The position numbers and the translations under genes are program-made. DNA of 63,777 nucleotides, filler included, from Sandaracinaceae bacterium (lineage in GTDB: Bacteria; Myxococcota_A; Polyangia; Polyangiales; JADJQN01), in NCBI GenBank assembly GCA_947483975.1. It is 18 parts of 18 records of this genome, joined end to end, with 100 filler letters (N's around TTAATTAATTAA, not from the genome) between each part and the next. Parts side by side here need not be neighbours in the genome. Positions count along the whole stretch, not along the records: positions 1 to 3,570 come from CANKOL010000474.1; 17 more parts are not named here. One strand, 5' to 3'. The notes below the pieces were generated by a model. That model did no database searches. It was not told where the DNA came from and saw only the letters and a list, made by a program, of their open reading frames with translations. This document shows, piece by piece, positions 1 to 63,777 of the stretch. The first letter of the stretch is position 1. Each line of letters begins with the position of its first letter.

Positions 1-1
1 C

Positions 2-85
2 GCCGAGCGCTGCGACCGCGTCGTGCGCGTCGTCGACGGGCTCATCGTGAGCGACGGGCCGCCGAACGGCGCCGCGCACGGCTGA
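2..85 (+). CDS. C-terminal end of an ABC transporter ATP-binding protein (LolD/MacB-like), partial
   Basis: Frame reads AERCDRVVRVVDGLIVSDGPPNGAAHG*, the typical ABC ATPase tail after the H-loop. Confidence 0.7.
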   Translation, partial: AERCDRVVRVVDGLIVSDGPPNGAAHG

Positions 86-113
86 GGGCGAGCTCGCGCC
101 CTTTTCCCCTGCG

Positions 114-413
114 TCAGGGCAGGCCGGGGCCACGGCCGCGCGGGCCGCCCCAAACGGCATGGACGACGAGCGCAGAGCGCTCTGCGTCGATCAGGAAATA
201 CACATGGTGGCGCGTGCGCGGCAAGAGCACGCGGCGGTATTCGCGGCCCCCGCTCGCGTAGGCGACGGACGCGCTCGGCATCGCCGCGGCGAAGGTGAGC
301 ACCTCGGCCAGCTCCCGTGCGAAGAGGTCGGGTGCGTCGCGCCGCTCTTCGCGCCACCAGGCGTCGATCTCGCTGACGTGCCGCTCGGCCTCGAGCGTGA
401 ACTCGACCTTCAT
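114..413 (-). CDS. Type II toxin, ParE/RelE family (99 aa)
   Basis: MKVEFTLEAERHVSEIDAWW...YRRVLLPRTRHHVYF...VVHAVWGG; the ATG overlaps the upstream stop (ATGA at 410-413). Confidence 0.8.
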   Translation of the reverse strand: MKVEFTLEAERHVSEIDAWWREERRDAPDLFARELAEVLTFAAAMPSASVAYASGGREYRRVLLPRTRHHVYFLIDAERSALVVHAVWGGPRGRGPGLP

Positions 414-655
414 TCGCGCGCGCGAAGGCGGGCGAACACAAGCTCCGCAGGGACGACGTGCCCCTCGGCGGCCTGCTGCGCGCTGCGCTCCAGCGCTGCG
501 TCGAGCGCGGCCTTGTCGTCGGGGTCGAGCGCCGCGTCCGAGCCGCACACCAGCTCCGCGAGCGGGACAAGATCGACCACGGCGCCTTCCGGTAGCTCGG
601 TCGGCTCATCGAGCACGAGGCGACCTCGAAGGGAGCGTGCACGAAGCCCAGTCAT
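410..655 (-). CDS. Putative antitoxin (81 aa) coupled to the ParE-like toxin
   Basis: MTGLRARSLRGRLVLDEPTELPEGAVVDL...LDAALERSAQQAAEGHVVPAE; small acidic protein immediately upstream of the toxin with ATGA coupling. Confidence 0.75.
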   Translation of the reverse strand: MTGLRARSLRGRLVLDEPTELPEGAVVDLVPLAELVCGSDAALDPDDKAALDAALERSAQQAAEGHVVPAELVFARLRARE

Positions 656-741
656 GGCGAGATGCTGACATGGGCGCCGAGCGTCGGCGAGCGAGTGGTG
701 CCGACCGGGGAGGGCGGCCCGGCTCGCTGACCCGACGTCGT

Positions 742-1023
742 CTACCTCGCCGGGCGCCTGGACGGTGGCCGACCTCGGCGCGGGGGAGGCAGCCGCGCGC
801 TTCGGAGCAGCAGTCCCGGCTTCAGGTGAAGCGCGTCGGCGAGCCGTACGAGGATCGTGATGCTGAGGTTGGCGCTGCCGGTCTCGACCTTCTGGAGGAA
901 GCGAAGGTCCACCGTCGCCGCCTCGGCGAGCGCCTCTTGCGTCATGCCTCGCCGTGCTCGCGCCGCCTTCACGTTCGCGGCGATGGAGCGAAGGACCGAG
1001 GCGACGTGATCGCCAGCCGACAT
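742..1023 (-). CDS. XRE-family helix-turn-helix regulator (93 aa) with a basic Pro/Arg tail
   Basis: NVKAARARRGMTQEALAEAATVDLRFLQKVETGSANLSITILVRLADAL is a classic HTH_3 pattern. Confidence 0.9.
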   Translation of the reverse strand: MSAGDHVASVLRSIAANVKAARARRGMTQEALAEAATVDLRFLQKVETGSANLSITILVRLADALHLKPGLLLRSARLPPPRRGRPPSRRPAR

Positions 1024-1182
1024 CGTCGCCCGCTGTTAGCCCGTCAGTCGCGAAACAATAACGCCCTAAAAGCACGATTTATCTGGACCGTGTTTTGGGG
1101 ACCGTGTAGTGATTGCGCTCATTCGCGCGTGCCCGATGAGGGGGGCGCGACCCAACCGGACCATTGAAACAAGGAGAACCGA

Positions 1183-1284
1183 ATGACGCTCTCGATCACG
1201 ACCCACAGCTACGTCATCACCTCGGCCTGCACCTGCCCGAAGGGCTCGACAAATGCGTGCGGAGTCAACTACCGCATGGGTTGA
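1183..1284 (+). CDS. Putative RiPP precursor peptide (33 aa) MTLSITTHSYVITSACTCPKGSTNACGVNYRMG
   Basis: AAGGAGA Shine-Dalgarno at 1171-1177, ATG at 1183, TGA at 1282-1284; three Cys (C16, C18, C26) in the C-terminal half; ends 97 nt upstream of a co-oriented radical SAM/SPASM gene. Confidence 0.75.
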   Translation: MTLSITTHSYVITSACTCPKGSTNACGVNYRMG

Positions 1285-1341
1285 GTCGCTGGATGCGTGG
1301 TTCCTACTCCTGAGCGCGTAGCCGGTTTGTGCGGAACCAAC

Positions 1342-1365
1342 CACCTCTCACCTCTCACCTCTCAC
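1342..1365. repeat. (CACCTCT)x3 tandem heptamer between the precursor and maturase genes
   Basis: cacctct-cacctct-cacctct-cac read directly. Confidence 0.85.
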
Positions 1366-1381
1366 ACGAAGGCCGGGCGGG

Positions 1382-2812
1382 ATGATTGATATGCCTCGTT
1401 TTGTCATTCCGCCCGGCGTCGCTAGCCGTGGCTACACCGTTTCTGATGGGAGTCGTCTCGCCGTCGCCTACAACACGCGGCGGCAGTCGGTGACCACGCT
1501 CGAGGGGGATTCCGCCGAGGTCTACCAGCGCCTCTTCGATAGCCGCGGCGACTCGAGCGCTGCGTTGGCGTATATCGTCGAGCACGGGAGTTTCGGCGAA
1601 GGCGAAGGGGCCGTTGAGGCGGCGGCCGCGACTCTGCAGGCGTTTGCTTCGACGCTGATTGACGCAGGCTATTTGGCTCTCCACGGCGACACGGCAGCTG
1701 TGGCGCGTCAGTCGATCCGCCGCGCCGCCACGGTCGCGACCGCCGCCGATCCTCTCGAGAACGCCGAGATGCACGTCGGGCGGGTCATGGCCGATGCGCA
1801 TATCCTCTACCAGTTGGTGCTCGAGCTGACCCATCGCTGCAACGAGCGGTGCGTCCATTGCTACTGCCCTCAGGGCGTAGGCAGCGACGAGTTGACCGTC
1901 GAGCAGCTCGCGCAGCTACTCGCGGAGTTTCGTGAGCTCGGCGGGTTTCGGCTGCAGCTCACCGGCGGTGAGCTCTTCTGTCGCAAGGACCTTCATGCGA
2001 TCTTCGCGCTCGTGAAGGAGCAAGGGTTCGTCGTCGATGTGACGAGCAACCTGACGCTCCTGACACCGCAGAACCTCGACGCGCTCGTCGCGCTCGAGCC
2101 GCGATCGGTCGGTTGCTCCATCTACTCGGCGGATCCGGCTCTGCACGACGGCGTGACTCAGCTGCCAGGTTCGTGGCGTCGGTCCACGGACGCGATTCGC
2201 GAGCTGAGGTCTCGCGGCATCCCAGTGGTGCTGAAGACGCCGCTGATGAACGACACGCTCGCGGGCTGGCGCGAGGTCGAGGCGCTCGCGCTCGAGCTGG
2301 ACTGCGACTACCAGTTCGACCTCGCGCTCACGGCGCGCAACGACGGTGATGGCGAGCCGATGCGCTTTCGCGCGACCGACCGCCCGGGCATCGAGGACCT
2401 GTTCTCCTCGAGGTACTACCGGATTCGCTTCAAGGACGAGGCAGCACCGCCTCCGACGCAGCCAGACCCTGACGCGATGCTCTGCGGCGCGGGCAGCGCC
2501 GGCCTCATCGTGGGTCCGGACGGAACGATCAGACCGTGCCTCGGGCTGATGGAGCCGCTTGGGCGGTTCCCCTCGGACAGCCTGACGAAGGTCTGGCAGA
2601 AGTCGGAGTTCTTCGAACGCTGGAGCCAGCTGAGGTGGCGCGACAGTGTGCGCTGCGCATCGTGTGCCGACTCTGCGTTCTGCTTCCGGTGCCCGGGCGC
2701 GTGGGAGCTCGAGACGGGCAGCCGGACGAAGCCGCCGGATTACACCTGTATGCTGGCCTCGGCCTGGCGAGCCGCCTGGGAAGCCCAGAATCCGGGGCGC
2801 ACAGCCCCATAA
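1382..2812 (+). CDS. Radical SAM/SPASM peptide maturase with an N-terminal RRE(PqqD)-like extension (476 aa)
   Basis: CNERCVHC (CxxxCxxC), LTGGE; SPASM Cys set CGAG...DGTIRPC...CASCADSAFCFRC...YTC; about 100-aa N-terminal extension with a beta-strand-then-helix pattern ending LIDAGYL. Confidence 0.9.
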   Translation: MIDMPRFVIPPGVASRGYTVSDGSRLAVAYNTRRQSVTTLEGDSAEVYQRLFDSRGDSSAALAYIVEHGSFGEGEGAVEAAAATLQAFASTLIDAGYLALHGDTAAVARQSIRRAATVATAADPLENAEMHVGRVMADAHILYQLVLELTHRCNERCVHCYCPQGVGSDELTVEQLAQLLAEFRELGGFRLQLTGGELFCRKDLHAIFALVKEQGFVVDVTSNLTLLTPQNLDALVALEPRSVGCSIYSADPALHDGVTQLPGSWRRSTDAIRELRSRGIPVVLKTPLMNDTLAGWREVEALALELDCDYQFDLALTARNDGDGEPMRFRATDRPGIEDLFSSRYYRIRFKDEAAPPPTQPDPDAMLCGAGSAGLIVGPDGTIRPCLGLMEPLGRFPSDSLTKVWQKSEFFERWSQLRWRDSVRCASCADSAFCFRCPGAWELETGSRTKPPDYTCMLASAWRAAWEAQNPGRTAP

Positions 2813-2872
2813 TCCGCGCATACTGGCGAAGGCGCCGCGATGTTCGCGGTGCTGAGGAAGGCCTGAGGCGCG

Positions 2873-3235
2873 ATGGCAGACAGCGACGAGCGGGACACGC
2901 TTCCTCCGCCTCCACCTGAGGGGCGCCCGACCGGGCCGCTCGCGGACGCACACGCGCGCGACGCGGCGGCGCAGCGCGCGCACCTGCACAAGGTCGCCGA
3001 CCGGGTCCACCGCTTTCGCGTCGCGGTGTTCTTCGAGGAGCCGACGTACGCGCTCTGGCGCGAGCAGCCTGTGCACGAGCAGCGCACGACGATCACGGTG
3101 CTCGCCGCCGACGCGGACGACGCGGTCGCGCTGGCTACGGCGCGGTTCCGCGAGGACGCGATGCAGAGCAACGTCGGCTGGGTGCGGATGATCACGCGCT
3201 GCGAAGCCCACCCCGTCGGCCCTTCGGAGGAGTAG
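2873..3235 (+). CDS. Hypothetical protein (120 aa)
   Basis: Clean ORF with GC3-rich codons and a GAGG upstream; no recognised motif. Confidence 0.65.
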   Translation: MADSDERDTLPPPPPEGRPTGPLADAHARDAAAQRAHLHKVADRVHRFRVAVFFEEPTYALWREQPVHEQRTTITVLAADADDAVALATARFREDAMQSNVGWVRMITRCEAHPVGPSEE

Positions 3236-3245
3236 GGCGGTCGCG

Positions 3246-3570
3246 GTGGCTGGCCCTGGCGCGGGGAGGCTGCCGCGCGGCGGCGTGGGCTACTGCGACC
3301 GGCTCTCCGACCTCGAGCAGCTCATCTCCGTGTTCCGTACCTACTGGGCCGTCGTCGAGCCCAAGACGCCCGTGACGATGGCGGACCTCCGCGACGCCGA
3401 CCGGCTCGTGCAGCGCTTTGCGTGGGCGCTCGGGCAGCGGCAGTGCGGCGTGGCGCCGGACGCGGCGTCCGCGGACCTGCGGCAGCGCGCGTTCACGAAG
3501 CTCGTGGACGTCTACGGCCGCGTGCGGCGCGCGGTCGCCTTCGTGCGCTACGACGAGGGCGACGCGGACG
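3246..3570 (+). CDS. Hypothetical helical protein, partial (possibly an N-terminally truncated remnant)
   Basis: ...DLRQRAFTKLVDVYGRVRRAVAFVRYDEGDAD runs off the contig; weak start. Confidence 0.55.
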
Positions 3571-3670
3571 NNNNNNNNNNNNNNNNNNNNNNNNNNNNNN
3601 NNNNNNNNNNNNNNTTAATTAATTAANNNNNNNNNNNNNNNNNNNNNNNNNNNNNNNNNNNNNNNNNNNN
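3571..3670. other. Artificial contig linker (N44-TTAATTAATTAA-N44). Repeated at 7239, 10904, 14526, 18144, 21758, 25365, 28958, 32550, 36097, 39604, 43098, 46562, 50025, 53486, 56926 and 60366
   Basis: Identical 100-nt N-flanked TTAATTAATTAA blocks giving stops in all six frames; contigs are ordered by size. Confidence 0.99.
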
Positions 3671-4528
3671 CCCTCGCTCTTCGACTGCACGAGCGACGAG
3701 GTGCGCCACGGCGCGCTGCTCCCGCGGACGAGCCTGGTGCCGCTCGCCTGCGCGCTCGACCCCGCGTGCCGCACGCCGCAGGTCGCGGGGCACCGCGGCG
3801 CCGGCGGGCAGCTCGGCACGAACGCGCCGGAAGACACGCTCGCCGCCTATCGCGCGGGCATCGCGCTCGGCATCGAGTACCTCGAGACCGACCCGCGGCC
3901 GACGTCCGACGGCGTGCTCGTCAACATGCACGACCCGACCGTGAACCGGACGACCGACGGCATCGGTGACGTGTCCGCGATGACGTTCGAGCAGGTCCGC
4001 GCGCTGCACATCGTGACGTCGATCCCAGGCGACTACGGCTGCGAGCAGGTCCCGACGCTGCAGGAGATCCTGACCGTCGCGAAGGGGCGCGCGGTCGTGC
4101 TCGTCGACGCGAACAAGACCGACCGAGTGGACCTGCTCGTTCAAGCGATCCTCGACGCCGACGCCATCGACACCGCGGTGTTCGACACGAGCGACGTCGC
4201 CAAGATCGACGCGGCGCTCGCGATCGAGCCGACGCTGCACATCATGATCCGCCCCGCGACGGCAGACATCGAGGCACAGCTCGATCACTTCGCGCCGCTC
4301 ATGCCGACGCTCGTCGAGCTCGATCCAGCGGACGTCGCCGCCGGCGTCCCCATCGTGCACGCCCGCGGCGGGCGCGCGTTCTCGGACGTATTCGGCGCCG
4401 ACGTCGTCTACGGAATTCGCGGCGACACGAGCGGCTACGAGGACGCGCTCGACCTCGGGCTCGACGTGCTGCAGTGCGACCATCCCGAGGCCGTCGTCCG
4501 GCTGCTGCAGGCGCGCGGGGCGCGATAG
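3671..4528 (+). CDS. Glycerophosphodiester phosphodiesterase (GDPD family), 5' partial
   Basis: AGHRG...PEDTLAAY...YLETD...SDGVLVNMHD motifs. Confidence 0.9.
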   Translation, partial: PSLFDCTSDEVRHGALLPRTSLVPLACALDPACRTPQVAGHRGAGGQLGTNAPEDTLAAYRAGIALGIEYLETDPRPTSDGVLVNMHDPTVNRTTDGIGDVSAMTFEQVRALHIVTSIPGDYGCEQVPTLQEILTVAKGRAVVLVDANKTDRVDLLVQAILDADAIDTAVFDTSDVAKIDAALAIEPTLHIMIRPATADIEAQLDHFAPLMPTLVELDPADVAAGVPIVHARGGRAFSDVFGADVVYGIRGDTSGYEDALDLGLDVLQCDHPEAVVRLLQARGAR

Positions 4529-4547
4529 GCGGCCGCTCGCGCCGGCG

Positions 4548-5147
4548 TCAATCGTCGTCTACCGGTGTACTCCGCGTCGCAGACCGCGGAAGGAACAGCC
4601 GCCCGACGGGGATCTCGATCTCTTCGAAGGGCGGAATTCGGGCGAGGTCTGCCTCGCCGAACGCGCCCGTGTCCACCCAGCGTCCATCACGCAGAGCGAG
4701 CGTCTCGAGGGTGCGCGCCTGCGGGTCGGCGAGCCAATAGTGCGCGACCCCGGACCGCGCATAGAGCAACCGCTTGTCGACGCGGTCGCGCGAGGCGTTG
4801 GACGGCGAAAGCACCTCGCAGACCCAGTCGGGCACGACGTCGATGGGGAGGACGTCAGGCACGGGCAAGCGTGCGCGACGCCACCCCGCGAGATCGGGCC
4901 GCACGATCTCGTGCAGCGCGAGGCGCACGTCCACCTCGGCGAAGATCCACCAACCGCCCGGACCGCCAGCGCCGTCGTCATCGTCGAACGGTCCGCCCAC
5001 GAAGCGCCCGAGCGCGCGCTGCGCCTTCGAGTGCCGCGGGCGCGGCGCAGGCGCGGTCACGATCACACCGCCGCAGACCTCTGCACGCGCGCCCTCGGGC
5101 AGCGCGAGCAGGTCCTCGTAAGTCGCGAGCGCGAGCGCCGGTTGCAT
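4548..5147 (-). CDS. Uma2-family PD-(D/E)xK endonuclease (199 aa)
   Basis: ATYEDLLALPEG..AEV..G...VRPDLAGWRRARL...PDWVCEVLSPS...DKRLLYARSGVAHYWLADP. Confidence 0.9.
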   Translation of the reverse strand: MQPALALATYEDLLALPEGARAEVCGGVIVTAPAPRPRHSKAQRALGRFVGGPFDDDDGAGGPGGWWIFAEVDVRLALHEIVRPDLAGWRRARLPVPDVLPIDVVPDWVCEVLSPSNASRDRVDKRLLYARSGVAHYWLADPQARTLETLALRDGRWVDTGAFGEADLARIPPFEEIEIPVGRLFLPRSATRSTPVDDD

Positions 5148-5238
5148 CAGCCGAGCATGAAGGGTGTGGACGCGAAGGCGCAAGCGATGAGGGCGAGCAC
5201 GCAAGCCCGCCCGACGAACGCGCCTCCGCCGCGAGCAA

Positions 5239-6024
5239 CTACGGCAAACAGACGGACGTCCCGTCGTCCCGAAGGGTGCAGGTCCACCCAGCCACACCGA
5301 GCGAAGCGCAGTCCGCGTCCGACGAGCAGAACGGCATGCACCGCTGTCCTGACGAGTAAGTCGTACACGACGTCTCTCGGGCGGAGTCCGACAGCGTGCA
5401 GCAAACCGAGGTCGGCACGCAATCGGCGTAGGCCCCGGTGTCACACGCTACAGCGCAGTAACTCGCGGGCGCACAAACCTGAATGCCGTTCGTGCGTGCG
5501 ACACAACAACCGCTCGCACAGTCGCTGCCCGACGCACAGCCCGCGCGGCAGATAGTACGCGTCCCGCCATCGGTGGTGCAGTAGGCCGAATACCCCGGCC
5601 CCGGACAGCAGTCACTGTCGCTCATGCAGTCGCCACCGACTGCGACCGTGCAGGCGCACGCCCCGCAGTCCGTGGAGCACGTCGAGCACGACTCCCCGGA
5701 GTCGCAGAAGGAATCACCACAATAGGAGCAAGGGCCACAGTCGCCATCACAAGAGGCACATGTCTCGCTTCCATCGCAGACGTAGTCACCACAATAGCCG
5801 GCACCGGCGTCGGGCAGGACTCCTGTACAGACGCACGGCCCAAGAAAGGCGCCTATCGCGGGGTCCGAACCGCAAGCCTGCGCGCCCGAGCGACCGTCGG
5901 TACACGTACACGCGGAGGACGTTCCGGGCGTACAGATTCCTCCTCTGTCGGCAGTTCCGCAACCAACGACGATGGTCAGTCCGCAGGTGATTCCCAGCGC
6001 CAAAACGATGGTATTCAAGGTCAT
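5239..6024 (-). CDS. Cys-rich lipoprotein with myxobacterial-type disulfide repeats
   Basis: Lipobox IVVG-C; repeats CGDYVCDGSETCASCDGDC / CGDSFCDSGESCSTCSTDC; GAAGGGAGA RBS upstream of ATG 6024. Confidence 0.8.
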   Translation of the reverse strand: MTLNTIVLALGITCGLTIVVGCGTADRGGICTPGTSSACTCTDGRSGAQACGSDPAIGAFLGPCVCTGVLPDAGAGYCGDYVCDGSETCASCDGDCGPCSYCGDSFCDSGESCSTCSTDCGACACTVAVGGDCMSDSDCCPGPGYSAYCTTDGGTRTICRAGCASGSDCASGCCVARTNGIQVCAPASYCAVACDTGAYADCVPTSVCCTLSDSARETSCTTYSSGQRCMPFCSSDADCASLGVAGWTCTLRDDGTSVCLP

Positions 6025-6079
6025 CGCCAATCTCCCTTCAAGTGCCTTCGAGCTTCCGCAGACCGCGCCCAGGCACCGA

Positions 6080-6466
6080 CTACATGGGGCCGCCTTGGAC
6101 GATCACTGGAACTTGCATCGGAGGCCCTGAGGACTGCGCGCGCGCGAGAGTGCCCTCCACCTCGAAGCAGTGCTGCCCCAGCAGCAGCGCGCTCCAACCC
6201 GACGAACTTAGAGTGACGTCCGTCAAGAACTCGGCCTGGGTATCCGAGGTCATCGCGTCATCGGTCGCTGCCTCGATGTTCGGAGTACCCGTGGGAATAC
6301 CAAAGATGTCCCAAACGCAATCGGACCCGACGACCCGCTGCCCCTTGTAGACGGGCATCGACATATTCCTGTTAGACATGACCGACAGGTCGCCGAGGCG
6401 GGTCACGCAACCCGTGAGCGATGCTGCGGTCGCCAAGACCGCCAAAACGAACGTGACTCTCTGCAT
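6080..6466 (-). CDS. Small lipoprotein, TRL-like (128 aa)
   Basis: Lipobox LTG-C; G.DC...IFGIP...NIEAA...C..VEG pattern with paired Cys; GGAGAGG RBS. Confidence 0.7.
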   Translation of the reverse strand: MQRVTFVLAVLATAASLTGCVTRLGDLSVMSNRNMSMPVYKGQRVVGSDCVWDIFGIPTGTPNIEAATDDAMTSDTQAEFLTDVTLSSSGWSALLLGQHCFEVEGTLARAQSSGPPMQVPVIVQGGPM

Positions 6467-6644
6467 GGCCTCTCCGTTCCTACTGCGCGCGACCCCCCGC
6501 GCGCGCTTTTGATGCGCGCGAACGACGAGTCCAATTCGAGGCCGCCATTAAGCGACCTGCTCAGCGCACGACCGCCGTGCGCGCTGGATAAGTACCACTG
6601 ACAGTGTATGTTTTGCAAGCGCTCGTTCTCGCAAGGCTCGCCGG

Positions 6645-6956
6645 ATGTCGCGACGCGCATCCGGAGCGGACAACCCAGCCCACGACGCGATGCTCCAGCG
6701 GGCGTCGGGATGGCTCACGGTGAACGTACGCGCGCGTCGTACGCAGGCGGGGCTGACCCAAGAGGAGTTCGCCGAACGCGCTGGGGTCGCGCCGACCTAT
6801 GTGGCCCGCGTAGAGGCGGCAACAGAGACGGTGAACGTCACGCTCCGAGTGCTCACGGCGTTCGCGGTGGCGTTGGAGTGCAAGCCGCATGACCTGCTCG
6901 TGCCGCGTGTACCCCCACGACCACGGCCGCCAGGGCGCCCTAGGAAGGCTGCCTAA
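6645..6956 (+). CDS. XRE-family HTH regulator (103 aa) with a basic Pro/Arg tail
   Basis: NVRARRTQAGLTQEEFAERAGVAPTYVARVEA...NVTLRVLTAFAVAL. Confidence 0.88.
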   Translation: MSRRASGADNPAHDAMLQRASGWLTVNVRARRTQAGLTQEEFAERAGVAPTYVARVEAATETVNVTLRVLTAFAVALECKPHDLLVPRVPPRPRPPGRPRKAA

Positions 6957-7340
6957 ACGAGCTCGCCCTCGAGGCGGCGGTCACTCGCCTCGGTGCCGCG
7001 AAGCGCCGTGCGAAACGGTGCGCGGAGTGCGCGGAGCGGCGGCGGACCGATACCGACACCGCCCGCCCCGCCCTTTCCTGATGGCCCCCCGCCGCGGTTC
7101 TGGTAGCTTCGGCCCCCATATGCGCGTGTTCACGGACGGCGAGACGCATCTCGTCCTCGGTTCCGGTGGTCTTGCGGTCTTCCGTTCCGGCTCCGAGCCG
7201 AAGCTCCTCCCCATCGGAGCTGCCGCAAAACGTGGGGCNNNNNNNNNNNNNNNNNNNNNNNNNNNNNNNNNNNNNNNNNNNNTTAATTAATTAANNNNNN
7301 NNNNNNNNNNNNNNNNNNNNNNNNNNNNNNNNNNNNNNAG

Positions 7341-7571
7341 GCGCAGGACCTCGCGGCGCTCGTCGGGTCGTTCCAGCTCGGCTCAGGGCACGGCGCCGTC
7401 CGCAGCACCGCGTCGAGGAAGGCGGCCTCCCCGCCGCGCCTCGCGACGCCCCCCAACCGCAGGCTCCCCGCCAAGGCCGCGCCCCAGGGCGCGAGCAACA
7501 ACGGGCACGGCCACCTGCGCCCGGAGGACCTCATCCCGATGGACCAGGACCCCGACTTCCGCGAGTTCTGA
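7341..7571 (+). CDS. C-terminus of a methyl-accepting chemotaxis protein with a CheR/CheB-tethering pentapeptide (DFREF), 5' partial
   Basis: AQDLAALVGSFQL, a flexible linker, then LIPMDQDPDFREF*; lies upstream of cheW/MCP. Confidence 0.8.
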   Translation, partial: AQDLAALVGSFQLGSGHGAVRSTASRKAASPPRLATPPNRRLPAKAAPQGASNNGHGHLRPEDLIPMDQDPDFREF

Positions 7572-8077
7572 GCCAGCCACCCAGCCCCACGCACGAAGTC
7601 GATTGGACGCGTGCGTGAGCGTCAAAGCGCCGCCGATCGCGGCTCTCGCCACCCACAGCCCGACCGCCTCCCGAGCCTCGACCCCGCGACACGCGCGGGG
7701 AGCGGCGAACGAGGCGCCGGGCTGTTTCCTTGCGCCCACGCACCATCCCGGGCCGCGTCCTCAGCGTCCTCGCCGGGCCGCGCCAGCGGCTTCCTGAGTT
7801 CATCCAGTTTTGATCCGGCCTGGTCGGGCGGCCCCTCAATTCTCGCAAGTTTCGTCCGTACAGTGCAGGTCACGGCTTTACGCCGCCACGGCGCACCTAC
7901 CCCCGCCCCCCTACGCCGGCAAACGCCGGTGGCAGGGGGCGTCGGGAATGCGCGTGGCGCGAAGCTACGGGCTCGCGACAAGGCAGCGACGAGCCTGGGA
8001 ACGGTGGCGGTCGTCGGGCGGTGAGCCCGCGACTATACGCAGGGCTCCGCGCTACGGGGCCGAGGGAAGGTAACGAG

Positions 8078-8593
8078 ATGGCAGACATCAAGAGTGGCAA
8101 GGGCGACGCGGAGTTCGGCGCAGCGTTGGCCGGCAAGTACATGGCCTTCAAGCTCGGCCGTGAGGAGTACGCGCTCGAGATCCTGAAGGTCCGCGAGATC
8201 ATCGGGCTGATGGAGATCACGCGCGCGCCGAAGACCTCGGAGGTCATCCGCGGCGTCATCAACCTGCGCGGCAAGGTGATCCCCGTCCTCGATCTGCGCT
8301 TGAAGTTCGGCATGGAGAAGACCGAGGCGACCGACCAGACGGTGATCATCGTCGTGCAGTACGGGCTTCGCGGCGAGGAGTTGACGATGGGTCTGCTCGT
8401 CGACGAGGTCGTCGAGGTGCTCGACATCAAGCCCGGCAACATCGAGCCCACGCCGACCTTCGGGGCCTCGACGGTCGACACCAATTTCATCCTCGGCATC
8501 GGCAAGGCCGACAAGCGCGTGATCTTCCTGCTCGACATCGGCAAGGCGCTGACGACCGACGAGGCAGCACGGATCCACGGGGGCTCGACGTGA
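8078..8593 (+). CDS. cheW: Chemotaxis coupling protein CheW (171 aa)
   Basis: KYMAFKLGREEYALEILKVREII...IRGVINLRGKVIPVLDLR...GLLVDEV. Confidence 0.95.
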   Translation: MADIKSGKGDAEFGAALAGKYMAFKLGREEYALEILKVREIIGLMEITRAPKTSEVIRGVINLRGKVIPVLDLRLKFGMEKTEATDQTVIIVVQYGLRGEELTMGLLVDEVVEVLDIKPGNIEPTPTFGASTVDTNFILGIGKADKRVIFLLDIGKALTTDEAARIHGGST

Positions 8594-8642
8594 ACGCCGC
8601 GCCCGCTCTGACAGCAACCGCAACATCCTTGGAGGTACGATC

Positions 8643-10903
8643 GTGAACCTGACACTTGGCAAGAAGATCTTCATCGGATTTGGGGTCCTGACGGTGGCCC
8701 TCCTGGGCGTCGCAGGGATCGGCTACCGGGGCATCAGCGGGATCAGCGGTGAGCTGATGGAGGTGGGCGACACCCTGGTCCCGTCCATCGAGGCCGCGAC
8801 GACGATCCGCAAGACGATGGTCGCGGTCCAAGCCGCCGAGCGCGGCCTGCTGATGGTCAAGTACGACGACGAGCTGCGCCGCTCGGTGTGGCCGCGCCTC
8901 GAGCGCAACTTCGCCGAGGCCGCCGCGGCCCGCGCGGTCTACGAGCCGCTCTCGCGCAGCCCCGAAGAGGACCGCATCTGGAGGCGGTTCGTGCCCGCCT
9001 ACGAGACGTGGAAGGCCGACCACGAGGCGGTCGTGGAGGTGGAGCATCAGGTCGATCGCCTCGTCGCCTCGGGCACCGCGCCGACCGACCCAGCCGTGAT
9101 GGCGATGCAGCTCCGCGCGTACGATCTGTCGGTCGAGGCGAAGACGGCGTTCAATGTGGCAGAGGACCTAGTCGCCCAGATCGGCGACATCAACATCCGA
9201 GCTGCCGAGCAAGCCAAGAAGGACTCGGATGCCCTGGAGTCGAGTTCGATGATGCTGATGGCCGTCGCGACGCTGCTCGGGCTGATCGTCGCCCTCGTCA
9301 CCTCGCTCTTCCTCGGCCGCAACATCGCCGCGATCCTCACGGCGCTGACGAAGGAGAGCGAGAAGCTCACCACCGCCGTCGTCGAGGGGCGCATCGCGAC
9401 GCGCGCCGACGTGGAGTCGATCAACTTCGAGTTCCGCCCCGTCGTACAGGGGATGAACGACACGATGGAGGCGTTCACTCGGCCGCTGAACATGGCGGCG
9501 AACTACGTCGACCGCATCTCCAAGGGTGATATCCCGGCGAAGGTCACCGACAGCTACGCAGGGGATTTCAACACCCTGAAGAACAACCTCAACACCTGCA
9601 TCGACGCGATCAACGCGCTCGTCGCGGACGCGAACATGCTCGCGAAGTCGGCCGCCGACGGCAAGCTCGCGACGCGCGCCGAGGCGGCGAAGCATGGCGG
9701 CGACTTCCGCAAGATCATCACCGGCGTCAACGACACCCTCGACAACGTCGTCGGCCCGCTGAACATGGCGGCCAGCGCCGTCGATCGCATCTCCAAGGGC
9801 GACATCCCGGCGAAGATCACGGCCTCGTACAACGGGGACTTCAACACCATCAAGAACAACCTCAACACCTGCATCGACGCGATCAACGCGCTGATCGGGG
9901 ACGCCGGGATGCTCGCGAAGGCGGCCGCCGACGGCAAGCTCGCGACGCGCGCCGAGGCGGCGAAGCATGGCGGCGACTTCCGCAAGATCATCACGGGTGT
10001 CAACGACACCCTCGACAACGTCGTCGGGCCCTTGAACATGGCGGCCAACGCGGTGGATCGCATCTCCAAGGGCGATATCCCGGCGAAGATCACCGCGACC
10101 TACAACGGCGACTTCAACACCATCAAGAACAACCTCAACACCTGCATCGACGCGATCAACGCGCTGGTCGGGGACGCGGGGATGCTCGCGAAGTCGGCCG
10201 CCGACGGCAAGCTCGCGACGCGCGCCGATGCGTCCAAGCACGGCGGGGATTTCCGGAAGATCATCACGGGCGTCAACGACACCCTCGACAACGTCGTCGG
10301 GCCGCTGAACATGGCCGCAGGCGCCGTGGACCGCATCTCCAAGGGCGATATCCCGGCGAAGATCACCGCGACCTACAACGGCGACTTCAACACCATCAAG
10401 AACAACCTCAACACCTGCATCGACGCCGTCGGCCTGCTCGTCACCGACTCGGCCGCGCTCGCTCGCGGCGCCGTCGAGGGCAAGCTCAAGAACCGCGCCG
10501 ACGCCTCCCGGCACCAAGGCGATTTCGCGCGAGTCATCAGCGGCATCAACGACACTCTCGACGCGGTGATCAAGCCGATGGAAGAGTCGGCGGGCGTCCT
10601 CGCGGTCCTCGCGAACCGCGACCTCCGCGCCCGCGTCAAGGGCGACTACCAGGGCGATCACGCCAACATGAAGGAGTCCATCAACACGATGGCGGACTCC
10701 CTCCACGCGGCCATCACGCAGGTCACGAGCACCACGGACCAGCTCTCGGCGGCGAGCGAGCAGATCGCGGCGGCCAGCCAGACCGTGTCGCAGGGCACGA
10801 CCGAGCAGGCGAGCGCGCTCGAAGAGACCTCGAGCACGCTCGAGGAGATCGCCGCGATGACGCGGCAGAACGCCGACAACACGCAGCAGGCCAAGGCGCT
10901 CGC
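8643..10903 (+). CDS. Methyl-accepting chemotaxis protein: TM, four-helix sensor domain, TM, poly-HAMP array, signalling domain (3' partial)
   Basis: Two TM segments, repeated HAMP units, EQASALEETSSTLEEIAAMTRQNADN signalling helix; GGAGG RBS. Confidence 0.95.
9483..10574 (+). repeat. Four in-frame 273-bp (91-aa) tandem double-HAMP repeats
   Basis: PLNMAA... units start at 9483, 9756, 10029 and 10302; units are near-identical, the last diverging in its second half. Confidence 0.95.
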
Positions 10904-11003
10904 NNNNNNNNNNNNNNNNNNNNNNNNNNNNNNNNNNNNNNNNNNNNTTAATTAATTAANNNNNNNNNNNNNNNNNNNNNNNNNNNNNNNNNNNNNNNNN
11001 NNN

Positions 11004-14000
11004 GCGGCGAGCCTGTCACGCTGCTGATCGTCGAGCGCACGACGTCTGCGCCGTGACTTTGCGAGAGCACGAGGCCGCTCGCCGCTTCCGCGCGAAGGAG
11101 AACGCCGGGACCGGCGGTCGTGGCGATGCCGGCGAGCGTCGTGTCTTCGAGCGTGACCGAGCTGGCGCCGTGCAGGCACACCGCCGCCGCGCGAACGAGT
11201 GGATTGCCTGGGTCGACGCTGTCCGTCCCGATGATGCTCGACTGTCGTCGCGTCGCGAGCGCCGGCGGCTGTGTTGCGGTGCCATCGCCGAGCACGCCGA
11301 CGGAGCAGGTGTCACCAGGGCCGGAGTGCACGACCAGCCGCGAGCTACGCAGATCGAGCCCGCCGCGATCGAGGACCACCGCAGCGGTGCAGCGGCCATC
11401 AGCAGGAAGGACCGTGAGCTCGATTTGATCGAGGAAGAGTCTCGACCCAGCGCCAACCGATACCCCCGCCGCCCACTCGCCGTTCGGGATGGCGTCGGAA
11501 GCGCCGCAGCCACGCGACGCGCCCGCGAGTATCGCAGTGGAGGCCACCACGAGCGTGCTCTTGTCGAGCCGCGTCCAGTCCGAGAGGTATCCGCCCTCGA
11601 GCCGCACGACGGTCCCAGCTGGGATGGAGAGCGGACCGGTGGTGTGCGTATACGGCAAGATGCCCGCGATGCGGATCGTCGCGATCGTAGAGGCGCTCGC
11701 CGCGCGGGCGATAGCCACCTCGATCGACGCCCAGGGCGCCGAGGAGCTGCCATCCGCCATGTCGTCACCGCCAGGCGCCACGTGGAAGATCGGCGCAGGG
11801 TCAAGCGTGAGCGTGAGCGGCTCGGACGGCGCGGAGGGGATATGGTCTTGGTTGTAGGAGACGACATCGACCGTGACGTTTCCGCCCTCGGGGCGGACGA
11901 GCTCGAAAGACGGCGCACTGAGGCCGCTGCCTACGACATGCCGTCCCGTGCCGTCATCGACGAAGACGCTGTAACTCGTGGCCTGAGCACGATCCCACGC
12001 CAGCGACACACGCCCGAGGTAGGGTGAGGGTGGGAAGGTCGCGCCGATCGCGTGAAGGCCGCTCACGCGCTCCGCGAGCGAACACACTCCGTCTTCGGTC
12101 CAGGCGCTCACGCGTCCGGTCGGACTGACCGTCTGCACGCGGAAGAGATAGCGAGTGTCGTAGCTCCGCAGCAAGCGGGGACCGAAGTCTTGAGCCGTGG
12201 CGTAGAGCCGCATTCCGTCCTCGCGCAGCCCAACTACCGGCACGAGCTCGTAGTTGAAATGATCGCCTGGGAGCCGTGACTCGTCGCGCCAGCTCCACGT
12301 GGCGTCGTTCGAGGGAGTGAGCACGTGGTGTAGATCGATCGGTGCGGAAGGGACGATGTCCGGCGGCGTCTCGAAGAAAACGTCCGGGCACACGCCCGTG
12401 GGCTCGTGCAGGATGTAGAGTTCGCAGATCTCCGTGTCGGAGAAACCCGCTGAGCGCATAACGGTGGTCATGGCGCGGAAGAACTGGACGTCGAGCGCGC
12501 CACCATGGGTGCTCGCCAACGCATGCACGATCTGCCGCAAGCCGGCGCCGTGACCGCGGTAGCCCAGCGCCGCGGCGAGGGTGATGGCTTCGTCGTTGAG
12601 CGCAATTCCCGTGAGGACGGGGGGGCCGAAGAACGTCCCGCTGGGATCAAGTGTCCACGCCGCGCCGTTCCCGGGCACGTTGCCGCCGGTCGCATGTCCA
12701 TCGAAGGCATCTGCGAGGGTCGTCATCATGCGCGCGGTGCGCAGGGCGAAGAGGCCATCGTCGGAGGCCGGAGGGCTCGGATCAGTGACCTCTGCGTTCG
12801 TCGTGAGCTGACCGAATGGGCGCGCCGCGCTCCACGGCGGCCCGCCGATGTTGCCATCGACGCAGACGGCGCTCCAAGGATCGCAGTACCACTGCTGGCC
12901 GAACGAGTCAGGGTTGCCTGATCGTGGACTACGCGTCACCTCCGTCTGGAAGTAGTTCACGCCGCCGACGACCTGCGACGAGATGAAGTCGGCGAACGCT
13001 TCGTTGAGCTGCGAGGCCGTGTCATCGGGACCTTGCGCGGCCTGCATGAGCATCGGGATCCACGTGTCGATGTAGGAGCCCTCGTCGAGCAGCATGTCGC
13101 AGAGCACGAAGTGTCCGTACTCGTGCGTCGGCACTCCGCGACTGCGGTCGGAGTCCGCCGTCGGGATGAGGATGTCGTAGTTGAGCAGGAACTCGGCAGC
13201 GGTGGAGACGCCAAAGCTGTGCGCAGCGATGATATCCGGGACGAACAGCAGCGGTGGCACCGGCGGGGCGCGGAAGCACGGCGCGAACGCGCGGTGTCCA
13301 TTGGCCTCACCCAAGATATCCGCTGGTCCTCCGACCGCCACCGTCGCCTGACGAACGTCATCGCTGTGCACCGCCTGCACGTAGTCGTGCGCGTCGTCGA
13401 GCTGCGCGAGCACGTTCATCTCGATCGCCTCGAGCCGGAGATCGACGAGCATGCCGGCGCTCACGCCCAGCGATCCACCGAGCATGCAGATACTCGAGGG
13501 CACGAATAGGCGCGTGACGAACGCCGCCGGGGCCTCACTCTCGACGCAGACGCTCATTCGTCGATGCTTCGCGATGGTCAGCCTGGCCAGGCCGAAGGTG
13601 TTCGTGTTGGCCACGAACAGGCTGACTCCTTCGGAGACGTGAACGGGCTGGCCGGCGATGCGGAGAGTGGAGCCTCTGGCAGCGCCCCACCCTTGAAGCA
13701 TCGGAGTCCCGAGGACGAAGCTCGGGTCGGTGTTGAGCGGCGTGACCATGACCGAGACGCCGACGCTCCCGTTCCACCACCGATCCAGCGCGCCGATGCC
13801 CTGCCGCACTCCCTCGACCAACGCTTCAGCTGCGTTCGCGGCAGCCGCCGCGATGAGATTGACCAGCACGCCCGCCAGCGCCTCCCGCGCGCCCCCCACG
13901 TCGCCGTCTCCACTACTCGCAGCCGGCACGTATGCGCGTCCATTGTAGAGGAAGTGCTCGGCGCGCAGCCACTCGTACGACACGCCGCCATCGCGAGCGC

Positions 14001-14525
14001 GCGCGGCCGGTTCCGGCACTTCTCGCACGAGGACCGCGTCGAACGCCGGCTGCCCCGCGAGCGCGAGGGCGCGCTCTTGGTTGATGAACGCCGCAGGCAA
14101 GAACGCGAAGGCGAACACGCCGCGGCCGTCGCCCTCGTGGGTGAAGAGACCGGACATGCCGTCCCACCGCGCGCGTTCGCTCTCGAAGAGCGGCAAGTAC
14201 GAGTGGTGCAGATCGAGCTGCGTGAGCGCCTCGTGCGCCTCGCGCGAGGTCACGTAGACGAGCGCGTAGTGCAGGATCGGGCGCCCCTCGCGGTCCGTCT
14301 CGCGCAGCGGCGTCATCGCGTCCCACGAGAACGCGTCGCGCAGCACGCGCGTCTCGTCCGCGGTGAGCGGCGGCGGGAGGACCTCCGCGTCGCCGAGCGA
14401 CGGATCCTCGGGGATCGAGATCGTCACGTGAGTGGGCTCAGCAACCTCGTCGACGTCTGGCTCGGCGACGGTGGACATCGCGCAGCCGCTTACGAAGAGA
14501 GCAGAGCAGAGCAGAGCAGAGCAGA
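11004..14525 (-). CDS. Large (>1170 aa) multidomain lipoprotein: gluzincin-like metallopeptidase motif, FN3-like repeats, DUF1565-like/beta-helix region; partial at both ends
   Basis: The frame stays open upstream of ATG 14478 and reads CSALLCSALFVSG-C (lipobox); HEYGH at 13111-13125; NEAFAD at 12988-13005; YLFRVQTVSPTGRVSAW; FHVAPGGDDMADGSSSAPWASI. Confidence 0.75.
14498..14525 (-). repeat. (GCTCT)n pentanucleotide repeat, at least 5.6 units, truncated by the contig end; encodes the signal-peptide h-region
   Basis: agagc x5 + aga on the + strand, read directly. Confidence 0.9.
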
Positions 14526-14625
14526 NNNNNNNNNNNNNNNNNNNNNNNNNNNNNNNNNNNNNNNNNNNNTTAATTAATTAANNNNNNNNNNNNNNNNNNN
14601 NNNNNNNNNNNNNNNNNNNNNNNNN

Positions 14626-16018
14626 CGCGCAGCCCGACGCCAAGAAGAACATCGCGCCGCAGACGAACCGCACGATGCTCGGCATGTCGGTCGCGCAGCT
14701 CGATCTGATGCGCTCGCAGCCCGCGCCGCCCCCGCCCTCGCCGGCCGCGATGCCGATACACGCGCAGCGCGTGCGCGCGCCGGTCGCCTACGACGAGGAC
14801 GAGATCGAGCTGCCGGGGCGCAAGAGCGGCGGGCGCGGGCTGCTCTTCGCGGCGCTCGCCTTCGTCGCGCTGCTCGTGCTCGTCGCGAGCGGCGTCGGGC
14901 TGTACTTCGCGCTCCGCGGAGGCGGCCCAGAGGTGCGCGTCGCGGTCACGCGCACGGACGCGGGCGATGCGCTGCAGGTCGAGGTCCCTGCGGCCGTCGC
15001 CGGCACGAAGCTGCGCTTCGCCGGGCAGGAGCTCCCGCTCGTCGCGGGGCGCGCGACGTTCCCGCTCGCGCCCGACGCGCTGCACGTCGGCACCAACACC
15101 GTCGCCATCGCGGTGATCGCGCCCGGCGGCGAGGCGGCGACGCGCGACATCGCGCTCGACGTCGACTTCCGCGTGCACGCGGATCTCGCGGAGCTGATCG
15201 GTCCGCAGCCGAGCATCGCGATCGTGATCGACGCGCGCCCGGGCTCGACCGTGCTGCTCGACGGCGTCGCGCTCCCGCTCCCTGCGACGGGGCACGTCGT
15301 GAAGCGCTATCCCGTCGACGCCGCGAGCGCCCGCGACGGGCGCGTCACGCATGTCGCGCGCTACTCGATCACGCCGCCCGGCGGCATGGTCGCGCAGGGC
15401 ACCGTGACGACGCAGATCCCGGTCACGACGATGCAGATCGATCGACCCGGGCTCGCGCTCGTCACCGACCGCGACAGCGTCGAGCTCGCCGGGGTCGTCG
15501 ATCCTGCGGCGACCGTCACCGTGGACGGCGTCCCCGTCCCCGTGACGGCGGGCAGGTTTTTACAGCACATTTCGCTCGCCACGCTCGGTCAGCACTCGCC
15601 GCGCATCGTCGCGAGCGCGCCTGGCAAGGCGCCGCAGGCCGTCACGCTCGACCTCCGGCGCGTGGCGAATCTGGCCGTCGAGGCGCGCAGCTTCACGTTC
15701 GACGCCACGCTCACCTACGCGCGCCTGAGCCCGGCCGTGCTCACCTATCAGGGGCAGCGCGTCGCGCTCGAGGGGCGGGTCTACAACGTCGAGATCAGCG
15801 CCGGGCGCAGCGTGGTGCAGATGCTCGCGCGAGACTGCCCGCGCGGTGAGCAGTGCTCACTCTGGGTGACCTATCCCGCGGCGACCGAGATCACAGAGAA
15901 CACCTGGGTGAGGGTCCTCGGGACGGTCGCGGGACAGCAGCAGTTCCGCTCCGAGTCGGGGCGCGTCAACACCGTGCCGCGCATCGACGCGACCTACCTC
16001 TTGCCGCTGCCCTCGTGA
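14626..16018 (+). CDS. Membrane-anchored hypothetical protein (Pro-rich N-terminus, TM, Ig-like repeats, possible C-terminal OB-fold), 5' partial
   Basis: One TM (LLFAALAFVALLVLVASGVGLYF); beta-rich C-terminus YQGQRVALEGRV...WVRVLGTV. Confidence 0.7.
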
Positions 16019-18143
16019 CGCACGCCGCGGTCGAGCCCACGGGGCACACGCTGGAGCTTCACGCGTGTCCTGACTGCGGCTGCATGAACGCCTCCGACGT
16101 GGCGTTCTGTCCTCGCTGCGGCGCGCCACAGGGCGAGCGCGCGCGCGCGGGGACGTCGCCGACTCAGCCGCCGCCTGCGCCGACCCACGAGGCGGATCCG
16201 CTCGTCGGGACCGTGATCGCCGACCGCTACCGGATGGTCTCGCTCGTCGGGCGCGGCGGGATGGGCGTCGTCTACAAGGCCGAGCACGTGCGCATCGGCA
16301 AGCTGATGGCCGTCAAGCTCCTCCACGGGGAGCTCGCGCGCGACAAGGACGTCATCAAGCGCTTCAAGCGCGAGGCTGACTCCGCGTCTCGCCTCTCGCA
16401 CCCGAACACGGTGCAGATCTTCGACTTCGGCCGCAACGACAACCTGATGTACCTCGTCATGGAGTACGTCGCGGGGCGCGACCTCGGCTGGATGATCCAT
16501 CACGAGCACACGCTGCCGTTCGTGCGCGTCGCGCGCATCGCGGCGCAGGTCTGCGCGTCGCTCGTCGAGGCGCACGGCATCGGCCTCGTGCATCGCGACC
16601 TGAAGCCCGAGAACATCATGGTCGTCGACTCGCGGAGTCAGCCCGACTTCGTGAAGGTGCTCGACTTCGGGCTCGCCAAGCTCCGCGATCAGAAGGGCGG
16701 CGACATCACGCGCGTCGGCGCGCTCGTCGGCACGCCGTATTACATGGCCCCCGAGCACATCCGCGGCGAGACGGTCGACGGGCGCGCGGACCTCTACGCG
16801 ATCGGCGCGATGATCTACAAGGCGGTCTGCGGCGTCCCGCCGTTCACCGCGCAGACGCCCGTCGGCGTGCTGACCAAGCACCTGACCGAGACGCTCGTGC
16901 TGCCGTCGGTGCGCAGCCCGCGCCAGGATCTGCCGCCGCAGTGCGACGACATCGTGCGCAAGGCGATGCAGCGTGACCCGGCCGACCGCTATCAGCGCGC
17001 CGAGGACTTCCGCGACGATCTGCTCTCGTATCTCGAGTCCGTCGGCGAGGGCTTCGACTCGACCTCGAGGCTCGCGGGGCGCTCGATCTCGGCGCCCGCC
17101 AACGAGTCCGTGACGACGGCGGGCGGTGGGCGCGCGGTGCTCGCGGTCGCGACGCGCGGTGACGTCGACCGCTACGAGACGCGCCTGCGCCGCTACGGTT
17201 GGGTGCGCTCGGCGGTGCTCGCGACGCTGCTGCTCGGGGGGATCGCCGCCGGGGCTTGGTTCTGGCGGGGGCATCAGGGCCCGCTGCCGACGACCGAGAT
17301 CGAGCCGAACAACGAACCGGCGACCGCGAACCTGCTCGTGCCCGGACACCCGCTCACCTCGTATCTCGGCAAGCGCCTGTCGGACGCATACAGCGACGCG
17401 GACGTCTACGTCCTGCGCAATCCGGGTGGGCGCGAGCGCTATCTGCGCTTCTCGGTGAGCGGACTGCCGAACATGGACACGGTCGTCGACGTCGTGCGCG
17501 CGGGGAACGTCACGCCCGTGCTGCGCGCCGATGTGCGAGGGCGCGGCGGTGCCGAGGAGGTGCCAGCGTTCCCGATGGAGGGGCCCACGTACTACCTGCG
17601 TGTCCGCGAGTACTGGCGCGCGGGCGAGGCCCCGACCGAGAACGTCAGCGACCCATACACGATCGAGTGGAGCTTCGTCACGCCGGGCCCCGACGAAGAG
17701 ACGGAAGTGAACGACTCGTTCGAGCTCGCCGACGAGGTGCGCCTCGGCGCGCGCCGACGCGGGCACATCGGCTGGAACGACGATCACGACGTGTATTGCC
17801 TCGCCGAGGACGCGACGAACGTGCGGGCGAGCGTGGACGGCGTCGAGGGGCTCGACCTCGTGCTCGCGTCGACGGAGCGCTCGAGCGGCGTCGACACGCA
17901 GGCGGACGCGGCGGGTCCCGGCGTTGGTGAGTCGCTGCCGACGATCGCCGACGCGCCCGCGCGCACGACGTGTTTCACGGTGAGCGCGACGACCGAGCGC
18001 CGCGGCGAGCGCGCGAGCGCGACGCGCATGTACACGCTGCGCATCGAGCACGGCGAGCCGCCTGCGCCGCCCGCCCCGGTCGTCGCGCCCGCACTGCGTC
18101 CGCATGGGCGAGGTCAGCCTGGTGCAGCGCCGTCGCCCGGAGC
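16015..18143 (+). CDS. Hanks-type Ser/Thr kinase with an N-terminal Zn-ribbon, TM and extracellular PPC-like repeats, 3' partial
   Basis: CPDC...CPRC; GRGGMGVVY, AVK, HRDLKPEN, DFG, APE; EIEPNNEPATAN and ETEVNDSFELA; GTG overlaps the upstream TGA. Confidence 0.92.
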
Positions 18144-18317
18144 NNNNNNNNNNNNNNNNNNNNNNNNNNNNNNNNNNNNNNNNNNNNTTAATTAATTAAN
18201 NNNNNNNNNNNNNNNNNNNNNNNNNNNNNNNNNNNNNNNNNNNCGAGCGGCGGCGCAGCGGACGCGCTGAACGCTCGGCGGGGATGAGCCCCCGCCCTGT
18301 ATTCCGTGGGGGTCTCG

Positions 18318-19877
18318 TCAGACGAGCCCGCCGACGGACTTGGCCGTGGCGGACGCGAGCGAGCCGTCGTCGATCAGGCGCGCGCAGGTCGTCATGTCGA
18401 CGTGGAGCGGGCGATCCTCGGTGAGCGTCGGGACGTGCGCGCGGACGGCGGCGTGCGCGGCGCGGACGCCCGTGCCGGGCAAGTGCGGCAGCCGCAGATC
18501 GAGCCCCTGCGCGCTGACCATCGCCTCGATCGCGAGCACGTCGCGGACATGCCGCACGACCTCGGTGAGCTTGCGCGCGCTGATGCTGCCCATCGAGACG
18601 TGATCCTCTTTGCCGGCGGAGGCGGGGATCGAGTCGACGCTCGCGGGGTGCGCGAGGATCTTGTTCTCGCTGACGAGCGCGCTCGCGGTCACCTGCGCCA
18701 TCATGAAGCCGCTGTCGAGGCCGCTCCGAGGCGCGAGAAACGGCGGCAAACCCGAGCTCATCGCGGGGTTGACGAGCTGTTCCAGCCGACGCTCGGCGAT
18801 GCTCGCGAGCTCCGCCGTGGCGATGGCGGCGAGGTCGAGCGCGATGGCGAGCGGCTGCCCGTGGAAGTTGCCGCCGCTGATCACCTCGGCGTGCCCGTGC
18901 TCGTCGAGGAAGATGAGCGGGTTATCCGTCGCCGCGAGCATCTCGCGCTCGAGCGTGGTGCGCACGAAGCCGAGCGCGTCGCGCGTCGCGCCGTGCACCT
19001 GCGGCATGCAGCGCAAGGAGTACGGGTCCTGCACCTTCTTGCAGTCGCGGTGGGACTCCATGATCGTGCTGCCCGCGAGGAGCTTGCGGAGGTTGCCCGC
19101 GGTCTCGGCCTGGCCGGGGTGAGGGCGCACGCTCTCGATGCGCGGATCGAACGGGCGCCCCGAGCCTTGGAGCGCCTCGAGGGACATCGCGCCGGTGATG
19201 TCGGCGATCGTGCAGAGGCGCTCGGCTTGGACCGTCGCGAGGCCGCCGATGGCGATCATCAGCTGCGTGCCGTTGATCAGCGCGAGGCCCTCCTTGGCCT
19301 CGAGGACGGTCGGGTGGAGGCCCGCCTTGGCGAGCGCGTCCTTGCCCGAGAGGCGCACGCCGCCGACGTCGGCCTCGCCCTCGCCGAGGAGCACGAGCGC
19401 GAGGTGCGCGAGCGGCGCGAGGTCGCCTGACGCGCCGACCGAGCCCTGCGCCGGGATGCGCGGGCAGATGTCGTGGTCGAGCAGGCCGATCAGCAGGTCG
19501 ATCAGCTCCGGGCGAACGCCGCTGTGCCCGAGCGCGAGCACCTGCGCGCGGAGCGCGATCATGCCGCGCACGGCGGGGCGCGGCAGATCGGGGCCGACGC
19601 CGCACGCGTGGCTGCGGATCAGGTTCCGCTGGAGCGAGCGCACGTCGTCGGGCGCGATGCGCGTCTCGGCGAGCGCGCCGAAGCCGGTGTTGACGCCGTA
19701 GACGTTGGGCGCCTCGGCGCCCGCCGCGGCGAGGCCGTCGACGAAGGCGCGCGAGGCGGCGACCTTGGCGCGAGAGGCGTCGGGGAAGGTGAGGCGGGCG
19801 TGCCCGTGGGCGAGGTCCCAGAGATCGTCGAGGGTCCAGGCGGAGGCGAGGGGGACGGCGCGGGGCGTGAGGGCCAT
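18318..19877 (-). CDS. hutH: Histidine ammonia-lyase (519 aa)
   Basis: YGVNTGFG, LIRSHACG, GSVGASGDLAPL (MIO-forming ASG), VQDPYSLRC, GGNFHGQP, EDHVSMG. Confidence 0.95.
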   Translation of the reverse strand: MALTPRAVPLASAWTLDDLWDLAHGHARLTFPDASRAKVAASRAFVDGLAAAGAEAPNVYGVNTGFGALAETRIAPDDVRSLQRNLIRSHACGVGPDLPRPAVRGMIALRAQVLALGHSGVRPELIDLLIGLLDHDICPRIPAQGSVGASGDLAPLAHLALVLLGEGEADVGGVRLSGKDALAKAGLHPTVLEAKEGLALINGTQLMIAIGGLATVQAERLCTIADITGAMSLEALQGSGRPFDPRIESVRPHPGQAETAGNLRKLLAGSTIMESHRDCKKVQDPYSLRCMPQVHGATRDALGFVRTTLEREMLAATDNPLIFLDEHGHAEVISGGNFHGQPLAIALDLAAIATAELASIAERRLEQLVNPAMSSGLPPFLAPRSGLDSGFMMAQVTASALVSENKILAHPASVDSIPASAGKEDHVSMGSISARKLTEVVRHVRDVLAIEAMVSAQGLDLRLPHLPGTGVRAAHAAVRAHVPTLTEDRPLHVDMTTCARLIDDGSLASATAKSVGGLV

Positions 19878-19992
19878 GGCGCGCCATGTAGCACGGGGGC
19901 CGGGCGCGGCGTCCGTCCCGGCGCACGGGCCGCCCCGGACCGCCGCGGACGGCTCGTCCCGGGACGACCTAGCTATTTGAATTTCGACGCGA

Positions 19993-21757
19993 ATGGACGC
20001 GCCCCCAGGTATACTCCGCGCTCGCGCCAGCACTCCGGCGTGCCGCTGTACCTCCAAAGAACCGTCAGACTCTCGCAGCGCCGCCGCCGCGGACTCCAAC
20101 TCCATGGTCATCCCTCCCATCCCGAGTCCCCCCGAGTCGCCAGAGGTTCCCATCGACGTGGTCGGCGAAGCGCCGCCTCCCCTGCCGGAGGAGCGCCCGC
20201 ACCGCGACCCCATCGAGGCACGGATCGCCGCGCTGCGCGCCGAGCAAGAGGCGGTCGCGGACCGCTCGCGCCAGGCGGTCCTGCAGCACGAGATCGGCCA
20301 CCTCTACGAGCGCAGCGTCGGCAACGACGCGCTCGCGGTGAAGGAGTACCTCTCGGCGTACAACCTCGAGCTGGCGTTTCGCCCGCCGCTGTTCGCGCTG
20401 ACGCGGATCTTCGAGCGTCGGCGGACGTTCCGCAGCCTGGGCAGGCTCTACGAGGCCGAGGCGAACGCGGCGACGAACGCGGTCGAGAAGGCGTCGGCGG
20501 TGCTCGATCGCGCGGTGCTCCTCGAGGACCACGTCGCCGAGCCGCAGCTCGTGCGGGCGCTGCTCGAGGAGGCGCTCGAGGGCGACCCCTCGAACCTCGC
20601 CGCGTCGCTCTCGCTCGAGCGGCACCTCTACGGGCTCGGTGACAAGGCCGCCGCGGTGGCGCTCGTCGCGGCGCGCGCCGCTCACGTCGGGGACCCTGTG
20701 CTGCGCAGCGTGCTCCTCGCGGAGGCTGCCTGGGCGCGTGAGGGCGAGGGCGACGTCGACGGCGCGCTCGCGCTGCTCCGCGAGGCTGCTGCGCTCTCCG
20801 CTGGCCGCTGGCGCGCGCTCGAGCACTTCGAGCGGCTCGCACGCAAGCACGGGCGCACGCTCGAGCTGGTCGAGGCGCTCGAGGGGCGCGCGGTGCTCGC
20901 GAGCGCGATCGCTCGGGGCGAGGATCAGGGCCAGGGCTCGGGGATGTTCTCCGTCAAGCGCTTCGCCGACGAGGAGCGCGCGAGCGCCGAGTCTGCTGCG
21001 CTCTGGCGCGACGCGGCGCGGCTGCGCGCGGTGACCCTCGACGATCCGGGCGGCGCGGTGCTCGCCTATGCCCAGGCGCTCGCGATTCGCCCGAACGATC
21101 TGCTGCTCCACCAAGAGCGGATGCTCGCGTGCGGGCTCGCGGGGGACCTCGAGGGCGCGGCCGCCGAGGCGGAGGCGCTGATCGCGGCTGGCGTCGATGG
21201 ACGGCACGCCACGGGGCTGCACTTCCGCATCGCGGAGCTCGCGCTCGGCAAGGGCGAGCGGGACGGCGCGCGCGCGGCCCTCGCGCAGGCGCTCGTGGCG
21301 GACCCGCAGTCGGCGGCCGCGGCCGCGATGCTCGAGGACCTCGCGGCCGACGACGGACTCCACGCCGAGCGCGTGCAGCGCCTCGAGGCGCTCGCGCTCG
21401 ACGCGTCCGCTGTGCCTGCCGAGCGGGCGATGGCGGCCTTCCGCGCAGCGCAGATCGCCGCCGACGAGCTCAGCGATGCGCTCCGTGCCCGCGCGCTCTA
21501 CGCGCTCGCCGCGTCGCTCACGGGGGATGCGCACGCGGTCCTGCGTGAGGCTCACGGCGCCTCGCTGCGGCTCGGGGATGCGGATGGCGCGCTCGAGGCT
21601 GGCGCTGCGCTGCTCGCGCTGTCGCTCGAGGACGACGAGCGCTCCGCGGTGCTCCGCGAGCGGCTCGGTTTGCTGCGCGACGCCGGCGACGAGGCGCAGG
21701 CCGACGCGCTGCTCGCCGCGGCCGTCGCGGACGGCTCTGCCGCGAGCTGGGCCCTCG
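19993..21757 (+). CDS. TPR-like helical repeat protein, 3' partial (start uncertain)
   Basis: Ala/Leu-rich helical repeats (AYAQALAIRP, ALAQALVADPQS). Confidence 0.75.
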
Positions 21758-21857
21758 NNNNNNNNNNNNNNNNNNNNNNNNNNNNNNNNNNNNNNNNNNN
21801 NTTAATTAATTAANNNNNNNNNNNNNNNNNNNNNNNNNNNNNNNNNNNNNNNNNNNN

Positions 21858-23170
21858 AGGTGCTTGCCCAGCGGGACCTCGCCGCTGCCGACGGGCACCT
21901 CCGCCATCGAGAGCACGTAGGCGCCCGGCGCGAGGTCGGGCGCGGGGCGCGCGCGCACGCCGGGGAGCACGACGCCTAGCTCGACGAAGAGCGTGTCGCG
22001 GAGCAGCGGAAGCTCGCGCTCGAGCAGCGGCCCGCCGCCCTTCGGATCGATCGCCTCGTCCGCGAGCCCAGGCCCGAGCTCGATCGACACCGGCACGACG
22101 AGCGGCACCATCCCCTGCCGCGCCTTGGTCTCGCGCGCGGTCTCCTTCTCGACGACGAGCGCCTCGCGCTGCGGCGCGGACGCCTCCCGCGAGCGCGCGA
22201 GCCGGAACGCCCCGACGCCGAGCGCCGTCGCGATGACGAGGAACGGCGCCGCCGGCAGCCCCGGCACGACGGCGAGCCCGATCAGGAAGATCGCCGCGAT
22301 CCCCATCGCGCGCGGGCTGCCGAAGATCTGCCCGCCGATCTCCGCGCCGAGCGAGGTGCCCTCGTCCTCGGAGGCGACGCGCGTGACGACGAGCCCCGCC
22401 GCCGTCGAGATCAGCAGCGCAGGGATCTGCGAGACGAGCCCGTCGCCGATGGTCAGGAGCCCGTACGTCTTGAGCGCCTGCACCGCGCTGAGATCGCGCT
22501 GCAGCACGCCGATGGCCAAGCCGCCGACGATGTTGACCGCCGTGATGACGATGCCCGCGATGGCGTCGCCCTTCACGAACTTCATCGCGCCGTCCATCGA
22601 GCCGTAGAACTGCGCCTCGCGCTGGATCTGTTTGCGCTTCTTGCGCGCGTCGTCTTGCGAGATGGCGCCCGTGCGGAGATCCGCGTCGATGCTCATCTGC
22701 TTGCCAGGCATGGCGTCGAGCGTGAAGCGCGCGCCCACCTCCGCGACGCGCTCGCTGCCCTTCGCGATGACGAGGAACTGAATCAGCGTCAGCACGAGGA
22801 AGACGATCGCGCCGACGACGTAGTTGCCGCGCACGACGAAGCCGCCGAACGCGCGGATGACGTCGCCCGCGTCGGCTTGCAGGAGCACCAGGCGCGTCGA
22901 GGAGACGTTGAGCGCGAGCCTGTACAGCGTCGTGACGAGGAGCACCGTCGGGAACGACGCGAACGAGATCGCGTCGGGCACGTACATCGACACGAGCAGC
23001 ATCAAGACGCCGATGGAGATGTTCGCCGCGATGAGCACGTCGAGCACGTGCGTCGGGAGCGGGATGATCATCATCCCGACGATCAGCACGACGAGGAACG
23101 CGAGCCCTACGTCGCCGTACCGCTGCACCGCGCTCAAGTCGCTGCGGGGCCCTCGCGTGGGTGTCGCCAT
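21858..23170 (-). CDS. sctV: Type III secretion export gate of the SctV/FlhA family (SctV-like), 3' partial
   Basis: FPTVLLVTTLYRLALNVSSTR, AKGSERVAEVGARFTLDAMPGKQMSIDADL, FYGSMDGAMKFVKGDA, TIGDGLVSQIPAL. Confidence 0.85.
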
Positions 23171-23241
23171 CGGGGGGCGACTCTATCAGAGGCGCCGCAG
23201 CCGGTAACGACTCGCCGCGGGCGCGCGTCGTAGTCGCCACG

Positions 23242-23952
23242 ATGCCCTCCGCACAGCGTCCGCTCGCCGCCGTGGCCTCAACCTTGGTCACCGTGTTCGC
23301 GCTCGTCACCGCGCTCGCGCTCGCCGCTGGAGGCTGCGACACGGCGTCCCCCGCGTCTGCCGAGCCGCACCGCCCGCCGACGCCCGTGAGCGCGAACCTC
23401 GTCGGACCGCCGCGCGCGGGGCTCGCGGTGGCGACGTTCGCGGGAGGCTGCTTCTGGTGCATGGAGGCGGCGTTCGATGACGTCCCGGGCGTCACGGAGG
23501 CGATCTCCGGCTACACCGGCGGCAACGAGGTGGACCCGACCTACGAGCAGGTCTCGTCGGGCGAGACCGGGCACGCGGAGTCCGTGCGCGTCGTCTACGA
23601 CCCGCATCGCCTCACCTACGAGCAGCTGCTCGACGTCTACTGGCACAACGTCGATCCGACGACCGTCGATCAGTCCTTCGTCGACGAGGGGCACCAGTAC
23701 CGGAGCGTGATCTTCGTGCACTCGCCCGCGCAGCGCGCGGCGGCCGAGGCGAGCAAGCGGGCGCTGACGGCGACCAACCGCTTCGGCGCGCCCATCGTGA
23801 CGACGATCGAGAGCGCGGGGCCGTTCTACCGGGCCGAGGGCTACCACCAGAACTACTGCGACACGACGCCTGCGCGCTACGAGCAGTATCACCGGGCGTC
23901 GGGGCGGGACGCGTACCTCGGGCGGATCTGGGGCGCGACGCCGCCGCGCTGA
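23242..23952 (+). CDS. msrA: Peptide methionine sulfoxide reductase MsrA with an N-terminal signal/lipoprotein peptide
   Basis: FAGGCFWC, SGYTGG, PTYEQV...TGHAE, FYRAEGYHQNY; hydrophobic N-terminus ending LAAGG-C. Confidence 0.93.
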   Translation: MPSAQRPLAAVASTLVTVFALVTALALAAGGCDTASPASAEPHRPPTPVSANLVGPPRAGLAVATFAGGCFWCMEAAFDDVPGVTEAISGYTGGNEVDPTYEQVSSGETGHAESVRVVYDPHRLTYEQLLDVYWHNVDPTTVDQSFVDEGHQYRSVIFVHSPAQRAAAEASKRALTATNRFGAPIVTTIESAGPFYRAEGYHQNYCDTTPARYEQYHRASGRDAYLGRIWGATPPR

Positions 23953-24029
23953 GGGACGCGGGCGGCGTGACGGTCCGTGGTACACGACCGTACCCGACGA
24001 ACGCGATTCCAGTACACTCGCTCACAATC

Positions 24030-25364
24030 GTGGCGAGATCACAGACTCCAGAGCTCGGCACCACCGTGGCCGGAAAGTACCTGCTCGAGTCCGTGCTCGG
24101 GCAGGGGGGCATGGGCGCCGTCTACCGGGCGCGGCATCTGCTCACCGGGCGCAAGGTCGCGCTGAAGTGGATGTTCCCCGATCTCGAGGGCGGCGTCGCG
24201 AGCGTGCAGCGCTTTCTCCGGGAGGCGCGCGCGATGGGGCTCATCGAGCACCCGAGCGTGATCGGCGTCTACGACGTCGGGCTCGATGGCGAGGCGGCGT
24301 TCCTCGTCATGGAATTGCTGCGTGGCACGTCGCTGCGCGAGCACATGCAAGAGGGGCGCGGGCTGCCGCCGGAGCAGGCGATCGCGCTGCTGATGCCGGC
24401 GCTCGAGGGGGTCGCCGCGGCGCACCTCGCCGGCGTCGTGCACCGTGATCTGAAGCCCGAGAACCTGTTCGTGCTCGCGGGTGAGGATGGGCAGCCTGCG
24501 GGCACGAAGGTGCTCGATTTTGGAATTTCGAAGCTCGGCGAAGACCCGACAGGGCCCGCCGCAGGGCTCGGCGCGGGGTCGCTGACGCGCACGGGCGCCG
24601 TCGTCGGGACGCCCTCGTACATGGCGCCGGAGCAGATCCGCGGCAGCAAGGATCTCGACGGGCGCACGGACCTCTGGGCGCTCGGGGCCATCTTGTACGA
24701 GCTGCTCTCGGGGGAGCTTCCGTTCGAGGCGATGTCGTTCGGCGGGCTGATGGTGATGATCGCCACGGAAGCGCCGGTGCGCCTCGAGGCGCGCGTGCCG
24801 ACGCTGCCGCAGGGGCTCGCCGACGCCGTGCATCGGGCCCTCGACAAGTCCCTCGACACGCGCTGGCAGGACATCGAGAGCCTCGCGCGGGCGCTCGAGC
24901 CGTTCGCGCCCGGCGTCCGCTATCGCGCGCCTCGCCCGACCTCGGTTCAGCCGCCTCCGCCCGATGGCAGCTCGTCGTCGGCGCGGTTTCCGCTACCGGG
25001 CCTGACGCCGTCCCCCGCCGCGCGGAGCTCGGGAGACTCGCGCCTCGCGACGGCGCCCGCCCCGAGGCACGTCGACCCGCCCGCGAGCACCGGGGACGCG
25101 GTCCGCCCCGTGAACTCAATCAGCGCCGCCGAGTCGGATCATGCGACCGCCGGGAACGCGAGCACGCGCCCCTATCCGCTGCCTCGCACCGAAGCCGAGC
25201 TTGCGCCGGCCGAAGCCCCGCGCGCGGACGCACCGAAGGCGCGGGACCTTCGCCCGATGTGGGGCGCGGCGCTGGTCGTGCTCGCGCTCGCGGGCGCGCT
25301 CGGGGTGTTCGCGACGTCGCGAGGGCGCGCGACGATCGCGCCGGAAGCTCGCGTGACGGCGCTG
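24030..25364 (+). CDS. Hanks-type Ser/Thr protein kinase with TM, 3' partial
   Basis: GQGGMGAVY, VALK, HRDLKPEN, DFG, GTPSYMAPE. Confidence 0.93.
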
Positions 25365-25464
25365 NNNNNNNNNNNNNNNNNNNNNNNNNNNNNNNNNNNN
25401 NNNNNNNNTTAATTAATTAANNNNNNNNNNNNNNNNNNNNNNNNNNNNNNNNNNNNNNNNNNNN

Positions 25465-26955
25465 AAGGGAGAGCGGCGCGTCGCCATCGTCGGCGCCGGG
25501 CTCGCCGGCCTGGTCTGCGCCGAGCAGCTCGCGCGCCGCGGCATCGCCAGCCGCCTCTACGAGGCGCACCCGACGCGCGTCGGCGGCCGCGTGCTGAGCG
25601 ACCGCGCGACGTTCCCGGGCCAGGTCGCCGAGTGCGGCGGCGAGCTCATCGACACCCTCCACACGACGATGCTCGCCTACGCCAGGGACTTCGGCCTCGC
25701 GCGCGAGGACCTGGAGCGCGCCCCCGGGGCGTCGCGCTACCACTTCTTCGGGCGCCACTGGACCGAGGACGAGGTCGTCGCCGAGTACCGCGCGCTCGTG
25801 CCGCGCATGCGCGCCGACCTGCAGTCGCTCTCGGGCGGCCCGACCTATTTCTCGCACACGGCCGCCGACGCGCTGCTCGATGCGACCGACCTCGACACGT
25901 ACCTGCACACGCGCGCCGCCGACCTGCCCCTCATCCGCGCGGTGCTCTCGCAGGCCTATGTCGCGGAGTACGGCCTCGAGGCGAGCGAGCAGAGCTGCCT
26001 CAATTTCTTGCAGTTCATCCACCTCGATCTGCGACGCCACTTCGCCGAGTTCGGTGTGTTCAGCGACGAGCGCTACCACCTCGTCGGCGGCAACGACGCG
26101 CTCGCCAGCGCGCTCGCGGCGCGCGTGCGCGGCGCGGGCTGCGCGATCGAGAACGGCGCGCGGCTGACGCGGCTCGCGCGCAACGCCTCGGGCGCCTTCG
26201 AGCTCTACTTCAACGGAGGCGCCACGCCCGAGATCGCCGACACCGTCGTCGTGTCGATCCCCTTCAGCGTGCTGCGCGGCGTCACGCTCGACGCCTCGCT
26301 CGGCCTGTCGCCCGAGAAGCGCAACGCCATCGCGACGTTGGGCTACGGCAACAACGTCAAGACGATGGTGCGCTTCGACCGGCGCGTGTGGGCCGACCTC
26401 GGCGGCAACGGCCTGGCCTACGCCGATCTCGCCAACGTGCAGAACACCTGGGAGACGAACTACCACGCGGCCTCGCGCGGCCCCGGCGGCATCCTCACCG
26501 ACTTCGGCGGCGGCGCGCGCGGCGTCGCGCTCCAGAGCAACCCGTCGGGCAACTTCGGCTGCGGCGGCTGCCACAGCGGGTCGCCCTCCAGCGGCGTGCT
26601 CAGCCCCGTGGGCGCCGCCTGGATCGACGACCAGGCCGAGGCGTTCGTGCGCGACCTCGACGCCGTCTTCCCCGGCGCCGCCGCGGCGGCGTCGCGCCGC
26701 CCTGACGGCACGCTCGTCGAGCGCCGCGGGCACTGGACGCCGCAGAGCTACAGCCGCGGATCGTACACGGCGTACAAGCCCGGCCAGTTCACGACGATCG
26801 CGGGCCTCGAGGCGCAGGCAGCGGGCGCGCTGAAGTTCGCCGGCGAGCACACCGACTCCTTCTACGCGTCGCAGGGCTTCATGGAAGGGGCGTGCAACTC
26901 GGGCGTCCGCGCCGCCAACGAGATCCTCGACGACGTGCGCGCCGGGAGGCTCTGA
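25465..26955 (+). CDS. Flavin-containing (mono)amine oxidase family protein, 5' partial
   Basis: [15 protein letters not shown]...[20 protein letters not shown]...QGFMEGA. Confidence 0.9.
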
Positions 26956-27049
26956 GCGAGCGCCGGGCGCCGCCGGGCCGCGGCGGGCTGTGCCACGCGG
27001 CGCGTGTTACGACTCTCCGAGGCGCGCGTCGCGTCGCAGGAGGACCTCG

Positions 27050-27833
27050 ATGAGCCAGCTTTCGGAGGACGAGATCCGCGCGGCCGTGCGCGAGGTGTAC
27101 GCGCAGGTCGCGAGGGCCGGCGGTAGCTGCTCGCCGGGTTGCTGCACGCCGAGCCCGGTCGCGAGCCTCGCGCTCGGCTACTCGGCCGAGGAGGTCGCGG
27201 CGGTCCCCGAGGGCGCCGACCTCGGGCTCGGCTGCGGAAATCCCCAGGCGATCGCGGCGCTGCGACCGGGCGAGACGGTGCTCGACCTCGGCAGCGGCGG
27301 AGGGTTCGACTGCTTCCTCGCCGCCCGCCAGGTCGGCCCGTCCGGGCGCGTCATCGGCGTGGACATGACGCCCGACATGGTGAGCAAGGCGCGCGCGAAC
27401 GCCGCGAAGATGGCGGCGGCGACCGTCGAGTTTCGCCTCGGCGAGATCGAGCACCTGCCCGTCGGCGACGCGACCGTCGACGTCATCCTCTCGAACTGCG
27501 TCATCAACCTCTCGCCCGACAAGGGCGCGGTGTTCCGCGACGCGCTGCGCGTGCTCAAGCCGGGCGGGCGCCTCGCCATCTCCGACGTGGTCACCACCGC
27601 CCCCGTCCCCGACGCGCTGATGGACACGATGGCCGCGCTGACAGGCTGCGTGTCGGGCGCCGCGAGCGTCGAGACGCTGCGCGCGCTGCTGCGCGTCGCG
27701 GGGTTCGAGGACGTCCGCATCGAGCCCAAGCCCGAGAGCGCGGCGTTCATCCGCGAGTGGATGCCGGGCTCCGGCGCCGAGAAGTACGTCGCCTCCGCGA
27801 CGATCGAGGCGCGCAAGCCAGGCGGCGACGCGC

Positions 27834-27853
<20 letters not shown>
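27050..27853 (+). CDS. arsM: Arsenite S-adenosylmethionine methyltransferase (267 aa)
   Basis: N-terminal [47 protein letters not shown]. Confidence 0.88.
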
Positions 27854-28904
<1,051 letters not shown>

Positions 28905-29057
28905 CGCGTCGCGGAGCGTAAGGGGCAAAGGGGGCGAGCGGGGCACCCGCGAGCCCGNNNNNNNNNNNNNNNNNNNNNNNNNNNNNNNNNNNNNNNNNNN
29001 NTTAATTAATTAANNNNNNNNNNNNNNNNNNNNNNNNNNNNNNNNNNNNNNNNNNNN

Positions 29058-29791
29058 CCATCATCGAAGGAGTCGACGTGCGCCCCGCCAGCCCCGCCAG
29101 CGGCGCCCGTCCCGTTGAGCGCGGCTCCACCGCCGCCCGTGCCTCCGCCCGGCCCCGGGCGCCCTTGGTCCGCCGAGACGTCGATCGTCCCCTCGACGTC
29201 GATGTCTCCCGACGCGAGCACGACGAGCGGATGCGCGCCCGCCGGCATCAGCGTCCCGCCGGTGCGCACGCGCAGGTTCCTGACGATCAGCACGCAGAGC
29301 GACGGCCCGCCCGCCTGCGCGACGAGGTGCGTCGCGACGCCCTCGACCTCGCAGGTATCGGCGTTCAGGAGCATCACCTCACCCGCGCCGACGTCGAGGT
29401 CTGCCGTGCCGATCGCGAAGGAATCCGCCGACACATTCGACGGCACGAACTGCGCGCAGCGCGTCGCGGCGCCCATGGCGCAGCCGAGCGGACAAGCCGT
29501 GCGCTGCTCCCGCCCGCCGACGCACTCGATCAGCTCGCCCTCGACGCAGCGCGTCGCGCCGCTGCACGGCGGGCCGCCCAGATCGACCTCGACGACGGGC
29601 CCGAGATCCTGCGAGCCGAGGTCCCGCGCGCCGAGGTCCACGTGGATGACCGGCCCCGCGTCGGGAGACTCCATCGCGGGCGGCAAGCTGCCGACATCCG
29701 AGTGGACGATCGCGCTGCAGGCCGCGAGGGGAAACAGCGCGAGGAGCGAGAGAGAGATCCGCGAGAAAGCGACGGCGAAGCGGAAAGACAT
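29058..29791 (-). CDS. Hypothetical lipoprotein with a Gly-rich region, 3' partial
   Basis: AAGGAGA RBS; lipobox LAA-C; Cys module followed by GPGGGTGG. Confidence 0.75.
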
Positions 29792-29881
29792 GAAATTCTC
29801 CTTCGCACACCAGCGAGTAGCCACCGCCAGGGTAGCAGACACGAGCCGCGGGCGGCGCGCGCTCGGCTATGCTCGGCCGCC

Positions 29882-31702
29882 ATGAAGCTCCTCGTGCTCA
29901 ACACCGGCTCCACGTCCGTCAAGTACCAGCTCTACGAGATGGACACCGAGACGCGCCTCGCCGTCGGGCGGATCGAGCGCGTCGGCTCAGCGGAGTCGTT
30001 GCTCGTGTACGAGGGGCCCGACGGCGCGAGCGTGAAGGAGCCGTGCGCCGCGCCCGACGCGCGCGCTGCGATCGGGCAAATCCTCGCGCTGCTGCTGCGC
30101 GAGGGCGGACCCGTCGCGCGCCTCGAGGAGATCGAGGCCGTCGGACACCGCGTCGTGCACGGCGGCGAGCGCCTCGTCCGCCCCGTCGTGGTCGACGACG
30201 AGGTGCGCCGCATCATCGCCGAGTGCGCCGAGTACGCGCCGCTGCACAACCCGCCCGCGCTCGTCGGGCTCGACGCGGCGACCGCGGCGCTGCCCGGGGT
30301 CCCGCAGGTCGCAGTGTTCGACACCGCGTTTCACGCGGAGCTGCCCGCGCACGCGTACTCCTACGCGCTGCCGCACGCGCTCTACCTCGAGCGCGGCGTG
30401 CGTCGCTATGGCTTTCACGGGCCGAGCCATCAGTTCATGTCGCTCGCCGCCGCGGCGCACCTCGGGACCGACGTCGCGCGCCTGCGGCTGATCACCTGTC
30501 ATCTCGGCGGCGGCGCGAGCATCTCCGCCATCGAGGGCGGGCACTCGGTCGACACCTCGATGGGCATGACGCCGCTCGAGGGGCTCGTGATGGGCACGCG
30601 CGCGGGCGACCTCGACCCCGCGATCCTGCTGATGCTGCTGCGCCGCGGCATGAGCCCCGAGGAGCTCGACACGATGCTCAACAAGCGCTCCGGGCTCGCG
30701 GGGCTGAGCGGCATCGCGAGCGGCGACTACCGCGACATCGAGCGCGCGGCGAACGGCGGCGAGGTGCACGCGCGCCTCGCGATCGACGTGTTCACGCACC
30801 GCCTCCGCAAGTACATCGGCGCCTACGCGGCGGTGCTCGGCGGCGCGGACGCGCTCGTCTTCACGGGCGGCATCGGCGAGAACAGCGCGAGCCTCCGCGC
30901 GGCGGTCTGCGAGGGCCTGCTCTACATGGGCGTCTCGCTCGACGCGGCGCTCAACGCGAGCGCGGCGCCCGGCAAACACGGGGGCATCGTCGACGTCAGC
31001 GCAGAGCGCGCGCCGACCCGCGTCCTCGTCGTCGCGACGGAAGAGGAGCGCATGATCGCGCGCGAGGTCGTGCGCTGCCTGCGCGGGCCGACCGCGGCGG
31101 TGCGCAGCATCCAAGCCAAGCCGATCCCCGTCGGCGTCAGCGTGCGGCACGTGCACCTCTCGCGCGCGCACTGCGATCAGCTCTTCGGCCCGGGCTACGA
31201 GCTCAGCAAGCGGCGCGACATCTCGCAGAAGGGGCAGTTCGTCACGCGCGAGACGGTCGATCTGATCGGGCCCAAGGGCGAGCTGCGCGGCGTCGGGATC
31301 ATCAACCCGCTGCGTGAGGCGACGCAGGTCGAGGTCTCGAAGACCGACGCGTTCGCGCTCGGCGTCAACCCGCCGCTGCGCGACAGCGGGCAGCTCGAGG
31401 GCTCGAGCGGGCTGCGCCTGCGCGGGCCTGCGGGCGAGGTCGTGCTCGAGACGGGGCTGATCCTCGCGCTGCGGCACGTGCACATGAGCCCGCACGACGC
31501 AGAGACCTTCGGCGTCGGCGACAGGGACGTGATCAACGTGCGCATCGAGGGCGACCGCGAGATGACGATGGGCGACGTGCTCGTGCGCGTGCGCGCGGAC
31601 TTCGTGCTCGACCTGCACCTCGACACCGACGAGGCGAACGCCGCCGGGCTCAACAACGACAGCGTCGTCGCCTTCGACAGCGTGCAGCAGCGGCGCGCGT
31701 AG
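29882..31702 (+). CDS. ackA: Acetate/propionate kinase fused to a PduL-type phosphotransacylase (606 aa)
   Basis: AckA motifs VLNTGSTSVKY, GHRVVHGG, APLHN, FDTAFH, RYGFHG, SMGMTPLEG, FTGGIGEN; from about 31118 PduL motifs VSVRHVHL, SQKGQF, TQVEVSKTD, RHVHM, HLDTDEANA. Confidence 0.92.
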   Translation: MKLLVLNTGSTSVKYQLYEMDTETRLAVGRIERVGSAESLLVYEGPDGASVKEPCAAPDARAAIGQILALLLREGGPVARLEEIEAVGHRVVHGGERLVRPVVVDDEVRRIIAECAEYAPLHNPPALVGLDAATAALPGVPQVAVFDTAFHAELPAHAYSYALPHALYLERGVRRYGFHGPSHQFMSLAAAAHLGTDVARLRLITCHLGGGASISAIEGGHSVDTSMGMTPLEGLVMGTRAGDLDPAILLMLLRRGMSPEELDTMLNKRSGLAGLSGIASGDYRDIERAANGGEVHARLAIDVFTHRLRKYIGAYAAVLGGADALVFTGGIGENSASLRAAVCEGLLYMGVSLDAALNASAAPGKHGGIVDVSAERAPTRVLVVATEEERMIAREVVRCLRGPTAAVRSIQAKPIPVGVSVRHVHLSRAHCDQLFGPGYELSKRRDISQKGQFVTRETVDLIGPKGELRGVGIINPLREATQVEVSKTDAFALGVNPPLRDSGQLEGSSGLRLRGPAGEVVLETGLILALRHVHMSPHDAETFGVGDRDVINVRIEGDREMTMGDVLVRVRADFVLDLHLDTDEANAAGLNNDSVVAFDSVQQRRA

Positions 31703-31750
31703 GCGCTGCGGCGACGAGGCGCGGCCCAGCCATGACGCGGTTGGCGCCCT

Positions 31751-32549
31751 TCAGTAGACCGCGAGGCCGACCATGCCCTCGCCCGTGATGACGCCGCCGC
31801 GCGCCTCGTTCACGTACGTCGCGCCGCCGCGCAGCGTCAGCGCGAGGCGCGTCGTCAGCTCGAGCTGCACGAGCCCGCCGCCGCCCACCGAGAGCGCCCA
31901 GCGCTCGTCACGCTGGGTCGGCGACGCCGTGCCGACGCGCCCGAACGCTCCGAGATGGACCGGCCCGAGCGCGAGCGGCAGCGCCTGTAGCTCGCCGCCG
32001 AACTGCGCGTTGACGAGCGTGTTGCCGTCGCGATCGCCGAGCCCGAGCAGCGTGTCGAAGAGCAAGCCGAGCTGCTGAAGCGGGAAGAAACCCAGCTGGA
32101 CGTGGGCGGCGAATGCCGTGCCCATCAGCCCGCGCCGCCCGCGGAGCGACGCGACGCCGCCCTCCATGCCGTAGACGAAGCCGACGCGATTCAGCGGCGC
32201 GCGGCCGAGCGTCACGAAGGGCCCCTCGTCCTCGGAGACGAGCAGCTCCGTCGCCGCCGCCGCAGTCTGCGCGTCGAGCAGCGCGAGCGGCACCCACGAG
32301 GTGCTCCCGTCCGACGCGAGCACGTGCACCGGATGCATCGGATTCAGCCGCGCCCAGCCGTCGTAGCGCGCGCCCTCCGTGCCGGCGAGCACGAGCGCGA
32401 CGACCGCGCTCAGCGCGACGACGACGACGACGACGACCGCCGTACCATCGCCTCCGCCACCGCTGCCACCGCTGCCGCCGCCCGTCCCGCCACCACCGCT
32501 CGGGTTCGGCGCGGTGCCGCCGGGCGCGGGCGTCACGCCGACGGTCCCC
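31751..32549 (-). CDS. Hypothetical protein with a C-terminal outer-membrane beta-barrel-like domain, 5' partial
   Basis: Alternating amphipathic strands ending in an aromatic residue (GLAVY). Confidence 0.6.
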
Positions 32550-32649
32550 NNNNNNNNNNNNNNNNNNNNNNNNNNNNNNNNNNNNNNNNNNNNTTAATTA
32601 ATTAANNNNNNNNNNNNNNNNNNNNNNNNNNNNNNNNNNNNNNNNNNNN

Positions 32650-34106
32650 ACGCCGACGCCGCAGAGCACGTCCGCGTGCGGGTCGGCGACGAGCAGGCGC
32701 GCGTCTGCGCGGGCGGCGCGGCGCGCGTGCGCGGCGATGAAGGCCTCAGTGACGGGGCGCGTGAGACCCGCGGGGTCCGTGCCGCCGAAGGAGAGCAGCA
32801 GCGCGTCGCGCACGGTCGAGCGCACGTCCGCGCGCAGCTCCGCGCGCAGCACGATGTATGGCGCGCCGACGAGCAAGCGCGTCCACGGCGCGGTGCTCGC
32901 GGGGAGCGCGTGATAGCGCGCCTCGTCGAAGCCGACGTTCTGATTCAGCACGAGGTCCGCGCGCTGCGCCTGCCTCGCCTCGTCGTCGAGCGCGAGCACG
33001 GGCACGGCCGCTCGGAGCCGCTCGAGGTCGCCGGGCACGAGCGCGTAGTCGTCGACGACGAGCGCCGTGACCTGCTCCGCGCGGAGGTGCGCTTCGAGCA
33101 CGTCGAGCGCGCCGGGTGCGGCGTCGATCAACGTCACGCCAGCCGCCACGAGGCGGTCCAGAGCGGCCCCCGACGCGCCGCTGCCGACGAGGTGCGCGCG
33201 CCCGCCGAGGCTCGTCCACGCGGCGAGCAGCGCGGTCACGCGCGCGAGATGCCCGCTGCCGGTCGCAGGCGTCGAGTGCGCCCAGCCGACGAGCAGCTTG
33301 TCGCGCACGCGGGCCGCGCGGCGCGTGTGCTCGTCGTCGATGCCCTTCTGCGTGATGCCGGAGTTCTTCGCCGCGATCTCCGGGTGCGCGTCGAGCCAGC
33401 CCGCGATCTCCGCCGTCGTCGCGTCGTCGCCGAGCGCGCAGAGGACGGCGTCGACGACCTCGAGATCCTCGGGAGTGTCGACGGTCAAACGCAGATGATC
33501 GAGCGCCGGGCCGTCAGGGTCCGTGACGCGCGTCCGAAAGCGCCCAGGCGCGCGATAGAGGTACGGCGTCACGTGCTCGCGGTCGCCAGCTTCGCTCGCC
33601 TCCGCCTGCGCGCGCTCGAGCGCCGCGCGCGAGAAGACCTCGACGTCGAGCCCGCGCGGGATGCGCCGCACGGCGCCCGCCTGATTCGTCACGTAGTCGA
33701 GCGGCTCGCCGGCCGCGCGCGCCTCGAAGAACACGTGAAGCACGCGCTCTAGCTCGTCCGAGTCGAGCAGCGGGCAGTCCGCCGTCACGCGCACGAGCAC
33801 GTCGGCGCGAAGCTGCGCGAGCGCGCCGTGGAAGCGCGCGAGCACGTCGTCGACGGAGCCGCGCGAGACGAGCGCGCCGAGCCGCGCGGCTTCCCTTGCG
33901 AGCGCGTCGTCGGTCGGCTCGGTCGTCGTCGCGACGAGCACCTCCGCGACCGAAGGCGCGCGCCTCACGCGCCGCAGCACGTGCGCCAGCACCGAGGTGC
34001 CGCTCGCGCCCGCGACGCGCAGGACCTTGCCGGGGAGGCGCGACGAGCCCATCCGCGCCTGCACGATGACCGCGACCGACGGCGTGAGCGCACCGTGCGT
34101 AGACAC
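32650..34106 (-). CDS. SpsF-like cytidylyltransferase fused to a PseG/SpsG-like UDP-sugar hydrolase, 3' partial
   Basis: IVQARMGSSRLPGKVL, GSVDDVLARF, VRVTADCP, REHVTPY, LTVDTPEDL; then GSGHLAR, LVVDDY, DLVLNQN, YIVLRAE, SFGGTDP. Confidence 0.85.
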
Positions 34107-34445
34107 GGCCGAGGCGTAGCACGCAGCGCCGAAAGTTTCTGTTCGCGGACGCGCGGGCGTAGCTTCGGGCCGAGGGCGACGCACGGCCGCCCCTCTGTGC
34201 CCCAGCGGCACGATCCTCTGCGCCCACCGTATCCGGACAGCAACACTCGGGACCCGGATGGCAGCCCCGCCAGCCAGGGCCGCCTCGACGTGCGCCCTGC
34301 GCCGTTCCTCGTCAAACGTTACAGGATTATTTTTGCTCGTTATTCCAAGCAGTTGACGCTGATTTCGAGCCCGCCTTCGCGAACCATGGAGCGGGCCCCG
34401 CGCGATGGCACCACTCCTGCACAGCGACCCCGCGAGGCTATCGAC

Positions 34446-36096
34446 ATGCGCGACCTGATGCGACCCACCGAGCAGTCTGACTCCCTCGACGCGACCCCGC
34501 CGAAGCGCGAGTCGATGCGCGTGCCGAGCCAGGCGAGCGCGAGCCGAGCGAGCGGCGCCGCGCGGGCGTTCCCGAAGCGCATCGGCATCCTCAACGACTA
34601 CGTGCGCATCCCGTTCGCGAACGGCTCGTCGTTCGCGTCGCAGTTCTTCTATCGCGAGTTCATGACCCGCGGGCACGAGGTCACGATCGTCGGCCCGACG
34701 GATCCCGTCGCGCAGCCGCACGAGATGCCGCAGCGCTACGTCGAGCTGCCGAGCGTCCCGTTCAAGAATCACCCTGGCGTGCGCCTGACGCTCCCGGCGC
34801 CGGCCGCGTTCAAGGCGCTCGCGGCCGAGAACCTCGACGTCGCGCTCGGGCAGTCGAACACGCACCTGCTGCAGGCGGGCGTGTGGCTCCGACACGAGCA
34901 CAACGTGCCCTTCCTGCCGGTCAACACGGTGCATCTGCCGAGCGTCTACAACGTCGTCCTGCCGGACTCGCTGATGAAGAACCCGCTGATCAACGGCGTC
35001 TTCACCGAGGCGCTCATCCCGATGCTCGAGCGGCAGAGCGCGGCCGTCTACAACCACTCGGACGGCCTGATCGTGCTGGCCGAGGGGCTCAAGAAGTACT
35101 GGGAGGCGCGCGGCGTGACGGTGCCGATCCACGTGATCCCGCGCCCGATCGAGCCGAAGATCTTCGACGTCCCGCAGCCGAACGACCCGTACCCGGCGGA
35201 CTTCACCAAGGGCGCGCGCCTCGTCGTCGTGTGTCGGCACACGCGCGAGAAGAGCGTCTCGCGGCTGCTCGAGATCTTCGCGCGGCACATCCTCCGCGAG
35301 GTGCCGGAGGCGACGCTGACGCTCGTCGGCGACGGGCCGGATCACGATCACTTCCGCGCAGAGGCCGAGGCGCTCGGCGTCATGCACCGCTGCAGCTTCC
35401 CGGGCGAGGTCGCCCTGAAGAACGTGCCCGCCTACTACGCGCACGGCGATGTCTTCGTCTACACGTCGCTCTCGGAGACGTACGGGCAGGTCGTCAGCGA
35501 GGCGCTCTGGTGCGGGCTGCCGGTCGTCGCGCTCTCGGACGGCATGGGCGTCGATCAGCAGCTGATCGACGGGGAGAACGGCTTCCTCGTGCCGCAGGGC
35601 GACGACAACCTGCGCGCCGACGCGCAGTTCGGGCGCGACGTCGTCGGGCTGCTGGTCAACCACGACAAGCGCCGCGAGATGGGCCGTCGCGCGGCGGAGA
35701 TCACGCGGCATCGCTCGGATCCGTCGCGCTGCATCGGGCGCTTCTACGACGCCTTCGAGGCCTCGCGCGCGCACCTCGACGCGACGCGCGCCGAGCGGAC
35801 GCGCGACGGCTACAAGAAGCGCTTCGCGATGATCAACTGGACCGGGATTCACCTGGCCGCGGCGGCGCTCGGCCTCGTGCGTCAGCCCTCGATCGTCAAC
35901 CGGCACGGGCGCAAGCCGCCGACCTGGGACGAGCTGCTCGACACGGCGACTCCGGCCGTCCCGGCCGTGAAGGCGGCCCCGGAGCGCACGCTGCGCGCCG
36001 TCGAGGCGGCCCCGACGCCGCTCAGCCCAGCGGGGATCGGCGCAGAGCAGCTCGCGACGAGCATCGCCGCGGCGCAGAAGGTCGCCGCCCGCGAGG
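34446..36096 (+). CDS. GT4-family glycosyltransferase (diacylglycerol glycosyltransferase-like), 3' partial
   Basis: NGSSFAS, RHTREKSV, LVGDGP, FVYTSLSETYGQVVSEALWCGLPVV (EX7E). Confidence 0.88.
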
Positions 36097-36196
36097 NNNN
36101 NNNNNNNNNNNNNNNNNNNNNNNNNNNNNNNNNNNNNNNNTTAATTAATTAANNNNNNNNNNNNNNNNNNNNNNNNNNNNNNNNNNNNNNNNNNNN

Positions 36197-38892
36197 CGCT
36201 CGAGGACCTCGCTCGCTTCCTCGCCTGGACCGGCGCCGACGACCCCGCGGAGCGCCGCGCCAAGGAGCTCGCCGCGCGCGCCGCCGACGCTGAGCCGACG
36301 CTCGATCGCCTCCGCCTCGCCGCCGCCCTCGCCGACGAGCGCGCCGAGGTGCAGCGCTTCGCCGCCAAGGCCGCGCAGCTGATGCCGGACGACCCGAAGT
36401 CGTTGCTGCTCCAAGCCCAGGTGCGCAGCGCCGGTCCCGGGCCGGAGGACGCGCTCGCCACCCTCGACCGCATCCCGCAGGGCTCGACCTCCTTCCTCGA
36501 CGGCGAGGTCCTCCGCGCCGGCATCCTCCGCGGGCTCGAGCTGAACGAGGCCGCGCGCGCCGTCACCGAGCGCATCTTCGCGAGCTTCGGGGACACGCTC
36601 GTCGGGCTCCGCGCGCGCGCTGACGCGCTCGACGCGACCTCGCACCACGACCAGGCGCTCGCGCTCCGCCGCCGACAGGTCGAGCTGCGCTGGGACGACG
36701 CCGCCGCGCGCCGGGTCCTCCTCTCGGACGCGCTGCAGCGCGGCGAGACGGCCGAGGCGATGGCGCACGTCGAGGCGCTCCTGGCGATGGCGCCCGACAA
36801 CGCGAGCACGCTCTTCTATGCCGCCGCCGTCTACGATGGGCTCGGCAAGACCGACGAGATGATCGCCGCCTATCGCGCGGCGATCGACCTCGCGCCGGAG
36901 GAGGCGACCTCCCACGTCGCGCTCGGTCGCGCGTTCTTGCGCGTTGGGCAGCGCGACGCCGCGGCAGACTCGCTGCGCCGCGCGATCGCGCTCCGCCCGC
37001 AGGACGCCGACACCCGCGAGCTGCTCGAGAGCATTCACCCCGAGGCGCGCCAGGACGAGGCGTACGCAGCAGGCAAAGACGAGCTCCTCGCGCGTCGTAT
37101 GCCGGACGGCCAGTACCCCGTCACGCTGCTCCAGAACCTGACCGTCAACACGGTCTACGAGAACGGGCTCGGCTCGAGCTTCCATCAGATCGTCGCGCAG
37201 GTGCACGACGCCGAGGGCGCGCGTCGCTGGCGCTCGTATTCGTTCCAGTTCGACCCGGAGTCGCAGCGCATCGACGTGCGGCTCGCGCGCGTGTATCGGC
37301 GCGACGGCACGGTGCTCGACTCCAACCAGACCTTCGAGCAGCAGCTCGGCGAGCCCTGGTATCGGATGTATTACGACACCCGCGCGCTCGTCGTCGTCTT
37401 CCCCGATCTCGAGCCAGGCGACACCGTCGAGCTGCGGTATCGCACCGACGATATCTCGCACCGCAACGCCTTCGCCGATTACTACGGCGACCTCGAGTTC
37501 CTGCAGGGCAACGACCCCGTCAAGCGCATGGACTATGTGCTGATCACGCCCGCGTCGCGCACCTTCTACTTCAGCGAGCCGCGCCTCCCAGGGCTCGAGC
37601 ACACGCGCACGACGGAGCACGGCAAGAACCTCGATCGCTACGTCGCGACCGATGTGCCCGCGATCCCCTCCGAGGACGGAATGCCCGGCCTGACCGAGGT
37701 CGCGCCCTATCTGCACGTCTCGACCTATCGCTCGTGGGAAGAGGTCGGGCGCTGGTGGTGGGGGCTGATTCGCGATCAGCTCTACGCCGACGAGAGCCTC
37801 AAGCGCACCGTCGCCGACCTCGTGCGCGGCGCGCCGGACGTCCGCACCAAGGTCACGCGGATCTACGACTGGGTCGTCTCGCACACTCGCTACGTCGCGC
37901 TCGAGTTCGGGATTCACGGCTATCTGCCGTATCGCGTCTCGCAGATCGTCCAGCGTGGGTTTGGCGACTGTAAGGACAAGGCGTCGCTGCTCTACGTGAT
38001 GATGCGCGAGGCGGGCGTCGACGCGCGGCTCGTGCTCGCGCGCACGCGCCGCAACGGCGACATCGCGGAGCTCCCCGCGTCGCTCTCGGTCTTCGATCAC
38101 GCGATCGCCTACGTGCCGGAGCTCGACCTCTACCTCGACGGAACCGCCGAAAATTCGGGCTCCACCGAGCTGCCCAACATGGACCAGGGCATCACCGTGC
38201 TGATCGTCGGGCCGAACGACGCGCGGCTCGCCCGCACGCCCGTGCTCGACCCGACGCGCAGCCGCCGCGAGCGCACGCTGCAGGTGCAGCTCGCCGCCGA
38301 CGGCTCGGCCGTCATCGAAGGCACCGAGGACGTGCGCGGCTCGGACGCGGCGGGCTATCGCGACCGCTACCAGGCGGCGGGCACCCGCGACGACCGCTTC
38401 GAGCAGCAGCTCGCGACGATCTTCTCGGGCGCGGATCTGCAGTCGCAGCAGTTCTCGAACCTCGAGGATCGGGAGGCGCCGATCCACTTCAGCTACCGCG
38501 CGAGCGTGCCGCAATTGGCCCGTCGCGACGGCAACGAGCTGCGCCTCGAGGTCTCCGTCATCGGCGACCTCGTGCGCTCCCTCGCGCGGACGCCCGCGCG
38601 TCGCTACTCGCTCGATCTCGGGAGCACGAGCTCCTACCTCGAGCGCAGGATCGTGCGCGTGCCCGCCGGGATGCGCGTGACGGAGCTGCCCGTCGGCGGC
38701 GAGGCCAACTCGCCCTTCGGCAAGCTCAAGGTGACGGTCGAGCCGAGCCCGGGCGGGCTGACGGTGCGCACCGAGCTCGAGCTCAGCCGCGACCGTGTGT
38801 CGGCGGCGGACTACCCCGCGTTCAAGGATTGGGCTGAGCGTGCAGACGTCATCTTGCGACAGAGAATCGGCATGAGCGGAGGTGCGCAATGA
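36197..38892 (+). CDS. TPR + DUF3857-like + transglutaminase-like domain protein, 5' partial
   Basis: TPR helices; FPDLEPGDTVELRY; catalytic triad motifs GDCKDKA, FDHAIAY, YLDGT. Confidence 0.88.
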
Positions 38893-39603
38893 GCCGCGCG
38901 AGCTGGGTCTCTCTCGTCGCGCTCCTCGCCTTCGCGGGCTGTGGCGGCGCGCACACCGCGACGGTCCATCGCCCGACGATCGCCGACGTGCGCACGCGCG
39001 CGGCTGCGCGACCGAACGACGCGGACGCGCAGCGGGAGCTCGCGCTCGCCGAGGCGCTGATGGACGGCGGTGATCCGACGCACGTCGCGGCGGCGCTCGA
39101 CCACGCCCTGCAGCTCGCGCCCGACGATGTGCGGCTCGTGTTCCTGCGCGGGCTCGAGGACGACGGCGCGGGCAAGCTCGACACCGCGTTCACCCACTAT
39201 GTGAAGGCGCTGCAGCTCGCGAGCACCGGCGCGGACGCGACCTCGCAGGCGATCGCGGAGGCGTGCCTGACGGCCGTCGCGGACATGATGGAGGTCGTGC
39301 CCGACGGCCGCACGCAGCTGCGCACCGCGCTCGAGGCGCTGCAGGCGGCGCCCGGCACGCTCAGCTCCGCCGCGCGCAACGAGATCGCCGAGCAGCTCGT
39401 CGACCTCGCGTACCGTCGAGGCGACCTCGCCGCCGTGCGCTCGCTCGCCGCGAGCCAGGGCTGCCCGTCGGAGTGGCGCGTCGCCGGTCCGTTCGGCCCG
39501 CGGGAGCTGCTCGGCTTCGACACGCAGCTCCCTGCGCAGGGGCGCGGTCCGCTCGCGGAGACGTACGACCTCGGCCCCGGCCGCGGCGTGCGCCCGACGC
39601 GCA
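38889..39603 (+). CDS. TPR lipoprotein translationally coupled to the transglutaminase gene, 3' partial
   Basis: ATGA overlap; lipobox FAG-C; WRVAGPFG. Confidence 0.8.
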
Positions 39604-39703
39604 NNNNNNNNNNNNNNNNNNNNNNNNNNNNNNNNNNNNNNNNNNNNTTAATTAATTAANNNNNNNNNNNNNNNNNNNNNNNNNNNNNNNNNNNNNNNNN
39701 NNN

Positions 39704-40007
39704 CGCCGCGTCCACCGCCGTAGCCGCCGCCACCGCCACCACCGCCGCCGCGCTCCTCGCGGGGACGCGCCACGTTGACCTGGATGGTGCGGCCATCGAC
39801 GGTCTGCCCGTCGAGGGCCTCGATCGCGGCCTTGGCCTCGGCGTCGCTCGACATCTCGACGAACGCGAAGCCGCGCGAGCGGCCGGTGTCACGGTCCGTG
39901 ACCATCGTCGCGCGGGACACGTTGCCGTGCGCGGAGAAGAGGTCGCGGAGGTCATCCTCGGTGGTGCGGAACGAGATATTGCCGACGTAGAGCTTGTTGT
40001 TCGCCAT
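39704..40007 (-). CDS. RRM RNA-binding protein with a Gly-rich tail, 3' partial
   Basis: RNP2 LYVGNI, RNP1 [19 protein letters not shown] tail. Confidence 0.95.
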
Positions 40008-40219
40008 GGTGCTGATCCTTCTCGAACTGGCTGAGCTGCGGGAGCGTTCCGTGGAGCCAGCCCGAGAAGACCGCCGACGATTGACGAGCGAGCGTCGATC
40101 TGAGCGCGTACCACGAGCGAGACCCTAGAACGGGCATTCGACCTCGAATGCTGGCCTCAGTTTGTGTCGGAGGGTGAGTTTCGGCAAGAGGGTCAGGCGC
40201 CCGGTGAGCCCATCGCAAT

Positions 40220-40235
40220 TGACATACCTCTGTCA
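40220..40235. promoter_or_regulatory. Palindromic TGACA-N6-TGTCA candidate operator overlapping a TTGACA
   Basis: ttgaca-tacctc-tgtca in the divergent rrm/pfaD intergenic region. Confidence 0.4.
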
Positions 40236-40290
40236 CGGCGGCCCCCCAGCGTTGACTTGGTCGGCCCGCGGCCAGCATCCTCCCGGCGCT

Positions 40291-41913
40291 TTGGACGCCC
40301 ACTCAGCGGTCTCATCCGTCGGCTCCTGGCGCGCAGGTCCCGCTCGTCCCGCGTTCGACGCGGCCGGGCTGGCTGCGTCGCTGCCCCATGTCCGGGAGCC
40401 TATCCACGTCCTCTACGACCGCGCGGCGGGCCGAATCGGCCTCGGCGTCGGCGGCGAGGTCCTCTCCGCGAAAGACGAGGGGGACTACGCGCTGCTCGCG
40501 ACCCTGCCCGCGTCCTACCCGGAGTGGCTCGGCGACCGCTCGTTCAACGAGGCGCACGGCGTGCGCTTCCCGTACGTCGCCGGCGAGATGGCCAACGGCA
40601 TCTCCACGGCGCGCATGGTCATCGCCATGGCGCACGCCGGGATGCTCGGCTTCTTCGGCGCGGGCGGGCTGAGCTACCGCGGGGTCGAGGCGGGGCTCGA
40701 TGAGCTGACGGCGGCGCTCGGCGCGAACGGCCCTTGGGGCGTCAACCTGATCCACTCGCCGGCCGAGCCCGAGCTCGAGGAGCGCGTCGCCGACCTCTTG
40801 ATCAGCCGCGACGTGCGCATCGTGTCGGCCTCGGCGTTCATGGCCATGCAGCCGTCGGTCGTGCGCTGCGCGGCGGCGGGGCTGACGGTCGATGCCGCGG
40901 GACAGATCGTGCGGCGGCACCACGTGTTCGCGAAGATCTCGCGCGCCGAGGTCGCCGCGCAGTTCATGTCGCCGCCGCCCGCCGAGATGCTCCGCGCGCT
41001 CGTCGCGCAGGGAAAGCTGACGCAGGCCGAGGCCGAGCTCGCCGCGCGCCTGCCGGTCGCCGAGGACGTCACGGTCGAGGGCGACAGCGGCGGGCACACC
41101 GACAATCAGACGCTGGTCGCGCTCTTCCCGCTGATCCTCGCGCTCCGCGACGAGCTGACCGAGAAGTACGGCTACGCGCGCCCGATTCGCGTCGGCGCCG
41201 CGGGCGGGCTCGGCACGCCGAGCGCCGTCGCTGCCGCGTTCTCGCTCGGCGCGGCGTACGTCGTCACGGGCTCGGTCAACCAGAGCGCCGTCGAGGCGGG
41301 GCTCTCGGACCCAGCGAAGAGGCTGCTCGCGGAGGCGGGCATCGCCGACGTCGCGATGGCCGCCGCGGCGGATATGTTCGAGCTCGGCGTGAAGCTGCAG
41401 GTGCTCAAGCGCGGCACGATGTTCGCGGCGCGCGCCAACAGCCTCTACGAGATCTATCGCAGCTACGAGAGCCTCGACGCGCTGCCGTCGGAGGTGCGCG
41501 CGAAGATCGAGACGCGGCTGATCGGCGCCACGCTCGACGCCGTCTGGCGCGAGACGGAAGCCTTCTGGCTCACCCGCGATCCCGGCCAAGTCGAGCGCGC
41601 GCACGCCGACCCCAAGCACAAGATGGCCCTCGTCTTTCGGTGGTATCTCGGCAAGTCGAGCCGCTGGGCCATCGAGGGCGAGCCGACGCGCCGCGCCGAC
41701 TATCAGATCTGGTGCGGCCCCGCGATGGGCGCGTTCAACGGCTGGGTGAAGGGCTCATTCCTCGAGGACCCCGCCGAGCGCACCGTGGTTCAGATCGCGC
41801 TCAACCTCCTCGAGGGCGCCGTCCTCGCGGCGCGCGCGCAACAGCTTCGCTCGTTTGGTGTTCCCGTTCCCGTCGCCGCGCTCGGCTTTCGCCCGCGTCG
41901 GCTCCGCCTCTGA
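40291..41913 (+). CDS. pfaD: PfaD-family trans-acting enoyl reductase of a PUFA synthase (start uncertain, between 40162 and 40291)
   Basis: YVAGEMANGIST, GVNLIHSP, SASAFM, AKISRAEVA, EGDSGGHTDN, GAAGGLGTP, DMFELGVKLQVLKRGT, DYQIWCGPAMGAFN. Confidence 0.93.
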   Translation: MDAHSAVSSVGSWRAGPARPAFDAAGLAASLPHVREPIHVLYDRAAGRIGLGVGGEVLSAKDEGDYALLATLPASYPEWLGDRSFNEAHGVRFPYVAGEMANGISTARMVIAMAHAGMLGFFGAGGLSYRGVEAGLDELTAALGANGPWGVNLIHSPAEPELEERVADLLISRDVRIVSASAFMAMQPSVVRCAAAGLTVDAAGQIVRRHHVFAKISRAEVAAQFMSPPPAEMLRALVAQGKLTQAEAELAARLPVAEDVTVEGDSGGHTDNQTLVALFPLILALRDELTEKYGYARPIRVGAAGGLGTPSAVAAAFSLGAAYVVTGSVNQSAVEAGLSDPAKRLLAEAGIADVAMAAAADMFELGVKLQVLKRGTMFAARANSLYEIYRSYESLDALPSEVRAKIETRLIGATLDAVWRETEAFWLTRDPGQVERAHADPKHKMALVFRWYLGKSSRWAIEGEPTRRADYQIWCGPAMGAFNGWVKGSFLEDPAERTVVQIALNLLEGAVLAARAQQLRSFGVPVPVAALGFRPRRLRL

Positions 41914-41950
41914 CTTCGAATGTTCGTGAAGGTGAGAAATCGAGTCGATC

Positions 41951-43097
41951 ATGAAGAACCCCGCCGATCGTGAACACTCCTCGGACTCGGACTCTCACTT
42001 CCAGCCCGCGACGCCCATCGCGGTCGTCGGCCTCGGCGCGCTCTTCCCAGGCTCGGCGACGCCGCTCGCCTTCTGGCGCGACATCCTCGAGGGCCGCGAC
42101 CGGCTGACGGATGTCCCGCGCACGCACTGGCTCGCGTCGGACTACTACGACCCGAAGCCCGGCACGCCGGACAAGGTCTACTCGGCGCGGGGCGGCTTCC
42201 TCCCCGAGGTCGAGTTCTCGCCCATGGAGTACGGCATGCCGCCGAACGCCATGCCCTCGACGGACACCGCGCAGCTGCTCGCGCTCGTCGTCGCCAAGCA
42301 CGCGCTCCTCGAGGCGACCCGCGGGAAGTTCGAGACCGTCGACCGCAGCCGCATGAGCGTGATGCTCGGCGTCGCGTCGGCGACGGAGCTCGTCGGCACG
42401 ATGTGCGGGCGCCTGCAGAAGCCTGTCGTCGAGCACGCCATGCGTACCGCTGGCCTCGAGCCCGACGAGGTCGCGCGCGTCAGCAAGATCTTCGATAGCT
42501 GCTACGTGCCGTGGCAGGAGAGCACCTTCCCCGGGCTGCTCGGGAACGTCGTCGCCGGTCGCGTGACCAACCGCCTCGACCTCGGCGGGACGAACATCGT
42601 CGTCGACGCCGCGTGCGCGGGCTCGCTCGCCGCGATCTCGATGGCGATCAACGACCTGACGCTCGGCAACTCCGACCTCGTGCTGACGGGCGGCGTCGAC
42701 GCGCTCAACGACATCCTGATGTATATGTGCTTCGCGCAGACGGGCGCGCTCTCCTTGAGCGGCGACTGTCGGCCGTTCTCGGATCAGTCCGACGGCACGA
42801 TGCTCGGCGAGGGCGTCGGCGTGTTGGCGCTTCGTCGGCTCGACGACGCCGAGCGCGATGGCGACGCGATCTACGCCGTGATCCGCGGGCTCGGCTCGTC
42901 GTCGGACGGCAAGGCGAAGAGCATCTACGCGCCCTCGGCCGCCGGGCAGACGCTCGCGCTGCGGCGCGCGTACGCGCACGCCGGCTACGGGCCCGAGACG
43001 GTCGGCCTCGTCGAGGCGCACGGCACGGGCACGGTCGCGGGTGACGCGGCCGAGGTCGAGGCGCTGCGCATCGTGTTCGACGAGGCGGGGGCACCGC
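41951..43097 (+). CDS. pfaA: PUFA synthase/iterative PKS subunit, N-terminal ketosynthase domain (PfaA/Pfa2-like), 3' partial
   Basis: PIAVVG, WQESTFPGLLGNVVAGR, DAACAGSL, EAHGTGT; directly downstream of pfaD. Confidence 0.85.
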
Positions 43098-43199
43098 NNN
43101 NNNNNNNNNNNNNNNNNNNNNNNNNNNNNNNNNNNNNNNNNTTAATTAATTAANNNNNNNNNNNNNNNNNNNNNNNNNNNNNNNNNNNNNNNNNNNNCG

Positions 43200-43334
43200 C
43201 ATCCGTCGCTCGCGACGGTCAGCGGCGAGTACTTCGCCGACAGCAACATCAGCAAGAGCACGCGCGATGGGCTCGACGTCGCGATGGGCGATCGGCTCTG
43301 GAAGGTGACCGAGGAGCTCGTCAGCAAGCTCTGA
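43200..43334 (+). CDS. C-terminus of a short-chain dehydrogenase/reductase (retinol dehydrogenase-like), partial
   Basis: VSGEYFAD...DRLWKVTEELV. Confidence 0.7.
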   Translation, partial: HPSLATVSGEYFADSNISKSTRDGLDVAMGDRLWKVTEELVSKL

Positions 43335-43387
43335 GCGAGACGCCCGTTGCGTTGACGAGGAGCGACGCGGCGCGCAGGCTCGCTCGC

Positions 43388-44179
43388 ATGGACTTGCTTT
43401 CCCGTCTTGCGGCGCTCGTCGCGCTTTCGAGCTTGTTCGCGGCGTGCACCGCGACGGTGGCAGACGACCCCTGCGACGGCGCACGACCTTCGATCACGGA
43501 GTGCGCGTATGGGGCCGCGTGGGCGGAGTGCGGCGGCACGGCGGGAGAGCCCGCCTTCGCTTGCTACGAGGCCGGCGGTGGCTGCCTCTGGTTCGCGAAC
43601 GGCTGCGTCGCGCAGGGCTACACCGCGTCGACCTGCCCCGCCGACGGCCTCTGCTGCGTCGAGAACTTCCCGTATCCGAGCAGCAGCACCGCGATCTACA
43701 GGAGCGTCGGGCTCGCGATGCAGCTCTCCGAGTGGGGGACGCTGCCGTGGGATCGCGCGCGGGAGCGCTCGATCGACGTGACGCTCGCTGCGCTTCCGCC
43801 AGCGACGCCGACGGTCTCCTGCACGGGCGTCGTCAACGCGACGATGGGTCCGTGCGACGCCGAGGCGAACTCGGGGCGGCGCTACGTGCAAGGCGAGGTC
43901 TTCACGGCGCGCGTGCGCCCGAACACGATCGCGATCGGCTTCTGGACGCTGTCGATCGAGGTGACGCGCGACGCCGACGCGACGCTGCGCGCGCAGGTCT
44001 GCCGGCTGCAGAGCACCGACTACACGCCGCTCCACTGCGTGGACAGCGAGCCCGCCTGCGCCGTCTCGGGCACGCTCGAGCTCGACGCGTTCCCGACGGA
44101 CTACGACACCGCGGCGACGACGCGCCTGCACCTCGCGGCGACGTTCGCCGACGGCGCGACGATCGACGCGCAGCTCTGA
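43388..44179 (+). CDS. Cys-rich lipoprotein (263 aa)
   Basis: Lipobox LFAA-C; multiple Cys. Confidence 0.75.
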   Translation: MDLLSRLAALVALSSLFAACTATVADDPCDGARPSITECAYGAAWAECGGTAGEPAFACYEAGGGCLWFANGCVAQGYTASTCPADGLCCVENFPYPSSSTAIYRSVGLAMQLSEWGTLPWDRARERSIDVTLAALPPATPTVSCTGVVNATMGPCDAEANSGRRYVQGEVFTARVRPNTIAIGFWTLSIEVTRDADATLRAQVCRLQSTDYTPLHCVDSEPACAVSGTLELDAFPTDYDTAATTRLHLAATFADGATIDAQL

Positions 44180-44224
44180 GCGCGTCGACGCGCACCTCTG
44201 AGCGCGTCGACGCGCAGCTCTGAG
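44163..44224. repeat. 22-bp tandem repeat (about 3 units) overlapping a stop codon, with a 14-bp palindromic core GCGCGTCGACGCGC
   Basis: tcgacgcgcagctctgag / cgcgtcgacgcgcacctctgag / cgcgtcgacgcgcagctctgag. Confidence 0.85.
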
Positions 44225-44291
44225 AAGAACGAGCGAATCGACTGCGTCAAGCCTTGTCCGCGATCGGCGCGTTGCTACACACGACGGCCCT

Positions 44292-46561
44292 ATGACGACC
44301 TCTGCCGTTCCCACTTCGACCGCGTCCGCCGACTTGCCGCCGTTCGATCCGGTCCCTGCGCTCGCGGACGAGCTCGCGCTGCCGGGGCGCGGCGTCGCGG
44401 CGGTCGTGCAGCTCCTCGCGGAGGGCGCGACGGTGCCGTTCATCGCGCGCTACCGCAAGGAGCTGACGGGCGGGCTCGACGAGGTGCAGATCCGCGCGAT
44501 CGAGGAGCGCCGCACGTACCTGATCGAGATGGAGGCGCAGCGGCGCACCGTGCTCGACTCGATCCACGGCCAGGGCAAGCTCACGCCCGAGCTGCGCAAG
44601 CGCATCCTCGCGTGCACGACGAAGGCGGCGCTCGACGATCTCTACCTGCCGTACAAGCCGAAGCGCCGCACGCGCGCGATGATCGCCCGCGAGCGCGGGC
44701 TCGAGCCGCTCGCGCTCTCGATCCTCGCGCAGGCGACGAGCGGCAGCCCGAGCGAGGCGGCGCAGGCGTTCGTCGACGCGGCGAAGGAAGTGCCCGACAT
44801 CGCGGCGGCGCTCCAAGGCGCGCGCGACATCGTCGCGGAGGCCGTCGCCGAGCACGCGGACGTGCGCGCGATGGCGCGGACGGCGTTCGTCGAGGAGGGC
44901 GTGCTCGCGGCGACCGTCGTCGCCGACAAGAAGAACGAGCGCACGAAGTTCGAGGACTACTACGATCACACCGAGGCCGTCGCGAAGATGCCGTCCCATC
45001 GCTACCTGGCGATCCGGCGCGGGGAGAAGGAGGGCGTGATCCGCGCCGCCATCACGGTGGAGGCCGAGCGGATGCTGCCGCGCATCGAGCGCACGATGAA
45101 GCTCGACGGGCAGTCGCCGTGGGCGGAGGAGCTCGCGACGGCGATCGGGGACGCGTGGAAGCGCCTGCTCGCGCCGTCGGTCGAGAACGATGTGCGCGTG
45201 GACCTGAAGATGAAGGCGGACCGCGACGCGGTGGAGGTCTTCGCCGACAACATGAAGAACCTGCTCCTCGCGGCGCCGCTCGGCGGCAAGGCGGTCGTCG
45301 GCATCGACCCGGGGCTGCGCTCGGGCTGCAAGGTCGCCGCCGTGGACGCGACGGGGAAGTTCCTCGAGACGATCGTGATCTATCCGTCGCAGGGCGAGGC
45401 GCAGGCGGCGCGCGCGAAGCGGGACCTCGGCGCGTTCCTCGTGAAGCACAAGCCGGTCGCGGTCGCCGTCGGCAACGGCACGGGCGGGCGCGAGACGGAG
45501 ACGTTCACGCGCGAGGTGGCGCGGGAGAACAAGCTCGACGGCACGATCGTCGTCGCCGTCAGCGAGGCGGGCGCGAGCGTCTACTCGGCGTCGGACGTCG
45601 CGCGCGAAGAATTCCCCGACCTCGACCTGACGATCCGCGGCGCCATCTCGATCGCGCGGCGCCTGCAAGATCCGCTCGCGGAGCTCGTGAAGGTCGAGCC
45701 GAAGGCGATCGGCGTCGGGCAATATCAGCACGACGTCCATCAGCCGCTGCTCGTCCGCAAGCTCGGCGAGGTGATCGAGTCGTGCGTGAACGCCGTCGGC
45801 GTCGAGCTGAACACGGCGAGCGCGCCGCTGCTCTCGTACGTCTCGGGCATCGGCCCCGCGCTCGCGAAGAAGATCGTCGGGCACCGCGAGGAGCACGGCG
45901 CGTTCGCGAGCCGCGACGATGTGATGAAGGTCGCGGGGCTCGGTCCGAAGGCGTTCGTGCTCGCGGCGGGGTTCCTCCGCGTGCGCGGCTCGAGCAACCC
46001 GCTCGACATGAGCGCGGTGCACCCCGAGCGCTACGCCCTCGTCGAGCGCATCGCGGCGGATATGGGCGTGCCGCTCGCCTCGCTCGTCGGGGACGCGGCG
46101 CGCGCGGACGCGATCGATGTGCCGTCGTACGTCGGCAAGTTCGCGGCGGATGGCGTCGGTGAGCCGACGCTGCGGGACATCGTCGCGGAGCTTCGCAAGC
46201 CGGGGCGCGACCCGCGCGCGAGCTTCGAGCCGCCGAAGTTCCGCGACGACGTGCAGACGCTCAACGACCTCAAGGAGGGGATGATCCTCGAGGGCGTCGT
46301 GACGAACGTGACGGCGTTCGGCGCGTTCGTGGACGTCGGCGTGCACCAGGACGGGCTCGTGCACATCTCGCAGCTCTCGGACCGCTTCATCAAGGACCCG
46401 CGCGAGGCGGTGAAGGTCGGCGACAAGCTGCAGGTGCGCGTGATGGAGGTCGACCTCGTGCGGCAGCGCATCGCGCTGAGCGCCAAGAGCGCCGACACGA
46501 CGAACAAGGTCGGCGGCGCGCACGGCGCACGCCCCGCGGACGCGCAGCGCGGGCAGCAGCA
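44292..46561 (+). CDS. tex: Tex (YhgF) RNA-binding transcription accessory protein, 3' partial
   Basis: GATVPFIARYRKE, DLYLPYKPKRRT, GIDPGLRSGCK, SEAGASVYSAS, IGVGQYQHDV, C-terminal S1 domain. Confidence 0.95.
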
Positions 46562-46663
46562 NNNNNNNNNNNNNNNNNNNNNNNNNNNNNNNNNNNNNNN
46601 NNNNNTTAATTAATTAANNNNNNNNNNNNNNNNNNNNNNNNNNNNNNNNNNNNNNNNNNNNAC

Positions 46664-48274
46664 GCCGAGCTCGTCGAGACCGCCGCCGCAGAGCCGCCGC
46701 GCGCTGAGCCTTCGCGTCCCGCCGAGGACGCCCCGCTGCTCGTCGACGGCGAGCTTCGCGGCGCGAGCCCCGCGGATGGGACCGCGCTGCGGCCCGTCGC
46801 CGTGACCGACGTCTCGACGCTGCCCGCGCTGGTCGCGCGCTGTCGCGCCGCGCAGGAGCGGCACGGCGCACGCTCGGTCGAGGACCGCGCGACCTTGTTG
46901 CGTCGCTTCGCGGACGCGCTCCTTCGGCGCGGCGAAGAGACGGTGCGCGTGCTCATGGAGGAGTGCGGCAAGCTCGAGCAGGAGGCGCGGCTCGTGGAGG
47001 TGCTGCCGACGGCGGACCTCGCGGCGTTCTGGTGCGAGGAGGGGCCCGCGCTGCTCGCGAACGAGGAGCCGGAGCTCGACCCGATGTCGTATCCGGGCAA
47101 GCGCGCGACGATCGAGCGCGCGCCTCGCGGCGTCGTCGCGCTGATCACGCCGTGGAACTTCCCGGTGGCGATCCCGCTCCGCACCATCTTCCCCGCGCTG
47201 CTCGCGGGCGACGGCGTCGTGATGAAGCCGAGCGAGTACGCGCCGCGCTGCGCAGAGGTGATCGCCGCGGCGGCGCGCGAGGTCTTCGGCGAGGACCTCG
47301 TCGTGCTCGCGCAGGGAGGCGGCGACGTCGGCGCGGGGTTGATCGCGGCGGGCGTCGACGCGGTCGTCTTCACTGGCTCGGTCGCGACGGGGCGCAAGGT
47401 CGCGCACGCCGCGGCGGACGTGTTCGTGCCGGTGTCGCTGGAGCTCGGCGGCAAGGACGCGGCGATCGTGCTCGACGACGCGGACCTCGAGCGCACGGCG
47501 AACGGCATCGTGTGGGGCGCGTTCGCGAACGCCGGGCAGAACTGCGCAGCCATCGAGCGCGTGTACGTGACGCCCGGCATCGCGGGCAAGCTCGAGGAGC
47601 GCGTCGTCGCGCTGACGAAGGCGCTCGTGCTCGGGCGCGACGTCGGCCCGATGACGACGCCCGCGCAGCTCGCGCTCGTCGCGCGGCACGTCGATGAGGC
47701 CGTCGCCGCGGGCGCGCGCGCGCTCGTCGGCGGTGCGCGCGCAGACCGCCCGGGGCTCTGGTATCCGCCGACCGTGCTCGTCGACGTCCCGCTCGACGCA
47801 GCCGTGCTCGTCGACGAGACGTTCGGTCCGGTGCTGCCGCTCGTGCGCGTCGACAGCGAAGAGGCCGCCATCGAGGCCGCGAACGCCTCGCGCTTCGGGC
47901 TGACGGGCAGCGTGTGGACGCACGACCTCGAGCGCGGTGAGCGCGTCGCGCGGCGCCTGCGCACCGGCGTCACGATGGTCAACAACCACTCGTTCACCGG
48001 CGCCGTCCCGTCGCTGCCGTGGAGCGGCGTCGGCGAGAGCGGCTACGGCGTCACGAACAGCGCGCACGCGCTCGATCTGCTCTCGCGCCCTCGCACCATC
48101 CTCGTGGACGCGTCCCGCGCCAAGCGCGAGCTGTGGTGGCATCCGTACACCCCCGCGCTCGCCGTCGTCGCGCGCTCGCTGACGGTCCTCCGCACGCGCG
48201 GCGCGGGGCTCGGCCCGAAGCTCAAGGCCGTCCTGGCGTTGCTCGGCGGTTTTCTCAAGCGATGGAAGGTTTGA
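46664..48274 (+). CDS. Aldehyde dehydrogenase family protein, 5' partial
   Basis: ITPWNFP, KPSE, FTGS, LELGGKD, NAGQNC, ETFGPV. Confidence 0.93.
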   Translation, partial: AELVETAAAEPPRAEPSRPAEDAPLLVDGELRGASPADGTALRPVAVTDVSTLPALVARCRAAQERHGARSVEDRATLLRRFADALLRRGEETVRVLMEECGKLEQEARLVEVLPTADLAAFWCEEGPALLANEEPELDPMSYPGKRATIERAPRGVVALITPWNFPVAIPLRTIFPALLAGDGVVMKPSEYAPRCAEVIAAAAREVFGEDLVVLAQGGGDVGAGLIAAGVDAVVFTGSVATGRKVAHAAADVFVPVSLELGGKDAAIVLDDADLERTANGIVWGAFANAGQNCAAIERVYVTPGIAGKLEERVVALTKALVLGRDVGPMTTPAQLALVARHVDEAVAAGARALVGGARADRPGLWYPPTVLVDVPLDAAVLVDETFGPVLPLVRVDSEEAAIEAANASRFGLTGSVWTHDLERGERVARRLRTGVTMVNNHSFTGAVPSLPWSGVGESGYGVTNSAHALDLLSRPRTILVDASRAKRELWWHPYTPALAVVARSLTVLRTRGAGLGPKLKAVLALLGGFLKRWKV

Positions 48275-48325
48275 GCAGGCCTGGGGGTTGTGGTAGTCCG
48301 CCCGTCCAACCCTGTGCGAGACCCC

Positions 48326-48880
48326 ATGCGCCCCGTGACCTTTCTTTTCGTAGTGGCTGCCGCGTTTGCGGCTTGGCCCGGTGCCGGCTGTTCCGGAAGC
48401 GGACGCTCCGTGCCTGCCGCTGAGCCGGTGTCGGAGCCCTCGGCGCACGAGGCGCCTGCCGCCATGCCGCACGGGCAGGTCGTGCTCGAAGTGCCCGGGC
48501 GGGACCCGGTGACCTTTCAGGTCGAGGTCGCCAACAACGACGAGACACGGCAGCGCGGGCTGATGTTCCGCAACCAGATGAACGCCGACGCCGGGATGAT
48601 CTTCCTGTTCGAGGCGCCCGAACACATGTCGTTCTGGATGCACAACACCTACCTGCCGCTCGACATGGTGTTCATCACCACGGAGATGCGCGTGCTCGGC
48701 GTCGTCGAGAACGCGGAGCCACGGACCGACGACGCCCGCGAGGTCGAGGGCGACTCGCAGTACGTGCTCGAGCTGAACGCAGGTACGGCGCGGCAGTACG
48801 GCATTGGCCCGGGCGTGCACGTCCGCTTCGTCGGCATCCCGCAGGGCGCCGAGCCGCGTGGGGGAGGCCGCCATGAATAG
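48326..48880 (+). CDS. DUF192-family exported protein
   Basis: EVA...RQRGLMFR...GMIFLF...FWMHNTYLPLDMVF...YVLELNAG. Confidence 0.9.
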   Translation: MRPVTFLFVVAAAFAAWPGAGCSGSGRSVPAAEPVSEPSAHEAPAAMPHGQVVLEVPGRDPVTFQVEVANNDETRQRGLMFRNQMNADAGMIFLFEAPEHMSFWMHNTYLPLDMVFITTEMRVLGVVENAEPRTDDAREVEGDSQYVLELNAGTARQYGIGPGVHVRFVGIPQGAEPRGGGRHE

Positions 48881-49931
48881 CCCCGCGCTCGTCGCCGTGC
48901 GCGCCACGCGCGTGCTCGCCGCGTGTGTCGTCTCGCTCGCGGTCGCCGCGCCGCTCGCGCTCGCTGGCGTCGGCTGCGGTCCCAAGGAAGACGCCCACGG
49001 CGTGCGCCCGGGCGCAGGCACCGGCGCCCATCAGGGCGCGACGGACACCTCCGGCGAGATCGTCGTCGATGGCTATCGAGTGATCCTCGCGCAGCCGAGC
49101 AAGCGCGGCCCGACGCCGAGCAAAGCAGGGGACGCCGCCCGCGCGCGCGCCCTCGCGAACCTCGTCCGCACGCCGACGAGCCCCGATCCTCAGGCGGGTG
49201 ACTTCACGCTCCAGGAGGCCGTCGTCGGCCTCGGGACCGACGGCACGCTCGTCGCGGAGATCGGCACCGATCTCGGCACGATGGAGTGCGACCTCTACGG
49301 CGACAAGACCCCGAACACGGTCGCGAATTTCATCGGCCTCGCGCGCGGTCTTCGCCCTTGGTGGGACGCGCGGGCGGGCGCTTGGGTGACGCACCCGATG
49401 TACCGAGACACGCCGTTTCATCGCGTGATCCCGGGCTATATGGTCCAGGGCGGCGACTACCTGGGCGATGGCACGGGGACGGTCGGCTACACGATCCCCG
49501 ACGAGATGCGCTCGGACCTGCGGCACGATCGCGCGGGCCTGCTCTGCATGGCGAACACCGGGGCGAACCAGAACGGCGCGCAGTTCTTCCTGCTCGACGC
49601 CCCCGCCCCGCAGCTCGACGCGCTGAACACGTACACGGTGTTCGGGCGTTGCCTTCAGCCGGACGTCGTCGGGCGCATCGCGCGCGTTCCGCAAGACGGC
49701 ACGGACGCCAACCGCCCGCTGACGCCGGTGCTCATCTCTCGCGTCGTCATTCGGCGCATCGTCGGCGGCGCGACAAACGCGGTACCGACGCGCCCTCGGA
49801 TGCCCGAGGGTGAGCAGCAGCCGACCGGCGCGAGCCCGCCGCCCGGCAGCTCAGACGCTCGGCCTGCACCGCCGGGGGCGCCGCTCGCTCGGCCCGCTCC
49901 GCCGTCGCCCGAAGGTCCGCACCTCCACTGA
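48873..49931 (+). CDS. Cyclophilin-type peptidyl-prolyl isomerase, lipoprotein
   Basis: TPNTVANF, FHRVIPGYMVQGGD, MANTG...NGAQFF, YTVFG; lipobox GVG-C. Confidence 0.92.
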   Translation: MNSPALVAVRATRVLAACVVSLAVAAPLALAGVGCGPKEDAHGVRPGAGTGAHQGATDTSGEIVVDGYRVILAQPSKRGPTPSKAGDAARARALANLVRTPTSPDPQAGDFTLQEAVVGLGTDGTLVAEIGTDLGTMECDLYGDKTPNTVANFIGLARGLRPWWDARAGAWVTHPMYRDTPFHRVIPGYMVQGGDYLGDGTGTVGYTIPDEMRSDLRHDRAGLLCMANTGANQNGAQFFLLDAPAPQLDALNTYTVFGRCLQPDVVGRIARVPQDGTDANRPLTPVLISRVVIRRIVGGATNAVPTRPRMPEGEQQPTGASPPPGSSDARPAPPGAPLARPAPPSPEGPHLH

Positions 49932-49940
49932 CCTCTACCC

Positions 49941-50022
49941 CAGCGCGTCGCTCTGCGCGGCGCGCTGACGTCGGCTGCCCCCGACCGCAGCGCATCGGTC
50001 TGCGCGGTGCGCTGACGTCGGC
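49941..50022. repeat. Two 35-bp REP-like hairpin repeats (period 47) at the contig end
   Basis: CAGCGCGTCG-CTCTGCG-CGGCGCGCTG-ACGTCGGC and CAGCGCATCG-GTCTGCG-CGGTGCGCTG-ACGTCGGC. Confidence 0.75.
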
Positions 50023-50124
50023 CTNNNNNNNNNNNNNNNNNNNNNNNNNNNNNNNNNNNNNNNNNNNNTTAATTAATTAANNNNNNNNNNNNNNNNNNNN
50101 NNNNNNNNNNNNNNNNNNNNNNNN

Positions 50125-50267
50125 TCGCCGCGGTGTGCGGCGCGGGGCTCTCCGACGCGGGCGCGCTCCGCCGCCGCAGCGTCGCGCTGCTCGCGTTCGC
50201 GGCGATGTTCGGCGCGGGCTTCCTGATCCTCGAGCGCGCAGGCTTTCTGCTGAGCCTCGGCCTATGA
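50125..50267 (+). CDS. C-terminus of a membrane protein, partial
   Basis: SVALLAFAAMFGAGFLILERAGFLLSLGL*; ATGA coupling to the next gene. Confidence 0.55.
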
Positions 50268-50620
50268 GCGCGCCCCGCCGCACGTCCGACGACACCGCCG
50301 ACCGCAAGCGCGTCGCCCTCGCGCTCGCGTCGCTCGTGTTCGCGTTCGCGTCGCCCATCGCGTACACCGCGCAGCGCCTGTTCGAGCGCGCGCGCAGCAC
50401 GCCGACCGACCCGCTGCTCGTGGTGTTCGACCTGCACACCGCGTTTTACTGGCGCGCCTCGACCGCCGCGTGGTGGGGCGTCGTGCTCGCGATCGTGGCG
50501 TACGCGTTCTCCGCGCAGCCTGCCGCCGCGACCCTGCGCGCGCGCCTCACGCGCGGGGTGACGCTCGCCGCGGTCCCGCTCGCCATCGCGCTCGCGCTCA
50601 CGCTCTGGAGAAACCCGTGA
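50264..50620 (+). CDS. Small integral membrane protein (118 aa)
   Basis: Three hydrophobic segments; coupled to both neighbours. Confidence 0.7.
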   Translation: MSAPRRTSDDTADRKRVALALASLVFAFASPIAYTAQRLFERARSTPTDPLLVVFDLHTAFYWRASTAAWWGVVLAIVAYAFSAQPAAATLRARLTRGVTLAAVPLAIALALTLWRNP

Positions 50621-51051
50621 CGTGGCGCCTGCTCGAGTCCGCGCACGGCTACCTCGGCGTCCTCGCCGTCGTCGCGCTCCTCCATCCGGCGATCCTCCTG
50701 CGCCGCGGGCAGCCGCTCTCACGCGGCGCGCGCTGGTCCGTCGCCCTGACGACGCTCGTCACCGCGCTCGCGTTCGGCTTCGGCGTCGGCATCTACGAGC
50801 ACTATCGCGCGACGGCAAAGCGCGTCATTTTCCTCGAGAATCGCACGATCGGGCTGCTCTTCGAGACCAAGGAGCACCTCGGCTTCGCCATCATCGCGCT
50901 GGCCCTCGGCGCGGGCCTCGCCGCCCTCGTCGCGCCGCGCGCCGCCGTGGACCTGCGCCGCGCGTGCGCGCTCACCTACGTCGCCGCGTCGATCTTGTGC
51001 GCCGTCGTCGTCGCGCTCGGCGCGGTCGTCGCGTCGACGCAGGGGTTCTGA
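50617..51051 (+). CDS. Integral membrane protein (144 aa) with several TM His residues
   Basis: GTGA overlap; about four TM segments; SAHG, LLHP, KEHL. Confidence 0.7.
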   Translation: MTWRLLESAHGYLGVLAVVALLHPAILLRRGQPLSRGARWSVALTTLVTALAFGFGVGIYEHYRATAKRVIFLENRTIGLLFETKEHLGFAIIALALGAGLAALVAPRAAVDLRRACALTYVAASILCAVVVALGAVVASTQGF

Positions 51052-51087
51052 GCGCGCCGCCGCTGTCGGGGCGAGCCGCCCCTCTCG

Positions 51088-51777
51088 TCAGGGCGCGGCG
51101 GTGTTCTCTGCGCCGGGCGTCGGCGTGCCGACGGCGAACGCGCCGACGCCGTTCGGGAGGCGTGACCAAGTGCTCCCATCAGGCACGGCGGGAGGCGCGG
51201 GATACTGGGCGTCCGCGAGCACGGCGTCAGTCGTCGCGCCGAGCACGAACACCTGGTCGCCGCGCGTGCCGCTGAGCCCGAAGCCCGCCTCGAGGCAGGT
51301 CGGCGCTGCGCCCATCAGGCAGCCGGTCTGTACGCCCGCGCGCGGCGCCGCGACGCCCGCGACGACGACGAGATAGGCCCCCGGCGCGAGCGTGGTCCCG
51401 GCCGGCACGGTGATGGCATCAGCGACCTTCGGCAGCCCAGTGGTCTCGTCGAGGTCCGCGACGCGCAGCCCCGAGAGGTCGAGCGTCGTCGTGCCGGTGT
51501 TCATCAGCTCGAGCCAGTCGTCGCCCGTCGCGCGCACCTCGTTGACCGCGAGCGCGCCGAAGCCTGCGTCGCCGAGCGCGGCGTCGGTGCGTGGCCCGAG
51601 ATCCGTGGGCTGCGGGCCGAGGTCAGCGGTCGTCGCGTCGGCTCCGCTGTCGCGCACGGGGCGCACAGGCGCGTTCCCTCCCGACTCCGCACAACCGGCG
51701 AGAGCGAGCGCTGCGAGCGCGACGGGGAGCGCGGCGCGAACGAGCGCGTAGCTGCGAAGGGACTCAGTGTCGGACAT
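51088..51777 (-). CDS. Lamin-tail-domain lipoprotein
   Basis: Lipobox LAG-C; AVNEV...DDWLELMNTG...LDLSG...LAPGAYLVV...TPGAEN. Confidence 0.85.
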   Translation of the reverse strand: MSDTESLRSYALVRAALPVALAALALAGCAESGGNAPVRPVRDSGADATTADLGPQPTDLGPRTDAALGDAGFGALAVNEVRATGDDWLELMNTGTTTLDLSGLRVADLDETTGLPKVADAITVPAGTTLAPGAYLVVVAGVAAPRAGVQTGCLMGAAPTCLEAGFGLSGTRGDQVFVLGATTDAVLADAQYPAPPAVPDGSTWSRLPNGVGAFAVGTPTPGAENTAAP

Positions 51778-51810
51778 GGCGAACGCTCCTGATTTGTTGG
51801 GCTCGAGGGG

Positions 51811-52989
51811 TCAGAGGACGAAGCGCGCGTTGAGCGCCAGGTCCCAGAGATCGCTGCCGGGGAGGGCCGCGCGCGCCGCTGAAGTCGGCATGGCGCGGGT
51901 GAGCGCGAGGTAGAGTTCGAGGGGCTTGGCGACGCGATAGCCAACCGTGCCGACGACCGTCGTGACGCGGTCGTCGCCTACGCTGCGCTCGCGGACGAGG
52001 TGCACGAGGCGCGCCCCGAGGAGCAAGCGGCGTACGGGCTCGCCGCGCGCGAAGAACTCCCAAAGGACTGCCTCGCGCGAGGCGACGTCGTCGACGCCCC
52101 ACGCGAGCGTGACGAGCGCGCCCGCCGAGAACGCGGCGTCGGTGCGCCCCGTCTCTCGAAAATCTCCGCGCCAGAGCAGCCCGGCGGTCACGCGATGGGC
52201 CCGCGAAGAGGCGACTCCCTGCGAGCCGTAGACGCCCGATACGAACAGCGCGAGCGGCCCGAGCGCCGGCGCGACGGGCGCGAGCGCGTGCAGCTCTGCG
52301 GCGAACTCGGTGTTCTTGCCGCGGTTGAGCTCGCGGCTCGTGTAGCCCTCACCGCTCGAGACGGTGCCGCCGACCCAGCCGAGGCGCGCGGGCAGGCGCA
52401 GCGTCGCGCGCGCGCCGAGGTCGGCAGGCGCGGCGAGGTTGCTCTCTTCGAGCGGCGTCGACGCGATGGCGCGCAGCCCCCACGCGCCCTCGAGCGCGGG
52501 GATCGTGAGGAGCGGCACGAGCCCGAGCTGAAGCTCGAGCGCGTCGTCGAACGCGCGATAGCCGACCGACGCCTCGCGCAGTCGCAGCAGCACGCTGTCC
52601 GTCGCGACCCCGACGAGCGCGCCCGACGTCGTCGAGCGCACGCCCTCGAGCACGACCCGCGCGGTCGCGCCGTCGTAGCGCGCCGAGAGCGCCGCGTGGA
52701 CGCGCGGCACGTCGAAGGCGTGGTCCCAGGTACGCCCGTCGGCCGTCTCGCGCGCGGTGAGCGCGTAGCGGGCGAACACCTCCAGCCCGGGTGTGACGGC
52801 GACCGTGTGCGCGCTGCTGCCCGCGGGCGTGCCGCTCGGCGCCTCGAAGCGCTGCGGGCTCGCCTCGGGCTCGTGCTCGTTGGGCGGCGCCGCGTCGGTC
52901 GCTTGGGCGTGTGCGCGCGTCGGCGACGAGAGCAGCATGGCGAGCGCGAGCGGCGCGAGCAGCGCGAGCGGGAGCGTCGAGCGGTTCAT
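51811..52989 (-). CDS. Outer-membrane beta-barrel (porin-like) protein
   Basis: Signal peptide ending AHA-Q; amphipathic beta-strands; C-terminal LNARFVL. Confidence 0.7.
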   Translation of the reverse strand: MNRSTLPLALLAPLALAMLLSSPTRAHAQATDAAPPNEHEPEASPQRFEAPSGTPAGSSAHTVAVTPGLEVFARYALTARETADGRTWDHAFDVPRVHAALSARYDGATARVVLEGVRSTTSGALVGVATDSVLLRLREASVGYRAFDDALELQLGLVPLLTIPALEGAWGLRAIASTPLEESNLAAPADLGARATLRLPARLGWVGGTVSSGEGYTSRELNRGKNTEFAAELHALAPVAPALGPLALFVSGVYGSQGVASSRAHRVTAGLLWRGDFRETGRTDAAFSAGALVTLAWGVDDVASREAVLWEFFARGEPVRRLLLGARLVHLVRERSVGDDRVTTVVGTVGYRVAKPLELYLALTRAMPTSAARAALPGSDLWDLALNARFVL

Positions 52990-53485
52990 GGGAGCTCCGG
53001 GAGCGCTGTGGGTGTTGGGGGTGTGCCGAGGACCGCGGCGAAGTCGCTCGGTGGGGCGTCGCCGGGCGCCGGTGACACGCCGAGCGTCGGACCGCGCGTG
53101 CGCAGCGCCTCGATGAAGCGCGCGCGGTCGTCCTCGACCTGCGTCGCGTAGCGCCCACAGACGTCGGCTTGTTCGTCGGCGAATCCAGCGGGATCGCGCG
53201 CGATCGTCTCTGCGATCGGGGTCGCCGCGTCGACTCCGTCGAGCCACGTCGAGTGGATCCGCGCGAGCACTCGCGCGAGCGCTATGCCGACGCCGCGGAT
53301 CGCCTCGACGGTGCCGCGCGCGCCCGTCCAGCGAGCGGTGCGGACGTTCTTCTGACCCTCGGACTCGCGCCGCACCTGCACGGGGAGCCCGAGCCAAGTG
53401 GACGTCCCCCAGCGCGCCTCCGCGTCCGGTCGAGACCAGGCCGAGCGTGAGGTGCGGCGGATTCGCCCGGTCACGTCGCGCGCCA
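52986..53485 (-). CDS. C-terminus of a DUF2252-like protein, 5' partial
   Basis: GIALARVLARIHS...FADEQ...RYATQVEDDRARF resembles the DUF2252 C-terminus; ATGA coupling to the porin gene. Confidence 0.5.
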
Positions 53486-53586
53486 NNNNNNNNNNNNNNN
53501 NNNNNNNNNNNNNNNNNNNNNNNNNNNNNTTAATTAATTAANNNNNNNNNNNNNNNNNNNNNNNNNNNNNNNNNNNNNNNNNNNNC

Positions 53587-54174
53587 CCGGTCAACCGCAT
53601 CGACGTCAACGGCGAGTGGTGGTTTCTCCTGCCGCTCGTCGAAGGAGCGGTCGGGGCGGTCGGCATGGGCTTCGGCATCCGCGGGATGCTGCACCTGGCC
53701 GGGGGCGGCAGCCTCTACGACTGCATGAGCACCGAGAACCTCGCCCGCGACATGGCGACCGACGCCTTCCTCGGCGCCTCGACGGCCGGCCTCGGTGTCA
53801 TCGCCGCGGACGGCGCCCGCGCCGCAGCCGGATCGCGCGGCCTCGGCGGCGCTTGTCGCGGCGGAGCGTGCACGAGGCTGGGGGCAGGGGAATTCTTGGG
53901 CGTAGGTGAGTACCTTGCCGCAAAGGCCCCTAGACAGGTCACGCCCGGCATGAGCGTTCTCGAGGGGCAGTACATGAATGACTTGGGAAGGGTCGAGCCC
54001 TGGCGAGCCCATTATGATGGCTACGGACGGATGATAGGGCGGACAGATTTCAATGCCGGTAATGCAGCGCAGGGCATCCCTTCGACCCATCACCACATCT
54101 ATGATTGGAGTCTACGAGGCGCGCCTGGCCAGCAAGTAGGACGCCACCTTCCAGGGGAGTACGGTTCACCATGA
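53587..54174 (+). CDS. RHS-type polymorphic toxin C-terminus (putative nuclease, Ntox24-like), 5' partial
   Basis: PVNRIDVNG core/toxin junction (PxxxxDPxG variant), Gly/Ala hydrophobic linker, then YDGYGRMIGRTD...GIPSTHHHIY in lower-GC codons. Confidence 0.8.
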   Translation, partial: PVNRIDVNGEWWFLLPLVEGAVGAVGMGFGIRGMLHLAGGGSLYDCMSTENLARDMATDAFLGASTAGLGVIAADGARAAAGSRGLGGACRGGACTRLGAGEFLGVGEYLAAKAPRQVTPGMSVLEGQYMNDLGRVEPWRAHYDGYGRMIGRTDFNAGNAAQGIPSTHHHIYDWSLRGAPGQQVGRHLPGEYGSP

Positions 54175-54500
54175 GCGTTCGAGGTGGCGACGACGTGTAC
54201 AAGCGCTTGCTGGAGTACGGGTTTGCGCGGCGACTCGTGCTACGCCGAGAAGGTGAGGAACTGACACTAGTGCTGACGGTCGCGTCCGAGGCGTCCGACG
54301 TCTCGGTGGTTGTAGTCTTTCGGGGTGTTTCGGATCTGAAGTTCCTCGGTGAACGAACCCTGCTGACGGAATGTGTTCTCCTCGTTGCACGAGACATCTC
54401 GGCGGACGGATGGGAGGATGCCCGGTTCAGGGTCAAGGACTATGAGGAAGAGTTCGTTTCGTTCGTGTGTCGCGAGATTGAAGGGCCCTCGCCGGAATGA
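54171..54500 (+). CDS. Putative cognate immunity protein (109 aa)
   Basis: ATGA overlap with the toxin stop; lower GC; DISADGWE..RFRVKDYE...VSFVC. Confidence 0.75.
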   Translation: MSVRGGDDVYKRLLEYGFARRLVLRREGEELTLVLTVASEASDVSVVVVFRGVSDLKFLGERTLLTECVLLVARDISADGWEDARFRVKDYEEEFVSFVCREIEGPSPE

Positions 54501-54605
54501 ACGCTTCTCAACGCGGAACGAAACCTGCTGCGGTCCCGCGGGTGGAACGACTGGCCCACGGATGCCCTCACGACTCAGTGGCTGCCGCCCGGCGGAGGTG
54601 GATGA
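54501..54605 (+). pseudogene. Possible orphan toxin C-terminal tip remnant (TLLNAERNLLRSRGWNDWPTDALTTQWLPPGGGG*)
   Basis: Start-less protein-like frame ending 3 nt before the next ATG; the GGAGG in its last codons serves as that gene's RBS. Confidence 0.4.
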
Positions 54606-54608
54606 GCC

Positions 54609-55214
54609 ATGCGCCATGAGCGTCCGGTGCCGATCGAGCGCGAGCAGCTCGGCTTCGCGGCTGCGGCCAAGAGTGCGTTTGCATTTCTGCTCTCGCACGG
54701 TTTCCGCGTCGTGGACGAGCAGATCACCTGGGTGCGCTACGAGAGCAACATTCTCTTCGTGAATGTCTACCACGGACGTTCATCGTACGAACTCGGCCTC
54801 GAGGTCGGAGTCTTGCAAAACGAGCAGCCCGAGGTCGGGTATCCGATGTCGGCTTTGCTCCAGCTCGACGATGCGGCGGAGGCAGCGCGGTACCTCGATC
54901 GGACGGCGATCACCACGGGCGGGGTGCAAGCTGGACTCAGCGACTTGTCCGAGAAGGCGACGGCGCTCGGCCTTCCTGAGCGCGCGAGAGACAGGGATTT
55001 CTTCACGACCTTGGCTCGGCAACGTCGGGAGCGGGCGGAAGCGTACCATTTCGACGCCGTGGCAGCGCGGACTCGACCGGCAGCAGAAGACGCCTTCCGA
55101 AAGAAGAACTACGCGCTCGCCGCCGACCTCTATGACGGGATGTGGCACAGGCTGAGTCCGACGGAGGAGAAGAAGCTCGCGTACGCGAGGAAGCACGCAA
55201 AGCGCACGACGTAG
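54609..55214 (+). CDS. Hypothetical protein, probable orphan immunity protein (201 aa)
   Basis: Position in the toxin array; F.FL..HGF N-terminus; lower GC. Confidence 0.65.
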   Translation: MRHERPVPIEREQLGFAAAAKSAFAFLLSHGFRVVDEQITWVRYESNILFVNVYHGRSSYELGLEVGVLQNEQPEVGYPMSALLQLDDAAEAARYLDRTAITTGGVQAGLSDLSEKATALGLPERARDRDFFTTLARQRRERAEAYHFDAVAARTRPAAEDAFRKKNYALAADLYDGMWHRLSPTEEKKLAYARKHAKRTT

Positions 55215-55236
55215 AGGGTCAGCGACGAGCACATTC

Positions 55237-55891
<655 letters not shown>

Positions 55892-55902
55892 GCGAGGCTC
55901 CC

Positions 55903-56925
<1,023 letters not shown>

Positions 56926-57025
56926 NNNNNNNNNNNNNNNNNNNNNNNNNNNNNNNNNNNNNNNNNNNNTTAATTAATTAANNNNNNNNNNNNNNNNNNN
57001 NNNNNNNNNNNNNNNNNNNNNNNNN

Positions 57026-57613
57026 GACCCGTTCTACGTGAACATCCCGGGGCTCTACGTGATCGCGCCGAGCACCGCGCGGGACGCGAAGGGGCTGTTG
57101 AAGACCGCGATCCGCGACGACAATCCGGTGGTCTTCCTCGAGGGTGAGACGCTCTACGGGCTCAAGGGCGAGGTGCCCGACGAGGACGCCGACGAGTGCA
57201 TCCCGCTCGGCAAAGCGCGCATCGCGCGTGAGGGCACCGACGTCACGATCGTCAGCTGGGGGCGCCCGCTCTACACGGTGCTCGAGGCGGCGGCGGCGCT
57301 CGAGAAGCGCGGCATCTCGTGCGAGGTCGTCGACCCGCGCACGCTGCGTCCGCTCGATGGCGCGTCGATCGTCGAGAGCGTGAAGAAGACGAACCGCTGC
57401 GTCGTGGTGCACGAGCACTGGGAGCACGGCGGCACGGGCGCGCAGATCGTGGACATCGTGCAGCGCGAGGCGTTCGATTGGCTCGATGCGCCGGTGCTGC
57501 GCGTGCACAACCAAGACGTGCCGATGCCGTACGCTGCGAACCTCGAGAACCTGGTGCTGCCGACCGTCGACCGTGTGGTCGCGGCGGTCGAGCGCGTCAC
57601 CTACCAGCGCTGA
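57026..57613 (+). CDS. pdhB: Pyruvate dehydrogenase E1 beta subunit, 5' partial
   Basis: PGLYVIAPST..DAKGLLKTAIRDDNPVVFLE, EGTDVTIV, PRTLRPLD, DVPMPYAANLE. Confidence 0.92.
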   Translation, partial: DPFYVNIPGLYVIAPSTARDAKGLLKTAIRDDNPVVFLEGETLYGLKGEVPDEDADECIPLGKARIAREGTDVTIVSWGRPLYTVLEAAAALEKRGISCEVVDPRTLRPLDGASIVESVKKTNRCVVVHEHWEHGGTGAQIVDIVQREAFDWLDAPVLRVHNQDVPMPYAANLENLVLPTVDRVVAAVERVTYQR

Positions 57614-57625
57614 GCGAGGACGAGC

Positions 57626-58957
57626 ATGGCGAAGATCATCGGGCTCCCGAAGCTCTCTCCGACGATGGACGAGGGCGTGCTCGTGCGCTGGGCGAAGAAG
57701 GTCGGCGACGCCGTCGCGGTCGACGACGTGCTCGCCGAGGTCGAGACGGACAAGGCGACGATGGAGTTCCGCTCCTTCGACAAGGGCTACGTGCTCGCGC
57801 TCTTCGTCGCGGAGGGCGACGCGCTCAAGCCCGACGCGCCGGCCCTGATCCTCGGCGCGGAGGGCGAGGACGTGAGCGCGCTCGTCGCGCGCGTGAAGGG
57901 TCGGCCGGGCGAGACGGCGAGCGCGCCGGCGACCGTGAGCGCGAGTGTGAGCGGCGGTACGACCGGAGGTATGACCGCGAGCGCGACTGCGAGCGCGACC
58001 TCGAGCGCGAGTGCGGCCGCGAGCCCGCCGGCGTCAGCGCAGGCGACTGAGCCGCCGCGCGTGACGGGGCGCGTGATGGCGTCGCCGGTCGTGCGCAAGC
58101 TCGCGCGGGAGCACGCGCTCGACCTCAGCGGCCTGCAGGGGAGCGGGCCGTATGGGCGGATCATCAAGCGCGACGTCGAGGCGCACCTCGCCGGGGAGGT
58201 CATGCTCCCTCCGGCGCTGCCTCCGGCCGTCTCGGCTCATGCGCCGGGAGAGGGCGCGTTCGGGCGACCCGCGCCGCGCGTCGAGAGGCTCTCGCAGATG
58301 CGCAAGGCGATCGCGCGGCGGCTGACGGAGTCGAAGCAGACCGTCCCGCACTTCTATCTGACGATCGACGTCGACGCGGCGCCGCTGCTCGAGGCGCGCG
58401 CGCAGATGGTCGCGTCGCTCGCGTCGCAGCAGGAGAAGGTCAGCGTCAACGACCTCTTGATCAAGGCGTGCGCGGTCGCGCTGCGGCTCGTGCCGGAGTG
58501 CAACGCGAGCTTCATGGGCGACGCGATTCACTACCATCAGCGCGTCGACATCTCCGTCGCCGTCGCGGTCGCGGAGGGGCTCGTCACGCCGGTCGTGCGC
58601 GACGCGGATCGCAAGGGCGTGCTCGCGATCGCGCGGGAGGTGCGTGAGCTCGCGGCGCGCGCGAAGGAGAAGAAGCTGCGGCCCGAGGAGATGAGCGACG
58701 GCACGTTCAGCATCTCGAACCTCGGGATGTTCGACGTCGAGAGCTTCAGCGCGGTGATCAACCCGCCTGAGGGCGCGATCCTCGCGGTCGGCGCGGTGCG
58801 CGATGAGCCGGTCGTGAAGGACGGGCAGCTCGTCGCGGGCAAGCGCCTGCGGCTGACGCTCTCGTGCGATCACCGGGTCGTCGACGGCGCGGTCGGCGCG
58901 CGCTGGCTGCAGGCGCTGCGCGGCGTGCTCGAGCGCCCCGTCACCATGCTGCTCTGA
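57626..58957 (+). CDS. pdhC: Dihydrolipoamide acetyltransferase E2 (443 aa)
   Basis: LSPTMDEG, VETDKAT (lipoyl-Lys), ASPVVRKLA, ISNLGMF, DHRVVDG. Confidence 0.95.
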   Translation: MAKIIGLPKLSPTMDEGVLVRWAKKVGDAVAVDDVLAEVETDKATMEFRSFDKGYVLALFVAEGDALKPDAPALILGAEGEDVSALVARVKGRPGETASAPATVSASVSGGTTGGMTASATASATSSASAAASPPASAQATEPPRVTGRVMASPVVRKLAREHALDLSGLQGSGPYGRIIKRDVEAHLAGEVMLPPALPPAVSAHAPGEGAFGRPAPRVERLSQMRKAIARRLTESKQTVPHFYLTIDVDAAPLLEARAQMVASLASQQEKVSVNDLLIKACAVALRLVPECNASFMGDAIHYHQRVDISVAVAVAEGLVTPVVRDADRKGVLAIAREVRELAARAKEKKLRPEEMSDGTFSISNLGMFDVESFSAVINPPEGAILAVGAVRDEPVVKDGQLVAGKRLRLTLSCDHRVVDGAVGARWLQALRGVLERPVTMLL

Positions 58958-59045
58958 GTCGCTCGCGCGGCGCGGGCGGTGACGTCGTCGTCGGTCGCTC
59001 GCGCGTCGCTTCGCCGCTGCTCGGGCGCTGCTCAGCCAGCGCTCA

Positions 59046-59214
59046 AGAGCTGTAGAAAAATAGTCCGAGAGCGAGCGCCGGCCCGGGGGCCCCGCCGGCT
59101 GCTAGCAGCCGACGCCCCAGGCACCCCGCGGAGCGCAGACCCGAGGAATACTCCTGTATTTCGCAGGGCCTGCGTGAGGACGTAAGCCGCTATCGGGCAT
59201 TTTTCGACAGCTCT
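59046..59214. mobile_element. 169-bp MITE-like element with ~28-bp imperfect terminal inverted repeats and a TCA target-site duplication
   Basis: Left end AGAGCTGTAGAAAAATAGTCCGAGAGCG; right end (reverse complement) AGAGCTGTCGAAAAATGCCCGATAGCG; TCA at 59043-45 and 59215-17; no transposase. Confidence 0.8.
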
Positions 59215-60365
59215 TCAGCCGCCGTTCGTGTGGGGCCAGCGGGCGGCTTGGGACGGGAAGACCTTGCCAGGGTTGAGGATGCCGCGCGGGTCGAAGGTGG
59301 CCTTGACGCGCTCTTGCAGGGCGATGAGCGCGTCGCTCTGCTCTAGGCCGAGATACGGGGCTTTGAGCACGCCGAGGCCGTGCTCGCCGCTGAGCGTGCC
59401 GCCGAGCGCGACGGTGGCGCGGAAGAGCGCCTCGATGCCGCGGTCGACGCGGGGGCGCTCTTCGTCGTCGTTCCAGAGGAACGCGACGTGGAGGTTGCCG
59501 TCGCCGGCGTGCCCAAACGCCGGCATACGCAGCTGCTCGCGCTCGCTGATGCGCGTCACCTCGGCGAGCAGCTCGGGCAGGCGCGTGCGCGGGACGACGA
59601 CGTCCTCGCTGAGCTTGTACTTGGCGAGGCGCTTGGTCGCGTGGCTGAGGTCGCGGCGCGCGGCCCAGAGGCGCTCGCGCTCGCTGCCGCTCGTCGCGAC
59701 GAGCACGTCGAGCGCGCCCGCTTCGTCGAGCACCTCGGACACGCGGCTGAGCTCGGCTTCGACCGCCGCGTCGCCGCCGTCGAGCTCGAGGAGCAGCATC
59801 GCGCCGGCGCGCGGGTCGAGCGGCAGCGACGTGCTCGGGCGCAGGATGGCGAGCGACTCGCGGTCGAGCAGCTCGAGGCAGCGCGGCACGATCCTGTTCG
59901 CGATCAGCGTGCTGACGGCGCGCGCGGCGGCGTGCGCGTCGGTGAGCAGCACGAGCAGGGTCGCGATGCGCTCGGGGAGCGGCACCAGGCGCAGCGTGAC
60001 CTCGGTGATCACGGCGAGCGTGCCCTCGCTGCCGACCATCAGGCTGCTGAGGTCGTAGCCGGTGACGCCCTTGCGCGTGCGCCGCCCGAGCCGCAGCACG
60101 GTGCCCTCGGCGGTGACGACCTCCATGCCGAGGACGAAGTCGCCGGTGGTGCCGTACTTGAAGGCGCGCGGTCCGCCGGCGTTCGCGGCGACGTTCCCGC
60201 CGAGGCGACACGAGCCGAGCGAGGATGGGTCGGGCGGGTAAAAGAGCCCCTCGGCCTCGACCGCCTCGTGCAGCGTCTGGAGGATGACGCCGGGCCCCGC
60301 GACCACGAGCAATTCCTCGCGCTCGACGCCGTGGATCGTGTCCATGCGCTCGGTCGAGAGCACGA
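59215..60365 (-). CDS. FAD-linked oxidase of the GlcD/D-lactate dehydrogenase family, 5' partial
   Basis: YPPDPSS...GGNVAANAGG..AFKYG, GSEGTL, GHAGDGNLH, SGEHGLG, DPRGILNPGK. Confidence 0.92.
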
Positions 60366-60465
60366 NNNNNNNNNNNNNNNNNNNNNNNNNNNNNNNNNNN
60401 NNNNNNNNNTTAATTAATTAANNNNNNNNNNNNNNNNNNNNNNNNNNNNNNNNNNNNNNNNNNNN

Positions 60466-60891
60466 CGCGAGGAGCGCGAGGCGCGCGAGCTTGCGCAGGG
60501 CGACGCGCAGGCCGCCGAGGGCGCTGAGCGCGTGCTCGGGACGCCTGAAGAAGAGGAGGCGCGCACCGCTGCGCTCGCGGCCGCTGCGGCTTCGGGTGAC
60601 TCTGCCGACGTCGGCGCGGATGACGTGCACGAGCGTGAGACGCTGCCGATGGTGCCCGCGAACGCGGACGCCGAGGGCGGCGACGCGGACGACGACGACG
60701 ACGAACCGCTGATCGCGGCCGCGACCTCAGAGACCGATGAGGCCGACGAGGCGGACGACGACGACGCAGACGACGCCGAGGATGCGGACGACGCAGACGA
60801 CGCAGACGACGCGGACGATGACGCGGACGACGACGACGACGCAGACGATGCGGACGACGACGACGACGCGGAAGAAGAGCCGCCGGCCTGA
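60466..60891 (+). CDS. Extremely acidic low-complexity C-terminus of an unknown protein, partial
   Basis: Open frame ending in about 50 residues of mostly D/A/E. Confidence 0.65.
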   Translation, partial: REEREARELAQGDAQAAEGAERVLGTPEEEEARTAALAAAAASGDSADVGADDVHERETLPMVPANADAEGGDADDDDDEPLIAAATSETDEADEADDDDADDAEDADDADDADDADDDADDDDDADDADDDDDAEEEPPA

Positions 60892-60896
60892 ACGAG

Positions 60897-60939
60897 AGCG
60901 CGCGCAGGGCCGGGGCTGAGACCCCGGGCTGCGCGCGCT
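60897..60939. terminator. GC-rich hairpin between convergent genes (candidate terminator)
   Basis: AGCGCGCGCAG...CGGGG/CCCCG...CTGCGCGCGCT. Confidence 0.5.
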
Positions 60940-60989
60940 GTTCTATCGTTTGCTGTCGACCGTGGACTGACTTGCGCGAGGCGCGGCGC

Positions 60990-61469
60990 TCAGTGAGCGC
61001 CGCCCGGCCCGTGCACGTGCCCGTGCGAGAGCTCGTCGCGCGTCGCCTCGCGGACCTCGCGGATGGTGACGTCGAAGTGCAGCGTGACGCCCGCGAGCGG
61101 GTGGTCGGTGCTGACCACGACGGCCTCGTCGTCAGCGTCGACGATCCAGAGCGTCAGCGAGGAGCCGTCCGGCGAGCCCGCCTCGATCGGGTCACCGACG
61201 TCGCCGTCGAAGCCCTCTGGGAGGCGCGCGCGCTCGACGCGCATCGTGCTGTCTTCGGTGCGGTCGCCGTAGCCGTCTGCCGGCTGGATCACCGCGAGGA
61301 CGTGGTCGCCCACGACCTTGCCCGAGAGCGCTGCCTCGAGCCCAGGCACGATCATCTCGTGGCCGTGGAGGTAGATGAGAGGCTCGCCCGCGCTCTCGTC
61401 GAGGACCGTCCCTTCATCGTCTTTGAGCGTGTAGTCGAAGGAGACGACGGCGTCCTGAGCGATCTTCAT
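60990..61469 (-). CDS. slyD: FKBP-type peptidyl-prolyl isomerase SlyD
   Basis: VVSFDYTL, YLHG...IVPGLEAAL, HPLAGVTLHFDV...VREAT..ELSHGHVH. Confidence 0.93.
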   Translation of the reverse strand: MKIAQDAVVSFDYTLKDDEGTVLDESAGEPLIYLHGHEMIVPGLEAALSGKVVGDHVLAVIQPADGYGDRTEDSTMRVERARLPEGFDGDVGDPIEAGSPDGSSLTLWIVDADDEAVVVSTDHPLAGVTLHFDVTIREVREATRDELSHGHVHGPGGAH

Positions 61470-61569
61470 GGGGAGTCCTTTCACGTGGCGTTCGCGGCCC
61501 GGAGCGCGCGAAGGTGAAATGCCGCGGAGCCCAGGTCAAAGCGAGAAAACGCTGCCCCGGGCGCCGACC

Positions 61570-63246
61570 TCAAATCGTCAGGGTCTCGATGTGCGCGCCG
61601 AACACGACGCGCATCGCGTCGCTGATCTCCCCGACCGTCGCGTAGGCGCGCACCGCGTCGAGCACCGGCGGCATCAGGTTGCCGCCGTCGCGCGCCGTCT
61701 GCTCGACGAGCGCGCACGCGGCCCGCGCGGCGGCCTCGTCGCGTCGCGCGCGCACGGCTCGCAGGCGCGCGACCTGGTCCCGCTCGAGCTGGGGGTCGAT
61801 GCGCAGGATCGGCACGCTCGCCGACTGACTCTGGAACTTGTTCACGCCGACGATCACGCGCTCCCCGCGCTCGATCTGCAGCTGATAGCGGTACGCCGAG
61901 TCTTGAATCTCGCGCTGCGCGTAGCCCTGCTCGATCGCGGAGACCATCCCGCCGAGGCGGTCGATCTTCGCGAGGTACTCGCGCGCGCCCGCCTCGATGC
62001 GGTCCGTCATCGCCTCGATCGCGTACGAGCCGCCGAGCGCGTCGACGAGGTCCGCGACGCCGCTCTCGTAGGCGATCACCTGCTGCGTGCGGAGCGCGAG
62101 CGTCGCGCTCGCCTCGGTCGGCAGCGAGAGCGCCTCGTCGAAGCTGTTGGTGTGGAGCGACTGCGCGCCGCCGAGCACCGCGCCGAGCGCCTGCAAGGTC
62201 GTGCGGATCGCGTTGACCATCGGCTGCTGCGCCTGGAGCGTGGAGCCCGCCGTCTGCACGTGGAACTTGAGCGCGCAGGCTTCCTTCGACTTCGCGCCGA
62301 AGCGCTCGCGCATGATCGACTCCCAGAGCCGCCGCGCCGCGCGGAACTTCGCGACCTCCTCGATCAGGTTGTTGTGCCCGTTGAAGAAGAAGGACAGCTG
62401 CTTGCCGAAGGTGTCGACGTCGAGCCCCGCGGCGATCGCCGTCTCGACGTAGGCGATGCCGTCCGCGAGCGTGAACGCGACCTCTTGGATCGCGTCGCAG
62501 CCGGCCTCCCGCATGTGGTAGCCGCTGATCGAGATCGTGTTCCACTTGGGCGCGTGCTGCGCGGACCACGCGAAGATGTCGTTGATGATCCGGAGCGAAG
62601 GGCGCGGCGGATAGATGTACGTGCCGCGCGCGACGTACTCCTTGAGGATGTCGTTCTGGATCGTGCCGCGCAGCGCCGTGCTCGGGATGCCCTGCTTCTC
62701 GGCGACGACGACATAGAGCGCGAGCAGGATCGACGCGGTCGAGTTGATCGTCATCGACGTCGAGACCTTGTCGAGCGGGATGCCGCGCAGCAGCGTCTCC
62801 ATGTCGTCGAGCGAGTCGATGGCGACGCCGACCTTGCCGACCTCGCCGAGCGCAAGCTCGTGATCGCTGTCGCGCCCCATCTGCGTCGGGAGATCGAAGG
62901 CGACGCTGAGGCCCGTCTGCCCGTTCTTCAGCAGATAGTGGTAGCGCTCGTTCGACTCGGCGGCGGTGCCGAAGCCGGCGTACTGACGCATCGTCCAGTG
63001 GCGGCCGCGGTACATATTCGGCTGCACGCCGCGCGTGAACGGCGCCTCGCCGGGGAAGCCGAGCTTCTTCGCGTAGTCGCGCTCCGGCGCGTCGAGCGGC
63101 GTGTAGAGCGGAGCCGGGTCACCGCCCTGCGCGAGCAGCGCGGCGCGCTCGCGGGGAGCGGCCTTCTTCTCGAAGGGCGCGAGCACTTCGGACTGCCACC
63201 GGGCGAGGTCGCTCGGGAGCGCGTTGCGGTCGATTTCGTCGGTCAT
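61570..63246 (-). CDS. Methylmalonyl-CoA mutase, substrate-binding large subunit of the split type (558 aa)
   Basis: [65 protein letters not shown]; no B12-binding domain. Tyr in RQYAGF and Arg in ARGT are the MCM-type specificity residues. Confidence 0.92.
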
Positions 63247-63249
63247 GTC

Positions 63250-63777
63250 TCACTTCTTGTGGCTGACGATCAGCCGCTCGAACGCCTCACCGAGCGCGGC
63301 GGCGAGGGCCTCGAGGCGCTGCCTGCCGCGCGTGCCGTAGCGCATGTCGTCGCCGCAGAGCACGGCCACGGGCTTGCCCGCGACGAGCACGGGTTGGACG
63401 AGCGCGTCACCGCCCGTCGTGCCGATCGCGGCCTTGTAGATGCCGTCCGCGGCCGTCGTCCCGTAGGGGCCGAAGTGCGCCGTGCCCGAGGTGATCGCGT
63501 CGCGGAAGACCGACGCGCTCGTCACCGGGATCCACAGGTTGTAGACGGCCTCGCGCGAGACGCCGCCGCCGACGGCCTCGCGGCCTTGGAGCACGTCGCG
63601 CTTGAGCGCGAGGAACACCACGCAGCGGCACGCAGGGAGCGCCGCCTCGCAGGCGAGCCGCACGGCCTCGTCGCGGGTCGGCGCGCTGCGGATCGTCGCG
63701 AGCGAGGGGCCGACGTCGGGGAGCGCGCCGGGGGGCAACGCGCCGTTGACGGGCGCGAAGCGATGCCGCGCGGCGGC
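63250..63777 (-). CDS. Hypothetical protein, GAF-like C-terminal domain, 5' partial
   Basis: ALVQPVLVAGKPVAVLCGD...LEALAAALGEAFERLI. Confidence 0.6.
   Translation of the reverse strand, partial: AAARHRFAPVNGALPPGALPDVGPSLATIRSAPTRDEAVRLACEAALPACRCVVFLALKRDVLQGREAVGGGVSREAVYNLWIPVTSASVFRDAITSGTAHFGPYGTTAADGIYKAAIGTTGGDALVQPVLVAGKPVAVLCGDDMRYGTRGRQRLEALAAALGEAFERLIVSHKK

Follow-up and report, generated by a model that had tools for sequence, protein, structure and literature searches.

The window analysed here is a stretch of 63,777 nucleotides from the genome of a Sandaracinaceae bacterium, and its first 3,570 positions form one contig (CANKOL010000474.1). This contig carries a short peptide gene followed by a co-oriented gene for a radical SAM enzyme, with a regulator gene and a pair of toxin-antitoxin-like ORFs on the opposite strand (Table 1). 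An earlier note on this DNA had described the small ORF, the Shine-Dalgarno-like sequence ahead of it and the enzyme gene behind it, and all of these were found at the positions and distances claimed. The translation of the peptide gene is MTLSITTHSYVITSACTCPKGSTNACGVNYRMG. Gene finders skip this 33-residue gene, and no second copy of the peptide was found in its own genome.

Table 1. Features of the contig that carries the peptide and maturase genes, in positions of the window (., no strand assigned).
Feature	Position	Strand	Remarks
Strain-variable cassette: TA-like pair, regulator, peptide, maturase	94..2813	.	Lake metagenome contigs
Putative type II toxin-antitoxin pair	114..655	-	Weak matches
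ParE-like ORF, 100 aa	114-416	-	ParE_toxin E 0.011, 16.7 bits vs cut-off 23, full profile length
Antitoxin-like ORF, 81 aa, overlapping the ParE-like ORF	410-655	-	RelN antitoxin E 0.13
XRE-family helix-turn-helix regulator, 93 aa	742..1023	-	Divergent from peptide gene; Pfam HTH_3, E 7.2e-11
Direct repeat GGACCGTGT, two copies	1085-1093 and 1099-1107	.	In lower-GC divergent intergenic region, 58-63% GC
Shine-Dalgarno-like AAGGAGA	1171..1177	+	5 nt 5' of peptide ATG
Precursor peptide gene, 33 aa	1183..1284	+	ATG at 1183, TGA at 1282-1284
Leader-like half, aa 1-15	1183-1227	+	L3 and Y10 invariant among 8 orthologs
Core, aa 16-33	1228-1281	+	C18, K20, C26, G27, V28, N29, Y30, R31 are family scaffold positions
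Variable loop of peptide, aa 21-25	1243-1257	+	
Three tandem CACCTCT copies	1342..1362	+	In 97-nt spacer between peptide and enzyme; copy number varies by strain
Maturase, 476 aa, RRE + radical SAM + SPASM	1382..2812	+	Co-oriented, 97 nt 3' of peptide gene
RRE of maturase, aa 1-95	1382-1666	+	Structure model and fold matches
CX3CX2C motif of maturase, aa 153-160	1838-1861	+	
SPASM cysteines of maturase, aa 368-456	2483-2749	+	

Taken alone, a 33-codon ORF with a CxC-x7-CG string is uninformative, because such ORFs and strings are frequent by chance at this genome's 71% GC; the genome contains dozens of CxC-x7-CG matches that are off frame. The third codon position is G or C in 29 of the 33 codons. 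One could thus read the ORF as a chance frame and assume that the enzyme acts on something else. Against this stand 15 co-located homologs in distant taxa together with 47 database peptides, a reading frame and scaffold that survive 8-9 substitutions between strains, and a conserved Shine-Dalgarno sequence, with GGAG located 8-12 nt 5' of the start codon in 8/8 peptide genes of the window's own clade (clade A). These conservation data effectively refute a chance frame. Given the conservation we accept 1183-1284 as a real gene, and sequence comparison strongly indicates that it is the conserved partner of the enzyme.

A homologous peptide of 33-37 aa adjoins all eight orthologous enzymes that could be assessed (the window, L001, L002 and L081-L085), which are 44-54% identical; L003, whose locus ends within the enzyme gene, was left out of this count. 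The peptide also adjoins 7/7 enzymes of a sister clade (25-33% identity); at some 145 further radical SAM loci it was absent. The homologous radical SAM genes thus carry a conserved Cys peptide, as the earlier note had supposed. Searching the six-frame translation of 160 loci and the window for C.C.{6,8}CG[IVLM] gave seven matches that each lie beside an orthologous enzyme; the eighth ortholog peptide, that of L083, was missed by an ORF-length filter and read by eye. Besides the peptides of the two clades, just three motif matches turned up in 1.08 Mb, all out of context. A tree of 154 enzymes supports the two clades at 1.0 and 0.975, and the loci within them are all peptide-bearing. Adjacency was checked at 15 loci, and at least 120 enzyme homologs are listed. 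The proposed position of the peptide upstream of the enzyme is true of the window, but in the seven other orthologous loci the peptide gene is directly downstream of the enzyme gene or overlaps its end.

To these loci a profile search, whose query was the family alignment with a 46-aa member placed first, added 47 peptides from public protein sets, all of them unnamed or hypothetical. For eight of the 47, the longest contig has exactly the same size as that of an enzyme homolog, which suggests that the two share a contig. Records of the family are labelled Acidobacteriota, Chromatiaceae, Nitrosomonadales, Planctomycetota, Verrucomicrobiales, Flavobacteriaceae, Pelagibacteraceae, Anaerolineaceae and Methanothrix. 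The hosts are mostly uncultured freshwater, soil and marine microbes. Loci of the sister clade hold an extra uncharacterised protein of 280-360 aa and GT9 glycosyltransferases.

The 56 unique peptides share the C-terminus C-x-[KR]-x5-C-G-[IV]-N-Y-R-x-G. Both cysteines, the K/R two residues past the first of them, the Gly and the I/V are present in 56/56, while the positions for R/K (55), Tyr (46) and Asn (38) are less strict. This pattern revises the C-x-C-x7-C core that had been proposed from the window, of which two cysteines are invariant but the first (C16 in the C-x-C of the window peptide) is present in 29/56 only. None of the acceptor candidates, for which the earlier note had named Thr, Ser, Asn and Tyr, is invariant. 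The Tyr position holds Q, H, T, A or D in ten of the 56 peptides and Cys in one strain, and a 5-residue tail follows CG[IV] in 47/56. Among 31 clade-A-type peptides, mean pairwise identity is 0.75 in the scaffold, 0.32 in the leader and 0.16 in the loop. The leader, with the consensus M-K-L-x-V-K-x-x-R-Y, is very short at about 15 residues.

The earlier note did not recognise this peptide as PqqA, MftA, SCIFF or freyrasin, and the database searches agree: no NCBIfam family matches the window peptide (E up to 1) or 12 relatives (E up to 10), and no NCBIfam or Pfam model covers it. The literal strings CGINYR, CGISYR, CGITYR, CGVNYR and CGINHR returned no papers in a literature search, and the first four have no occurrence in one supplement of PMC10288494.

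The maturase matches Pfam Radical_SAM (PF04055) over aa 148-290 (E 3.3e-20) and SPASM (PF13186) over aa 368-428 (23.9 bits vs a cut-off of 21.5); PF13186 also matches 30/30 of its homologs. In a 30-sequence alignment C153, C157 and C160 of the CX3CX2C motif are invariant, as are C368, C386 and C425. Together with C428, C434, C437 and C456, which are conserved at 90% or more, the latter three make up a full 7-Cys SPASM set. Both the CxxxCxxC motif and the complete SPASM cysteines claimed before are therefore supported by profile and by alignment.

Ahead of the radical SAM core lie about 135 residues. The N-terminal domain was modelled with a pLDDT of 92.9 as three strands followed by three helices, and its best PDB matches are leader-bound RREs of lasso peptides, namely TbiB1 (5v1v and 5v1u; E 3.7e-4, target TM 0.74-0.77, rmsd 2.7-2.8 Å) and also 6jx3. 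By sequence, PqqD is detected weakly (4/30 homologs, best E 0.013). The model strongly suggests that the first 95 residues form a RiPP recognition element of PqqD-like topology, in agreement with the domain assignment made earlier. TbiB1 and the related B1 lasso RREs, which were solved with the leader bound, are stand-alone proteins, whereas here a radical SAM enzyme carries the domain as a fusion, and sequence identity to them is 12-18%.

The best fold matches of the full-length model are the peptide maturases SuiB, SkfB, CteB, TigE and PqqE. In a PDB sequence-profile search SkfB came first (1.5e-21), followed by PqqE (6.4e-18). The maturase falls below every curated NCBIfam family cut-off: NirJ2 scores 88 bits, PqqE (TIGR02109) 83 vs an equivalog cut-off of 381.35, MftC (TIGR03962) 73.5 vs 265, AlbA 55.2 vs 850, StsB 43.9 vs 625 and SkfB 35.7 vs 300. 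By these scores it is no closer to the sactisynthase models AlbA, StsB and SkfB than to NirJ2, PqqE and MftC.

Together, our results suggest that the two genes constitute a RiPP cassette of a family that we did not find described in the databases or literature searched, a reading to which we assign a probability of roughly 0.75. Within it, the peptide and the enzyme are very probably a substrate and its maturase.

Several known systems resemble this pair in part. RRE, radical SAM and SPASM domains are also combined in CteB of the ranthipeptide system SCIFF (CteA-CteB; fold match 5wgg, E 2.4e-12), and SCIFF is likewise minimal: one maturase acts with a short peptide containing Cys, and neither a protease nor an exporter is dedicated to the system. 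In contrast to SCIFF with its six cysteines, the peptides described here have two or three, show the motif C-x-[KR]-x5-CG[IV]NYR, begin with a leader some 15 residues long, are hypervariable in the loop, occur mainly in environmental Gram-negative lineages and have no NCBIfam match; the SCIFF maturase model is absent among the best 25 enzyme matches listed. The SkfB/AlbA sactipeptide systems share the conserved substrate Cys; among solved structures SkfB ranks first by sequence (79.9 bits), and by fold it ranks second. Unlike in those systems, the peptide lacks a long hairpin half with acceptor residues and continues for only 7 residues past its last Cys, exporter and immunity genes are missing, and the scores are far under the family cut-offs. 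The best full-length fold match is SuiB of the streptide system (5v1q_B, E 2.2e-14), in an alignment of about 495 columns that takes in the N-terminal domain. Streptide contains a Lys-Trp cross-link, whereas the present peptides have no conserved Trp, and identity to SuiB is 13-14%.

On account of the invariant cysteines, and by analogy with these systems, we propose a thioether as the most likely modification, although we would place it slightly short of even odds. The curated thioether-synthase models score under those of NirJ2, PqqE and MftC. The pair may also be real with the enzyme installing something other than a Cys thioether, for example a C-C or C-O cross-link of Tyr with Lys or Arg (of streptide or ryptide type), a reaction at the C-terminal residue or an epimerisation, and the two cysteines would then form a disulfide or bind a metal. 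We regard this as rather unlikely, but several observations fit it: the top NCBIfam scores go to the non-thioether enzymes NirJ2, PqqE, AhbD and MftC, the Lys-Trp cross-linker SuiB is the best fold match, the K/R past the first Cys is present in every peptide, with R/K in 55/56 and Tyr in 46/56, and 47/56 peptides keep a fixed distance to the C-terminus. MftC, for comparison, acts on the C-terminal residue of MftA. However, the Tyr is replaced in 10/56 peptides and, in one strain, by Cys itself; the two cysteines are the only invariant side chains with an obvious role in radical cross-linking; and the best PDB sequence match is to SkfB, a thioether former. [quoted passage not shown]

PqqE/PqqA and MftC/MftA deserve separate mention, as PqqE and MftC are among the top-scoring curated families (83 and 73.5 bits) and act on short substrates with a conserved C-terminal motif, using an RRE-type domain for peptide recognition (PqqD being weakly detectable here). 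MftA ends in C-G-V-Y. The peptide might by this likeness be a cofactor precursor, with the enzyme catalysing the initial step towards a small redox cofactor cut from the CG[IV]NYR stretch at its C-terminus. This appears very improbable, however, as the scores remain far under the cut-offs, the remaining genes of the pathways are missing and clade A has no conserved peptidase, oxidase or cofactor-using enzyme. The distribution is patchy and strain-variable, and a hypervariable loop would be unexpected in the precursor of a cofactor.

The surroundings of the pair vary among loci. L001, L081 and L083 likewise have a divergent XRE gene upstream of the enzyme, and a regulator is thus present in 4/8 assessable loci; the XRE proteins of L081 and L083 are 73% identical, and that of the window matches only the one of L001, weakly. 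Neighbours other than the regulator are not conserved among clade-A loci. Resolvases lie near L081 and L083. The earlier note saw no protease or exporter on the contig, which means little by itself because the contig is only 3570 bp long, but none is conserved in the longer orthologous loci either, and the same is true of immunity genes. A secreted product is therefore not evident.

Metagenome contigs from lakes indicate that the cassette differs between strains. In run X4, a contig of 1172 nt connects 1-93 with 2814-3570, with 153 other bases in place of 94-2813, and the same run holds an identical copy of 438-2513; this one contig represents the presence/absence form. GC is 58-69% across 1050-2850 vs 72-75% in the flanks, and no ortholog was found in 40 relatives. 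These three observations argue for accessory status. No convincing repeats were seen at the cassette borders (94 and 2813) in a GC-rich background, and the flank 2814-3570 gave only short spurious matches to same-genus and same-family genomes, so that no empty site is demonstrable in them.

In contigs from X5 and X8, two further runs, 8-9 substitutions set the 102-nt peptide gene apart from that of the window; one is silent in the leader and seven produce the loop changes G21A, S22T, N24G and A25Q; Y30C occurs in X5 only. The changes between strains cluster in the loop between the two invariant cysteines. For the 1431-nt enzyme gene of these contigs four substitutions are listed, and there are at most 12. 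An RNA library (run X20), which holds 5% of the sampled words, gave a single 151-nt contig over 1211-1321 at depth 3, oddly joined to 2419-2458, which is too little for an expression claim.

Instead of being a secreted natural product, the modified peptide could serve within the cell as an effector or signal in a module for defence or addiction, under control of the XRE regulator and borne on a mobile island. The lack of a conserved exporter and protease would agree with this, as would the XRE regulator and ParE-like pair of the window, the resolvases near L081 and L083, the presence/absence among strains, the hypervariable loop and the missing orthologs in the 40 relatives. On the other hand, PADLOC returned generic matches only (pVip on the radical SAM core at 41.8 bits, and HTH control proteins), viral contigs contained six distant relatives at 24-32% identity and no ortholog, and the neighbours are not conserved besides the regulator. 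We consider such a module improbable. It concerns role only and is compatible with the biochemistry of a RiPP cassette.

For this cassette, our preferred reading, we propose the following mechanistic model. The N-terminal half of the peptide would lie as a strand on the RRE of the enzyme and hold the C-terminal core of 16 residues in the active site. After abstracting a hydrogen atom from the core, the enzyme would use the two invariant cysteines (C18 and C26 of the window peptide) to close one or two rings within the peptide, most likely through sulfur-to-carbon thioethers like those of sactipeptides and ranthipeptides. This would yield a compact cyclic product in which a fixed scaffold presents a hypervariable loop of 5 residues and the C-terminus sits at a fixed distance. 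The genes may move together with the XRE regulator and the ParE-like pair as an accessory cassette present in some strains only.

It is tempting to speculate further that the CG[IV]NYR peptides form a new RiPP class with undescribed ring chemistry, borne on an island and serving antagonism or recognition between strains, although this remains doubtful. The linkage could then run via the C-terminal residue, given its fixed distance, or via the invariant Lys/Arg, and a loop of 5 residues that evolves fast would be presented on a rigid scaffold of 16 residues. The small island with its TA-like pair would be present in some strains of the lake population only, and in the sister clade the 280-360-aa protein and the GT9 glycosyltransferases might add a tailoring step.

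The same two genes are found together in many microbes that are not related to one another, and they point to a family of peptides with enzymatic modifications that has apparently not been described. With one enzyme and one 33-aa substrate the system is compact and suited to heterologous expression, and public data already offer at least 56 natural variants of the core. Peptide display and engineering make use of frames of this type, in which a loop of five residues is free while the two-Cys scaffold stays fixed. Default gene calling conceals the defining gene of such systems.

Some minor features lie between the genes. The direct repeat at 1085..1107 may be an operator or promoter element, and ten substitutions and three indels fall within 1087-1167 among the strain variants. 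A scan of 600-3570 gave no promoter-like site, and a terminator scan of the same region gave one site, on the wrong strand and inside the peptide start region, which is no more than in shuffles. The spacer between the peptide and enzyme genes has less RNA structure than shuffles (z +1.85), and its CACCTCT tract carries a 7-nt deletion at 1342 in the contigs of both X5 and X8.

Positions 1–3570 form a single short contig from a bin of 5.29 Mb in 524 contigs (81% complete, 71% GC), and beyond 3570 the window holds other contigs or N. The 33-aa Cys-containing ORF proposed in the earlier note as a RiPP precursor is present with AAGGAGA 5 nt before its ATG, and a 476-aa ORF follows 97 nt downstream on the same strand, both as described there. 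The peptide matched no NCBIfam family (E up to 1). Because dozens of off-frame CxC-x7-CG strings occur in a scan of the source genome, the small ORF cannot be judged alone, and therefore loci around relatives of the enzyme were compared (80 in species-representative genomes plus 80 metagenomic ones, numbered L001 onwards).

Eight of the 160 loci encode orthologs with 42–54% identity (L001–L003 and L081–L085), which together with the window constitute clade A. A six-frame pattern search of these loci and the window yielded seven matches, every one adjoining an ortholog. Inspection of small ORFs placed a homologous peptide directly after the enzyme gene in L081, L082, L084 and L085, while the L083 peptide gene, read in the DNA, starts with GTG and overlaps the final 23 nt of the enzyme gene. 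L003 ends within the enzyme gene and was left out of the peptide count. Peptide and enzyme are co-conserved: the check for a conserved Cys peptide beside homologous enzymes found one adjoining the enzyme in 8/8 assessable orthologous loci, window included, and GGAG lies 8–12 nt before the peptide start in each. The upstream placement of the peptide stands for the window but fails in the other assessable orthologous loci.

Features of the window and of the compared loci
Feature	Locus	Position	Strand	Remark
Peptide gene	window	1183-1284	+	ATG 1183, TGA 1282-1284; 33 codons, MTLSITTHSYVITSACTCPKGSTNACGVNYRMG
AAGGAGA	window	5 nt before peptide ATG	+	read from sequence
Putative maturase	window	1382-2812	+	476 aa; Pfam Radical_SAM E 3.3e-20, SPASM above gathering score
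XRE regulator	window		divergent from peptide gene	93 aa; HTH_3 E 7.2e-11
ParE-like toxin-antitoxin pair	window	beyond XRE regulator		weak match
Conserved clade-B protein	L004	6155-7153
Conserved clade-B protein	L005	6238-7317
Conserved clade-B protein	L007	5235-6161
Conserved clade-B protein	L025	3332-4171
Conserved clade-B protein	L043	3512-4582
Conserved clade-B protein	L086	3667-4605
GT9 glycosyltransferase, heptosyltransferase-like	L043	4579-5541		clade B; downstream of peptide
GT9 glycosyltransferase, heptosyltransferase-like	L086	4602-5516		clade B; downstream of peptide
GT9 glycosyltransferase, heptosyltransferase-like	L082	1652-2920		clade A; downstream of peptide
Upstream peptide	L011	3386-3535		neighbouring radical SAM/SPASM group
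Upstream peptide	L052	3146-3283		neighbouring radical SAM/SPASM group
Upstream peptide	L060	2642-2791		neighbouring radical SAM/SPASM group
Upstream peptide	L071	3381-3500		neighbouring radical SAM/SPASM group

A related peptide also accompanies seven distant full-length relatives of the enzyme (clade B: L004, L005, L007, L025, L043, L086 and L090), which share 25–33% identity and measure 524–613 aa as called ORFs. The looser pattern C-x7-CG[IV]-x2-[RK] matched 18 times in 1.08 Mb; 15 matches lie in the orientation of the enzyme strand, 2–4 residues before a stop codon, and the remaining three lie out of context. In a tree of 154 enzymes, from which seven loci without an ORF of at least 280 aa bearing the cluster motif were excluded (L085 among them), every member of the ortholog clade (7 tips, support 1.0) and of the distant clade (7 tips, support 0.975) comes from a peptide-bearing locus. 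The node uniting the two clades has poor support (0.55) and takes in nine further loci, four with a different upstream peptide and five in which no candidate peptide was seen.

A profile built from 15 peptides retrieved 47 proteins of 31–86 aa from public protein sets, all unnamed or "hypothetical" and none with a Pfam domain. Exact matches in longest-contig size suggest that eight of them share contigs with listed enzyme homologs. All 56 unique peptides have the first conserved Cys with K/R at +2, a second Cys at +8, Gly at +9 and I/V at +10; next come R/K at +13 (55/56), Tyr at +12 (46/56) and Asn at +11 (38/56), and the tail after CG[IV] is exactly five residues long in 47. The first Cys of the CxC highlighted in the earlier note is not a family feature, being present in 29 of the 56. 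The pattern of conservation is substrate-like, with mean pairwise identities among 31 clade-A-type peptides of 0.75 for the scaffold C-x-[KR]-x5-C-G-[IV]-N-Y-R-x-G, 0.32 for the leader (residues 1–15) and 0.16 for the five-residue loop between the two family-wide cysteines (residues 21–25). The nearest database peptide, P0281, is identical to that of the window over leader residues 1–16 and differs at six later positions. The cores of L004, L007 and several database peptides contain SGCGKS, the Walker A string of ABC-transporter ATPases; a literature search for it returned only ABC-transporter papers, and the likeness may be coincidence.

The proposed RRE, radical SAM and SPASM architecture of the enzyme is borne out by the Pfam matches, by the conservation of cysteines and by the modelled N-terminus. 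In a 30-sequence alignment, CX3CX2C and seven SPASM cysteines are conserved, as is the N-terminal block VAYHTPSQSV-FLEGDSAEVW. AlphaFold models (pLDDT 85.9 for the full-length enzyme, 92.9 for the first 110 residues alone) show three N-terminal strands followed by three helices. The best PDB matches of this isolated domain are two lasso-peptide RREs (TbiB1 and a B1 protein) in leader-bound structures (target TM 0.71–0.77, rmsd 2.7–3.6 Å); outside further chains of these entries, other matches reach TM ~0.2–0.3, and 5dnk 0.49. The PqqD signal in sequence is weak (4/30 homologs, best E 0.013). The best fold matches of the full-length model are SuiB, SkfB, CteB, TigE and PqqE.

Of 8000 candidates scored in a word-indexed search, 131 were relatives of the enzyme; those listed (120) share 42–52% identity, most align over 94% or more of the query including the N-terminal region, and their source names are generic only. 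Since representatives at 50% identity, searched exhaustively, gave four full-length relatives at 44–48% identity and the next at 37% or below, the family is compact within a very large superfamily. Among 55 NCBIfam families matched at E up to 1, none came near its curated cut-off (NirJ2 87.6 vs 500 bits, PqqE 83 vs 381, MftC 73.5 vs 265), and the AlbA, StsB and SkfB models scored below these three. The peptide falls under no Pfam or NCBIfam model, no curated family cut-off is reached by the enzyme, and literature searches of openly accessible papers returned neither the peptide–enzyme family nor the literal motif strings; we therefore rate the pair as a new family within an already known type of system. 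The motif strings are also absent from one supplement of a 15,000-enzyme compendium (PMC10288494), whose figures and other supplements could still contain the family. The methanogen system of PMC13692751, as described there, differs in having a protein-sized Cys-rich substrate.

We propose a mechanistic model for the pair. The leader strand of the peptide would bind the RRE, the radical SAM centre would take a hydrogen atom from the core, and the invariant cysteines would close one or two rings. Known enzymes with RRE, radical SAM and SPASM domains install sactionine or ranthionine links when their substrate core has invariant cysteines. Because of this precedent, because no reactive side chains other than the two cysteines are invariant, and because SkfB is the nearest solved sequence (SkfB and PqqE being the first matches of the enzyme profile), we put thioether rings at slightly below even odds. 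The core may instead carry another modification: curated non-thioether families outscore thioether ones on the enzyme, no acceptor residue is invariant, the C-terminus lies at a fixed distance, and K/R at +2 is invariant. One radical SAM maturase can link the thiol of a Cys to a C-terminal residue (PMC12373016).

Few neighbours are shared. L001, L081 and L083 likewise have a divergent XRE gene upstream of the enzyme, two of them (L081 and L083) have resolvases nearby, and no other common neighbour, protease or exporter was seen in the clade-A loci. Six of seven clade-B loci carry a conserved 280–360-aa protein beside the pair; it has no Pfam or NCBIfam match, and a language-model look-alike search points weakly to an MchC/SelO-like cluster (score 0.93). 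There are hints that part of the peptide family is glycosylated (see the glycosyltransferases in the table). The enzymes of L011, L052, L060 and L071 (Muribaculaceae, Paludibacteraceae and other gut bins) have their own conserved upstream peptide of 39–49 aa with GSYAAGC and a C-terminal C-x-x-CER.

Lake and freshwater metagenomes contain the stretch: 13 runs from four coded studies have half or more of its sampled words, and contigs from four runs were aligned to it. Metagenomic run X4 holds an identical copy of 438–2513 and a 1172-nt contig joining 1–93 to 2814–3570 through 153 other letters, so that block 94–2813 is replaced, from 20 nt past the ParE-like stop codon to 1 nt after that of the enzyme. 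GC is 58–69% across 1050–2850 vs 72–75% in the flanks. A search of 40 relatives at genus, family and order level found no ortholog, only three distant matches (31–35% identity).

In a variant from metagenomic runs X5 and X8, differences cluster ahead of the peptide gene, with 10 substitutions and 3 indels at intergenic positions 1087–1167, and within the gene itself, where 1206 is silent and 1244, 1246 and 1252–1256 give G21A, S22T, N24G and A25Q; 1271 gives Y30C in X5 only. Reading frame, leader and both family-wide cysteines are kept. The 1431-nt enzyme gene has 4 listed differences and, since the X5 contig has 8 unlisted ones somewhere in 1–2922, at most 12. F88 (codon 1643–1645), invariant in the RRE alignment, reads TTA (Leu) in X5. 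In the lower-GC divergent intergenic region, GGACCGTGT occurs twice (1085–1107, starts 14 nt apart), with the third base changed from A to G in both copies in X5 (1087, 1101); it may be an operator changing together with something else. The spacer between the peptide and enzyme genes holds CACCTCT three times in tandem (1342–1362), and the X5 and X8 contigs are one copy short.

The sole contig of RNA library X20 on the stretch (151 nt, depth 3) covers 1211–1321 and 2419–2458. It takes in the larger part of the peptide gene plus the next 37 nt, then jumps 1097 nt into the enzyme gene with 4 letters shared at the joint, and may be artefactual or represent a genuine joined form. A 30-nt inverted repeat (12–41 and 3100–3129, 87% complementary) lies in GC-rich DNA near both contig ends, outside the variable cassette.
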